Below are positions 1 to 64,000 of a stretch of 64,000 nt of DNA, piece after piece (position 1 is the stretch's first letter; every line of letters begins with the position of its first letter). The notes below the pieces were generated by a model that was not told the origin of the DNA, searched no databases, and worked only from the letters and a program-made list of their open reading frames with translations. The DNA is from Scenedesmus sp. PABB004. Lineage: Eukaryota. The position numbers and the translations under genes are program-made. The stretch is from assembly GCA_014905635.1 (NCBI GenBank), contig JABVCE010000024.1:434001-498000 (forward strand). The letters are read 5' to 3'.

Positions 1-3000
1 CTACACCGTGCAGTTCTTCCAGCAGGCGAGCCGCCCAGGGGCTTGGGCGCTGCACGCGGGGGAGCGCGCCCGCGGCGGGCGGGCGGGCGGCGCGCACGCG
101 CTCGGCGGCGCCGCCGCGCGGCGGCGCCGGGCGCGCAGGCGCGGGCGGCGGCCGAGCCGCGCGCCGCCCGCCGCGGCGCGGCAGGTCCGCTCCGGCAGCA
201 ACAACTCGGTCGAGGTCGTGCCGCTGACGGAGGTGATCAACGTGAAGCTCGCCAACAAGCTCCAGATCCGCATGGACCCGGCGCTGCACGACGGCACGAT
301 GTACTTTGCGCAGGCGCGTGCGGCGCCCGCGCGCCGCGGCCGGCCGGACAGCGGCGAGCGGCCGTCGCCCACGCGCCGCCGCGCTCGCGCGCCCTGCCGC
401 CCCGACCAGGTGACGGCCACCAACGAGGCCGGCCTCACCACGGTGGTGCAGGGCCTGCCCATCGCGGTCGACCGCTCGCTGTGAGGCGCCGCGCGGCGCC
501 GTGGCGCGGGGGCGGCCGCCCCTGCCCCGCTGACGCGCGCAACGCGCGCTCGCCCCGCTCACGCGTGCCCGCCGCCGCCGCAGCGAGGGCGCTGTGCCGG
601 CGGGCAGGACCGCGCTGATCGTGGTGCTCTGCAGCGTGGGCTGCCTCGCCATCGGCGCGCTGCTCTCGGTGCTCGCGATGCGCGGCGCGGTGCACCAGCA
701 GAAGCAGCGCGAGAAGGAGCGCCAGCAGGTGGGCGCCGCCGCCTGGCCTCCGCGCCTCGCGCGCCCGCCGCCGCCGGGCGCCGTCGGCCGCTGAGCCCCT
801 GCTGCGCCCCGCGTGCTGCCCCGCGTGCTGCGCCCCGCGGTGCGTTACGCCGCGCCCTGCAGGAGGCGAAGCAGCTCAAGGCCCTGATGTACGCCCTCGT
901 CTCGCACAGCGACGGCGGCCCCGGCGGCCCCGGCGGCAGCGTCGTCGCGCCGCCCGGCGCCGCGCGGCTCGACGCGAGCAGCAAGGAGGTCGCGTTTGTC
1001 TTCACCGACATAGAGAGCTCGACCGAGCTCAGCAACCAGGACCCCGAGGCGTTCAAGCAGGCACGCGCCTAGGCGGCGGCGGCGCGGCGGCGGCGGCAGC
1101 TTGTGGCGGCGGCGGTGGCGCGGCAGCCGCGCAGGGGGTGGCCGCGCGGCCGCCGCCGCCCCGCCGACCCGCCCCGCCGACGCGCCCCCGCCCGCGCTCG
1201 CGCGCAGCTGCAGGAGGTGCACGACCAGATCATGCGCGAGGGCATCGCGAAGCACCACGGCTACGAGATCATCACCGAGGGCGACTCGTTCCAGGCGCGC
1301 GCCGCGCCCGGGTCCTGCGCCGCGCCCCTGTCGCGCGCGGGCAGTGCCCCTGGCGCCGCCCCCCCCCCCCCCCGCGCGCGCGCGCGGCCGGCGGTGGGGC
1401 GCGCGCCGACGCCGGCCGGCGCTGCGCGCCGCGGCCGCGCGCCAGGTCGCGTTTGCGAGCTGCCAGTCGGCGCTGGCCTTCTGCATGGAGACGCAGTATC
1501 GACTGCTGGAGCAGACCTGGTCCAAGGACGTGCTGCGCCTCAACGCCTGCAAGGCCATCCGAGGTGCGCGGCGCGGTGCAGCGGCGGCAGGCGCCGGCGC
1601 GCGCGCTCCCGGCCGCCCGGCGGGGCGCGGCGCACCGGCCGACCGCGCCGCGCCGCCTCGACGCGCGTCGCCGCAGGCCCCGACGGCGACGTGCTGTTTG
1701 CGGGGCCGCGCGTGCGCATGGGCATCCACTGGGCGCGCGAGGGCACGGTCGCGGTGCGGCTGCACAACCTCACGCGCCACAGGGTCTACGCGGGGCCGGC
1801 GGTGCAGATCGCGCTGGACGTGAGCGAGGCGGCCAACGGCGGCCAGATCGTGCTCACCGAGGTGCGCCGCGCGTCCACACCCGACCGCGCCAACGCCTGC
1901 CCGCGCCGGGGCTGCCGCCGCCCCTGGCCGGGGCTGCCGCCGCCCACACGCCGGACCCGCGCCGCCCGCCCGCGCTCGCTGCCCCGGCCCCGCCAGGACG
2001 CGGTGGCCAAGCTGGCTGAGAACATGGCGATGGCCCTCTTCCCCGTCATACGCCTCTCCGGCCTCTTCCAGCTGCCGAGCGTGCCGTGCCCCGTCTTCCT
2101 GTTCAGTGTGACCGAGGTCGTCGGCAAGCCGCTGCGCCGCGCGGGCCACTTCCGCGGGCTGCGCAAGATACGGCAGGTCTGGCCGGGCGCGGGCGACAAG
2201 GTGCGCCCCGGCGACGGCGCCGCGCCTGCGCGTGGCGCGCGCGGGGAGAGCGCAGCGCAGCGCGGCCGCGCGCCGCGCCGCGTTGTGCTCCGCGCCCACA
2301 CGCCGCCGCCGCTCCCCACCCTCCGCGCTCCGCGTCGCGGCTTCACCCCACAGCTGCAGCTGCACGCGGCGCTCGAGTACAACATCAACCTCCCGCCCCT
2401 GCCCAACGCGTCGGGCTCGCTCGCGTTTGTCTGCCTCCGCCTCACGACCTACCCCAAGGCGCGGCCGTGCGACCTGCCGCCGCACCTGCAGGAGCGCCTG
2501 GAGGAGGTGTTTGCGGTGCAGGCGCAGCAGTTCAAGGGCTACCTCTTCCAGACGCACGACAACGCGGCGCGCGAGGTGCCCGCCCGCGCACGCCGCCGCC
2601 GCTGCCTCGCCGTGTGCATGCTGCCGCCGCGCACGAGGCGCAGGCGCCGTGCTCCGCCCCACGCGCGCGCGCCGCTCTCCCTTCTCGCCGCGCGCAGGGC
2701 ATCTGGACGGTCGCGTTCCAGGCCGCCATGGACGCGATGCGCTTTGCGCACGCGGCGCAGATGCTGCTCATGCACACGCAGTGGCCCGCCTCGGCCGCCG
2801 ACTTCTGCGGCGCCGCCGTGCCCAGCCCCGACGGACGCTGGCTGTTCCAGGGCCCGCGCGTCGCGATGGCGATCCACGAATCGCCAGACTACTTCGTGAG
2901 TGCCGCGCCGCGCCTCCGGGCGCGCCTCCGGGCGCGCGCCGCCGGGGCTGCAGGCCATGCCTGCCTGGCGCGCACGTCGCACGCGCATGGCGCATGCGCA

Positions 3001-5893
3001 CACGCGCCGCGCCGCTGCGCCGCGCCGCGCCGCCGCGCCGCCGCCCGCAGGTGAGCGAGGACGAGAGCGTGCTGCCGGCGGGGCCGCGCAAGGTCATGTG
3101 CTTCGCAGGGCCCGCCGTCACGCTGCCGCTCGTGCTCACCTACGCGGGCCGCGGCGGCCAGGTGGGCGGCGCGGCGCGCGCGCCCGGGGCCGCCGCGCCG
3201 CCGCCGCGTGCGGCACGGCGCATGCCCGGCCCGACGCGCGCGCACGTGCGGCGCGGCGCCGCCACCGCCCTGCGCGCTGCCGCCGCTGCTCGCCAGGTCA
3301 TCCTGAGCGAGCGCGCGTGGGACTCGGTCAAGCCGGTCATCACGCAGCACCCCGGCGCGGTCACGGTGATCAGCCTCGGCACGCACATCGTGTCGGACGA
3401 CTTCCCCCTGCCCATGCTGCTCATGGAGGCACGCGGCGTGGCGCGCGCAGCGAGGGGCACCTGCTCCCGCCCGCGACCGCGCCTGGGCCCGAGCCCCGGC
3501 GCCGCGCCTGGGCCCTCGCGCCCCGGCGCCGCGCGCGAGCCGCCGCGCGAGCCGCCGCATGCGCGTCCGTGCTGCCGCTGCGGCGCAGGTGATGCCCAAC
3601 CTGCTCGCGCGCCGCGCGTTCAACCCGGTCATGACCAAGCGCCAGGTGGAGATGGGCTACCGCGAGGCGCCCGACCCGCGCGACCCCATGACGATCGTGT
3701 TCGTCAAGGTGGGCGGCCGGGGCTGCCGCGCAAGGCTCGGCCCTCTTGCGGCCGAGCCCCCGCGGCGTCACCGGCGGCGGCGGCGGCGAGGGCGCCCGCG
3801 TGGCGCGCGGCCCCACGCCGCGCAACCGCGGCCCCTGCGCGCCTGCGGCGCGTGCACAGGTGTCCAAGCCGTCCGAGGTGGTCGCGGCGGAGAAGGGCAA
3901 CCCGCTCGCGGACGGGCCGCTGCGGGACGAGGACATCTCGCTGACTATCCAGGCCTACCAGGTGCGGCGGCGCTCGCCGCTTGACGCTCGGCCTCCAGCA
4001 TCACGGTCTGGGGCTGCCGCGCGCCCAGCAGCGCGCCACGCCGCGCCGCGCACGCCCACACCGCGCCGCGCGCTGCACGCGTCCGCAAGATGTCTGTGTC
4101 GATGTACACCGCGACCGCGCGCAAGCTGCTGCGCCTGTACCGCGGCTACGAGTGCAAGGAGCCGGAGCCCGGCAAGTTCACGATCGTCTTCCAGTGAGCG
4201 CCGCGGCCGCACGCGCCGCGGAGCCGGCGCCGCCGCCGCGCGCAGGAGGGCGCCCGCGCCGCGCCGCGCCGCGCCGCCGGCCGCGCCGCGCCGCCGCCCG
4301 CGCGCCGCCCGGCCGCGCGCCTCAGCGCTCCCGCCGCGCCGCGGCAGGGACCTCGCGGACGCAGTGCGCTGGGCGTGCCACGTGCAGGAGGAGCTGATGT
4401 ACCTTGCCTGGCCCAGCGCGCTGCTCAGCATGGCCGAGTGCGCCGAGGTGCGCGGCCGGCAGCGGCGCCGGCGGCGGCGCCGCGCGCGCGTGCTCTGCGC
4501 CGGCCCGCTCACGCCGCGGGGCGCCGCCGGCGCGGCAGGTCCGCGAGCCGGGCAGCGGGCAGCTGCTCTGGCGCGGCCTGCGCGTGCGCATGGGCATGGC
4601 GCACGGCATGGTGAGCAACAAGAAGCCACTCAACACCGGCCGCGCCGACTACTTTGGCGTGCTCCCCAACGCGGCGGCGCGCGTGTCGGCGCTCGCGGCG
4701 CCGGGGCAGGTGCGTGCCAGCGCGCCGCAGCCCGGCCAGGAGCGCCGCAGCGGGGCGACGCCCACGACGTGCGCCGGCCGGCGCGCCCCCCCGCCGCCGG
4801 CGGCCGGCCGCAGGTGCTGGTCGAGGCGGCCTGCCCGCCCGTGGCCGACGACGGGCGCGGCCTGCTGCTGCAGCCCGACGCCGAGACGCGGCTGGCCATG
4901 CTCTACGTCCCCGGCCAGGCGCCCGACCGGCGCAAGGGCGCGCCGTTGCCGCCGGCGCCCGGCGGTGGCGACGGCGGCGCGGACGGCGGCGGCGGCGGCT
5001 GCGCCGACCCGCGGCAGGAGCTGCACATCAGCGCGGTCGGCTACTACCTGCTCAGGTGGGTGGCTGTGTGTGGTTGTTTGGCGTGCTTTGCCTGCTTTCT
5101 CATGCCTCGCCCTCACGGCCCGCCGCCGCCGCCGCCGCCCCTCGCGGCGCCCGCCCGCCCGCCAGGGGCCTCGACAACCCGCGGCTGCTCTACGCGGCGG
5201 CCGGCGCGCGCGTGCGCGGGCGCGACCTGCGCATCAACGGCGACATGTGGGCGCCGCCCTCGGGCCTGCTCGGCCCGGGCGGCCTCAACGCCAGCTTTGC
5301 CAGCAGCAGCGCCAGCCTGCGCCGCAACCTCAACTCGTGGGTCGAGAAGACCCGCAGCTCCTTCCGCAGCCGCCGCGGCGCGACGCCCTCGCCCAGCGGC
5401 AGCCCGTCGCCGCGCAAGGCGGCAATGCCGCTGGCCGACGGCGGCAGCCCGGGCCCGCGGCCGGCCGGCCCCGGCGGCGCGAGGTCGCACCTCGGCCCGG
5501 GCGGCGCGCTCGCGGGCGGCGCGTTTGGCGGCTGCGGCGCCGGCGCCGGCGCGCCGGGCGCTGGCGGCATCCCCGCGGGCGTGCAGTCCGGCGGCGGCGG
5601 CGGCAGCAGCTTCCGGGATGCCGCCGACTCGCCGGGCTTCTACAGCCTCTGCAGCGACTCGCTCACCGCACACCGCAGCCCCTTCCTGCTCAACACCAGC
5701 GCGGCGCGGCTGCAGGCGCTGCTGCCGCGCGCGACGAGCAACGCGTCCACCGCCGGCTGCACCGACGCGAGCGCGGCGGCGGGCAGCGACGGCAGCCCCG
5801 GCGAGGGCCCCGCGAGCCGGCGCAGCCGCTCGTGGCTGACCGGCTCGCGCGGGCAGCTGCTGCCGCGGGCGCAGCAGGAGGCGCTGCAGGTGG

Positions 5894-5940
<47 letters not shown>

Positions 5941-8900
5941 GCGCGGCGGCGGCGGCGGCGGCGGGCGCGGGCGCGGCGGCGGCGGGCGCGGGCGCGGCGG
6001 CGGCGGCGCCGCAGGGGTGCTCGCCCTCCGCGCCCGGTCCTGCGCCGCCGGCTCACGCCAAGCGCCGCTGCCGCGCGCGCGCGCGCCCCGCAGGAGTTGG
6101 ACCCCCTGGCGGCGCGCAGCGCGCTCTCGGAGCTGCTGAGCCGGCAGGCGGTCGTGGAGGCGCTGCACGCGCGGCTCGGCTGCGACGCGGACGCCGCCAG
6201 CGGGGCCGCGGGCGCGGGCGCGGAGGCCGCGGCCGAGCTCGCCGGCCTCGCGCCGCCCCCGGCGTGCGGCGGTGGCGCGCGGCTGCGCTTTGCCTCCACG
6301 CCCAACTTGCCCGAGATGGGCAGCCAGGGTCACGGCGGCGGCGTGCTGGCCGACCCGCTGCTGGGCGAGCTGCGGCTGCCGGCCATCCAGACGACGCCGC
6401 ACGCGCCTGCTGGTGTGCGCGGGCAGCGCGCAGCGCGCCACGGCGCGGTTGCCGGGGAGGGGGAGGGCGGCTGCGGGAGGGGGGCTGCGCGCCGCGGCAC
6501 GCCGACGCCGGCCGCTCACCCCACGCTCACCCTCGCCGTCCGCAGCGGCCTGCCTCTGGCGTGCCAACACGCCCAGCAGCGTCGACGTCTCGCCCGTCAG
6601 CTACACGGACAGCAGCCCGCTGGCCGCCGGGCGCGGCGGCGCCGGCGGCGCGCTGGACCCGCGCGCGGCGTACCTGCAGCGCCACCAGCAGCTGCTGAGC
6701 ATGCGCGGCAGCGGCGGCGGCGGCGGCAGCGCCGACGCGAGCACCGACCCCAGCACCTCGGGCGGGGGCGCCGCCGAGCCGGGCAAGGCGCCCAGCCACA
6801 GCGAGCTGCTCGCGCACCAGCAGCAGGCGCAGGCCAACATGGCCGCCATGGTGTATGACAGGCGCGCCGGCGGCGGCGGCAGCGACGTCTCTGTGAGCTC
6901 GAGCCTGGAGGGTAGCGGCATGCGGGGCTTCCTGGCCGGCATGGCGAGCACCTTCTCCGGGGGTGAGCACTGCGGGCGCGGCGCGCGTGGCACGCCGCCT
7001 GGGCTGACGCGGCGCCTCCCACCGCCGCCCTCCGCCCACTCCCTCCCCTCGCTCGCCGTGCAGGCGCGGCGCCGCCGGAGCAGCGGACCCTGAACGTCTT
7101 CATACGCCCCGCCCGGGCGCTGCTGGACCAGGTCCGGCGGCGCAGCAGCGCTGCCGCGAGCGCCGCGGGCGCGCGCTCGGGCGGCGGCGCGCCGCCGGCG
7201 GCGGGCGGCGACGCCGACAGCGACGCCGGCGCGGACCGGCAGCTCGCGGCGGCGCGGAGCATACATGGCATGCTTGCCAGCAGCACTGGCACCAGCCTGC
7301 CGCAGACGCCGGTCAGCGCGAACGGCTCGTGGGTGAGCGCCGGGGTCGCAAGCGCCGCCAGCGGCCACGCTGGGCCGCCCGCCCGCTGCCGCGCTGCCCG
7401 CCTGAGCCGCCGCCCTCCGCCACGCCGCCGCCCGGCCGTCGCAGGCGCCCGGCGCGCAGCACAGCGGCGCGCTGGCCAGCCCCGGCACCGTGTTTGCCAG
7501 CGACCTGGCGCAGGTGTGGGTCAACCACCGGCACAACAGCGCCACGTCAGCGCAGGCGCTGGCGGGCCCGTGGGGCCAGCAGCCGCACGCGAGGCCGCTC
7601 AGCGGCGCCCCGAGCCCCGCGGCCGGCAGCCCCGTGCACCCCAGCAGCAGCCGGCCGGGCAGCTACACCTACGCCGCCAGCAGCTACAGCCCCACCCACT
7701 GCACCGCGGGGCCCTTTGGCGGCGTGTGGGCGCAGCAGGCGGCCGCCGCGGCGCTGCGGGGCCCGCAGCACGGCGACCTCGCCTCCCGCGAGGAGGAGCC
7801 CTCGCTCAACGGCGGCACGGTCGTCCTGTCCGCGGCGGCTGCCGCGGCGGCCGCGGCGGACCAGCTGCTGATGGAGCTCAGCCTCTCTGGCGGCGGCTGC
7901 GGCAGCGGCAGCGGCGGCGGCGGCCCCGCCGCGCCCGCGGCGCTCGATCGCTCGGGCTCGCCCTGCCCCGCGGCCCCGCGCAGCAGCCTCGGCGGCGGCA
8001 GCGCGGCCGCCGCCGCTGCGGTGAGCCAGGCGATGTGGGCGAGCTACGAGGCGGGGCGGCTGGACCAGGCGCTGCACCAGGAGGTCGCGGCGCTGCAGCA
8101 CGAGTGGTCGGCCGGCGGCGCGGCGGGGCCGCCCGAGCCGCTCGCGTCGGGCAGCATCACGTTCTCGGTGCTCGGCGCGGCGCCCAGCGCGGCGCCGCGG
8201 CTGCAGCCAGAGCCGCCGCAACAGCAGCGCTACCAGGCCGCGCTGGCCGCCGCGCGCGCGGCGCAGGCGGCGGTCGCAGGCGTCGCGTCGCCCGCGGTGC
8301 TGGCGCAGCTGGCGGCGCGCGGCGACGTCGCGGCGCTCGCCGCGCGCGCGGCGGCGGCGGGCGGCGCCCCCTTCACGCTGCCCGGCCACGCGCTCGCGCG
8401 CGGCGCCGCATTCGGCCTCACCGAGCAGGAGGCGCTGGCAGCGGAGGCGTCGGCGGGCCACGCGGCCGCGCTGCACGCGGCCGCGTTGCCGGCCGGTCAG
8501 GCGCTGGAGCAGCAGGCGTTGCTGGCGTCGATCAACAGCTGCGGCTTTGACACCGAGGGCGCCTCGGACGCCAGCAGCTGCGCCGACGACCGCAGCGACC
8601 GCAGCGACCGCGGCGGTGCGCCCCCGCGCGCCGGCGGCGCGGAACGCGCGCCCGCGCCGTCGCTCGCGGAGCAGCTGCGCCTCGCGCGCGACCGCGGCGG
8701 CGCCGTCTACAGCGCGGCCGAGTACGGCGCGTTCCTGGCGGAGCAGCAGCGCGAGCGCGAGGCGCGCTCAATCGGTGGCATGATCGCGGTGCAGCAGGAG
8801 GGCGCGCTCACCGCCGCGGCCGCGGCGGCGGCGGGCGTCGCGCCCGGACCGGGCCAGCCCGCGGACGGCCCCGTCCGGCAGCAGGGCGGCGGGCCGGCGC

Positions 8901-9853
8901 GGCAGCAGCACCAGGAGCAGCAGCGCGCCGGCGTGGCCAGCGAGCCGGCGCTGCAGCGCTCCGCCGCCAGCAGCACGACGGGCAGCCCCCGCGACCGCGG
9001 CGACGCGCCGCCGGCGGCGGCGGGCCCGGCGGCTGCGGTGGCAGCTGCGCAACAGCTCAACAGCCAGCGGCTGTCCCAGGAGGTGCGGCACCTGCTGCAG
9101 CAGCAGCAGGTGCAGGCCCCGGGGCCTGGGCCTGAGGCTCGGGAGGCCCGGGCGCACAGCCAGGCGGGTCGGCTCAGCCCCCTCGGCGCCCTGACCAGGA
9201 CCCGCAGCGGCGGCGGCTCCTGCAGCCCGCGGCAGCCCACCGGCGCGGCGGCGCCATCGCGCGCGCCCGGCGCTGCACCTCTGAGCGGCGGCGGCGGCGG
9301 CGGCGGGAGCGGCGCCTCCAGCCCGCGCTCGCAGCAGGGCCCAAGCTCCGCCAACAGCTCGGCGAGCAGCACGCCGCGCGCGACGCGCGTCCCCAGCCGC
9401 GGCGGTGGGAGCGGCGCGCCCGCGCTCGACCGCGGCGGCGCGGCGCCGGGCGCGCCGCGGCAGCGCCCCGGCTGCGCGCCCGCGCTCGCTGCCGCCGCGG
9501 GCTGCGGGCCCGCGTGGCCGGCCGTCCCGGCCGAGCACGGGGCGGCGGAGGAGGAGGACGACGACGATGAGGAGCGCGCGGGCGCCGGCATGTTCCTGGG
9601 CGCCGACCGCGCGCTGGCGCTGCAGCACGCCGCGGCCGCGGCCGCGGCGCAGCCGCCGCAGGGCCGCGCGCGCGCGCCCGGCGCGCCCGGCGCGCCGCTC
9701 GACGGCATCCCCGAGCTGCACGGCCTGGAGGGGCGCTGCAGCGACGGCGGCGACGGCGGCGGCGCGGAGCCGCCCGGCGGCAGCGGCGCGGCAACCGGCT
9801 CGGCTGCGGCCGGTCAGCAGCAGCAGCGCGGCCGGTGGCAGGGCCTGCGCTGA
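1..9853 (+). CDS. Single-pass receptor-type class III nucleotide cyclase (probably adenylate cyclase) with FN3-like ectodomain end, three cyclase-homology domains and a long low-complexity tail; 5' end outside the window; about 23 introns
   Basis: Spliced exons give YFAQVTATNEAGLTTVVQGLPIAVD (FN3-like), TM helix ALIVVLCSVGCLAIGALLSVLAM, then FVFTDIESST..TEGDSF..GPRVRMGIH..GGQIVLTE; a second GPRVAMAIH..GGQVILSE; a third GLRVRMGMAHG..RADYFGVLPNAAARV..PGQVLV. Phases join through to the 7490-9853 ORF ending in TGA. Confidence 0.88.
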
Positions 9854-10597
9854 GCGGGGGGAGTGATTGGTTGGTGTGGCGTGCAAGTGCTTGCAGCTCG
9901 CTAGTTCGGAACCGTCGCGGAACCGTCGCGCGGGGCGGGCGGCACTGCTCTCATGGTCTTGCGTGCGTGCGCGTGGCCTCGTGATCAGCCACGCTCGCCA
10001 ACCCCCCTTGGCAGGAGGGCGCTGGAGGACGCTCCCTCTCCCTGCGGCGCCGCCTCGCTGTGTGCCGCCGCCGGCGTGCCAAACCCGGCGGCGGGACGAG
10101 TCGCGTGCCATGCCGAGTCGTGGCGTTTTGGTCGCTCGAGCGAGCGCGTGGCGCCGACCTTGGGCGGCGGCGCGCTGCGCGCGGGCGGCGCGACGGCGGA
10201 ACGCGCGGCGCGCGGGTCGTGGTGGTGGGGGAAGCGGGTGTACCTGCGTGGCCGGCGGCGGCGCATTTCATGCACGCCCAGTGATTTAATCGCCGGCGCT
10301 CGTCCGCGGCTCGCCGCTCTCGCCGGCGCTGCGGGGCGTCCGCCCTGCCCAGCGGGCGGCCAGAAGGGGTGGCGGCTGCGCTCTAGAGCGTTGTGGCGGA
10401 GGCTGGGAGCAACCGAGCTTCCTTGCCGCGCTCGCGCCGTGCGAAGCGTCATGACAGAACCGCCGCGCGTGCTGCGCGCCGCGCCTTGAAAACCGCCCGC
10501 GCGTCGCGTCCGCGACCAGTTTCACGTCACGCCCGCGCCCTCCACAGCTCTCTCGACCTGCCCCGCGCCCGCGAGGCCGGTCTTCGTCGCAGCAGCC

Positions 10598-12507
10598 ATG
10601 GCCGAGCAGAGCAGCCCCAAGCCCAAGGCGCACAAGAAGTATGAGCACCCCAAGTTCACGGAGATGGTCGTGCACGCGGTGACCGACCTCCACGAGGTGC
10701 GCCCGCGCGCCCGCGGCCCGAGAGGCTAGTCGGGCCCGTCCCGCGCCGCGCCCGCGCCCCGAGGCGGGCGCCGCGCCGCCTGGTTCGACGTGCAGCGAGC
10801 CCCAGCACGCCTCGCAGCGCGGGCGGGCCGCGCGGCGCTCGCGCGCCGGCCGCTGGGGGCCCACCGCCGCCGGCCCGCGCCGCCCTGACCTCGCCCTGCC
10901 CGCCCCGCGCGCGCAGAGGAACGGCTCCAGCCTGGCGGCCATCAAGAAGCACATCGGCCTTGAGTACGAGGTGCGGCGGCACGGCGCGGCGCGGCGCGGC
11001 GCGGCGCTGCGCAGCGCGGCGCTTCGCAGCCCCCGCGCGCACGTCCTGCGGCGCTGCCGCGCCGACGGGAGGGCCCGCCACGCCAGGGGCCGCACGCCCG
11101 GCAGCTGGCCGCCGCGTGCATGCGCGCGCGCGCGCACGCCGCGCCGACGCGCCGCCGCTGCTCGCGCGCGCCGCTGCTCGCGCGCGCCGCGCCGCGCCGC
11201 GCCGGCCCCGCCAGGGCCAGCTGCCCGACAGCTACACGCGCCACGTCCTCGTCGCCGCCAAAAAGCTGGTGGAGAGCGAGGATCTGGAGCTGCACGGCAA
11301 GCGCTACAAGCTGGGCGCGGTGCGGCGCGCGCGCGCGCGCTGCTGCCTGCGCCGCCGCGCGCCGACTGCCGCGCCCGCCGGCGCCGCTGGCCTCCCTCTG
11401 TCCGCGCAGGCGCTGAAGCCCAAGAAGGCCCCCGGTGCGCCGCGGCGCTCCGCCGCGCCGCCGCCGCTGCTGCTGCGTGCGCGCTGCTCGCGCGCGCGTC
11501 TGACTCGCCGCCCCCTTCACCTGCCGCGCAGCCAAGCCCTCCCCGCCAAGGCCAAGACCCCCGCCAAGAAGGTGCGCTCGGTGCGCCAGGCGCGAGGGCT
11601 GGCCACCGGCGGGCGCGCGCCTGTGGCGCGCACGCCGGCCCCTCGCCCGCCCACCCTCCCGCGCGCCGCCCGCCCGCGGCCTGCAGGCCGCGCCCAAGGC
11701 CAAGCCGGCGCCCAAGGCCAAGACGGCGCCCAAGAAGGCCACCGGTGCGGCTGCCTGCCTGGCCGCGGCGGCGGCCCGCGCGTGCGTGCACCCGCTGCGC
11801 CTCGCCCCCTGACCAGTCCCCCCCCCCCCGCCCCCGCTGCAGGCGTCAAGAAGGCGGCTGAGAGCAAGAAGCCCGCAGGTGCGTCAGCAGAGCGGCCCGG
11901 CGCCGCGCGCTCCGAGCGGGCGTCCCGGCCCCGCCGCTGCGCGCCCGCCCGCTCACCCGCCGCCGCGCTCGCTCGCCCCGCAGCGGCCAAGAAGCCGGCC
12001 GCCGCCAAGAAGCCGGCCGCCACCAAGAAGCCGGCCGCGGGCAAGAAGCCGGCCGCCAAGAAGGTGCGCGCACCGCGCACGCTGCGCCTGCCGCGCCAGA
12101 CTAGGGCGGCGCGGGCGGTGCGCCGGCGCTCAAGCGCGCGCCTGCGGCGCGGCCGCCGCTGCGCCGCCGCCCTGCCGCCAGGCCGCGCCGGCCAAGAAGG
12201 CCGCGACCACGCGCGCCATGGCGGCCAAGAAAACGCCCACCAAGAAGGTGAGGCCGCAAGCAAGGGCGGCGGGCGACTGACGCGGCGCCGCCGGCCAGCC
12301 ACTCTCGCGCGCGCGCGTGCCGCTGACGCGCGCGCCGCCGACGCGGCCGCCGCCGCCGACCAGGCCGCGCCCAAGAAGGCCGCCGCCAAGGTGCGGCGGG
12401 GCGGCGGCGGCGCGCGCCGCGCGCTGCGACGCGCCGGCCGCGGCTCACGTGCGCACGCGCGCGCGCCGGCCGCGCCGCAGGCGTCGCCCAAGAAGGGCAA
12501 GAAGTGA
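10598..12507 (+). CDS. H1: Linker histone H1, 11 exons
   Basis: MAEQSSPKPKAHKKYEHPKFTEMVVHAVTDLHE|RNGSSLAAIKKHI..|..KLVESEDLELHGKRYKL globular domain, followed by a K/A/P-rich tail ending ASPKKGKK-TGA. Confidence 0.93.
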
Positions 12508-12968
12508 GGCGGGCGGCCAGGGCCGGCGGGGGGCAGCAGCAGCTGGCCAACAGCTGCCGCGCGGACGGGCGCTCCTCTGGGGGGCTGTGGGGCGGCGCGC
12601 GCCGCAGGGGCGCGCGCCGCACGTTGAGGCCGGGCGGCGCCGCCGCGCCGGGCACGGTCGGCGCTGCCCCGCGCGGGCGGTCGGCGCCGCCGGCGGGGGC
12701 ACTTGTGCTGGCAGCTGAATCGCGCATGCATGCGCACGCGTGTGCCGCCCGGGCGGCGGGGAGGGGCGCCGCGCGGCGCCGCGCTCGCCGGGCTGCGGCC
12801 GGCCGGCGCGCTCAGCGTTGCCTCGCATCGGGCTGCGCCACCGCCCTCCCCTCCTCTCTTCCTCTCTGAGGCGCGCGGCCGGACCAACGTGGGCGGGGCT
12901 GGCGGGCGTGTGTGTTGATGGTCAGCAACGTTGGGGGCAGCGGCCGGCGCGCTAGCGTCCGTCGCCAC

Positions 12969-12973
12969 TGTAA
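12969..12973 (+). terminator. Chlorophyte polyadenylation signal TGTAA (H1)
   Basis: TGTAA about 460 nt after the H1 stop; this AT-rich word is rare in the surrounding sequence. Confidence 0.6.
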
Positions 12974-13107
12974 CATCAGTTGAGGGACCGCGATCGCCAT
13001 TGACAGCGGCGGCGCGGCCGGACCGGCGTGGGCGGGGCTGGCGGGGGGCGCGTCGGTCAGCGTCGGCGGGGGGCGTCGGTCGGTCGGGCCGCCGCGCGTC
13101 GCCGCAG

Positions 13108-13112
13108 TTACA
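13108..13112 (-). terminator. TGTAA poly(A) signal for nucleoside-phosphorylase-like copy 1
   Basis: TTACA on + about 380 nt downstream of the minus-strand stop. A similar site lies at 16718-16722 for copy 2. Confidence 0.55.
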
Positions 13113-13486
13113 CAACATGCACGCCGACTCGTACGAGTTGACGCTGACGGTTCGTCGGTCTGGCGCGGCGCGCACAGTGCAGGGCGGCAGCGCCGCAAAC
13201 GTCTCGTCCTGTCAGCCGCGCGCGGTCACGCAGCATCAGCCCGGTCCCGAGAGTGTGGGGGGGTCAGACTCATCGACTCACCAAAGAAGCCCAGACACCG
13301 ATGGGGCAGGGGCTGGCCGCGCCCTGCATAGGTGCTGATGAAATCAATTTGAATGAGCCGCCGCAGCACGCGGGGGCACAATAGCTTGCACGAGAGGGTC
13401 CGGGCAGGCGGGGGCAGCGCCCCGCCTCCGGCTTCGGGCGGCGCGCCCGCATGCAGCCAGCGGCGCGCCGGCGCCTCCGCCGGGCC

Positions 13487-16134
13487 TCAACCGAGCGTGT
13501 ACTTGCAGCCCGGAGCGCCGGCGCCGAACAGGGCCTCGCAGCGGACCTGCAGCGTGGTGAGCACGACGGCCGAGGAGGTGGAAATGGCATACCTGCGCGG
13601 CGGGGGCGGCGCGGCGCGCCGGTCGGCCCACCAGGCCGCGCGCCCGACCGCGGCCGGCGCGCCCGGCCGAGGCGCGGGCGCGCGCGCCGCGGCTGGGGCG
13701 GGCGGGCGCGCGCGGTGCGCCGCCGCTGCGCTGCGCGCCTTTAGCCCTCGACAAAGTTCTCAATGAGCGCGCCCTGCTCCCAGTCGCCGTTGCCCTGCGC
13801 GGCGCGGCAGCGGCCCGGCAGGCGCGCGTGAGCGCAGCCGGCAGAGACGGGCACGGCGCTGCCGCGCGGCGCGCGACACCTTGTAGATGAGAGGGGTGTG
13901 CAGCCAGTTGCTCATGCCGCGCACGACGGTGAAGGGGATGCGGCGGTTGGCGCCCGAGAGGCCGTTGTAGCGCTGGACAGCCACTACGCGGCGACGCGCG
14001 GCGCGCGGCGGTGAGCGGGCGCGCGCGGCTAGAGAGATGAGCGCAGCTGGGCCACAGGCCGCGCGCCGTGGCCGGACCGCAGCGGCAGGAGCCCTGCCGC
14101 CAGGGCGCGCGGCTGGAGGGGCGGCGGCCGGGCCCGGCGACGCATGCGGCGCGCGTGCTCACTGGACAGGCCGATCGCCTCCATGGCCGAGACCGCGATC
14201 ACGTTGGTCTGGTTGAAGTCGGTGCTGCCAAATGCGGCGTTCATCGTCTCGGCCACGTAAGAACGCGCGACCTGCTCGGCGCAGCGGGTGCGGCGGGCTC
14301 AGCGGGTTGTCGCCGGAGCGGACACGCTAGCACACCCACGCGCTTGCACGACGCGGGGCGCGCGGCGCCGCGGGCACGGCAAGCGTCACTTGCCATCTCC
14401 CAGGGCGCCCCGCTGAAGAAGTACTGGCTGTCTGCATAGCAGAAATAGCGAAAGCGAATCGTTCCAACCGGCGGCGGCGGGGCGGGCGGCGGGCGGGCGC
14501 GGCGGGTCAAAAACGGTGCCACGCACGCTGGCGCCGCCAGCCCGCGCAGTGCACACGCACCGATCTCCATGCACTCCCGGTTGCCCCACACGCGTGGAGC
14601 CGCTGGGGTCGAGGGTTTGCGATGGCGGCGGCACGGCGGAGGGTGGGCGGCAGCGGCGGCATCGCACAGCGCAGCGCGGCGCGCAGCAGTGCGCAGTGGC
14701 AGTGGCAGCAGCGGCAGCGGCTCAGCGTGGTGTGGCTCCCGGTGCCCGCCGCCTGGCAGACCGCGCACCGTTGGGCTTCAGGACGGGATAGTTGATGCCA
14801 GTGCCCTTGGACATCTGCGTCCAGTACTCCTCCTCAAGGCTCTGCGACAGCGTCGGCAGATGAGCAGACGTGTCGCGGAGCGATGAGCGCGGCGCGGCGG
14901 CGGCGTCGCGGCGAGCGCGGCGCGGCGAGCGCGGAGCGACGAGCGCGGCGCGGCAGAGGCGTCGCGGCGAGCGCAGCGCGGCGGCGGCGTCGCGGCGAGC
15001 GCGGCGCGGCGAGCGCGGCGCGGCGCGCGCGCACCTGCAGCACGGCGTTGCGGATGGGCAGCGTGCCGGCCTTGCCTGCGTCGCGCCCGTTGCGCGCAAC
15101 CTCATTGGCCAGGCCATACGTGGCGTTGGGGAACATGCAGACGCCAAAGAGGTCGGACGAGGCGGGGCCGGGCGGGTTCTGCTCGGGGAAGGTGCACTGG
15201 TTGGGGTGCCCCGTCGACGTCTGCTGCCAGCTCGCCTGGCGGCAGTCCCAGTTGACGCTCAGCGGGCTCACGCACACGTCACCGAGCCTGCGGCAGGCGC
15301 GAGCGTGCGTGGGCGCTGGGCACTGGAGGCGGGGGGGCACAGCGCCGGCCGGGTGCACTGACGCGTGCGTGCGCACCGCGTGATCTTGCCGTTGCCGTTG
15401 GCGGCGTTGCAGGAGCCGTTGTTGATCACACCGCCAAGCTGCGGGGACCAGCCGCTGGTGCCGCTGTAGATCACGTCCTTGATGAGCTTGCCGCACTGCT
15501 GCAGCACGTCAAAGATGCACACCGCGGAGGCCATCGGCCCAATGCCTGGCAGCGCGGCGTGGCGTCGGGGCAGCGTCGGGGTGGCGCGGCGCCACGCGTG
15601 CCGCCGAGCCGCGGCGGCGGCTGGCGCGGCGAGCCCGCCGGCGCGCGCCGCGCCGCCGCGCACCGGTGAGCACGACGACGACGTCCTGGCGAAGCAGCTT
15701 GCCGCGGACGACCTCGGGGCACGCCGCCGCCCCGCTCGGCAGCGTGACGTTGTTTTTCAGGTTGGCGAGGTAAAAGGCGGCCTCGGGCGTCGCGCTGAAG
15801 GTGCCGGGGTCGGCCACGAAGAGCGCGGTCGTGCCGGCGGCGAGGCCCAGCCCGCACTCCCTGCGCGGCAGCGGCGGCGGGGTCGGCGGGTGACACCCCG
15901 CGCAAGAGGCGCGATCCCGGCTCAGAGCGGGCCTCTGGACGCATCTGCGGATGGGAAGCACGTGTACGCCGCCCGCCCGGCCTCTGGCGGGCGGCGGCGG
16001 CACGCCGCGACGGCATCTGCATCCCTGCTGGCGCCGCCTCTGCGCGCGCCGCACCTGGCCGCCTGCACGCCCAGCGTGCTCGTGACCATCAGAAGAGCCG
16101 CGACAAGCAGCGGCGAGACGCGCGGCGTGGCCAT
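13487..16134 (-). CDS. Secreted nucleoside phosphorylase-fold (PNP/MTAN/NUP-like) protein, copy 1; in-frame TAA at 13741-13743 (truncated or incipient pseudogene)
   Basis: Signal peptide [25 protein letters not shown]; motifs [40 protein letters not shown]; about 11 exons. Confidence 0.75.
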
Positions 16135-17162
16135 GGCGGCGGGGCGGGGGGCAGACAGTCGGCGGTGGTCTCTGCGTGCTCTGGGGCACGCGTGGGAGCT
16201 GCGCGCGGGGGAAGTGAGCGGCGGGAGACGCGGAGAGCCTCCCGCCTCGGGACCGCCCCGTGGGCCGCATGACGCAACACGTGACCTGCTGCCTCTCACC
16301 CTTCCGCGCCGCTGCGAAGCTCGCCGCCGCAAACAACCCTGGCGGCGATCGAGGGGTGGGCGGGCGCGCGGAGGGGGAACAGTGAGCGGACTTGCATCGC
16401 TTCAGGCAGGCCAGCCGCCCCACATCACGCTGCGCAGCAGCAGCGCCACGTCCGGCGGCCGCCAGCTCGTCACGGGCACGCGCGGCGGCGGCGGTGCCCA
16501 CCTGTCCGGGGGCCGTCTGACCGCGCCAGTCGCTAATCCCAGCAGTGGACAGTCACGCCCATTGACGCCCGCACCGCCGCGGGCGTCAGCGTGAACAGGC
16601 GTGCCCCGGTTGACCGAGCCTGCTCGACTTGGCCAGAGCCTGCCGAGTCGCTCGCACTCCCGTGCTGCCGTGCTGCCATGCTGCTGCCCCACAGCTTCTG
16701 GCCATCGTTGACTCAAGTTACATGACCCGGCCGTGCGCGCGCGCCAGCCGACTGAGCAGCGCGATCACGACCGCGCCGCAGCGCCGGTCACGCAGCTGCC
16801 GGGTTGCATCGCCTCCAGCGGTGGAAGCGCAAACGCGCCACGCGTGCGTGCACAGGCAGCAGGCAAACGGCGCGCGTCGGCGCGCGCCGCGCGCCGCCCA
16901 GGCCCAACGCCGATGCGCGGGGCGGGCGCAAGGGCATATGAAAAAGTGCAAACACCGGCCGACAAACTTGGCATTCAGGAAGCCCAGCCCCTGCATAGGT
17001 GCTGACGAAACCAATCTGAATCAGCCGCCGCAGCACGCGGGGGTGCAATAGCGTGCTGCACGAGAGAGAGAGGGTCCGGGCAGGCGGGGGCAGCGCCCGC
17101 CTCTGGCGTCGGCGCGGCGCGCCCGCATGCAGCCAGCGGCGCGCCGGCGCCTCCGCCGGGCC

Positions 17163-19649
17163 TCAACCGAGCGTGTACTTGCAGCCCGGAGCGCCGGCGC
17201 CAAACTGGGCCTCGCAGCGGACCTGCAGCGTGGTGAGCACGACCGCCGAGGCAGTGGCAATGGCGTAGCTGCGTGGCGCGCGCGTGGCGGGCGGCGGGGG
17301 AGGGAGGGTGGGAAGTCCGTGAGCCGCAGGTGCGTGCATGCGGCTGCTGGGGATTGGGGGCCGGCGCCGCCGCTGCGCGCCTGTAGCCCTCGGCGAAGTT
17401 CTCGACCAGCGCCCCCTCAGCCCACACGCCCTTGCCCTGCGCGGCGCGGCAGCGGCCCGGCAGGCGGGCGTGAGCGCGCCGCGTGTGAGCGCCGCGCGTG
17501 AGCGCCGCGCGTGAGCGCAGCCGGCAGAGACGGGCGCGGCGCTGCCGCGCGGCGCGCCACCTTATAGATGAGCGGCGAGTGCAGCCAGTCGCTCATGCCG
17601 CGCACGACGGTGAAGGGGATGCGGCGGTTGGCGCCCGAGAGGCCGTTGTAGCGCTGGACCGCCACTGCGGCGCAGCGTGCGGCGCAGCGTGCGGCGCAGC
17701 GTGCGGCGCGGCGCGGTGGGTGCACCCGGTCGGCAGCGCGTGGGTACGAATGCGCGGCAGGGCCCTGCCGCCAGGGGCGCAGGTGCATGTGCGACGCCCG
17801 TGACCCGCGCGCTCACTGGACAGGCCGATCGCCTCCATGGCCGAGACTGCGACCACGTTGCTTTGGTTGAAATCAGTGCTGCCAAATGCGGCGTTCATCG
17901 TCTGGGCTATGTACGCGCGCGACACCTGTACGGTGCGGCGGGCGCGGCGGGCGCGGCGGGCGCGGCGGGCGCGGCGGGCGCGGCGGTCAAGCCGGAGCAC
18001 ACACGCTGGCACGCGCACGCGGCGCGGGCACGCGACGCCGCGGGCGCTGCAGGGCGTCCACTTGCCATGTCCCAGGGGGCCCCGCTGAAGAAAAACTGGC
18101 TGTCTGCATAGCAGAAACGTTGAAAGCAGAAGCATTGTTGACCAGCGGCGGCGGGGCGGGCGGCGGGCGGGCGCGGGGGGTCAAAACGGTGGCACCGCGC
18201 ACGCTGGCGCCGCCAGCCCGCGCAGTGCGCACGCACCGATCTCCATGCACTCCCGGTTGCCCCACACACGCGGAGGCGCTGGGGAATGCGACGGCGGCGG
18301 CAGCGCGGCGGAGGGTGGGTGGCGGCGTTGCGGCGCGGGGCGGAACGGTGCGCGGCGGCGCCCACACACCGTTGGGCTTCAAAACGGGATAGGTAAGGTT
18401 GGTGCCCTTGGACATCTGCGTCCAGTACTCCTCCTCAAGGCTCTGCGACAGCGTCGGCAGACGAGCAGAAGTGTCGCGGCGCGGCGAGCGCGGCGCGGCG
18501 AGCGCGGCGCGGCGAGCGCGGCGCGGCGCGCGCGCACCTGCAGCACGGCGTTGCGGATGGGCAGCGTGCCGGCCTTGCCTGCGTCGCGCCCGTTGCGCGC
18601 GACCTCATTGGCCAGGCCATACGTGGCGTTGGGGAACATGCAGACGCCAAAGAGGTCGGACGAGGCGGGGCCGGGCGGGTTCTGCTCGGGGAAGGTGCAC
18701 TGGTTGGGGTGCCCCGTCGACGTCTGCTGCCAGCTCGCCTGGCGGCAGTCCCAGTTGACGCTCAGCGGGCTCACGCACACGTCACCGAGCCTGCGGCAGG
18801 CGCGAGCGTGCGTGGGCGCTGGGCTCGCGGGCGCGGCGCGGGCCGGGGCGTGCGCCGACGCGTGAATGCGCACCGCGTGATCTTGCCGTTGCCGTTGGCG
18901 GCGTTGCAGGAGCCGTTGTTGATCACACCGCCAAGCTGCGAGGACCAGCCGCTGGTGCCGCTGTAGATCACGTCCTTGATGAGCTTGCCGCACTGCTGCA
19001 GCACATCAAATACACACACCGCGGAGGCCATCGGCCCAATGCCTGGCAGCGCGGCGTGGCGTCGGGGCAGCGTCGGGGTGGCGCGGCGCCACGCGTGCCG
19101 CCGAGCCGCGGCGGCGGCTGGCGCGGCGGCTGGTGCAGAGAGCACGGCAACGTGCGCCGCGGCGCACCGGTGAGCACGACGACGGCGTCCTGGCGAAGCA
19201 GCTTGCCGCGGACGACCTGCGGGCACGCCGCCGCCCCGCTCGGCAGCGTGACGTTGTTCTTCAGGTTGGCGAGGTAAAAGGTTGCCTCAGGCGTCGAGCT
19301 GAAGGTGCCGGGGTCGGCCACGAAGAGCGCGGTCGTGCCGGCGGCGAGGCCCAGCCCGCACTCCCTGCGGCGCGCGGGCAGCAGCGGTGGGCGGGTGACA
19401 CCACGCGCAAGAGGCGCGATCCCGGTTCAGAGCGAGCTGCTGGAGGCGTTTGCAGCCGGAGAGCTCCTGGGCGGCTGCCTGCCCGGCCTATGGCGGGCGG
19501 CGGCAATACACCGCCGCCAACGCGTCGGCATCTGCATCCCAGCTGGCCCTGCCTCTGCGAGCGCCGCACCTGGCCGCCTGCACGCCCAGCGTGCTTGTGA
19601 CCATCAGAAGAGCAGCGACAAGCAGCGGCGAGACGCGCGGCGCGGCCAT
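17163..19649 (-). CDS. Secreted nucleoside phosphorylase-fold protein, copy 2 (intact)
   Basis: Near-identical paralog of 13487-16134 with the same intron positions; [50 protein letters not shown]. Confidence 0.78.
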
Positions 19650-20250
19650 CGCGGCGGGGCGAAGCAGTCGCTCGGAGCTCTCTCTGCAGGCGCGCGTGCA
19701 GGAGCTGCGCGCGGCGGAAGGCGAACGGCAGGACCCGCACAGGACCTCGGGCCTGAGCAGCAGGGGGGCCGCTGGGGCAGCACGTGCCTGGGGCTCCAAC
19801 TCTTCCGGCGGCGTTAGCTAAGCTCGCGCCGCGAAAAAGAACCCTGGCTCGGCGCGCCAGCGGAGAGCGGGAGCGGAGAGGTGCACGGTGAGCGGAAGAG
19901 CATTGCAGGCCAGCCGCCCCGCGACCACGCTGCGCAGCCGGCCGCCAGCACGCTGTGCACCACCGCGCGCCGCGCCTCGCAATCTGTCCGGCGGTCTGCC
20001 CGCACCAGTCGCTGCTCCCAGTCATGTTCAGTCACGCCCACAGTGCCGCCGTGAAACACAGCCCCGAGCGCATCCCAGGCCGACCTCACGCGCGCCTCGC
20101 AAGAAAACGCAAGAAAACACATGAGAGCCAAGTCGCTCATGCTGCCCTGCCCACGCAGCAGCTGCTGCCTTGCTGCTGCCCCCGAGTTGCTGTCTTACTG
20201 CTGCTCCCGCCCCCCCCCCTTCTCCAGCTGCTGCCCAGCCGCCGCCGACG

Positions 20251-21209
20251 TCATCGGTCGAGCGGCGGCCGCCGCAGCACGACGAGCACGTCGTTGACCG
20301 CCAGCCGCGCGACGAGCGTGCCGGCGGTGGCCTCAAACCACAGCCACCTGCGCGCGCGGCGCGGCGGGGGCGGGCGCTCGCGGGCGATGGGGCGCGCGCC
20401 GTCGCGCCCGCGCGCGCGCGCGCAAGCGCGCCGCGGCCGCGCCGCCGCCGGCGCGGCGAGCTCGAGGCGCGTCGCGCGCGCACGTCGGCCACGCGCGCGG
20501 CGGCAGCAGCTCGAAGCCGGCCCTGGTGTAGAACGGGACCGTCCGGCTGATGGTGGTGAGGTACACGGCGGCGGCGCGCTGCCCGCCCGCGACGCGCTCG
20601 AGCAGCGCGCGGCCGACGCCGCGGCCCCTGGCGGCGGCGTGGCGGGCGGCGGCGGGCGGCGGCTGCGCTCTGCTGCCGGGGCAGCCCGGGGCGCAGGCTG
20701 CGCGCGCCGTCTCGCGCGGCGCACCGCCCCGCGTCCGGCGCCGCACGCCGCCCCTCGCCGCGCGCCCCGCGCCCCGCGCCGCCCGCGCCGCCCCGCGCCG
20801 CCCCGCGCCAGGCAGCACCTGTGCTCCGGCGCGACGATGAGGGATCGGAACTCAAACGCCGGGCCGCCGTCCGCGTCGGGCGGCGCGGCGTCGAGCTGCG
20901 CAAAGCCCAGCACGCCTCCCCCGGGCTCCGCCTCCGCGACCGTGAAGTTGGCGGCGCTCAGCTTGAGCGGGTTCATGCTGCGGCGGGCGGCGGGGACTCG
21001 GTGATGCTGCGGCGGACGGCTCCGGCTCGGGCGGCGGCGGTGCCGCGAGCGCCGCACCGCTCCGCCAGCAGGCGCTCCCGAATGTACGGCAGGTCGGCGG
21101 CGGTGGCAGCCCGGAAGCTCAGGGCGTGCGTGCGGGCCGCTGCGCGTCGGCGCCAGCTGCTGCTGCCGCTGCTGCCGCCCGCGCGGGCTCTCTGCGCCCC
21201 CAGCTGCAT
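20251..21209 (-). CDS. GNAT-family N-acetyltransferase with a probable organelle transit peptide
   Basis: LSFRAATAADLPYI, VLGFAQL, FRSLIVAPEHR|GRGVGRALL (acetyl-CoA motif A), VYLTT..VPFYTRAGF; 4 exons. Confidence 0.88.
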
Positions 21210-21363
21210 CACGGAACGGCGAGCGCAGCTCGGGCGGCGGGCGTGTGCGGTGTAGCGCTGGCGGGGGCGTCTGGCGCTAGACCGGGCCGCCGCGGCGCGC
21301 GACGGCGGCGCCGAGCCGGACCGCGGGTGCCCGCTCGTTCGACGCGAGCAAGCTAACACCACC

Positions 21364-22209
21364 TCACAGCGGGTGCAGGTGGCAGCCGAGCAGCCCCCGC
21401 CCCTCCCAGCGCCGCGGCGTAAGCGAGAGCGCGAGCGGGCGCCCCGCGCGCAGCAGCTCGACCGACACGCGGCGCCCCTCAACCAGCTCGCTCGCGGCCG
21501 CCGCCAGCTCGCCGCCGCCGGCCGCGACGGCGGCGCCGAAGCGGCAGAGCTGGTCGCCCAGCTGCAGCCCTGCCGCCGCAGCCGGCCCGCCGTCGGCCAG
21601 CTCGTCCACGACGGCAAAGGGCCGCAGCGCCGCACCAGCTGCCGCGGGCGCTGCTGCCGCGGGCGCCGCCGCGCCGTTGGCCGCCGCGACGTTGACCGCG
21701 CCCGCCTCCCTGCGCGCGCGTCGGCGGCGGGCGGCGCTCGGCGGCGCTCTGCGCTGCGCCGCGCGCCCCCGCCGCGCCACTCGCCCCCGCCGCGCCCGCG
21801 CCCCGCGCGCTCCCGCGCCCGCCGGCGCGCCACGCACCGCGCGAGCGCGTGCAGCGCGTGCAGCGCCGCCTCCAGCTGCGCACTCAGGTCCTTGTGGTCG
21901 TTGGCGAGCCGGATCACGGCGCAGCGGTCCGCCCGCGCCGCGGCGACGTCGATGTCGGCGCGCGGGAAGCCCTGCGCGGGCGCGGGCGGCGCGGCGTCTG
22001 TGCCGCGGGGGCGCCCCGGCGCCGCGCCGCGACGCTGCGCCGCCGCGCCGCGGCGCTCCGCCGCCGCGCCGCACCTCCTTGTCGACCAGGCTGCCAGCCA
22101 TGCCCGGCCCGCCCGGCGCGTCGAGCCGCGCGGTGCGCTCCGCGATCTCCGCCTCCACGGCGGCGCGGCGCGCCGAGAGCGCGGCGATCTGGGCCTTGAG
22201 CGCATCCAT
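21364..22209 (-). CDS. PSMD9: 26S proteasome assembly chaperone Nas2/p27 (Nas2_N + PDZ)
   Basis: GMAGSLVDKE|GFPRADIDV..IRLANDHK and PFAVVD..GPAAAAGLQLGD..TPRRWEGRGLLGCHLHPL-TGA. Confidence 0.93.
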   Translation of the reverse strand: MDALKAQIAALSARRAAVEAEIAERTARLDAPGGPGMAGSLVDKEVRRGGGAPRRGGAASRRGAGAPPRHRRRAARARAGLPARRHRRRRGAGGPLRRDPARQRPQGPECAAGGGAARAARARAVRGAPAGAGARGARARRGRVARRGRAAQRRAPPSAARRRRARREAGAVNVAAANGAAAPAAAAPAAAGAALRPFAVVDELADGGPAAAAGLQLGDQLCRFGAAVAAGGGELAAAASELVEGRRVSVELLRAGRPLALSLTPRRWEGRGLLGCHLHPL

Positions 22210-22770
22210 GTTGCTGGCCCGCGGCAGACCCGCGGCGCACGGGCTGCTGCCTGCGGCGCGGGCTGCTGCCTGCGCGCTGCAGGCCGCCGCGTGCGCTGCG
22301 CCTGCGAAGCGGACGAGGCACTGGCGCGGCGGCGTGCGCTCTGCGGGTTGCGGCGCGGCGCGGCGGCGCGGTGCTGCTGCTGCTGCTGCTGCGGCGGCGG
22401 CGGCACGTCAGGGGCTGGATGGAGGTGAGGAGCGGGCAGCGGATGCCAGGCGAGCGTCTGGGCGGCCGCCCCGGCGCTGCGGCTGCTTGGGCCCCGCGCG
22501 TGGTTGTGCCGCCGGCGGCGGCGCCGCGCAGAGCCCTCACGCCCGTGCACTTCCCGCCCCGGCGCAGGCTTGTGGTGGGTCGCCCGCAGGCCGAAAGTGC
22601 TCTCGGCACCGCACCCGGCATTGCCAGCGCGCCCGCCTGCGCCCGCCAGCGCCGCGAGCAGGCCAGCCTCCAGGGGCCTCGCCGGGGCCGGGGCGCCCCG
22701 TGCCGCAACGCCGACGAGCTCTTCGAACGCGTGGCAGCACCCGGAGCATTGACGCAGCCGCACCGGCGCG

Positions 22771-23592
22771 ATGGCAGCCGCTGCCGGGCTCGCCGGCAGC
22801 AGCGGCGCCGCGGCGCGGCTGCCGCCGCCGCTCGCGCGCGGGGACGCGCCGCGGCAGCGCGCCGTGTCAGCCTCGCCTGTCCTTGCGCGGTGGCGCGTCA
22901 GACGCAGCAGCCGGCGCGCGGCGGCGGGCTGGCGCCAGCGCGGCCGCCGGCGGGGCAGCAGCCGGCGCTGCCGCGGCGACGGCGCAGCGTGGCGGCCGCG
23001 GCAGGTGCGGCGGGGCCGCGGGGGGCGGCGTGTGGCGGCCGCGGCGCCGCGCGGCTGCGGGGCGCGCCCGCGCTGCGGCTGCAGGCTGCGCGCCGCCGGC
23101 GCACGCGGACGTCCGCGCGCGCTGCCCGCGGCGCGCGCAGGCCGGCGGCGGCGGCAGACATCGGCCGCGCCCGAGCCGGCAGACGAGGGCGCGCTGGACC
23201 TGGATGACGTGATGTACGGCGGCGACGACGCGCTCGCCGGCGAGGGCGAGCTGCTGGCCCTGGACGACGGCGCGGCGGAGGAGCCGCAGGCGCCCGAGTT
23301 TGGTGCGCCGCGGCGCCGGCGGCGGCGGGCGCGCGGCGGCGCGCCTGACGCCGCGCCCACCGCCACCACGCCGCGGTCGCAGACGAGGAGGACGAGGAGG
23401 AGGAGGAGGAGGAGCACGAATACCTCTTTGGCGATGAGGACGAGGACGAGGAGGCGGCCGACGAGGGTGCGGCGCGCGCCGCCTTGGCCCGCCCGGGCGG
23501 CCTGCCCGGGCGCGGCGCGGCCGCGCTGCCTGGCGCAGCCCCGGCGACGCTGCCCCGGCCCCTGCCACAACAACGCGCGGCGCCCGCCGCCG

Positions 23593-23650
<58 letters not shown>

Positions 23651-24974
23651 TCTGGGCAGGCGAGGCCGAGGACGGCTGGGACGCCGCGCTCGCCGACTTT
23701 GATGCGGCGCAGGACGCGGCGCCGCCGCCGGCGCCGCCGACCAAGGAGGAGCAGGAGCGCGCCGCGGCGCTCGCGCTGGTGCGTGGCGGGCGCCGCGCCG
23801 CGCTGCCGCGCCCGCCGCGCAGCGGGCCCGCGTCTGCGCCAGCGGCCCGCGCGCGCCGAGCAGCGCGCCGAGCGCCCCGCCGTCCTACGCACCCGCCGCC
23901 CGCAACCCCAGGTTCGCTACGACGAGGACGACGCGGAGAGCGGCAGCACGCTGGAGGTCAGCGACGCGCCGCCGCCGCACGACGGGCGGCCAAAGACGTT
24001 TGAGGAGCAGGTGTCGCAGCTCGCGCCCGCCGACCGCGAGGCGCTCGTGAGCAACCGGCAGGCCTACGCGAGCTTCCCCATGGTGCGTTGGTCGGGGGGA
24101 GGCGGGGAGGCAGGGAGGCGGCGGGGAGGCGGTGCAGCCGCGCAGGGCGCCGGTGTCGCTGGCCGCCGGTGCGCGCCGCCCCGCTCCCTCCCCACCTCGC
24201 CTCGCCCTCCTCCCCCGCCCCCCACGCCCCCCCCCTCCCACCCCCAACGCACACTCAACACCCACCCACACACCCACACACACACACTCAACACCCACCC
24301 ACCCACACCCGCCCACGCACCCCCACCCACCCACACACAGGACGACGTCGACCTGCTCGTGCAGGAGCTGCCGGACGGGTGCATGGTGCTCGCCGACGCG
24401 TTCATTCTCAACAGGCGCGGCCAGCCGCCGCTTGCTTCGCGCGCCGCCACGGCCGCTTGCCGCGCCGCCACGACAGCTTGCCGCGCCGCCACGGCCGCTT
24501 GCCGCGCGCTGCGCGCGCCGCCGCTGGCTTCGCGCCGCCGCTTGCTGCGCTCCGCCTCCCCGCGACGCCCTCACTCTCAGCCCTCCCCCTCCCTCTCTCC
24601 CCGCCTCCCCTCCGCGCGCGCGGCGCCCCCGCGCAGGTCGGCGGAGCTCTTCTCGCGCCCGCGGACGTGCCGGACCGCCTCCCGCGCGCGCCCGCGCGCT
24701 ACCAGCTCATCCCCTGGGAGCACACGCGCCTCGGCGACTCGCTCAAGCGCGTCGACACCACCGTCACGGTGCGGCCGACTTGCGCGCCGCGCGCGCGCGG
24801 CGGGCGCGGCCGCGGCGGCGGCGGCGCGCGGCAAGGCGCGGTCCGCGTCTGGGCGCCCGCCTGTCTGCCCCCTCGCTGCCGCCGCCCCGACACACACCCA
24901 CACACTCTCTCTCTCACTCCCTCCCGCACACACTCTATCTCACACACACCCTCTCTCACGCATGCCCTCTCAAC

Positions 24975-25028
<54 letters not shown>

Positions 25029-25948
25029 GCACCCATTCATTCGCCCATCCATCCGCCGCCCCCGCAGCTGATGCGCATGTACTTTGTTCCCGTCGCCCGC
25101 CCCGGCCCCGACTACGCGCTCGACTTTGCCGGCCCCGTCTTCTCCTTTGACGCGGCGCGCCGCGCGTTTGAGGTGCACGACGTGCTGCGCCTCGGCGGCG
25201 CGCAGGGCGGCGCGATGGACGACCCCGTGCTGCGCATCAGGCGCGCGCCGCAGCGCGGCGCGCCGCGCGCTGGCCCGCGCGCCGCCCTGGCCCGCTCGCA
25301 TCGCACGCGGCTCGCGCGCGGCTCATGCGGCTCGCTCGCGGCGCGGGCGGCTCGCTCGCGGCGCGAGCGGCTCGCGCGACGCGCGCTGCCCGCGCACGCT
25401 CCGCGACCGCGCCCTGTCCGCGCACGCGCCGCGACCGCGCCCTCCCGCCCGCGCCCTGTCCGCAGGGAGGACGGCGTGTTTGTGGAGGACAGCTCGATGC
25501 TGCCCAGCAAGGTGCTGGTCGCAGAGGGCTTCATCGGCCACCCCAGCGAGCAGGTGCGGCGGCGGCAGCGCGCGGGGGCCGCACCAGCCGGCGCACGACC
25601 GGCGCTGCGCCCCGCGCCACGCCGCACACCGTCCCCCGGGCACGTGTGCGCGCGCGCGCGCTCCTGACGCGCCCGCCCGCCCGCCGCCCGCAGTACTCCG
25701 ACCAAGACAAGCCGTTCAACATCCGGGACCACGTGCGCATGGGACTCTGGCCCGAGCCCGAGTGCGGGCCGGACGGTCGCGCGCCCGGCGACGCGCCCGG
25801 CGGCGCGGCGGCGCGCGACGACGCTGCTGCGCTCGGGCCGGGCGACGACGGCGGTGACGACGCGGCGCTCGCGGAGCGGCTGGAGGAGCTGGAGCTGATG
25901 GAGGAGCTGGACGACATGCCTGACGTCCCCGCCGTGGACATGGTCTGA
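22771..25948 (+). CDS. Acidic, probably plastid-targeted protein; C-terminal half resembles pTAC6/PAP8 (5' exon structure uncertain)
   Basis: About 10 clean exons; D/E-rich N-terminal region, then VLADAFILNR|..VPDRLPRAPARY..|..PDYALDFAGPVFSFDAARRAFEVHDVL..DDPVLRI|RREDGVF; stop TGA at 25946-25948. The family call is from recall only. Confidence 0.7.
24978..25025. repeat. (CA)n microsatellite in an intron
   Basis: Visible CA run; a similar run lies at about 36940-36988. Confidence 0.9.
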
Positions 25949-27550
25949 TCAGACCGCATGAGCGCCACGCGGCGCGGCGGCCGGGCCGGCGCGGGCGTGA
26001 GCGCGGGCGCGGGCGGGCCGGCGCGGCGGCCGGCGGCCGCGGCCGCGGCGGAGCATGCGGTGCGTGGGCGGGTCGGCCGGGGGCCGTGGCCGTGTGTTAC
26101 TCCCCGCCCGCGAGGCCACGCTTGCCCCCCCCCCCCCCCCCTCCCACCTCCCCCTGTGCTTCGCCCCGCCAGCCCGGCCGCAGTGACAGTGTATTTGACT
26201 TGACTTTGACTCTCAGTGCCGCCCGCCCATCTGCAGTCGACGGAAGGGGCTGTCGCGGTGCATGCATGCCGTGCGTGCGTCGCAGCAGGCGCGTCGCACC
26301 AAGGTGCGTCGAACAAAAACGAACGGCAGGAGCGCTTGAACACCTTGGACACCTGCAAGGCATCACAGAGTCGCCGGCTCGCTGCAGCTGACAAGACGCA
26401 TGCGCCGACGCCACGTGGGTGTGCAGGCGCGGTCCAGGCACAACAACAGAGCCGCGCGCAGCGCGGCGCGCCAGGGTATGCATTCGCCCGCCATCGCAGT
26501 GCCGACCCTGCGCACCTGATGCCTGGTGCGACCGTCGCCGCGGCAGCCCCAGACTTGAACCACGCTTGCACCACACGCGACCATTTGCACGCCAAGACGA
26601 TGTCCAGTCAATGACGGTGGATGACAATCAAGTTGCCTGAAGCGCAAACAAACACAGCCAGCCCGGACGGCGGCCAGGTAGCCGCGTTGACAGTGCGGTT
26701 GATGCAATCAACGCCTCACGCCGATTGCATTCCCAGCGCACGCTGCTGCTGCTGCTCCCATGCACCCAAGCCCCCAGATCTGGCCGCCCCCGTCCCTTTC
26801 CTTTCTCTGCCGGCTCCCGCCCGGCCCCCACAACGCCCGCAACAGGAACATGCCTGCCCAACAGCACACAGATCAGTGGGCACTGATTGACTGAACTGTG
26901 AGTTTGGGCCAAAGGGGGCTGATGCCACACGCGCCGCGGTGGCCGGAGCCGCCGTGTGCAAGCGCAAACACACACACCAACGCAGCACGGACACACACTG
27001 GGGGACCGCGACGCGAAATGAAGTGCGCCGTGTGTGCGGCGCAGGCGCCAGGCGATAGGCTAGCTAGTGATCAGGGTTCCGCCGATGCACGTTGATTCCG
27101 TATTATGCTCAGTGCCCCGGGGCCACTGCGTGGCCAGTGGATGGCTACAGAAGGAGGCGTGATGCTGGCCGCACCGCTCATTAAGGGCGCCAGCAGGCCC
27201 GACGTGTGAAGGTGGTGAGGTGCCCCGCGCGCGCACCCGGCAGTTGCAAGGGTCAGTGCGTTGTCGCCGTCTGTGCAGTGCTGCCGCCGCAGGAAGCGCG
27301 GCCATGCATCTAGATGCTGCCTCCGATCCCAGCCCGTTCCGCTTCGCGAGCCCACCTCGGGACCCACGTGCCTCGGTGCACGAGTGCACACACGCGCACC
27401 GTGCGCACACACACATTGTGCCGCTCTGCAGCACAAGTCGGCCGGCTGAGTGAGCACACTCGTTGCCGCCCGGGGGGCTGGGCAGCGCAGCGCAAGCAGC
27501 CCGCAGTGGCCGCTGCTCGCTCCCGCACCGGGGAGCCGGGCACCCGGCCG

Positions 27551-27586
<36 letters not shown>

Positions 27587-28099
27587 CGCGGCTGATGGCG
27601 TTCCAGCGTGTCCAAGCGTGAGCGCGCAAGCGCAAATCATGATCGACCGACCCCGGTGCCGCGGCGTGCGCGGCGTGCCCGCGCGCCCCAGCCCCCTCTC
27701 GTTTCCGTGAGCTGGCCACACACGACTGAATGAGCGCCCAGCGCCGCCCGGCTCGCCAACGGGCAAGCCAGGGCCGCCCTTGGCGCTTCTTGTTTATGAT
27801 GGCCGCGACGGCAAAGCCAACTTCGTATAGACAGCGTGGGCCGGCGTGAGCGTGAGCGCTGCGCTCATCGCCCATCCCTGATGCGGTGTGCGACAGCAGC
27901 TTCAATGCGGCAGGGAGCAGACCGTTGCGGGGCAATTGGGGAACAGGCTGGCCGCTCGCTGCCGTACCAGGCCGTTTTGAGTTGGGCTGGAGGCAGGGCC
28001 CGCTGGCCCGCAGGCGGCCGCGGACAAATAGGCAGTCGCAGCCGCGCACGCTCCTGGTGCACGCGCAGCGCCAAGGGGGCGCCCAGCGGAGCGGCTGGC

Positions 28100-29706
28100 C
28101 TAGGCCAGCACGCAGCCGCCCGACAGCGCCCGAATCTCCGCCAGCATGGCGTCAATGCTCGGCGAGGCCTCGCACACAGCGTGGTGGCGCCGCGCCGCCT
28201 GCTCGCGGCGCACGCCCTGCCACGCCGCCGCCGCCGCCGCGGCCGCGGCCGCGACCGGCGCGGTCTGCATCGGGCGGGCCGCCAGGGCGGGGGGCGGGTG
28301 CGCGGCGGTGCCGTCGCAGGCGGCGGCGGCCGCCTGGAGCTGCTGCACCAGCATGGCCTGCAGCTCGTCGTCGCTGCGCGCGTCGATCGCCTCGCTCACG
28401 AGCGCCGCGCTCCGGGACGCCGCGAGCGGTGCCGGCAGCGCTGGCACGCTGCCAGCCTCGCCGACAAGCTCCTGTGCCAGGCGGCTGATCAATACCTCGA
28501 CCGCGCCACCGTCGCCGCTGCTCAGGCTGCTGCCCGGGTGCGGCGGGGCGCCCCCGGCGCAGCTGGCGAGCGCGGCGCCGCGCCACCCCCCGGCCGCGGC
28601 CGAGGAGCAGCCCGAGGGGCTCGCGTCTGAGGGGCTGCACAGCGGCGGCCACGGCGCCGCGGCGCTCCACGCGCCTGCCGGCGCCGGCCCCGCGCAGCCG
28701 GAGCTCGCGCCAGAGCCCTCCGACAGCACCACCGCCCAGCGGCGCGCCTCGCGCTGCTCGCCCCAGCCGGCGCTCGTGGTGTTGAGCGCGGGGTGCAGCG
28801 CCGCCACGCCGCTGCTGCCGTTGCTGAGCGAAAGGCTGTCGGCCGGCGACAGGCGCGGCTCGCTGGCCCGCTCGCCGGCGTGGCCGGCGCCCGCCTGCCG
28901 CTCGCTCGCGGTGGCGGACAGCCGCGCCGGCCCCGGGCGCGGGCTGGGGCGGTCCTCCTGCGGCAGCTGCTGGCCGCAGCAGCTCCAGGCCGCCGCCAGC
29001 GCCGCCGCCGCGTCGGCGGTGGTCACAAATCCGTCTGCCGCCGGCGGCGCCAGCGCCGGCTCCTGCGCCTGCGCGGCGCGCGGCGGCAGCGGGGCCGCCG
29101 CGCCGCTGCGGGCCGCGCGCGCGCGTGCTTGTGGTAGCGGTGCGGGCTCGGCAGGTACGCCTGGCGCTTGCGCAGGCCGAACCGGCAGCTCCTGCGAGCG
29201 GCACAGCGCGCGCCGCGCGTCGCGGCATCTGGTCAGCCTCCCGGCCGACCCGCGGCACGACCGCGCCCCTGCTCGCAGCCTCTCAGCCACCCTCGGCCCG
29301 AGGCCCGTGCGGCTGCGCGCCGCCCGCACCGCTTGGTGCCCTCAAAGTCGGCGAGGTGCTGCAGGCGTCCGCACTGGAAGCAGAAGCGCCAGAGCTGGCG
29401 CCCGCCGCCGCGCAGCTGCACGGCGTCCGCCTTCATGTGCGCGGGGCAGAGGAGCTTGCGCACGCAGTAGGGCTTGCCCGTGGCGCTCAGGTCCGCGCCG
29501 CAGTCGCGCACCTGCGCGCGGACGCGCGCGGTCAAGGGCGGCGAGCGCGACGCCGGGCCGCTCGAGTGGCGGCGGCGCCGCCGCGCACCCGATCGCGCGC
29601 GGGCGCGCGCCTCGGCACGCGTGCGCGGGCTCACCTGGCAAACGGGAGCCTCGCGCGTCAGCGCCGGGGCCTCGGGCCCCCGGGGGGCGGGGCCCTCGAA
29701 GAGCAT
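28100..29706 (-). CDS. SBP-box (SQUAMOSA promoter-binding) transcription factor
   Basis: Spliced VCQ|VRDCGADLSATGKPYCVRKLLCPAHMKA..RFCFQCGRLQHLADFEGTKR|SCRFGLRKRQ, then a low-complexity exon to TAG at 28100-28102. Start codon tentative. Confidence 0.88.
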
Positions 29707-30435
29707 CTCACTCGTGGGGGCGGGCTGCCGACACATCCGTCGTCAGGCGCCGGCGCCGCCTGCACGAGAGGCGTTGGAGGAGCACGCGCGTGTCAGGCGC
29801 GCGTCGTGGGCAGCAGCGGCGGCGGGACGGGGCGCGATAAGCCGCGACGGTGGCATGGTGGTCATCCGATTCGCGGCGTGCGTCGCGGGGCCGCCACCTC
29901 CGCGGCGCTGCGCGCACCTGCTCGCGTCGCTGGACCGCCCGCGACCCAAGGGCGAGCTCGCGCACCGCGTGCGCGGCGTATCGGAGCGACGTCCGAGACC
30001 AGGCGCCGCGCCAGGCAGCCGCGCGCTGGCTGGGGGCAGCCGTCCGAGAGGTGCGCCTGGCGTCAGAGCTCCACGCCGCGTCGATCGTCGGACGCTGCGC
30101 GCGCTGCACCTGCTGGGTCTCTGCCGAGAGCTGACCGGCTCGCGCTTGCTAGCGCCCTGATGGCGGAGGGCATGCCTGACCTAGCGCAACACATAGACGT
30201 GGCGCTGGGCGGCGCGGGGCGCTTGGAGGACCAAGCAAGCAGGCGCGCGGTCACGTGTACGCAGCCGACCATCTTCTCGGGCCCCAACCGCGATCGCGCC
30301 CGGCGCGCTGCAGCGCCGCGGCACATGCTCCCGCGCGGGCAGCAGCGCGCCCTCGTCGACAGGGCGGGCCGAACGACCACGCGCCGGGGGCTTCACCGCG
30401 CAGCGCGCCGCGCGCGCCGCCGCGCGCGCCGCCGC

Positions 30436-33400
30436 CTACTCCGCGCCGCCGCCCACCACGCAGCCCGCGCGCCGCGCCCAGGCGAGCCATTCCGCCCAGG
30501 CGGGGTCGGCCGCGAGCGTCGCGGCGTCGCCGATCACGACGAGCCCGCGGCGCGCGCGCGTGAGCGCGACGTTGAGCCGCCGCTGGTCGCTCAGGAAGCC
30601 GACGCGGCGCCGCGGGTTGCTGCGCACGGCGCTGAAGACCACCACCTCCTTCTCCCGGCCCTGGAAGCCGTCCACCGACTTGACCTCCAGCCCCGCCAGC
30701 AGCGCGCCGGTCAGCGCCGCGCCGCCGCTGCCGCGCCGCGCGTCGGCGCCGCCCGCACTCGCGCCGCCGCTGCCGCGCCGCGCGTCGCCGCCACCCGCAC
30801 TCGCGCCGCCGCTGCCGCGCCGCGCGTTGGCGCCGCCCGCGCTCGCGCCGCCGCTGCCGCGCCGCGCGTTGGCGCCGCCCGCGCCGCCACCGCCGTCGGT
30901 GTCCAGGCGCGGCAGCAGCTGCTGGATCGCGCGCACCTGCGTGGCGCGGCGCGGCGCGGAGCAGCACATGCGCTCTCAGCCCCCGCCGCGGCGCGCGCGG
31001 GGCGGCCCCGCAGCGCGCGCGCCCCCCGCTGAGGCTGCGGCACGCTCCCCCACCTGGCCGCTGTACGGTGTGATCACACAGACCTCGCCCGCCGCCAGCC
31101 CGCCCGGCGCCAGCAGCAGGCGCTCCAGCACGCGCACGGCGGCCGCCGCCTCGGCCGCGTTGTAAAAGCTCACGCCGCCGGCACTGCTTCCGTTGCCGCT
31201 GGCGCCGGCGCTGCCGCCGCCGCCGCTGCCGCCGCTGCCGGCGCCGCCGCGCGGCGCGGGGCCGTCCTCGGCGTCGGTCGCCGCGCCCGCCTCGCGCGCG
31301 CCGCGCGAGACGCCCACGGCCGCGGCGGTGCGCGCCTCGGGGCCGCCGACCTGGATGAACATGACAGGCACCTGCGGCGCGGCCACGCGCCGCTGTGAGC
31401 CGCGCCCGTGCCCCGCGCGCGCGCACAGCTGCTGCCCCCAGGCGGCGCCGCCGCGCGCGCCTCGGGGTTGGGCCACGACAGGCCCGCCGGCAGCGGGCGC
31501 TGCGCCGGCGTCGGCGCGCTGCGCAGGCGGCCGCCGTAGAAGGCGGCGGCCGGGAACTCTGCCAGCGCTGGGTGCATTCGGTATTGAACGTCCAGCAGCA
31601 GCGGCGGCAGGCCCATCGCCTGCAGCCGCTCAAACAGGCTGCGCCCGAGGCCCAGGGCCTCGGCCTGCGGCCGGCGGCCGGCGGTGGCGCGCGGCGCACG
31701 GCGGGCTTGACGGCCACACGGCGGGCGGGCCGCCCGGGGCAGCGCCGCGCGCTCAAGAGAGAGAGAGGGAGAGAGCGAGGGACAGACATCGAGTGAGAGA
31801 GTGCGCGAAGCAGGGTGCTGCCGCCCACCTCCTTGCACTTGACGGTGGGCGGCAGCTGCCGCGGGTCGCCCACCAGCACCAGCGCCTGCGCCTGCGCAGG
31901 GCGGCGGGCGCGCGCGCACTGCACCTGGGCGCGCGCCCGCGGCCGCGCCGCGCTGCGCCCGCGCCGTGCCCGCGCTGAGTCCCGCGCGGCCGGCGCGCGC
32001 CCTGCCGGCAGCTCACCCGTGCCGCGGCTGCGACGAGCGCCGCCGGCTCGGTGGCCTGCGTGGCCTCGTCCAGCACCACCAGCTCAAAGCCACGCTCCGC
32101 CACAACCGGCTCGCCTGCGAGTCGCCAGCCGCGGCGCCGGCGCGCGTGAGCCGCGGCGAGGGAGGCAGTGACGCCTGCCGGAGGCGCGCTCTGCGCCAGG
32201 AGCAAGAGCGGCGCTCCCCGGCGGAGCACGCACCCGCGCCGACGCACGTCGCCGCCACGACCTGCGCCGCGCCCAGCACCTCGGCCGCGGCAGCGGCCTC
32301 CAGCGCAAGCATTTGCTCCCACTGGCCGCCACCGCCGCTGCTCCCGCCGCCGTCGCCGGGGGCTGGCTTGCCGCGCCGGGCCTTGGCGCCGCCGCCGCCC
32401 GCGTAGCGCCCGCCGGGCGTGGCCGCCGCGGCCGCGGCCGCGACGAGCTGCTGCCGCAGCTTCGCGGCCGCCTGCCCCGCGGGCGTGGCGGCGGCGAGGA
32501 CCTCGAGGCTCACCGCGCGCAGCGCGGGCGCGACCTGGGCGGGCGCGGGTGCGGGCGCGGCGGCTCGGCGCGGCTCGGCGCGCGTGCGGGCGCCGCGCCG
32601 CTCGCCTGCCGCGCCAGGCGTCGTCCGCGCGCGCCTTTGCGGGCTGGCCGAGGCGCACGACCCTGACGCCGAGGCCTAAGAGCCCTGTGACCAAATTGTC
32701 CACCGCCACGTTGGACGCCGCCACGGCGAGGACCTGCCCGCCCGACGGCCCCAGCAGCGCCACCGCCGCCTCCATCAGCCGCAGCAGCGTCGTGGTCTTG
32801 CCTGCGCGGCGGCGCGCGCGGGCGCGGCGGCGGCACGGCGGCGGGGTCGGCGCTGCGCGCGCAGGGCGCGGCCGCTGGGCGGTGGCGGCCGCTCGGCGGC
32901 GGTGGCGCGTGTGCACACCTGTGCCGGGCGGGCCCTGCCACAGCGTGCAGGTGCGCGCCAGCGCCGCGGCCACCGCCTTGCCCTGGCTGGCGTTGAGCTG
33001 ACCGCCGGCCACCAGCGCCTGCACGCCCGCCCGCGCGCGTGCGAGGCGCTCGCGCCCCTGCGGGCTGCGCGTCCACGGCGGCGCCTGCGCCGCGAGGCTC
33101 TGCAGCGTCTGGCCTGCAGCGCGGCGCGGCGGGGCCCGGGTCGGCTGCAGCGCGGCGCGGTGCGGCGCGGCGCGGCAGCAGCGCGGCGGTCCCACCCGCC
33201 GGCACGACGCCCGCCAGCACGCGCCACAGCGTCTCCTGCTGCGCCGCCACCGCCGCGCCCGGCAGCCCGCCGCCGGCGAGCGCGGCCGCCTGGCCGCTGC
33301 CCGCTGCGGCGAAGCGCGCGACCGCCTCGCTGCAGCGCTCGTGCGTGACGCTGTTTGCAAAGAGGTCTAGCCGCCACACCGCGCTGCGCCCTGCAGCTGC

Positions 33401-34586
33401 GACGGACGCCGCCGCGACCGGGCTCAGCGCCAGGCGCAGCCACCTCGAGCGGCGGCGGGTGCGGCGCGGCGGGGTCGTCGGGCCGCAAACGTGCGGCGGG
33501 CGCGGGGCGAGCGGCGCGCGACGCGGCGGCGCCCACGCCACGGGCGCCAGGCAGGCAGCCCGCAGCTGTGTTTGTGGCAGGCCCACCTGCTGCTGCCGTC
33601 GACGAGCACCGCCTCGTGGCTGTCCGCGAGCGGCTCGCCGCGCGAGACGAGCAGAATGTCACCCTGGCGGCAGGCAGGCGGACGGGCGGCGGCGGCGGCG
33701 AGCGGCGGCTGTGCATGGGGCGCGCGGGCGCGCGGGCGCGCCGGCGCGCGGGCGCGCCGGCGCGCGGACGAGGCGCCACTCCGGACGCAGCGCGGCCCCG
33801 CGCTGTGTGGGCGGCGGGCTGGAGGCGGCGCGCGCCTGTGAGAAGGAGTGGAAGGGCAGCGGGCGGCCCGGCACGAAGAAGCGCAGCACGACGTCCCTCA
33901 TGATGCCACCGTCAACCGCCGCCGCGAGGCCGAACAACGCGACGCCCTCGGACGCGAGCCGCGGCAGCGGCCACGCCTGGCGCAAGGGGCGCGCGAGGGC
34001 GTGCGTGCGGGCGGGCGGGCCGGCTGGCGCGCGGCGCAGGGCGCGGGGCCGCGGAGCGCGGGCGGCCGCCGCCCGCCGGCGCCGCGGCGTCACCTGCAGC
34101 CGCTCCTCCGCCTCGCGCCACTCCTCCTGCAGCTCCAGGTCCAGCGCCGCCTGGAAGGCCGCACCGTGAGCCTCGAACAGCCCCCGCGCGGCGGCGCGCT
34201 TTGCGCCGCGCCCCCGACCGCCGCCGCCGCCGCCGCTGTCGTCGCCGCCCTGCTGCTGCTTCTGCTTCCCCTGCAGGTGCTCCACCACCAGCTCCGCGTA
34301 CGGGCGCAGCGGCGGGGCATCGTCGCCGGAGGCGTCGCCGCGCTCGTCGGCCGCGGCGCCGCCGCCCGGCAGCGTCGGCGCCTCCAGCGTGGCCGCCGCG
34401 CGGGCGAGGCGCTGCGCCGAGACCCTGCGCCCGGCGGCCGCGGCGACGGCCCGGCCGTGGGGCTTGGGTCGGCACCGGCCGCGGCGCGGCGCGGCGCGGA
34501 GCGGCGCGGCGCGGCGCGCCCTCCGCTGCGGCCCCCGGTGCTCACATGCTGGCCCGCTTGGCGGCCGCTTGAGCCATGGCAGACAT
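30436..34586 (-). CDS. Superfamily 1 UPF1/IGHMBP2(DNA2/NAM7)-like helicase
   Basis: [82 protein letters not shown]. Confidence 0.93.
30718..30885 (-). repeat. In-frame 42-bp tandem repeat (about 4 copies) in the helicase last exon
   Basis: Encodes repeated AGG(A/G)(N/D)ARRGSGGAS between ITPY and SVDGFQG. Confidence 0.85.
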
Positions 34587-35231
34587 TTTGGGCACAGCGC
34601 CGCCGCCGCCTCCGCCGCCCTTCCGCCCGCCGCCGCCGCCGCCACCGCTCCGCTGCTGCTTCTGGGCGCCGCCGCCGGACGGGCCGCGCCGGCCCTGCCT
34701 GCGCGCACGGCGGGGCGCAACGTGGGCGGCGGCAGCAGCGGGCGGTCGCCAAGTGAACCAGGCCACAGCCCAGGCCCGACGGTGGGCTGGCTGTGGGCTT
34801 CTGATCCCGGCCGGGCAGCTGCCGCGGCGCCCGCCGCCGCTCACCCCTTTGCCAGGCAGCGGACGGCGCGGGCGCGCTGCTGCGGCGCCGGTGCCGCGCC
34901 GCCGGCGCGGCCTGGGAGCCCAGCGCTCCTCATTGCAAGTGCCTGGAGTTTTAGAAGGCACAGCCGCGACCGAGGCGCCGCCAGGGGGCGGAGGCTAGGC
35001 GCTGGGGCGTGCGCAGCGCTCGGCCATCACCAGCCAGAAAAGGGCCGCCCAGGGGGCGCGCCTCGCCCAGCCAGCCTGCGGGTGCCAAGCAGCGCAAGAT
35101 GCACCGCCTGCTGGCGGCCCGGCCGCGCTGCGTGCACGCCGGCGGGTGCCGCAGCAGCGGCGGCAGCGGTGGCAGCAGCGGAGCTTTCTGTGCGAGATCG
35201 ATCGGCAGCGGGCAAACGACTCTGACAACGC

Positions 35232-35236
35232 TTACA
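35232..35236 (-). terminator. TGTAA poly(A) signal for FLVB
   Basis: TTACA on + about 370 nt past the FLVB stop. Confidence 0.55.
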
Positions 35237-35607
35237 ACTGGGGAGACAACTGGGGAGACCTAGGTGCACCCAGCAGTTCAAGCATCCGCGCGGCACCACA
35301 AAACCGCCGCCGCCCGGCCGCCCTGCAAACCGCCGCCGCGCCGCCGTCGGGCGCTTTCATTCCAGTCGCTCTCGCAAGGAAGCAGTGCCGGTCGGAAGAA
35401 GTAAAGCGCCCGCCCTCGCCGCTCTCCTCGTACACGCGCGCGCCCCGCCGGCGCCGCCGCTGCGGCCGGCCGGCCCCTCGCGCCGCCGCCTCGCCGCGCC
35501 TCTCCCACCACTTCTGGCAGACCCCCACCCGCCCGCGACCGCCGCCGACGCCGCGCACGCAGTCCCGGCCGGACGCCGGGCAGGGCCGGGGCGGGGCGGG
35601 GCGCCGC

Positions 35608-36950
35608 TCAGTAGTAGTTGCCGACCTTGCGCCGGTGCACCGCGGTGCGCTCGTCGGCCGAGAGCACCTCGCCGCCGCTCACGGTCGCGTAAGTCACCCA
35701 GTGGTCGGGCGTCTCCAGGCGGCTGACCACGGTGCACTCCATGTAGGCGATCGCCGCGCGCAGCACCGGCCCCGCGCCCGACGCCGCGGGGAACGTCTCC
35801 ACGCCCTGGCGGCGGCGGGGCGGCGGGGAGAGGGCGCGGCGCGGGCCGTGAGCGGCGGCGCGCGGGGAGCACAGCGCGCGCCCGCGGCGGCGCGCCCCGC
35901 CTCGACGTTGCTCGCCCGCGCACCGCTGGCTCTCCCCCGCCGACTCTCCCCCGCCCCGGGCGCGACCGCCCTAAACCCTAAACCATGAGCCCTAAACCCT
36001 AAGCCCTCAAACCCTAAGCCGTGCGCCCCGCACCTCGAAGCGGTCCTGCCCCGCCGCAAAGCGCTTGAGGAAGTGCTTCATCACCGGCTCCGCGCCGCCC
36101 TCGCCCAGGGCGTTGAGCACAAACGTGTCGCCGACCTGGGGGGGGGGGGGCGCGGGTGGTGCAGGGCGCAGGGTTTTGCGGGGCGTTGCGGCGCGGCGCG
36201 GGGCGGGGCGGGGCGGATGTTTAGAGGTGGTGTCAGATTTCAGCGAGCGAGGGAGGGAGCGCGGCGGGAGGGAGGGCGGCGCCCCAGCGCCCCGCGCGGC
36301 GCCGCCCCCCGCCCCGCCGCCCCCCGCGCCGCGGCGCCCCGGCGCGCCGCGCGCCTGCATCATCGACTCGATCGCGCGGTCCTTGGCCACCGCGATGGTC
36401 AGGCCGAGCGGCTCGAACGACGCCTGGCTCACCCAGCTCGCGACCATCGCGCTGCGGCGCGCCGGCGGGGGGGGGGGGGTTGACGGTTGTGGGTTTGTGT
36501 GCGTGTGTGCGTGCGTGACGCTGCTTGCAAATGCCCCAGCGCCCACGCCCATACGCCCGCCCCCGCCCGCGCCCCCGCCCGGCGCCCGAACGCCCCCCAC
36601 CTGGTCGCGTCGGCCTGGGCCGCGGTGACGATGTAGAGGCCGGAGGAGATGCGACCGAGGGCCTTGGCCACCTCGGGGGCCATGGCCGCCTTCTTGCGCG
36701 CGATGACGTCCTTGCTGGTCAGGGCCTGGGCAGGGTTTAGGGGGGTTTAGGGGGGGAGAGGGGAGGGGGTTTAGAGGTTGAAGGTTTGAAAGGTCTTGCA
36801 GGCGTCGGCAGGGGCCGTCGCGGCGAGGGCAGGCGCGCAGGGCTCAGGCGGGCGCGGGGGTGCGTAGGGCTGCCGGAGCGGGCGCCAGGGGCTGGCTGGC
36901 TGCGGGGGCTGCCAGCCCTGACTGGGCCACGCGCGCGCCCACACACACAC

Positions 36951-36991
<41 letters not shown>

Positions 36992-39900
36992 CCCCCACCT
37001 GCGCGAGGTCTGTGCCCGCCTCCTCAAAGCCCTGGTAGAGCTGCACGCTCGGCGACTCCTTCACGCGCAGCGCGTCGCCCAGCACCTGCGCGGCGCGGCG
37101 GGGGCGCGGGTGGGGTTGCGGCGGGGTTCAGGCGGGGCTCAGGGGGTGGGAGGGAGGGAGGGAGGGAACGCGGGAGGGAGGGCGGGCGGCGCAGAGAGAG
37201 AGGGATGGAGGGAGGCCGGCGCAGGGCGGCGCAGGGAGAGGCGCAGGAGGGAGGCGGGCGGCGAGGAGGGGCGTGCGAGGGCGGGGTGTGAGGGAGGGGA
37301 GGGGGCTTAAGGGTTCAGGGTTTAGGGGGGGCGCACCTCGGCGCCGACGCCGAGCAGCCCCGCCACGAGCGTGTCGACCGGCTCGTCGCTGCCGCCGTAC
37401 GACTCGGCCACCAGCACCTGGGGGGCGGGGGGATTGCGAGGAGTGAGCGGGAAGGGAGAGGGGAGGGTGAGCGGAAGGGGCAGGGCAGGGGGTCCGCGGC
37501 GGCCGCCGCCGGCGCGCGCGCGCGGACGCCGAGGCGCCCCGCCGCCCCCGGCGCCGCTCCTCCGCTCACACGCACACCCATCCACACCCACACACGCGCG
37601 CACACACACACACGCAAACACGCACACACGCACACGCACACACCCAGCCAGCCACGCCGCCCACCTTGGTCTTGGGCTTGATCGCCGACAGCAGCCCCGC
37701 GAGCGCCTTGGCCGCGTCGGCGTTGCCGCTCGGCGGCGCCATCAGCACGAGGCCCCGGCTCGCCGCCATGATGGACACCAGCTCCTGGCCGCGGCGGGGG
37801 CACAGGCGCCGCGGGCCGCAGGGGGGAGAGGGAGAGGGAGAGAGGGGCGGGGGGGGGGGGGGGGTCAGTTTGGTGCCGGGCGCGCCACGAGTCCGCGCGG
37901 CGCGCCGCCCGCCCGCGTGCCCGCCATTTTGCGAGCAGCGGCGGCGGCGGCGGCGGCAGCCCCGGCGGCGGCGGCGGCGGCAGCGGGGGCGGCAGCAGCG
38001 GCGGCAGCGGCGGCAGCGGCCCCAGGCGGGCGCGCGCGGCGCGCCTGCGGGTCGACGCTGAGCACGTCGACCATCTCCGTCTTGACGCCCGCCTTGGTCA
38101 CGCCCTTGGCCAGCGTCTGGCTGAGGCGGTCGCTGAAGCCGTAGTCGGCCGCGTACAGCACAGCGACCTGGCGGTGGCGTCGGCGGGGTTTAGGCGCGGG
38201 GGTTTGTGAGGGCGCGGCGGGGTTTTGCGGGGTTCAGGGATGCCTCAGCGGAGGGAGGGCGGGAGGGAGGGCGGGAGAGAGAGAGAGAGAGAGAGCGGGA
38301 GAGAGAGAGAGAGGGAGAGCCAGCAGGCCCCGACCCACGCAGCCGCTCCACGCCGTGCGAGCGCGCGCGCGCCACGCGGCGCCGCGCGGGCGCGCGCGCG
38401 CCTGCACCGCGCCCTTCTCGACCGCGGCGCTCCAGGCGCGGTAGTTCTCCACCAGGGCCTCCACGTTGTAGCGGATGATGGGGCCGTGACCGTTGGCGAG
38501 CGTGTTGAACTGCAGGTCCTTGACCTGCGGGGGTTTGGGGGCGCGGGGAGGGGAGGAGGGTTGGGGGCGGTTGGAGGCGGTGGGTCAGCAGAGATATGCG
38601 TGTGAGAGGGGTGTGTTTGGGGGGGGTGAGGGAGCAAGAGAGAGAGAGAGAGAGGGGGAGAGGGAGAGGGAGAGGGAGAGAGGGAGCAAGAGGGAGGGAG
38701 AGGGAGAGAGAGGGAGGGAGAGGGAGAGATGGAGAGGGAGAGAGGGAGAGGGAGAGGGAGAGAGGGAGCAAGAGGGAGGGAGAGGGAGAGAGGGAGAGGG
38801 AGAGAGGGAGAGGGAGAGAGGGAGAGGGAGAGAGAGGGGCGCGCGCGGCGCGGCGCGGCGCGGCGCGGCCGCGCGCCTTGCGCAGCGCGGTCGTGACGCT
38901 CTTGGCGTTGGGCTTCATCAGGCAGTCGTAGTAAAACCTGGGTCCAGGGCGGGGCGGGGTTTTGAGGGAGGGGGGCGGCGGGGGCTGTGGACCTGCCCGC
39001 CTGCCGACGCGCGCGCAGGCGCGGCGCGGCGCGGGCCGCACAAAACACCGCAAGAAACGCACGGCGCGCGGGCGCGGCGCGGGCGCGGCGCGCGGGCGCG
39101 GGCGCGGCGCGGCGCGGGCGCGGCGCGGGCGCGGCGCGGGCGCGCGGGCCTAAACCCTAACCCCTAAACACCTGTAGTGCGGCATGATCGCGGCCACGTC
39201 GGCGTCAAACGGCTCCTCGGTGCAGTAGTGCAGCCCAAACGCGTCGCACGTGTACATCACGCCCGTGGCGTGGTCGAAGCTGGCGCGCGGCGGCGCGCGG
39301 GGGCGGGGGGGGGCGGCGGCGGCGGCGCGCGGGGAGGGGCGGGGCAGTCGGTGGGTCAGTCGGCCGGGGCGCGGCGGCGGGTTTGGGCGCGCGGCGCGCC
39401 GCGCGACGCGGCTGCTGCTCTGCCCCCCCCCCCCCCCCCCCACCACCACCACCACCACCACCACACCACCCACATCCCCCCACAAACACACCCACACGCC
39501 CACACCACCCACACCCCGCACACACATACCCACCGCCCACCTGAACATGGTGTCGGGCCAGTGCAGGTTGGGTGCCATCACAAACTCTATGACGTGCCCG
39601 CCCCCCAGGTCCACCGTGTCGCCGCCCTTGACGGCGCGGCTCTTAAACTTCCTGCGCGCACACGCGTGGCCGCGCGTGGCCGCGACCGAGGCGCCGGCCG
39701 GCAGCGGGCGTTGTTGTTTTGTTTGTGTGTGGGAGGGAGCGTGTGAGAGTGTGGGTGCTGGGGGGCATCGGCGGGCGGCGGGCGGCGCGAGCGCTCCGCT
39801 CCGCCCGCCAGCGCGGGCGACCAGCGCCGCGCGACCGCCGCGCCCGCCGCCACGCGGCCGCCCGCGCGCGAAGCGGCCGCGGCGCCGCCGCCGCCGTGCC

Positions 39901-41162
39901 GCGGCGCCGCGCCTGTTGCTGAGGCCCTCCAGGAAGTTGATGGCCACCTTGCTCGCGAGCACGGTGGCCTCGGGGTGCAGGTCGAGCACGGCGGGCACCA
40001 GGAAGCTGTGGTCCGGCTCCGTATGCGACACCTGCCCCGCCGCGGGCGCGGCGGCGGCGGCGGCGCGGCGCTCGGCGCGTGTCCGTCCGCGCGGCGGCGG
40101 TCGGCGCGTGACCGCGCGCGGCGCCGCGCGGCCAGCCCTGGCGGCGCGCCGCCGCGCGCCCGCGGCGCTCGCCCGGCCCTGCACCCTCGACCCCCCGGCG
40201 CGGCCACAAAGCCCTCAACACCCACCAGGATGTAGTCGAGCCCCCGCCCCGCGGCCCTGAGCTCCGCTGTGAGCGTTTCAATGAAGAGACGACTGAACTT
40301 CTCGTGGCTCGCGTCCACCAGCGCGGTGTGGGTCTCGCCAAAGATGAGGTACGCGTTGTACGTGGTGCCCTTCTCAAGCCTGGGTTCAGGGCGCGGGGTT
40401 CAGGGCGGCGCGGGGTGCAGGGCGGCGGGCGGTGTAGGGCGGGGCGGGCAGCGGGCGGCGGGCGGCGGGCGGCGGCCGCGCGGGCGCCGCGCCGCGCCTG
40501 CCGGCCGCGCGCTGGGCGCTGCGCCGCGCGCTGCCGCGCTGAGCGCTGCTGCACGCTGCCTAAACCTTAACCGAGCCGCGCCGCCGCGCCGCCGCGCTGC
40601 TGCGCGGTCGCGCTGCCGCACCCAAACTCGATGTCAAAACGGTCGCGGTCAAAGTCGAGGGACCGGATCGCGACCGTGTCCTGTGCGAGCGGCAGCACCT
40701 GCGTCTGCAGGCGCTTGCCGTTCCACAGCTCCACCTCTGACAGCCGCGCGCCGCCGGGCGCGGGCGGCGCCGCGACGGCGGCCGCCGCGGCGACGGCGCC
40801 GCGGGGCGCCGGCGCCGCCGCGCCGCCGGCCGTGGGGGGCTCGCGGCGCGGCGCGGCCGCCGCCGCCGCGACCCGGCGGGCGCCCTGCGCGCGCGGGCGG
40901 TGCCGGGCGGTGTCGGGCGGCGCGGCGCGGCCTCGGGGCTGCAATGGGCGCGCCGGCACGCCGCGGCGGCGGGTTGGTGGGCCACCAACAGCACCAACCC
41001 CAGCCCCGCGCCCCAGGCTCTGGAGGCGCGCGATCTGGAGCGCAAGACGCTGCGGGCGCTGAGTCGGACCGGGGGCCGCACCTGCGCGCCGGCGCGCGGC
41101 CCCACGGCGCGGGCAGCTGGCTCGCGCGATGCCACGCCCGCCCGCAGCCTGCCGGCCAGCAT
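35608..41162 (-). CDS. FLVB: Chloroplast class C flavodiiron protein, Flv3/FLVB type
   Basis: RSLDFDRDRFDIEFG, GTTYNAYLI, SHTEPDHS, LHWPDTM, TCDAFGLHYC, ANGHGP (full di-iron ligand set); flavodoxin YAADYGFSDRL; flavin reductase ALGRISSGLYIV, ASWVSQASFEP; C-terminus HRRKVGNYY. Confidence 0.93.
38635..38837. repeat. GA-rich (GAGAGG)n satellite in a FLVB intron
   Basis: Visible near-pure purine tract. Confidence 0.85.
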
Positions 41163-41999
41163 GGCGCCGGGCTGAGCCGTACGTCGACCGAGGGTGGAGC
41201 GTGCAAGCTCCTCCGCGCGCGTGCGAGGGGCACGCGTGTGGGCGTGGCTCGGGGACAGCACGCACGCTGCGCCGCGAGCTGCGCCGGAGGAGGTGTGTGT
41301 GTGTGTGTGCGCGCGCGCGAAGAGTGCGCGGGCGATGGGTGCGCAGCTTGGCGCGTGCCGCAGAACCGCGCCGCTGCGCCTAGCGCGCCCGGCACGCCGC
41401 CACTGCTCAGCGCCGTTCCACGGCGCGCAGCCCGCGTCGCCGGTCCACTGCATGTCCCAGATCAATGCGGGGCTGCTGTTGGTCCAGACCACGATCTGCG
41501 CCGGCCGGTGGGGCGGCGGCGACGCGCTCTTGGGCCCCGGGGCTGCCAGCACGCGGGGCGCGCGTGTGGCTGCTTATAACTGAACACCGCAAGAAGGGGG
41601 GGGGGGGGGGCGTCAGCCTGCTCTGACCGGGTCGGCGGCGCCCCCGTCGGCAGCCGCGCGCGTGGCGGCGCTGCCGGTTGCACCGGTGCAACCGGTGCAG
41701 CGGCACCGCTGCCGCAGGGGGGGGGGGGGGGGGGGGAGGGCATGTCGTGGTGGGCGACAGTGTGCGCGCCACGCTGCTGTGGGCGGCGGGGCCGTGCTCA
41801 ACTGCGTGCGATCTGGCCCATGGGACGGCCGCCTGTGTTAACACCACAACTCTGAAGCCGGCAGCAGGCTGAACTGAACACCGCCGCGTTGCGGCCAAAC
41901 CACGCCGTCCGCCGCCCCGCCGCGCTGCCCGCGCGCCGGCCGGACACACATCGCCCGCGTGCGCGCGCCACGCCGCCGCCGCGCGCTCAGCTGCCCGCG

Positions 42000-43645
42000 C
42001 TAGACGCAGCCCTCGTAGGGGTTGGAGTGGTCAAAGGGCTCGCCGTCGGAGTCGTAATCGTCGCTGCCGGGGCCGTCGCTCGCCTCGCCCGCGGGCGCCG
42101 GCGCGCCGCCGGCAAACGCCGTGACGATGGCGCGCGCGTTGTCGCGCGCCGCGACCAGGGCCTCGTCGCCCGCCACGTCTGCGTCCGACATCTCGGCCAG
42201 CTTGCGCGACTTCTCCGCCAGCGCCTGCGCGGCGCGCGTCGCGCAGGCGCGTCAGCATGCAAGCAGCGGGCGCATCGGCACGCGCAGGCAGCGCGCGCCG
42301 TCCCCTGCGCGAGCGAGCCGCCCGGCGCAGTGCCCCGCCGCCGGCGCACCGGCTTCCACGCGCCGACCCCCGGCCGAGCACGCCGAGCTCCGTCCGCACG
42401 AGCTCAACGTGCTTACAGGTCTTCTGCGCGGCGCTCTTGCCCTTGTTGCCGGTTCTGGAGCGGCGCGGCCAGGAGTCAGGGGCGTCGGCCGCGCCTGCCG
42501 CCTGGCGGCGCGCCGCCGCCGCCGGGCCGCAGCGCCGCACGCGCGTGCAGCCGCGAACGGCGTTCAACGCCGTGAAGTTCAGGTCGCACCTGAACGCCAT
42601 GCACGTGCACGTCGCGCCGTCCCCGGACAGCTTCACGCTGTACTGGGTGCCCTTGGAGCCGCTCGCGAGGAACGTGGCCGCTGCGCGCGCGGCGCGTGTG
42701 CGCAGCAGCGGCGGCGGCGGCAGGGGTGCGGCGGCGGCAGGGTTGTGCGGCGGCCGCCGGTGCGGCGGGCGGGCGGGCGGCGGCGGTGGCGCCGGCGCGG
42801 GCGTGCTCACTGGCGCCGTCGAAGCTCTCAAGGCCGCCCATCTTCAGCTGCGAGGCGCGGCGCCGCGGCGCGGCGTCGGGGCAGCGCGGCGCGGCCGCGG
42901 CGCTGCGGCGTGGCGCCTGCTATCAGGCCCCAGTCACAGCGGCTGTGCGCACCTCGCTGAGCGTGTCGGCGAGGCTGAGCTTGCGCTTGGCGCCGACCTG
43001 GGCCGCGCGGCGCGCGGTGGGCAGTGGGCGGCGGCAGCGCGGCAGGCGCCAGCGGCGGCGTTGGCGGGCGCAGACCTTGGGCTCGGCCGCCGGCGCGGCC
43101 CCCTCGCCCTCGGACGCCGCCTCGTCGTCGCCCCCCTCGCCCTCCGACGCCGGCTCCGCCTCGGCTGGCTGCTTTTTCTTGGCGGCTGGCTTCTTCTTGG
43201 CGGCGGCCGGCTTGGCGGCGGGCTTGCGCGCGCGCTTGGGGCGCGCGGGCGAGGGCTCGTCGTCGCTGCTGCGGCGGCGACCGCGCGGCGGCAGCGGTCA
43301 ACGGCGCGCAAGATTCGGCGCGCGAGGCGCCTGAGCGAGGCGCAGGGGCCAGGGCTCGCGGGCAACGGGGCTATCCGTGGCGCGCCACGATCGCTACGCC
43401 CGCCGCGAGCGCGGCGCGCGCGCTGTGCTGCCGCCGCGGCCCCAGCTCGGCCAGCGGCCCACTGGCGCGCCGTCAGCGTGCTCCCTTGCCGACAAGGGCG
43501 CGCGCCGGGTCCGCCTCGCGACGATCGCGGCGCTCCGCTGCTGAAGGCGGCGCGACCCCCCGCGAAGGCGCCCCCCTCCTCACCGCTCCTCCTGCTCCAG
43601 CTCGGCCTCCACCGCGGCCGTGGCCTTCTTCTTGCGGGGCGGCAT
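42000..43645 (-). CDS. Small SWIM zinc-finger protein with basic/acidic disordered N-terminus (likely nuclear)
   Basis: MPPRKKK..; GSKGTQYSVKLSGDGATCTCMAF|RTGNKGKSAAQKTCKHVEL|ALAEK.. matches the CxC-xn-CxH pattern; TAG at 42000-42002. Confidence 0.75.
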
Positions 43646-43833
43646 GGAGCGCTGGCGGGTGAAGCGGTGGGCGCTGCTGCTGCTGGGCCGGCGCGCAGCA
43701 CGCTGCGGCGGGCGGCGTGGCTGTGCCTGGTCGTGCGGTTGGCGGTGGCGGCTGTGGCGGCCGGGTGGCGGTCGGGGGGCCTCTGCGGGCGCGCCGCCGC
43801 GCGGCGCAGCGTTACGACGCTCGGCGAACCGCG

Positions 43834-46800
43834 TCACGCTCGCCCTCCGTCCGCCGCGGCGGCGCCAACCTCGGCCAGGTAGGCCTGCTGGCGCTGCCGC
43901 ATGCCCGCAAACGCTGTGGCCAGGCTCGTGCGCACGGGCGAGGCGGCGGGGCTCGCGCCCAGCCCGCGCGGCCGCGCGCCCGCCGCGGCTGGGCTGCGCC
44001 GCGCCGCGCCGCCGCGCGCGGCCGCCTCGGCGTCGCGCTCCGCCAGCGCGATGCGCAGGCCCGCGAGCTGGGAGCCGAGCGCGTCCGAGGCGGCGCGCGC
44101 GTCGCGCAGCTTGCCGCGCAGCGCACGCACCTGCGCGGCGGCGGCGCCGGCGCGCACGCCGTGAGCGCCACGCCGCGCGGCCGCGGCCGGCTGGGCCGCG
44201 GCGATTGCGTGCCGCACCTCCTCCCTGGCCACCTCCTGCAGCTTGCCCATGCGCGCCGCGTGCTTGGCGGCCAGCGCGCGGCGCTCCGCCGCCGCGGCAG
44301 CCTCGGCGGCCGCGAGGCGCGCGTCGCCCTCCGCCGCCGCCACCCGCGCCTCGGCCAGAGCCGCAGCAGACTCGGCAAGCTGCGCGTGCAGCTGCTGAAC
44401 CACCTGCTGCTGCTGCTGCTGCTGCTGTGGCGGCGCCACGTCGCCTGGGGCTGGCCCGCTGCCCGGCCCTGACGGTGGCTGCTGCCCCACCGCCGCGTCC
44501 CGCACCGCGGCAGCCTCTGAGCGCGCAGTCAGCAGCTGCGCATGCAGCTCTGCGGCGCGGGGCGGCGCGGTGGTGGGATGGGCCGGCACGCGCGGGCGCG
44601 GGACGGGCGCGGCGCACGTGGGCGCACCCGCCGCCTCTGCGCGCGCCGCGTCGAGCTGCCCGCCGAGCTGCTCCAGCCTGGCGGCCATGTCGCGCTGCCG
44701 AGCGCCGGCCGCGTCCTGCGCCGCCGCGAGCTGCGCCGCCGCGGCCGCCTCGGCCTCGCGCAGCGCGGCCTGGCCGTCGAGGGTCGCCTGTGCGAGCGCC
44801 TGCTCCTTGTGCAGTACCTGCGGCGCCGCGGCAGTCACAGCGCTGGGCGGGCTGCGCGCGTGCGCACGCACGCTGCGGGCGCCCCTGCCGGCTCGGTGTG
44901 GCGTGGCGTGGCCGCGGCAAGGCCGGCCGGCCGCCGGCTGCCGCCGCGGCCGCGCGCGCCTGGTCGAGCAGCTCGCGCATGCGCTCGTGCCACAGCTGCT
45001 CCGCCGCGCTGGCGCGGTCGGCCATCAGCGCCCGCTCCCGCGTGCCCGCCGCCTGCGCGTCGGCGAGCTGGCTGGCGAGCGAGGCGTTGGAGGCCTGGCG
45101 GGCAGAACCGCGTCGCGGGGGGCGTGCTGCGGCGGCTTCAGGCGGGCGCGGCGGCGGCAACATGCCGGCCGGCGGCGCGCCTGCCGCCTCCGCCGGCGGC
45201 GGCAGCGCCTGCCAACGCCCCAGCAGGTCGCTGCTGCTGTGCCCCCCCCCCCCACTTGACCGGGCGCGCCTGAAGGCTCATGAGCTGCGCGTGTGCCACC
45301 TCGGCCGCGCGGCCGCCCTCGGCCAGCTCCTCGCCGAGGTGCCGCGCCTTGCGCGTCAGGCTCTCCACGAGGCCACGCAGCTCCGCGACCTCGGCCTGCG
45401 CGCGGCGGTGGCAAAGAGCGGGGCTCGTGCGTGGCACGCCGCGCCCGCGCCGCGGCCTGGCCGTGGGCGCCCGCCCGCCAGCGAGCGCCGCCCACCTGCT
45501 GCGCCTGGCAGCGCCGCTCCAGGCGCACCGCCAGCTGCTCCCGCTCTACCACGGCGGCCTCCTTGGCGGCGCGCAGCTCCGCGGCCTCGTCGCGCGCAAA
45601 GTGGAGCTGCAGCCCCGCCTCCTCGGCCGCCTGCTGCGCCGCGCGGAGCGCCGACTCCAGCTGCACCAGCTTGGCTGCGGCGCCTCGCGGCCGGACGCGG
45701 CGTTCAGGCGTCGTCGGCGTGCCGCCGGTGCCGGCGCCGGCGCCTGCGCCGGAGCCGCTGCCGCACCTTCTGCCGCCTCGCCCGCGCGCCCCCGATCGCG
45801 CAGCGCCTGCTGCAGCGTGTCAACCTGCCCCCGCAGCAGCTCCAGCTCGGCCGCCTGCTGCAGGTCCTGCGGCGAGCACGGCGCCGGGCACAGCGGGGTC
45901 GTGGGCGCCCGGCTGCCGCGAGCCGCCGAGCCGGCGCCGCGAGTGCGCAGCGCGCCAGCGCGCTCGGCGTCTGCTCCACGCCTGCTGCTGCGCACCTCGC
46001 CGCGGACGCTGTTCTGCAGCGCCTCGTGCTCCCGCCGCAGCTGCACAAACTGCTGCTGCGCCGCCTCGGCCTCCCTGGCGATCGCCTCGCACTTGGCTCG
46101 CAGCGGCGACTCCACCTCCTCCAGCAGCCGCAGGCGCAGCAGGTCCAGGTCGCTGCTCGTGCGGGCGGCGGTGGTGGCGGCGGCGGTGTGCAGCAGTGTG
46201 CAGGCAGCGCTCGCGCTCGTGCTCGCGCGCCCCGGCGGTTCGCATTCGCCGCGGCACGCGCGCGCACCTGGGCTCCAGCACCTGCGCGCGTGCCTCCTCA
46301 AACTGGCGCTGCTTCTCCTCCAGCTCCGCGCGCCAGCTCTCGCACAGCGCCTGGTACTGCTGTTCAACGGAGGCCTGACAGCGCCGCGGTGGCGCGGCGA
46401 GGTGGCGCGGCGGCGCCGTGGGGCCGTGCGGCGCGGCAGCGCTGCCGCGCCGGCGGCTGCAGCGGCAAGCATGCGCGCCCGGGCGGCGCGCACCCGCTCC
46501 CGCTTGAGCGCCTCGTGGCTCTGCTGCAGCTGTCGGTGGGAGCCGACCAGGGCGAGGTGCAGGGCCTTGAGCTGCGCGGGCGGCGGCGGCGCAGTCAAAA
46601 CGGGCCGCGACAGCTGCTGCTGCTGCAGGCGCTGCGCCGCACGGCCCACACGCGCGCTCCCCCGCCCCGCACGTTGTTGAAGTTGCGCCCCAGCTGCGCG
46701 TTCTCCCGGCGCAGCTGCTTCAGCAGCAGCACCGCCTTGCGCAGGTCCTGGGCGGCGAAGCAGCGGCGGGCGCTCGAGCGGCGTTGGCGCGGCCGCCCTT

Positions 46801-46948
46801 CCCCTGCGCCGGCCCCGCGGCGCTTGCCGGGCGGTCATTACCAGGCCCGGCCCACCTCCGCCTCTCCCCCCGGTCCGCCCTCGTCGCCGGACGGCGCCGC
46901 TGGGGCGTCGCTGTCGCTGACATCGGGCGTCGCGTCGTCGCTGGCCAT
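43834..46948 (-). CDS. CEP83: Centriole distal-appendage coiled-coil protein CEP83/CCDC41-like
   Basis: NFNNLKALH..WRAELEEKQRQFEEARAQVLEPRDLDLLRLRLLEEVESPLRAK..LRREHEAL aligns by eye to recalled CEP83 (LRGELVEK..QILTPQKLELLR..ELETPMR..LRYEHTFL). Confidence 0.75.
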
Positions 46949-47176
46949 GCTCGCGGCGTGCGCGCTCGTCGTGCGGCAAGCGGCGCCCGCGTCTGGCAGG
47001 GGGCCGGGCTGCGGGCGGGGCGGGGTGGCGCCTGTGGGGCCCTGGCGGGTTGTGACAGGGCAGGAGCGCACCACGCGCTCGCCGGGTCGGCTGGCAGACG
47101 ATCACCGCGACGGTGCGGCTCCTGCTTCGTCGACGCAGGCGGTGCACGGCAGCCGGGCGGCGCGCGACGCCTGCGC
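45343..47176. repeat. About 1.8-kb segmental duplication, copy A (CEP83 5' half + upstream region)
   Basis: Near-identical to 56683-58521, including introns. Confidence 0.95.
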
Positions 47177-47315
47177 GCTGGGGGCGCGCCTTCAGCCGGC
47201 CCCACGCGCTCGCGCCGCCATGTCGACGCGGTCAGCCGGCGGCGGTCAGGGGGTGAGAAACGGTGATGGTCAGGGATGCGGATTGTTGCCCAGTCGCGTC
47301 AACGTCAGCCGAGCG

Positions 47316-48073
47316 GCAGCGCGTGCCCAGCGCGCGCGCTGCGCGCTCGCCCGCTCCGGCGAGGATCCTCGCCCGCCACTGCGGGCGCTCCGCCGATGGC
47401 AGCATGCGTTGGTGATAGGCTCATCACAGCAAGCCCTGACGGCACATGCGGACCTCCACCGGGCTGGTGGAGTTGGTGGAGGAGGTTGGTGGGGGGCCCT
47501 CATCAGCCCTGCCCTAAAACCGCTTGGGTGGACGCGGCGGTGGTGGTGCGGCACGCCCAGGCTCAGAGTGTGCCGCACAGGCGTTGTTATTGTGCGTGAA
47601 GCAGCTGGCCGCCCGCCCACAGTGCTGGGTGAGCTCCGGCAGACGCCGAGAGCAGGGCCCGTGCCGGCCGTTGGCGCGCGGGCTGGGTTGGCGCGCGGGC
47701 TGGGCAAGGGCACGGGCAACAGCAGGCACATCAGCGTAAAGCGACAGGGTGCACACACAGCCAGCGTTGGCGCGCGTGTGTCACGATTCAATCCCCCGTG
47801 CGGCGCGGCGCGGCGCGGCGCGGCGCGCACGGGCCGGGCAGGGCGGAAGGCGCGCACCTGCAACATGCGAATGCACCCCGCCTTTCACCCACAACACACG
47901 CAGAGCCCCCCCCCCCCCTTCCCAGGTTGGCACGGCAGCGGGGAGGCGGCAGAGGCCTCCCAACAAAAAGTGCTGATGATCAGTGCGGGGCGCCCGGGTG
48001 GGTGCATCGGTGTGCGGCAACTGCAACGGCCGCCACCTGTGGCACAGGTGCAGACGCGCAGCTCACGGCTGGT
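47316..48073. repeat. About 750-bp non-coding direct repeat, copy 1
   Basis: Near-identical to 48343-49081. Confidence 0.9.
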
Positions 48074-48169
48074 GGCGCAGCGCACTTGAACTTTCTTATT
48101 AAATAGTGCAGAACTGCTTATTCCATGGAGGGGCCAACGGCTGCACGTGGGGCTCGGCACAAAACACAC

Positions 48170-48212
48170 GCGGTTGTCAAACACTGTTTGTCAAACACTG
48201 TTTGACAACCGC
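48170..48212. repeat. AT-rich inverted repeat (hairpin)
   Basis: GCGGTTGTCAAACA-N15-TGTTTGACAACCGC with perfect 14-bp arms. Confidence 0.85.
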
Positions 48213-48342
48213 AGACATGACATCTGCACACACACCTAGCGAGGCCTTTGCGAGGCCCGGCCTCGAGGCGGCCGAGCTCGCGGCGGTGCCGCCATGCTGG
48301 CGGGGGCGGCGGCGCGGAGCGACACCGCGCGCGGCCGCGCGC

Positions 48343-49081
48343 GGCAGTGCGTGCCCGGCGCATGCGCTCTCGCCCCGCTCCTCGCCACTGCGGGCGCTCC
48401 GCGGATGGCAGCAGCATGCGTTGGTGATAGGCTCATCACAGCAAGCCCTGACGGCGGATGCGGACCACCACCGGGCTGGTGGAGTTGGTGGAGGAGGTTG
48501 GTGGGGGGCCCTCATCAGCCCTGCCCTAAAACCGCTTGGGTGGACGCGGCGGTGGTGGTGCGGCACGCCCAGGCTCAGAGTGTGCCGCACAGGCGTTGTT
48601 ATTGTGCGTGAAGCAGCTGGCCGCCCGCCCACAGTGCTGGGTGAGCTCCGGCAGACGCCGAGAGCAGGGCCCGTGCCGGCCGTTGGCGCGCGGGCTGGGT
48701 TGGCGCGCGGGCTGGGCACGGGCACGGGCAACAGCAGGCACATCAGCGTAAAGCGACAGTGCTGCACACACAGCCAGCGTTGGCGCGCGTGTGTGCGTGT
48801 GTCACGATTCAATCCCCCGTGCGGCGCGGCGCGGCGCGGCGCGGCGCGCACGGGCCGGGCAGGGCGGAAGGCGCGCACCTGCAACACGCGAACGCACCCC
48901 GCCTTTCACCCACAACACACGCAGAGCCCCCCCCCCCCTTTCCAGGTTGGCACGGCAGCAGGGAGGCGGCAAAGGCCTCCCAACAAAAGTGCTGATAATC
49001 AGTGTGGGGCGCCCGGGTGGGTGCATCGGTGTGCGGCAACTGCAACGGCCACATGTGCAGACGCGCAGCTCACGGCTGGTG
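48343..49081. repeat. About 750-bp non-coding direct repeat, copy 2
   Basis: Near-identical to 47316-48073. Confidence 0.9.
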
Positions 49082-49295
49082 ATGAGGGAGGCGTAGAGGT
49101 GCCACCCACCCTGGCAGCGAGGCCAGCGCGCTGATCTAGCTTATTCATAGCTCCCCCCTCCCCCGCGATCTGGGTTGCGGGGGAAGGGCACGCAGCTGCT
49201 GCCGACAGTGGCGGACGCACGGTGGCTCAAACCCTGGCGCCGCCCAACTGCTGGGGCCGCCGCCCGGCCCCGCGCCACCGCCCTGGCGTGCCACC

Positions 49296-52200
49296 TCAGA
49301 AGAAGAGCTGCCGCAGGCGGCGCTTGCCGCTCGGCGGGCAGCTCACGACAAAGGAGTAGGCGCCGCCGCAGGCCTTGTCCTTGTCACTGCTGGCGCAGCC
49401 CGAGCCGGAGCCGAGCGTGGTGCCGGTGGGGCAGCCGCGCAGCGGGACGCTGCGCGGAGCGACGTCGTCGGCGTAGCTCTGGAACGAGCCGTCGTGCACG
49501 ACGACGTTGACGACCGACCCGCAGCGCACCCCCGTCAGCGTGACCGCGCCCCCGAGCTTGACGCCGTCGGCCTTGGCGCACGCGACCCTCGCGCCGGCGC
49601 GGGTCTCGCCGTTGCACGTCGCCAGCGCCATCCAGCTGAGCGCCTCGTTCGCGCAGTTGGGCTTCACAAACGCGTTGTTGGCGTAGCGCACGGTCACGGT
49701 GCTGCCGGTGCCGCTGATGGTCACGCCCGCCTGCAGGCGCGCGTTGACCTGGTCCGGGGACGGGCACCGGCCAGCCGGGCACGGCGGCAGGCTGCTGGGC
49801 CTCGCAACCACGGTGAGCTGCCCAGGCCTGGGCCCGTTGTTGGCCGTGTTGAGGTCAACCGGCGTCGACACAGCGGCAGTGTAGTTGAAGGTGCCAGGCG
49901 CGCCTGGCACGACCACCACGATCGACACGTTGACATTGCTGCCAGCCGGAATGGGCCCCGCGATGGCGCACGTCACGGTCTGCCCACCTGAGGGGCGCAG
50001 GTCCGTTGGGCGCGAGCCCGAGCTGTCATCTTTGTCTTTCTCTTTCTCTTTGCCCTTGTCATCATCTTTCTCCTTCTCCTTGCCCTTGTCATCCTTGGAG
50101 GCCAGCCGCCGCCCGCCCTGCCGGCGCGTGTCGTCACTTTTGCTGAACGATGAAGAGCCTTTGGTGTTGCTGCTCTTGTTGTCTTGCAAAGTTTTGCTTT
50201 CGTCTTTGCTGGTGGTTTTCTTGTCCTTGCTTCCATCTTTGCTTTTGTCGTCATCATCATCATCGTCATCATCGTCATCGTCATCGTCGTCATCATCTTT
50301 GTCAGCCTTCTGCCCTGACGCCGTGCAGCCTGGCCGGCGCGTGCAATCGCGCGCGCACACAGCAGCAGCACAGGCGGGGCGGACGGCGATGTGACACACC
50401 GCCGTCAGCGCCCGGCCCGCCCCACGCTGGGCGCGCGTCGCGACCGTGCGACTGCCGGCGCGGCGGCGAGCCTAGTGCGCGCGCGGGGCGCGCACACCTG
50501 GGCCGCTGGTGAAGCTGGTGCCTGGCGGCAGCACGATGGTCAGGGTCGCGTTGGCCGCGTTGCCAGGGCCAGCATTGGTCACCGTGATGGGCAGCGTGGC
50601 GGTGGCGCCCGGCAAAAGGCCGGTGACACTTCCAGGCACAACCGCCAGGTCGGGCGAGGTGTTGCTTTGTGGGATAAGAGTAGGGCTCTGCGGGGGCACA
50701 GGGCAGCAGCAGGGCACGGTGAGTGTTTGCGCAACACATGCTGCCCTAGCTGCACCACGTGCCCAGAAGATGGAGGCTCTACAAACGCAGCGAACACAAG
50801 TTCCCCACCGCCCGTGACCGCCACCTCGCTGCCTTGGCACTCACGCAGCAGGTCGCGTTGCCTGGGGTGGTGCTGCTGGCGTTGGCAGCGTTGGAGCTGT
50901 AGCCGGTCGGGCAGGCAAACGCGGCGCCGTTGGTGAAGAAGCGGCCGCACGTCGGCACCACGGTCAGCTGCCCAGGTGCGGGCCCGTTGTTATCCGTGTT
51001 GAGCTCAACCGGCGTCGACACAGCGGCAGTGTAGTTGAAGGTGCCGGGCGCGCCCGGCACGACCACCTCGATCGACACGTTGACGTTGCCGCCAGCCAGA
51101 ATGGGCCCCGCGATGGCACATGTCACATTCTGCCCCGACGCCGTGCAGCCTGGCCGGCGCGTGCACGCGCGCGCGTGCGCACACAGCAGCAGCACAGTCG
51201 GGGCGGACGGCGGTGTGTCAGCGCCCGGCCGGCCGCACGCTTGGCGAGCGGCCGTGGGACTGCCGGCGCGGCGGCGAGCCAAGAGCGCGCGCGCGCACAG
51301 GGCACACACACGCACCTGGGCCGCTGGTGAAGTTGGTGCCTGGCGGCAGCACGATGGTCAGGGTCGCGTTGGCCGCGATGCCAGGGCCAGCGTTGGTCAC
51401 CGTGATGGGCAGCGAGGCGATGGCGCCCGGCAAACGGCCGGTGACACTGCCAGGCACGACCGCCAGGTCGGGCGAGGTGTTGATCTGCGGGAGCAAGGGG
51501 CAGCAGCGGGGCGCGGCGGGTGCGCGGCGAGCGCCGGCTCGACGGGAGCAGCCAACACAACAAGCGCACGCCGGTCGCAACGCCTCTGCCCCGGCACTCA
51601 CGCAGCAGGTCGCGTTGCCTGGGGTGGTGCTGCTGGCGTTGGCAGCGTTGGAGCTGTAGCCGGTCGGGCAGGCAAACGCGGCGCCGTTGGTGAAGAAGCG
51701 GCCGCACGTCGGCACCACGGTCAGCTGCCCAGGTGCGGGCCCGTTGTTATCCGTGTTGAGCTCAACCGGCGTCGACACAGCGGCAGTGTAGTTGAAGGTG
51801 CCGGGCGCGCCCGGCACGACCACCTCGATCGACACGTTGACGTTGCCGCCAGCCAGAATGGGCCCCGCGATGGCACATGTCACATTCTGCCCCGACGCCG
51901 TGCAGCCTGGCCGGCGCGTGCACGCGCGCGCGTGCGCACACAGCAGCAGCACAGTCGGGGCGGACGGCGGTGTGTCAGCGCCCGGCCGGCCGCACGCTGG
52001 GCGAGCGGCCGTGGGACTGCCGGCGCGGCAGCGAGCCAAGAGCGCGCGCGCGCACAGGGCACACACACGCACCTGGGCCGCTGGTGAAGTTGGTGCCTGG
52101 CGGCAGCACGATGGTCAGGGTCGCGTTGGCCGCGATGCCAGGGCCAGCGTTGGTCACCGTGATGGGCAGCGAGGCGATGGCGCCCGGCAAACGGCCGGTG

Positions 52201-55200
52201 ACACTGCCAGGCACGACCGCCAGGTCGGGCGAGGTGTTGATCTGCGGGAGCAAGGGGCAGCAGCGGGGCGCGGCGGGTGCGCGGCGAGCGCCGGCTCGAC
52301 GGGAGCAGCCAACACAACAAGCGCACGCCGGTCGCAACGCCTCTGCCCCGGCACTCACGCAGCAGGTCGCGTTGCCTGGGGTGGTGCTGCTGGCGTTGGC
52401 AGCGTTGGAGCTGTAGCCGGTCGGGCAGGCAAACGCGGCGCCGTTGGTGAAGAAGCGGCCGCACGTCGGCACCACGGTCAGCTGCCCAGGTGCGGGCCCG
52501 TTGTTATCCGTGTTGAGCTCAACCGGCGTCGACACAGCGGCAGTGTAGTTGAAGGTGCCGGGCGCGCCCGGCACGACCACCTCGATCGACACGTTGACGT
52601 TGCCGCCAGCCAGAATGGGCCCCGCGATGGCACATGTCACATTCTGCCCCGACGCCGTGCAGCCTGGCCGGCGCGTGCACGCGCGCGCGTGCGCACACAG
52701 CAGCAGCACAGTCGGGGCGGACGGCGGTGTGTCAGCGCCCGGCCGGCCGCACGCTGGGCGAGCGGCCGTGGGACTGCCGGCGCGGCGGCGAGCCAAGAGC
52801 GCGCGCGCGCACAGGGCACACACACGCACCTGGGCCGCTGGTGAAGTTGGTGCCTGGCGGCAGCACGATGGTCAGGGTCGCGTTGGCCGCGATGCCAGGG
52901 CCAGCGTTGGTCACCGTGATGGGCAGCGAGGCGATGGCGCCCGGCAAACGGCCGGTGACACTGCCAGGCACGACCGCCAGGTCGGGCGAGGTGTTGATCT
53001 GCGGGAGCAAGGGGCAGCAGCGGGGCGCGGCGGGTGCGCGGCGAGCGCCGGCTCGACGGGAGCAGCCAACACAACAAGCGCACGCCGGTCGCAACGCCTC
53101 TGCCCCGGCACTCACGCAGCAGGTCGCGTTGCCTGGGGTGGTGCTGCTGGCGTTGGCAGCGTTGGAGCTGTAGCCGGTCGGGCAGGCAAACGCGGCGCCG
53201 TTGGTGAAGAAGCGGCCGCACGTCGGCACCACGGTCAGCTGCCCAGGTGCGGGCCCGTTGTTATCCGTGTTGAGCTCAACCGGCGTCGACACAGCGGCAG
53301 TGTAGTTGAAGGTGCCGGGCGCGCCCGGCACGACCACCTCGATCGACACGTTGACGTTGCCGCCAGCCAGAATGGGCCCCGCGATGGCACATGTCACATT
53401 CTGCCCCGACGCCGTGCAGCCTGGCCGGCGCGTGCACGCGCGCGCGTGCGCACACAGCAGCAGCACAGTCGGGGCGGACGGCGGTGTGTCAGCGCCCGGC
53501 CGGCCGCACGCTTGGCGAGCGGCCGTGGGACTGCCGGCGCGGCGGCGAGCCAAGAGCGCGCGCGCGCACAGGGCACACACACGCACCTGGGCCGCTGGTG
53601 AAGTTGGTGCCTGGCGGCAGCACGATGGTCAGGGTCGCGTTGGCCGCGATGCCAGGGCCAGCGTTGGTCACCGTGATGGGCAGCGAGGCGATGGCGCCCG
53701 GCAAACGGCCGGCGACACTGCCAGGCACGACCGCCAGGTCGGGCGAGGTGTTGATCTGCGGGAGCAAGGGGCAGCAGCGGGGCGCGGCGGGTGCGCGGCG
53801 AGCGCCGGCTCGACGGGAGCAGCCAACACAACAAGCGCACGCCGGTCGCAACGCCTCTGCCCCGGCACTCACGCAGCAGGTCGCGTTGCCTGGGGTGGTG
53901 CTGTTGACTCTGTCGGCGTTGGAGCTGTAGCCGGTCGGGCAGGCAAACGGGGTGCCGTCGGTGAAGTAGCGGCCGCACGTCGGCGCCGCGGGCTGCGGCC
54001 CGCTGCACGCCGCGCGGGCGATGCTCTGTATCAGGTCATTGAGCTTGGTGAAGTCGGACGATGAGAACGAGTTGCCCTGCGCGCGCAGCCAGGCCTGATC
54101 GTTGGCAGGGATGTCCGAGCCGACCATGATCGAGATGAAGGTCATGTTGGCCCTGCGCATGGCGTCGGCTGCGGCAGCGGACACGGGGTGCTGGTTATGG
54201 CGCGCGCCCGGGACCGCCGCCGCAGCACGCACCGGCCGCCGCGCCGCACCGTGCGCAATCGCCAGCTTGATGGGGCACCCGGACGTCTTGCCAGAGGTGT
54301 CAGTGCAGGATCCAGAATCGCACTTGCAGTCGGGCGGGGCGTTGCTGTACTTGTTCGCGCCGCCGTCGGTGAGCAGCACCACCACGCGGGGCAGGCGGCC
54401 CGTGTAGCGCGCCAGGACGCCAGACGCGGCCCCGCTGGCGTCGACGGCGTAGCACTGGCGCAGCCCGCTCTCGGTGTTGGTCCAACCTGGGTTCCATGAG
54501 CGGGCGCGGAGCGCCTTTTCCGCCGCGTCGGCGCTCGTGAGGTCGGCGACCGTGGTCGCCCTGTCGGAAAACGTCGCCACGCCAAACTGCGACGACGCTG
54601 CGGGCAGTCGCGGCGCCGCGGCGGCAGCCGGGCGGGCGGTCAGCCTGCGACCATTGGGGGGCAGGGGCAGGGGGCGCGGGCGCTGCGTGCGGCCGCCCAC
54701 GTGCGGCACTGGAGATGCTGGCCATCATGTTGGACACAAAGTCCACAGACGCTTTGTAGCCCGCCTCCTTGATTGACACAGACTCGTCAACGACAAAACA
54801 CATGACGATGGGGCACCCGTCGCTGCCCCCATCGCCCGTGGCGGGCGTGGTGGTGACGGCAGTGGTGGTGGTGACGACTGTCGGCACCACCTCGGCCGGC
54901 GTCGTCGCCGGCGACCCGGCGCACACCGCCGCGGCGACGCTCTGCACGAGCCCGCCGAGCGTAGTGTAGTTGGCCGTGGCCAAGTTGGCGCTGCTCTGCT
55001 CGCGCAGCCAGGTCTTTGTGCCTTCACTGCCTGACAGGCTCAGTGTCTGCACTCCAACCGCCACGATGCGAATGCTGGCATCGCGGATGGCGGTCGCTGC
55101 GGCAATGGCACGTGCGGCGGTGCGGGGGGCGGCAGCCTCAGGGCGCGGGCGCCCTGCGCCCGGCCGGCGCACGCGAGGCGCAGCGCACGCGTGCCGCCGC

Positions 55201-55928
55201 GCCGCGCCGCACCGCGCACGGTCGCCAATTTGATGGGGCACCCGAGGGCGCTGCCAGAGGCATCAGTGCAAAACTCAGAAGAGCAGGTGCAGTCAGGCGC
55301 GGCACTGTACGCGTTGATGCTGCTGCCGAGCAGCAGCACCACCACGCGTGGCATGTCGGCCGCCGCGGCGGCTGCAAGGACGCCAGACGCGGCCCCGCTG
55401 GCGTCGACAGCGTAGCATTGGCGCAGCCCAGCTTCCAGGTTGGTGAACCCGCCTTGTGTCCAGGCGCGGTTGCGGAGCGCCGTTGCCGCGGCGTCGGCGC
55501 TCGCGAGGTTGGCGATTGTGGTCGCCGTTGAATTGAAGCTCACCGTGCCAAACTGCGACGACGACGCTGGGGTGGTTGCGGCGCCGCGGCAGCGGGCGGG
55601 CGCGCGGTCAACAGCGGCCCGCTCTGTTGAAGCGCCCCGGGGGGGGGGGGGGGGGGGGGGGGATGCCGCGGCTCAGCTGCGTACTTGAGCCGCCGGCGAT
55701 GGCGCCGATCACGTCGGCCGCAAAGTTCATCGACGCGTTGAACGCTGGCGCGTTGACGGAAACCGACGCGCTGACCGCAAAGCACACGGCGACGCGGCAG
55801 GGCTGCGCGCGCGCCGCGGGCGCGACCGCGAGCAGCGCCGCCAGCAGCAGCGGCAGCGCCAGTCGCGCGAGGCGCCCCGGGCGGTGGCGCGCATGCGCCC
55901 CAGCCGCAGCGGCGCCGCCGGTCGACAT
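49296..55928 (-). CDS. Secreted protein: 2 VWA domains, 5 DUF11/Ig-like domains alternating with Cys-rich modules, and a Cys-rich C-terminal domain
   Basis: Signal LALPLLLAALLAVAPAARA; VWA2 CFVVDESVSI..WTNT..VVVLLTDG; repeats PDLAV..ITVTNAGPG.AANATLTIVLPPG.NFTS|GCT..VTC..ELNTDNN; module TCG..FACPTGYS..NATCC. Confidence 0.85.
50842..53960 (-). repeat. 757-bp tandem repeat (about 4 near-identical units of 2 exons + 2 introns)
   Basis: The ORF track recurs at a 757-nt period (51035, 51792, 52549, 53306). Confidence 0.97.
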
Positions 55929-56460
55929 CGCCGCCGCCCTGGGTGACGCCTGCGCGCGCAAAGGGCGGCGACGGGCGGGGATCAGCCGGGCGGCGGCCGG
56001 CAAACGTCGGGTGGTGGGCGAGCGTGGGTCCGCGGCGCCCCGCCCCGGCTGCCGGGTGCGCGGCGGGGGCCGACGGCTCGCCGATGCTGGTCCGCCGATG
56101 GCCCGGCGTGCACGGTGCGCCTGGCCACCCGGCGCTGGGCGCAGGCTGGTTCTAGGCATGCGGAAGCGCTTGGGACTCAGCGGCACAGCTGCGCGCGGCC
56201 ACCCGGCGCACCAGCGCGCTGGAGAAGGATGGGATGGCGACGCCGGTCCTCGCCGGGCCGCGCCGGGCTCGTTGGGAGCGCGCGCGCGTCCTCTGCTACC
56301 CACGGCCCGGGGGCGTGACTGGGCGAGCAGGGATCGCCCACGGCTGCTCGTGGAGCGCTGGCTGTTTGCTTCTCTTCGCGCCTCCCACGCAGGCGGCGCG
56401 CTCGTGCGCGAGTTCCCGGGCGGTCGCGAGATCAGGGCCGCGCGGAGGCGCGCGCGGGGT

Positions 56461-56528
56461 GCCATGGCGAACTCGCACCGGTCGCCGCGCGCGGTCGCCA
56501 TGGCGAACTCGCACCGGTCGCCGCGCGC
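56461..56528. repeat. 36-bp-period direct repeat x2
   Basis: GCCATGGCGAACTCGCACCGGTCGCCGCGCGC occurs twice. Confidence 0.8.
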
Positions 56529-56682
56529 GCGCGCGGCCGACGCGCTGGCATGAGACAGGCGTGTGCGGGGGAGCTTTTTCACGCGGCAGGGCATCTCCGC
56601 GCGCACGCAGCGCCGCGCCTGCAGGCTGCACGCGCCGCGCTGCGCCGCCGGCGCGCTGGCGATGGCGCGCCTCGTGCGGCAT

Positions 56683-58298
56683 CGCGCCTTGCGTGTCAGG
56701 CTCTCCACGAGGCCACGCAGCTCCGCGACCTCGGCCTGCGCGCGGTGGTGGCAGAGAGCGGGGCTCGTGCGTGGCACGCCGCGCCCGCGCCGCGGCCTGG
56801 CCGTGGGCGCCCGCCCGCCAGCGAGCGCCGCCCACCTGCTGCGCCTGGCAGCGCCGCTCCAGGCGCACCGCCAGCTGCTCCCGCTTCCACCACGGCGGCC
56901 TCCTTGGCGGCGCGCAGCTCCGCGGCCTCGTCGCGCGCAAAGTGGAGCTGCAGCCCCGCCTCCTCGGCCGCCTGCTGCACCGCGCGGAGCGCCGACTCCA
57001 GCTGCACCAGCTTGGCTGCAGCGCCTCGCGGCCGGGCGCGGCGCTCAGGCGTCGTCGGCGTGCCACCGGCGCCGGTGGCGCCGCCGCCGCCGCCGCTGCC
57101 GCCGCCGCTGCCGCACCTTCTGCCGCCTCGCCCGCGCGCCCCCGATCGCGCAGCGCCGGCTGCAGCGTGTCAACCTGCCCCCGCAGCAGCTCCAGCTCGG
57201 CCGCCTGCTGCAGGTCCTGCGGCGAGCACGGCGCCGGGCGCCGCGAGGTCGTGGGCGCCCGGCTGCCGCGAGCCGCCGAGCCGGCGCCGCGAGTGCGCAG
57301 CGCGCCAGCGCGCTCGGCGTCTGCTCCACGCCTGCTGCTGCGCACCTCGCCGCGGACGCTGTTCTGCAGCGCCTCGTGCTCCCGCCGCAGCTGCACAAAC
57401 TGCTGCTGCGCCGCCTCGGCCTCCCTGGCGATCGCCTCGCACTTGGCTCGCAGCGGCGACTCCACCTCCTCCAGCAGCCGCAGGCGCAGCAGGTCCAGGT
57501 CGCTGCTCGTGCGGGCGGCGGTGGTGGCGGCGGCGGTGTGCAGCAGTGTGCAGGCAGCGCTCGCGCTCGTGCTCGCGCGCCCCGGCGGTTCGCATTCGCC
57601 GCGGCACGCGCGCGCACCTGGGCTCCAGCACCTGCGCGCGTGCCTCCTCAAACTGGCGCTGCTTCTCCTCCAGCTCCGCGCGCCAGCTCTCGCACAGCGC
57701 CTGGTACTGCTGTTCAACGGAGGCCTGACAGCGCCGCGGTGGCGCGGCGAGGTGGCGCGGCGGCGCCGTGGGGCCGTGCGGCGCGGCAGCGCTGCCGCGC
57801 CGGCGGCTGCAGCGGCAAGCATGCGCGCCCGGGCGGCGCGCACCCGCTCCCGCTTGAGCGCCTCGTGGATCTGCTGCAGCTGTCGGTGGGAGCCGACCAG
57901 GGCGAGGTGCAGGGCCTTGAGCTGCGCGGGTGGCGGCGGCGCAGTCAAAACGGGCCGCGACAGCTGCTGCTGCTGCAGGCGCTGCGCCGCACGGCCCACG
58001 CGCGCGCTCCCCCGCCCCGCACGTTGCTGAAGTTGCGACCCAGCTGCGCGTTCTCCCGGCGCAGCTGCTTCAGCAGCAGCACCGCCTTGCGCAGGTCCTG
58101 GGCGGCGGAGCAGCGGCGGGCGCGCGAGCGGCGTCGGCGCGGCCGCCCTTCCCCTGCGCCGGCCCCGCGGCGCTTGCCGGGCGGTCACTACCAGGCCCAG
58201 CCCACCTCCACCTCTCCCCCCGGTCCGCCCTCGTCGCCGGACGGCGCCGCTGGGGCGTCGCTGTCGCTGACATCGGGCGTCGCGTCGTCGCTGGCCAT
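56683..58298 (-). pseudogene. CEP83: Truncated, frameshifted duplicate of the CEP83 5' half (duplication copy B extends to about 58521)
   Basis: Homology ends mid-exon after LTRKAR; +1 indel near 56885 (ccgcttccaccac vs ccgctctaccac). Confidence 0.85.
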
Positions 58299-58600
58299 GC
58301 TCGCGGCGTGCGCGCTCGTCGTGCGGCAAGCGGCGCCCGTGTCTGGCAGGGGGCCGGGCTGCGGGCGGGGCGGGGTGGCGCCTGTGGGGCCCTGGCGGGT
58401 TGTGACAGGGCAGGAGCGCACCACGCGCTCGCCGGGTCGGCTGGCAGACGATCACCGCGACGGTGCGGCTCCTGCTTCGTCGACGCAGGCGGTGCACGGC
58501 CGGGCGGCGCGACGCCTGCGCACAGCGCGGCACACGCCGCGCCCCCTCCTGCTCCTCCTCGCTCGCTCGCTCGGCGGCGCGCGCGCCGACTGACGCCGCG

Positions 58601-60903
58601 ATGTCGACGCACAGCGGCGCGAGCCACGCCGCGGCGGGCGTGGCCGCGCTGTTCAAGGAGACGTCGCTGCAGGACTTGATGAGCGCGCAAAGCGTGGTCA
58701 TACTCAAGGACACCGCCACGGTCGACCAGGCACTCAAGGCAGGCCGGCCCCGGGCGCGCGGGGGCGCCCGGGGCGGGGGACGCCATTCCCAGCAGCAGCA
58801 GCGCCCCACCGCCGCCCCACTGCGCCATGCCGGCGCCCGGCGCGGCCCTGACGGGCGGTCCAGGCGCCAGGGCCGCGCCGGGCGGCCGGCAGCAGCGCCG
58901 CGGGCGCCGGGGGCGCCGCGGCGGCGCGCGCGGCAGCGGCACCCGCGCGGCGCCGCCGCTGCCGCCCGCCGCCCACCGCCCGCCCCGCGCGGCGCAGACG
59001 CTGGCGGCGCGGCGCATCCTCTCGGCGCCCGTGGTGTCCACCGCCGACGCGGACAAGGTGCGCGGGCGCACGCGCACGCCGCGCCGCCGCACGCGTCGCG
59101 CCGCCGCGCGACCCAGCCCGCCCCATGCCGGCGCCCGCCCGCAGGCCGGCTGCGGCTGCCTGGGCCCGATGCTCGGCCCGGCCGTGCCCCCGGGCGCGCA
59201 CTGGCCGCAGGGGCGCGGCCTGAGCGACGCGGGGGCCATCCTGGGCTTCCTGGACGTGCGCGACGTGCTGAGCAGCTTCCTCGCGGGTGCGCGCCGCCAG
59301 GGGCGGCGGCGGCAGCGGCAGCAGGGGCGGCAGCGGCAGCGGCAGCAGGGGCGGCAGCGGCAGCGGCAGCAGGGGCGGCAGCGCCAGCGCCGCCAGGGGC
59401 GGCAGCGGCAGCGGCGGCAGGGGCGGCAGCGGCAGCGCCGCCAGGGGCGGCGGCGGCAGCGGCGGCAGGGGCGGCAGCGGCAGCAGGGGCGGCGGCGGCA
59501 GCGGCAGCGGGGGCTGCGGCAGCAGCAGCAGCGGCGGCGGCAGCAGCGGCGGCGGCGGCGGCGGGGGCTCGCCGCGGCGGCCGACGCGCGCCGCCGCCGC
59601 CGCGGCGCAGACCTGGACGTGGAGAGGCTGGGGGGCATGAAGATGCTGCAGCGCATGCGCCTTCTCGAGGAGCGCGGCGCGGCGTACGCGACGACGATGC
59701 TGAAGGACCTCAAGGTCTTTGGTGAGCCCTGGGGGGGGGGAGCTAGGGCTCAGGGCTTTAGGGTTTGGGGCTCAGGGGAAGGGGGGGAGGGGGGGGGAGG
59801 GGGGGGGGAGGGCAAGGGAGGGCAAGGCAAGGCAGGGGGGGGGGCAAGGGAGGGAGGCGGCGGGCAGCTCGAGGGAGGCAGGGAGCGCGCGGGCCGCGGG
59901 GGGGGGGGGGGGGGCCAGGGGCCAGCGCGCACCTGACCCCGCACCGCCCCCCCCCCCTCCTGGGTCAGGCGGCGACGGCGACTTCCTGCCCGCCAACGAG
60001 GCGAGCAAGACGACGCTGATGGAGGTCGTGCTGCACGGCCTGCTGCAGCCCAAGGACAGGCGCGGCGCGCGCGGCGCGCCCCCGGCGGCGCGGGCGGCGC
60101 GCGGCCCCCGCCGGCCCCGCCGCCGAGCCTGCCCCCCCCCCCCCCCCCCCCCCCCCCAGGGGCTCGCACACCGGGCGGCACATCATCAGCGGCACGGTGC
60201 ACCGCGTCGGCATCTACGACACCCACTTCCGCCTCACCAACATCATCAGCCAGACAGACATCGTCAAGTGAGGGGGGCCGGTGGGGCCTCCCCCTCGGGG
60301 GCAGCGCGGGCGGGGCGGGGCGGGGCGGGGCGGGGCGGGGCGGGGCGGGGCGGGGCGGGGCGGGGCGGGGCGGGGCGGGGCGGGGCGGGCGGGTGGGTGG
60401 GGGGGTGGGGTAGGGGGGGGGGCCCTTGCGCGCGCGCCCCGGGGCAGGGCGGGCGCGCGGCCCCTTGCGCGGCGCGGAAGGGGAGGGGGGTGCGGGGGGC
60501 ACTCGCGGCCGCCGCCGCCGCCGCCGGCAGCCGCCGCCGTCCTCCCCCCTCGTCCGCTGCCGTCGGCCGCCGTCGACCGCTAAACCCCGCCCGCGCGCCC
60601 GCCGCCCTAAACCCCGGGCCCCAGGTTCCTGCACATGAACCCCGACGCCCTCGGCGAGCTTGGGGGCCAGACGGCGGAGGAGCTCGGCTGGACGGCGCGG
60701 CCGGTCGTGAGCCTCGGCCCCGACGTCAGCGCGATCGAGGTGCGCGGCGCCCCGCACGCGCGCGGCGCCCGCGGCACGCGCGGCGCGCGCGGCGCCCCGC
60801 CCGCGCGCGTGCGCACCCGCCGCCGCCCGCTCGCCCGGGGCCCGCTCGCCCGGCGCCGCCCGCCGCGCGGTCGTGCGAACGCAGCCGCACCCCGCCCCCG
60901 CCG

Positions 60904-60944
<41 letters not shown>

Positions 60945-62449
60945 CTGCACCCCGCTGCACCCCTCGAAACCCCGCCAACCTCAACCCTGCTGCACCCCGC
61001 TGCACCCCTCTTAACCCCGCCAACCTCACCCCCGCTGCACCACGCTGCACCCCACTAAACCCCGCTGCACCCCACTAAACCCCGCTGCACCCCACTAAAC
61101 CCCCAGGCGATGACGCTGATGAACGAGCGCCAGATCAACGCCGTCGCGGTCGTGGACGGGGTGGGCAAGATCATCGGCAACTTCAGCGTCAGCGAGATGC
61201 GGTGCGGGCGGGGCGTAGGGCTTTGCGGCCGGCGGGGCCAAGACAGGGGGCGGGGCCAGGGGGCGGGGCCAGGGGGGCGTGTGGGGGCCGCGAGGGGGAC
61301 CAAGGGGCAGGGGCGCCTCCACGCGCGCTGCTCGCTCACGCGCGGCCCGCCGTCCCCCGATTGCCCCCCAGGTCGATCATGGCGGAGCACTTTGGCGCGC
61401 TCTCCCTGCCCGTGGGTGCGCCTTCCCCCTGCCCCCACCCACCCCACCCTGCGCTGCGCTGCGCGCCGCACTGCCCGCCGCGCGCCGCGCGCTCGCCCGC
61501 CGCGCCGCCGCCGCGCGAGCGTCGAAAACCGCGCCCGGGCCCCCGCTAAACCCTAAACCCTGTGCCCCGCCGCCCCGCGCCGCTAAACCCCAGGCGAGTT
61601 CCTCGCGCTCGAGCACGGCACCGAGTTCCAGGGCTACTCCCACATCCACGAGCAGGAGGTCGTCGCGAGCAAGGGCCACAAGTGCGCGGGCGCCGGGGGT
61701 TTAGGGGTTTAGGGGTTCAGGGTCGTGTGCGTGTGTGCGCATGTGTGTGTGTGTGTGTTGTGTGGCGAGGGCGGGGCCGCCGGCCCAAGCCCGCGCCTGT
61801 GCGTGCGCCCTGCTGGCCCCAGCTCAGTCTCATGCCCTTAACTAAACCCTCGCCCCCCTCACCCCCCTAAACCGCCCCCCCCCCACAGGTTCATCACCGA
61901 CCGCATCGCGCGCGCGCGCCCGCGCACGCCCGGGGAGGAGGTCGGCCAGGCGCTCGTGCTCGTCACGCCGCAGGTGCGCCGCGCCGCGCCGCTGCGCCGC
62001 CGTGCCGCGCCGCTGTGCTGCCCACGCCCGCCCACACACCGCGCCCGCCGCGCCGGACTAAACCGTACCCGCGCCCGCCCGCCAAACCGCGCCGCCCGGG
62101 CCTCCGCCCGCTAAACCGCGCCGCGCCCGCGCGCTCAACCCCGCAGACGCCGCTGCTGGAGGTCATCGACAAGATTGTGAGCAACCGCATCCACCGCGTG
62201 TACATCATCGACGACGCGGAGCGCCCGGTCGGCGTGGTCACGTGCACCGACGTCGTGCGGCTCGTCGTGCGCGTGACGCGCAAGGCGCTGCTCGACGGCA
62301 GCGCCCACGGCGGCGCCGCCGGCGAGGGCGGCGAGGGCGACGAGCAGCAGCAGGCGGGGCAGCAGCAGCAGCAGCAGCCGGCGGCGGCGGCGGGCGCGGA
62401 CGCGGACGCGTCGGAAGCGCGCGCGCCAGAGGCGGCGCCGCCGCAGTAG
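58601..62449 (+). CDS. CBS-domain protein, SNF4/AMPK-gamma (KING)-like, 12 exons
   Basis: TVDQALK|TLAARRILSAPV, GFLDVRDVL, VHRVGIYD..NIISQTDIVK, INAVAVVD..IIGNFSVSEM, IHRVYIID..PVGVVTCTDV; ends in TAG. Confidence 0.88.
59295..59565. repeat. Intronic minisatellite of about 24-nt CAGGGGCGGCAGCGG-type units
   Basis: Visible tandem units inside a CBS-gene intron. Confidence 0.8.
60306..60390 (+). repeat. (CGGGG)n pentamer tract in an intron
   Basis: Visible perfect array. Confidence 0.9.
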
Positions 62450-63006
62450 TGGCGGCGGCGCCGTGCGCGCGGGCGCGGCGCGCGGTTGCCAAGTTGCCAA
62501 GTTGAGGGGGGGGGGCAGCTGCGACGCTGCCGGCTCAAACAGTATCAGTATCGGGAGGGAGAGCGAGCGAGCGAGAGCGAGCGCGCGGCGCGGCGCGGCC
62601 GGGCGGCGCGCGGCGGTGCGTGCGTCATGTGTGCTGCGGCGACTGAGCGACGGCGCTTCGCGGGCCTGCAGCGTGCTCAGGGGCGTAACCTGCTGCTTAC
62701 TCGCAAGGGCGCGGCGCGCCTCGGGCAGCTGGGCCAGGGGGGCCCTCTGCACGCACACGGACAGACACAGACCGACAGACACAGACCATAACCCTGCACA
62801 GATTGACAGTCCCGCGAGACCAGGCGCCACCAGACCTGCACATGGACCCCCCGGCCGCAGGGGTGCATGTCGCAGCACCGCGCCGCGCCGGCGGCCCCTC
62901 CGCTCCCACCCGCTCCCACCGCTCAGCCGCGCGGCGCGCCCGGCGAGGGGCGCCCGGCGCTGGAACACAGCTGCACACCGCTGCACACGTCCACGCGGCG
63001 CCCGAC

Positions 63007-63363
63007 TCACATGAAGGGCCACGTCGTCGGCAGCGCGCCGGGCGCGTGCGCGGCGGCGCCGCGCGTCGCCGCCGGCGCCGCGCCCGCCTTGCTGGTGCTC
63101 GCTCGGTGGTGGTGGTGGTGGTGGTGCGGCGCCGGCCGGAACATCGCCGCCAGCCAGGCGTCCAGGAAGGCGCGGCGAGGGGGCGGCGCCGGCGCGCCGG
63201 CGGCCCCCGCTGAGGCCGCGCGCCGCTTCGCGGCGCCGCCGCCGTGGCCGTGCACGCTCGCCGCCCCGCCGGTGCACTTGTCTCGCCGCACGGTCGCGAG
63301 CATGCGCTCCGCCAGGCGGTGCGAGCGCTGCTCGCGCTCCAGGGCGCCGCAGGGCCAGGCCAT
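63007..63363 (-). CDS. Hypothetical small intronless protein with a His tract
   Basis: MAWPCGALEREQRSHRLAERML..AFLDAWLAAMFRPAPHHHHHHH..TWPFM; good start context, no recognisable domain. Confidence 0.35.
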   Translation of the reverse strand: MAWPCGALEREQRSHRLAERMLATVRRDKCTGGAASVHGHGGGAAKRRAASAGAAGAPAPPPRRAFLDAWLAAMFRPAPHHHHHHHRASTSKAGAAPAATRGAAAHAPGALPTTWPFM

Positions 63364-63695
63364 GGACAGCGCGCGGGCGTGTGGCACGAGTGGCGGCGTG
63401 CGCACGCGGCGAGTGTGTGCGTGTGGCGCGCTCGCGAGTGAGATGGGCAGCGACACCCGAGCTCGCAGGGCCGCGACCGCGGCTCAGGGGCTGGGGCACG
63501 GGCGGAGGTGGTCCCGACCGATGGACCGCGCGGTCCACGCCCGCTGGGGTCAGCCCGCAAAAGCCCCGCCGCGCCGCCAGCAGCAGGCGTCACAAGCTCA
63601 GAGCGCTCTCCGGACGCCAGCAGCGCTCCAAAAGCACCCTCCTCAGCAGCTGGCCCCCGGCGCCCTCACTCGCGCGCCCCCAGCACGCCGGCGCC

Positions 63696-64000
63696 ATGCT
63701 CGCGCGGGGGCCCGCCAGCCGTTCCGTGCTCGCAGCTGCCAGCGGCGTCGGCCTGGCGGTCCCGGCGGCGCTGCGGCGCGCGGGGCGCCGTGCGCCGGCC
63801 GGCCGCGCCTGCTGCGCGCGGCCCGGCCCCAGCGACGCCGGCGCGCGCGATCCCGCCGGCCCCTGCGACACCAGCCGCTTCCTGGAGCTGCTGCGCGAGC
63901 GGCAGGCGGCCGCCGGTGCGGCGGCGCGGCGGCGGGCGCAGCAGCAGGACGGCGGCCGCCGCGGCGTGCCCATGCGGGCGGCGCCGCCCCGCGCCGCCGC
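63696..64000 (+). CDS. Probable 5' end of a gene with a transit-peptide-like N-terminus (runs off the window)
   Basis: GCCATG context; MLARGPASRSVLAAASG..DTSRFLELLRERQ followed by a GTGCGG donor-like site. Confidence 0.4.
   Translation, partial: MLARGPASRSVLAAASGVGLAVPAALRRAGRRAPAGRACCARPGPSDAGARDPAGPCDTSRFLELLRERQAAAGAAARRRAQQQDGGRRGVPMRAAPPRAA

What the first reader, a model, noticed from the sequence alone, without database searches (positions are those of the whole stretch)
980..4840. Receptor cyclase with three cyclase domains and catalytic residues split between domains 1 and 3
Seen: domain 1 keeps both metal-binding Asps (FTDIESST, EGDSF) but lacks the N-xxx-R motif (has VQIALD). Domain 2 lacks both sets (FVCLRL; VTLPLV). 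Domain 3 lacks the Asps (FVKVSK; EPGKF) but has NAAAR plus Lys (YECKE) and Asp (RADYFG) at the ATP-selecting positions. Known: class III active sites form between a C1-type domain (Asps) and a C2-type domain (K, D, N, R). Inference: an intramolecular pseudo-heterodimeric adenylate cyclase with a third, catalytically dead domain that could be allosteric or a dimerisation partner, behind one TM helix and an FN3-like ectodomain. That would be an unusual algal cAMP receptor architecture.
Basis: partly seen in the sequence, partly recalled or inferred. Interest (0 to 1): 0.72.

Follow-up and report, generated by a model that had tools for sequence, protein, structure and literature searches.

The report
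Green-algal receptor cyclase, three cyclase domains
A spliced green-algal gene encodes a single-pass membrane receptor with three tandem cyclase domains, in which the first and third together carry one full set of adenylate cyclase catalytic residues and the middle one carries none.

Summary
On the + strand, a gene with at least 19 introns runs in from beyond the window's 5' end. It encodes the end of an FN3 ectodomain, one TM helix and three tandem class III cyclase homology domains (D1, D2, D3).

- **D1** keeps both metal Asps and lacks K, D, N and R.
- **D3** has Lys at both Asp positions and keeps K, D, N and R.
- **D2** lacks all six.

This is more than chance. In 32 proteins with D1-D2-D3 order, D1's Asps and D3's K/D/N/R are nearly always kept where aligned, and D2's six positions vary freely. 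The architecture occurs across Chlorophyta: Coccomyxa, Ostreobium, Tetraselmis, Chloropicon, Gonium and Flechtneria.

Transcripts from relatives support a single gene. A Flechtneria transcript is colinear across 13 of my junctions, and a Tetraselmis transcript ORF holds all three domains.

D1 and D3 group with the two halves of two-domain protist relatives that show the same split, so D2 looks like an added domain.

Most likely D1 and D3 form one composite ATP site, as C1/C2 do in animal cyclases, and D2 is a non-catalytic structural or regulatory module. Not shown: which domains touch, whether pairing is within one chain, and cAMP synthesis.

Verdict: a new variant of a known kind.

The parts
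1..480 (+). Last part of the ectodomain (end of an FN3 domain), in exons 1-25, 185-313 and 410-480. The gene's 5' part, with LRRs and a first FN3 in orthologues, lies outside the window.
   Evidence: Translation. It is colinear with Flechtneria transcripts P0001 and P0180, whose Pfam fn3 hit (26.3 bits, cut-off 25) covers this stretch.
584..728 (+). Exon with the single TM helix (about 612-680; 23 uncharged residues) followed by a basic Lys/Arg/Gln-rich stretch.
   Evidence: Translation. tblastn of P0180 gives 75% identity over 573-728.
863..2200 (+). Juxtamembrane helix plus cyclase domain D1 (C1-like), in exons 863-1060, 1208-1294, 1446-1563, 1677-1861 and 1997-2200. Asp1 is at 1007-1009 and Asp2 at 1283-1285. 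Gln replaces Asn at 1805-1807 and Asp replaces Arg at 1817-1819.
   Evidence: Exon model. PF00211 scores 40.9 bits on the 77%-identical P0001. The model of the Coccomyxa D1 matches 1fx4 at Z 26.4, rmsd 2.5, 210 aligned. Residue table.
2360..3428 (+). Cyclase-homology domain D2, with all six catalytic positions replaced (R, Q, I, C, T, V). Exons 2360-2575, 2698-2895, 3051-3161 and 3297-3428.
   Evidence: hhalign D1 against D2 gives 98.4%, E 7e-15. The exons are colinear with P0180. No Pfam hit on single exons. Residue table.
3589..5250 (+). Conserved linker plus cyclase domain D3 (C2-like), in exons 3589-3708, 3860-3961, 4090-4193, 4348-4447, 4539-4709, 4814-5055 and 5166 onward. Lys is at 4156-4158, Asp at 4647-4649, Asn at 4668-4670 and Arg at 4680-4682. 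Lys sits at both metal-Asp positions.
   Evidence: Window exon 4539-4709 matches GRESAG4.1 at E 3e-5 and PF00211 at 17.9 bits, below the cut-off on its own. The exons are colinear with Coccomyxa, Gonium and Ostreobium proteins. Residue table.
5250..6858 (+). Low-complexity Ser/Ala/Gly/Pro/Arg-rich C-terminal tail. The frame stays open to 6858, but further introns and the true stop were not defined.
   Evidence: ORF 4615-6858. Coccomyxa orthologues have a tail of about 500 aa after D3.

Best explanation
The gene encodes a single-pass receptor-type adenylate cyclase of a very GC-rich chlorophyte. Its cytoplasmic part is three trypanosome-type class III cyclase homology domains in a row.

D1 supplies the two metal-binding Asps and the phosphate loop. 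D3 supplies the adenine-selecting Lys and Asp and the transition-state Asn and Arg. A head-to-tail D1:D3 pair would therefore form one competent ATP site and one degenerate pseudo-site, as C1:C2 do in animal membrane cyclases and soluble adenylyl cyclase.

D2 keeps the fold but none of the catalytic residues. It acts as a non-catalytic structural or regulatory module inserted between the two working halves. Ligand binding to the LRR/FN3 ectodomain is presumed to control cAMP synthesis.

Shown: the domain architecture, the residue pattern, its conservation, and single-mRNA status in relatives.

Inferred: D1:D3 contact (most likely within one chain), ATP specificity, catalysis, and the role of D2.
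For: 1. The spliced model is open and colinear with orthologues. It is 76.8% identical over 642 columns to the Flechtneria transcript P0180 and 38.9% over 941 columns to Coccomyxa P0007.

2. In the 32 D1-D2-D3 proteins:
- D1 Asp1 is D in 26 of the 27 aligned, and Asp2 is D in 30 of 30.
- D3 has K in 26 of 31, D in 29 of 30, N in 28 of 29 and R in 29 of 29.
- D3 never has Asp at either metal position (0 of 23 and 0 of 31).
- D1 has N in 2 of 32 and R in 1 of 32.
- D2 has no conserved residue at any of the six positions.

3. GRESAG4.3 aligns to D1's first half and D3's second half of the orthologue, which are the functional halves. The window's own D3 exon aligns with D, N and R matched.

4. 31 two-domain relatives show the same split: D1 has the Asps and D3 has D, N and R. 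In a FastTree of 139 domains, three-domain D1 forms one group (support 99), D2 lies on one side of a branch (94), and D3 falls with two-domain D3 (96).

5. With 29 aligned sequences, AlphaFold2 gives the D1-D2-D3 region of the orthologue mean pLDDT 88.8 and pTM 0.87, so a compact and confidently packed three-domain body. All three domains have the same order of strands and helices.

6. D2 is under constraint. Mean pairwise identity is 36%, against 47% for D1 and 41% for D3, in 13 members.

The roles of the six residues come from the class III cyclase literature as I recall it, not from a paper read here.
Against: - No contact map or coordinates could be read, so D1:D3 pairing is not shown.
- Structure searches aligned D1+D2 of the model to the two-domain chains of AC9 and a Pseudomonas protein only at rmsd 23. 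Foldseek's two-domain matches had TM 0.25-0.30. This says consecutive domains are not arranged like C1:C2. No D1+D3 match to a two-domain chain was reported either.
- The structure is of the Coccomyxa orthologue (39% identical), not the window's protein.
- No RNA evidence from this organism.
- Five of 31 family members have Gln instead of Lys in D3.
- My D1/D2/D3 profiles were built from only 3 or 4 sequences each, so the domain labels of distant hits are rough.
- The domain tree is FastTree only, and where D2 attaches is unresolved.
Confidence: 0.7

Rival explanations
1. The composite site is formed across chains. In a ligand-induced receptor dimer, D1 of one chain pairs with D3 of the other, so activity depends on dimerisation. 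D2 serves as a spacer or as a D2:D2 dimer contact.
For: The residue pattern fits pairing in trans as well as in cis. A conserved juxtamembrane helix precedes D1. As I recall, trypanosome receptor cyclases and receptor guanylate cyclases act as dimers.
Against: The single-chain model is compact with pTM 0.87. Two-domain relatives have D1-D3 linkers with a median of about 55 residues, which suits pairing in cis.
Confidence: 0.2
2. The protein is a non-catalytic pseudo-cyclase. It would bind ATP or another ligand at the D1:D3 interface and signal by conformation only.
For: Degenerate tandem cyclase-like ATP-binding proteins exist; PDB 6yii appeared in the listing. Two of the three domains are individually dead.
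Against: All six catalytic residues are kept in the complementary arrangement across the family. That is hard to explain without catalysis.
Confidence: 0.07
3. The apparent single gene is an artefact of my exon model, and the domains belong to two or three separate genes.
For: No RNA run of this organism was listed. Five donors are GC rather than GT. The 3' end is undefined.
Against: One open frame crosses all junctions. P0180 has no indels at 13 junctions. The Tetraselmis transcriptome ORF P0017 holds D1, D2 and D3. The linkers between domains are short and conserved.
Confidence: 0.03

Closest known systems
Trypanosoma brucei receptor-type adenylate cyclases GRESAG4.1/4.3 (PDB 1fx2, 1fx4)
   Same: They are the closest solved cyclase by sequence (E 1e-15) and by fold (Z 26.4). 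Both are single-pass receptors. They share the FTDIESST loop, the insert before the RVRxGIH strand and the RxF tail after the domain.
   Different: GRESAG4 has one complete catalytic domain per chain, which acts as a homodimer (recalled), and a different ectodomain. Here there are three domains, none complete on its own.
Pseudo-heterodimeric C1/C2 cyclases (animal membrane adenylyl cyclases, soluble adenylyl cyclase)
   Same: Metal Asps lie on one domain and K, D, N and R on the other, in the same chain. This predicts one active site and one degenerate site.
   Different: Those enzymes have two domains. Animal membrane cyclases have 12 TM helices (recalled). Sequence and fold similarity is lower (1cs4 Z 18.9, 4clf Z 16.5). 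No third dead domain sits between the halves.
Two-domain D1-D3 relatives in diverse protists (transcripts of Fabomonas, Gymnodinium, Entosiphon; metagenome proteins)
   Same: They have the same domain subtype and the same split of residues (31 proteins; names). Their D3 groups with the three-domain D3.
   Different: They have no D2, and their N-terminal parts differ or are unknown.
Database orthologues: Coccomyxa subellipsoidea COCSUDRAFT_67530, C. elongata g10493, Ostreobium CAD7695706, Gonium KXZ50125, Chloropicon primus 'adenylate cyclase' QDZ18491, Tetraselmis and Flechtneria transcripts
   Same: They share the D1-D2-D3 order and residue pattern. Coccomyxa and Flechtneria also have LRRNT/LRR plus FN3 before the TM helix.
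   Different: They carry only generic names. I found no paper that describes the three-domain arrangement.

Membership tests
Class III nucleotidyl cyclase (PF00211 cyclase homology domain) | Sequence and fold match to the cyclase homology domain | tested here: met
   D1: PF00211 scores 40.9 bits (cut-off 21.9) on P0001, and the model matches 1fx4 at Z 26.4. D3: the best PF00211 stretch of P0007 is 1096-1189, and the window exon matches 1fx2 at E 3e-5. D2: found only through D1 (hhalign 98.4%) and by the same order of secondary-structure elements.
Class III nucleotidyl cyclase (PF00211 cyclase homology domain) | Two metal-binding Asp residues | tested here: met
   Present in D1 only (window 1007-1009 and 1283-1285). 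They are D in 26 of 27 and 30 of 30 aligned family members. Absent from D2 and D3.
Class III nucleotidyl cyclase (PF00211 cyclase homology domain) | Transition-state Asn and Arg, and base-selecting Lys and Asp (adenylate type) | tested here: met
   Present in D3 only. In the family K is 26 of 31, D 29 of 30, N 28 of 29 and R 29 of 29. They align to the same residues of GRESAG4.
Class III nucleotidyl cyclase (PF00211 cyclase homology domain) | Head-to-tail dimer of two domains forming the site; cNMP synthesis | not testable with these tools
   Model coordinates are not readable. The complex job was not folded.
Pseudo-heterodimeric C1/C2 cyclases | Complementary loss of catalytic residues in two domains of one chain | tested here: met
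   D1 against D3.
Pseudo-heterodimeric C1/C2 cyclases | Exactly two cyclase domains, adjacent and arranged like C1:C2 | tested here: not met
   There are three domains. D1+D2 of the model aligns to the two-domain chain of AC9 only at rmsd 23.1.
Trypanosomatid receptor adenylate cyclase (GRESAG4/ESAG4 type) | One TM helix followed by a single, complete catalytic domain | tested here: not met
   There is one TM helix, but three domains and none has a full residue set.

The most novel reading that the evidence does not exclude
D2 is a built-in decoy partner. In the resting receptor it occupies the dimer face of D1 or D3, giving a dead pair. Ligand binding to the LRR/FN3 ectodomain releases it so that D1 and D3 close into the only competent pair. 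This would be a three-domain partner-swap switch, not described for any cyclase in the searches I ran.
Probability: 0.15. Interest if true: 0.75.

Novelty: new variant of a known kind. Interest (0 to 1): 0.5.

Why it matters
cAMP signalling in green algae is poorly charted, and land-plant-style LRR receptors are known mainly as kinases. Here a plant-type LRR/FN3 ectodomain (seen in the orthologues) is wired directly to a cyclase. The catalytic machinery is split over the first and third of three domains, and this has been conserved since before the classes of Chlorophyta diverged.

It offers a natural test of what a retained dead cyclase domain does. It also provides a compact candidate receptor-to-cAMP module that can be tested by complementation in an E. 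coli strain lacking adenylate cyclase.

Tried and rejected
- **Whole genome:** none is held for this window, so the 5' part of the gene could not be fetched.
- **RNA runs:** none was listed for window:150-5600.
- **Pfam on raw stop-to-stop frames and on single exons:** this gave only one sub-threshold PF00211 hit, on the D3 exon. One search failed because my frames were wrong, and I corrected them.
- **Window exon 863-1060 against PDB:** nothing relevant, because only its last 20 residues are cyclase.
- **AlphaFold2 without an alignment:** failed, with pLDDT 36.
- **A 61-row alignment:** failed internally. A 29-row one worked.
- **Structure searches with the good model:** these listed almost only single-domain matches to D1. 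They could not tell which domains pair. No D1+D3 match to a two-domain chain was listed.
- **Complex prediction (D1, D2 and D3 as three chains, D3 as partner):** the queue was full six times, then the job was accepted and returned 'not folded' under a tool rule.
- **Charge covariation:** between D1's acidic residue at the Arg position and D3's Lys at the Asp2 position, my hand count gives 13/4 against 9/5. There is no clear association, so I dropped the idea.
- **D2's origin (from D1 or from D3):** the tree puts D2 at the midpoint root, so this is unresolved.
- **Earlier findings of this scan:** none.
- **Paper searches:** searches found no description of this architecture. Subscription journals are not covered.
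Full report
**Setting.** The window is 68-82% G+C throughout. No whole genome is held for it. Stop-free frames occur on every strand at this composition, so ORF lists mean little and the gene had to be built from splice sites and homology.

**Gene model.** Reading the sequence, I placed exons at 1-25, 185-313, 410-480, 584-728, 863-1060, 1208-1294, 1446-1563, 1677-1861, 1997-2200, 2360-2575, 2698-2895, 3051-3161, 3297-3428, 3589-3708, 3860-3961, 4090-4193, 4348-4447, 4539-4709, 4814-5055 and 5166 onward.
- Every intron ends in AG.
- Fourteen donors are GT. Five are GC, after 25, 313, 1060, 1294 and 3428.
- The joined frame from 185 to 5400 is open for 956 codons.
- The gene enters from beyond the window's 5' end.
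- Its frame stays open to 6858, but I did not define the 3' end.

**Support for the model.**
- A word-based protein search with the D1 exon 1679-1861 found a transcriptome protein of Flechtneria rotunda (Scenedesmaceae) and two Coccomyxa proteins.
- The longer Flechtneria isoform P0180 is 76.8% identical to the model over 642 columns. It shows no indel at the 13 junctions it spans, including four of the GC-donor junctions.
- The five junctions further 3' are colinear with Coccomyxa, Gonium and Ostreobium proteins. The only difference is a one-residue gap in Gonium near one junction.
- tblastn of these proteins finds the same exon blocks and no second copy in the window.
- No RNA run of this organism was listed.

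**Architecture.**
- The window holds the end of an FN3 domain, a 23-residue uncharged helix at about 612-680 followed by a basic stretch, and a conserved short helix.
- Three similar domains follow.
- In the orthologues, Pfam finds LRRNT_2, LRR and fn3 before the helix, and PF00211 after it.
- Their LRRs match plant LRR receptor kinases in PDB.

**Are all three cyclase domains?**
- The closest solved cyclases are T. brucei GRESAG4.3 and 4.1.
- HMMER aligns GRESAG4.3 to the first half of D1 and the second half of D3 of the Coccomyxa protein.
- The window's own exon 4539-4709 aligns to GRESAG4.1 at E 3e-5.
- D2 is not found by Pfam or PDB sequence search. Profile comparison gives D1-D2 98.4% (E 7e-15, 163 columns), D1-D3 98.3% and D2-D3 91%.

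**Structure.**
- With a 29-sequence alignment, AlphaFold2 models the 745-residue D1-D2-D3 region of Coccomyxa elongata at mean pLDDT 88.8 and pTM 0.87. The same strand and helix order appears three times.
- A single-sequence run had failed.
- D1 of the model matches 1fx4 at Z 26.4, rmsd 2.5, 210 aligned.

**Catalytic residues.** Their roles are as I recall them from the class III cyclase literature.

| Domain | Asp1 | Lys | Asp2 | Asp (base) | Asn | Arg |
|---|---|---|---|---|---|---|
| D1 | D | I | D | V | Q | D |
| D2 | R | Q | I | C | T | V |
| D3 | K | K | K | D | N | R |

D3 also has Arg at the last phosphate-binding Lys position.

**Is the pattern more than chance?** A full HMMER scan of 1.84 billion representatives with the Coccomyxa region gave 9251 hits at E up to 0.001 and 240 at E up to 1e-30. 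I scored the best 150, the earlier proteins and the window model with rough D1, D2 and D3 profiles. Of these 164 proteins, 32 have the order D1-D2-D3. In those 32:
- D1's Asps are D in 26 of 27 and 30 of 30 aligned.
- D3's K, D, N and R are kept in 26 of 31, 29 of 30, 28 of 29 and 29 of 29.
- D3 never has Asp at a metal position.
- D1 has N twice and R once.
- D2 shows no conserved residue at any of the six positions.
- D2 is still constrained. Mean pairwise identity is 36%, against 47% for D1 and 41% for D3, in 13 members.

**Distribution.** Named members come from Ostreobium, Tetraselmis (a transcriptome ORF with all three domains), Chloropicon, Gonium, Coccomyxa and Flechtneria. That covers several classes of Chlorophyta.

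**Evolutionary context.**
- Thirty-one proteins with just D1 and D3 show the same complementary split. Their linkers have a median of about 55 residues.
- The named ones are from an ancyromonad, a dinoflagellate and a euglenid.
- In a FastTree of 139 domains, three-domain D1 is one group (99), D2 lies on one side of a branch (94), and D3 lies with two-domain D3 (96).
- Where D2 attaches is unresolved.
- The simplest reading is an old two-domain C1/C2-like enzyme that gained a third domain between its halves, once, early in green algae.
- Proteins with four or five such domains exist in an oomycete and in diplonemids.

**Mechanism.** Only a D1:D3 pair can assemble a full site.
- D1:D1, D3:D3 and any pair with D2 lack one half.
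- Lys and Asp at the base-selecting positions indicate ATP.
- I therefore favour one composite adenylate cyclase site plus one degenerate pseudo-site, with D2 as a non-catalytic module (confidence 0.7).
- Whether pairing is within a chain (about 0.5) or across a receptor dimer (0.2) is open.

**What I could not do.**
- I could not read contacts from the model.
- Structure searches listed mostly D1-only matches.
- Where two-domain chains were aligned, they took D1+D2 at rmsd 23 or gave TM 0.25-0.30. So consecutive domains are not arranged like C1:C2, but D1:D3 was not shown either.
- The complex prediction was not folded under a tool rule.

**Comparison and novelty.**
- The domain subtype is that of trypanosome receptor cyclases.
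- The catalytic logic is that of C1/C2 pseudo-heterodimers.
- The ectodomain is plant-LRR-like.
- The interposed dead domain and this combination of parts were not described in any paper my seven searches reached. I read only passages of two papers, and neither was relevant.
- The proteins themselves are in public databases under generic names.
- I rate it a new variant of a known kind, of moderate interest.

Noticed in passing
window 26, 314, 1061, 1295, 3429 (intron starts): Five of the gene's 19 introns start with GC instead of GT. Four of these five junctions are confirmed by the colinear Flechtneria transcript. This is far above the roughly 1% I recall as usual in eukaryotes, and it may go with the extreme G+C content.
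   Followed up: partly
window 1-64000: G+C is 68-82% in every 2-kb bin, so long stop-free frames occur on both strands everywhere. ORF lists are uninformative here.
   Followed up: no
window about 5850-6050: A GC-rich triplet repeat reads as a long poly-Arg run in the gene's frame and as poly-Ala or poly-Gly in the other frames. It may be low-complexity coding sequence or an unrecognised intron in the C-terminal tail.
   Followed up: no
window 2100-2200, 3589-3680, 5200-5260; alignment A1: Each of the three domains is followed by a similar short tail (Arg-x-Phe, then Pro). The D2-D3 linker carries a strongly conserved Glu-Pro-Gly-Tyr/Phe-Arg-Asp motif, with Pro invariant and Gly nearly so in 29 sequences. 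GRESAG4 ends with a similar Arg-Asn-Phe tail, so the duplicated unit seems to include the tail.
   Followed up: partly
P0012 (Coccomyxa subellipsoidea COCSUDRAFT_67530), residues about 590-605 and 1103-1116: Relative to C. elongata, the deposited protein has two short insertions inside conserved cyclase strands, one of them splitting the Asp-bearing motif of D3. They look like unspliced intron pieces in the database gene model.
   Followed up: no
P0024 (Lagenidium giganteum), P0027 (Diplonema japonicum), P0030 (Namystynia karyoxenos): Proteins with four or five tandem cyclase homology domains of this subtype exist in an oomycete and in diplonemids. I did not examine their residue patterns.
   Followed up: no
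window 863-915: A conserved juxtamembrane helix (Lys-Gln-Leu-Lys-x-Leu-Met in Flechtneria, Coccomyxa and the window) sits between the TM helix and D1. It may carry the signal from the ectodomain.
   Followed up: no
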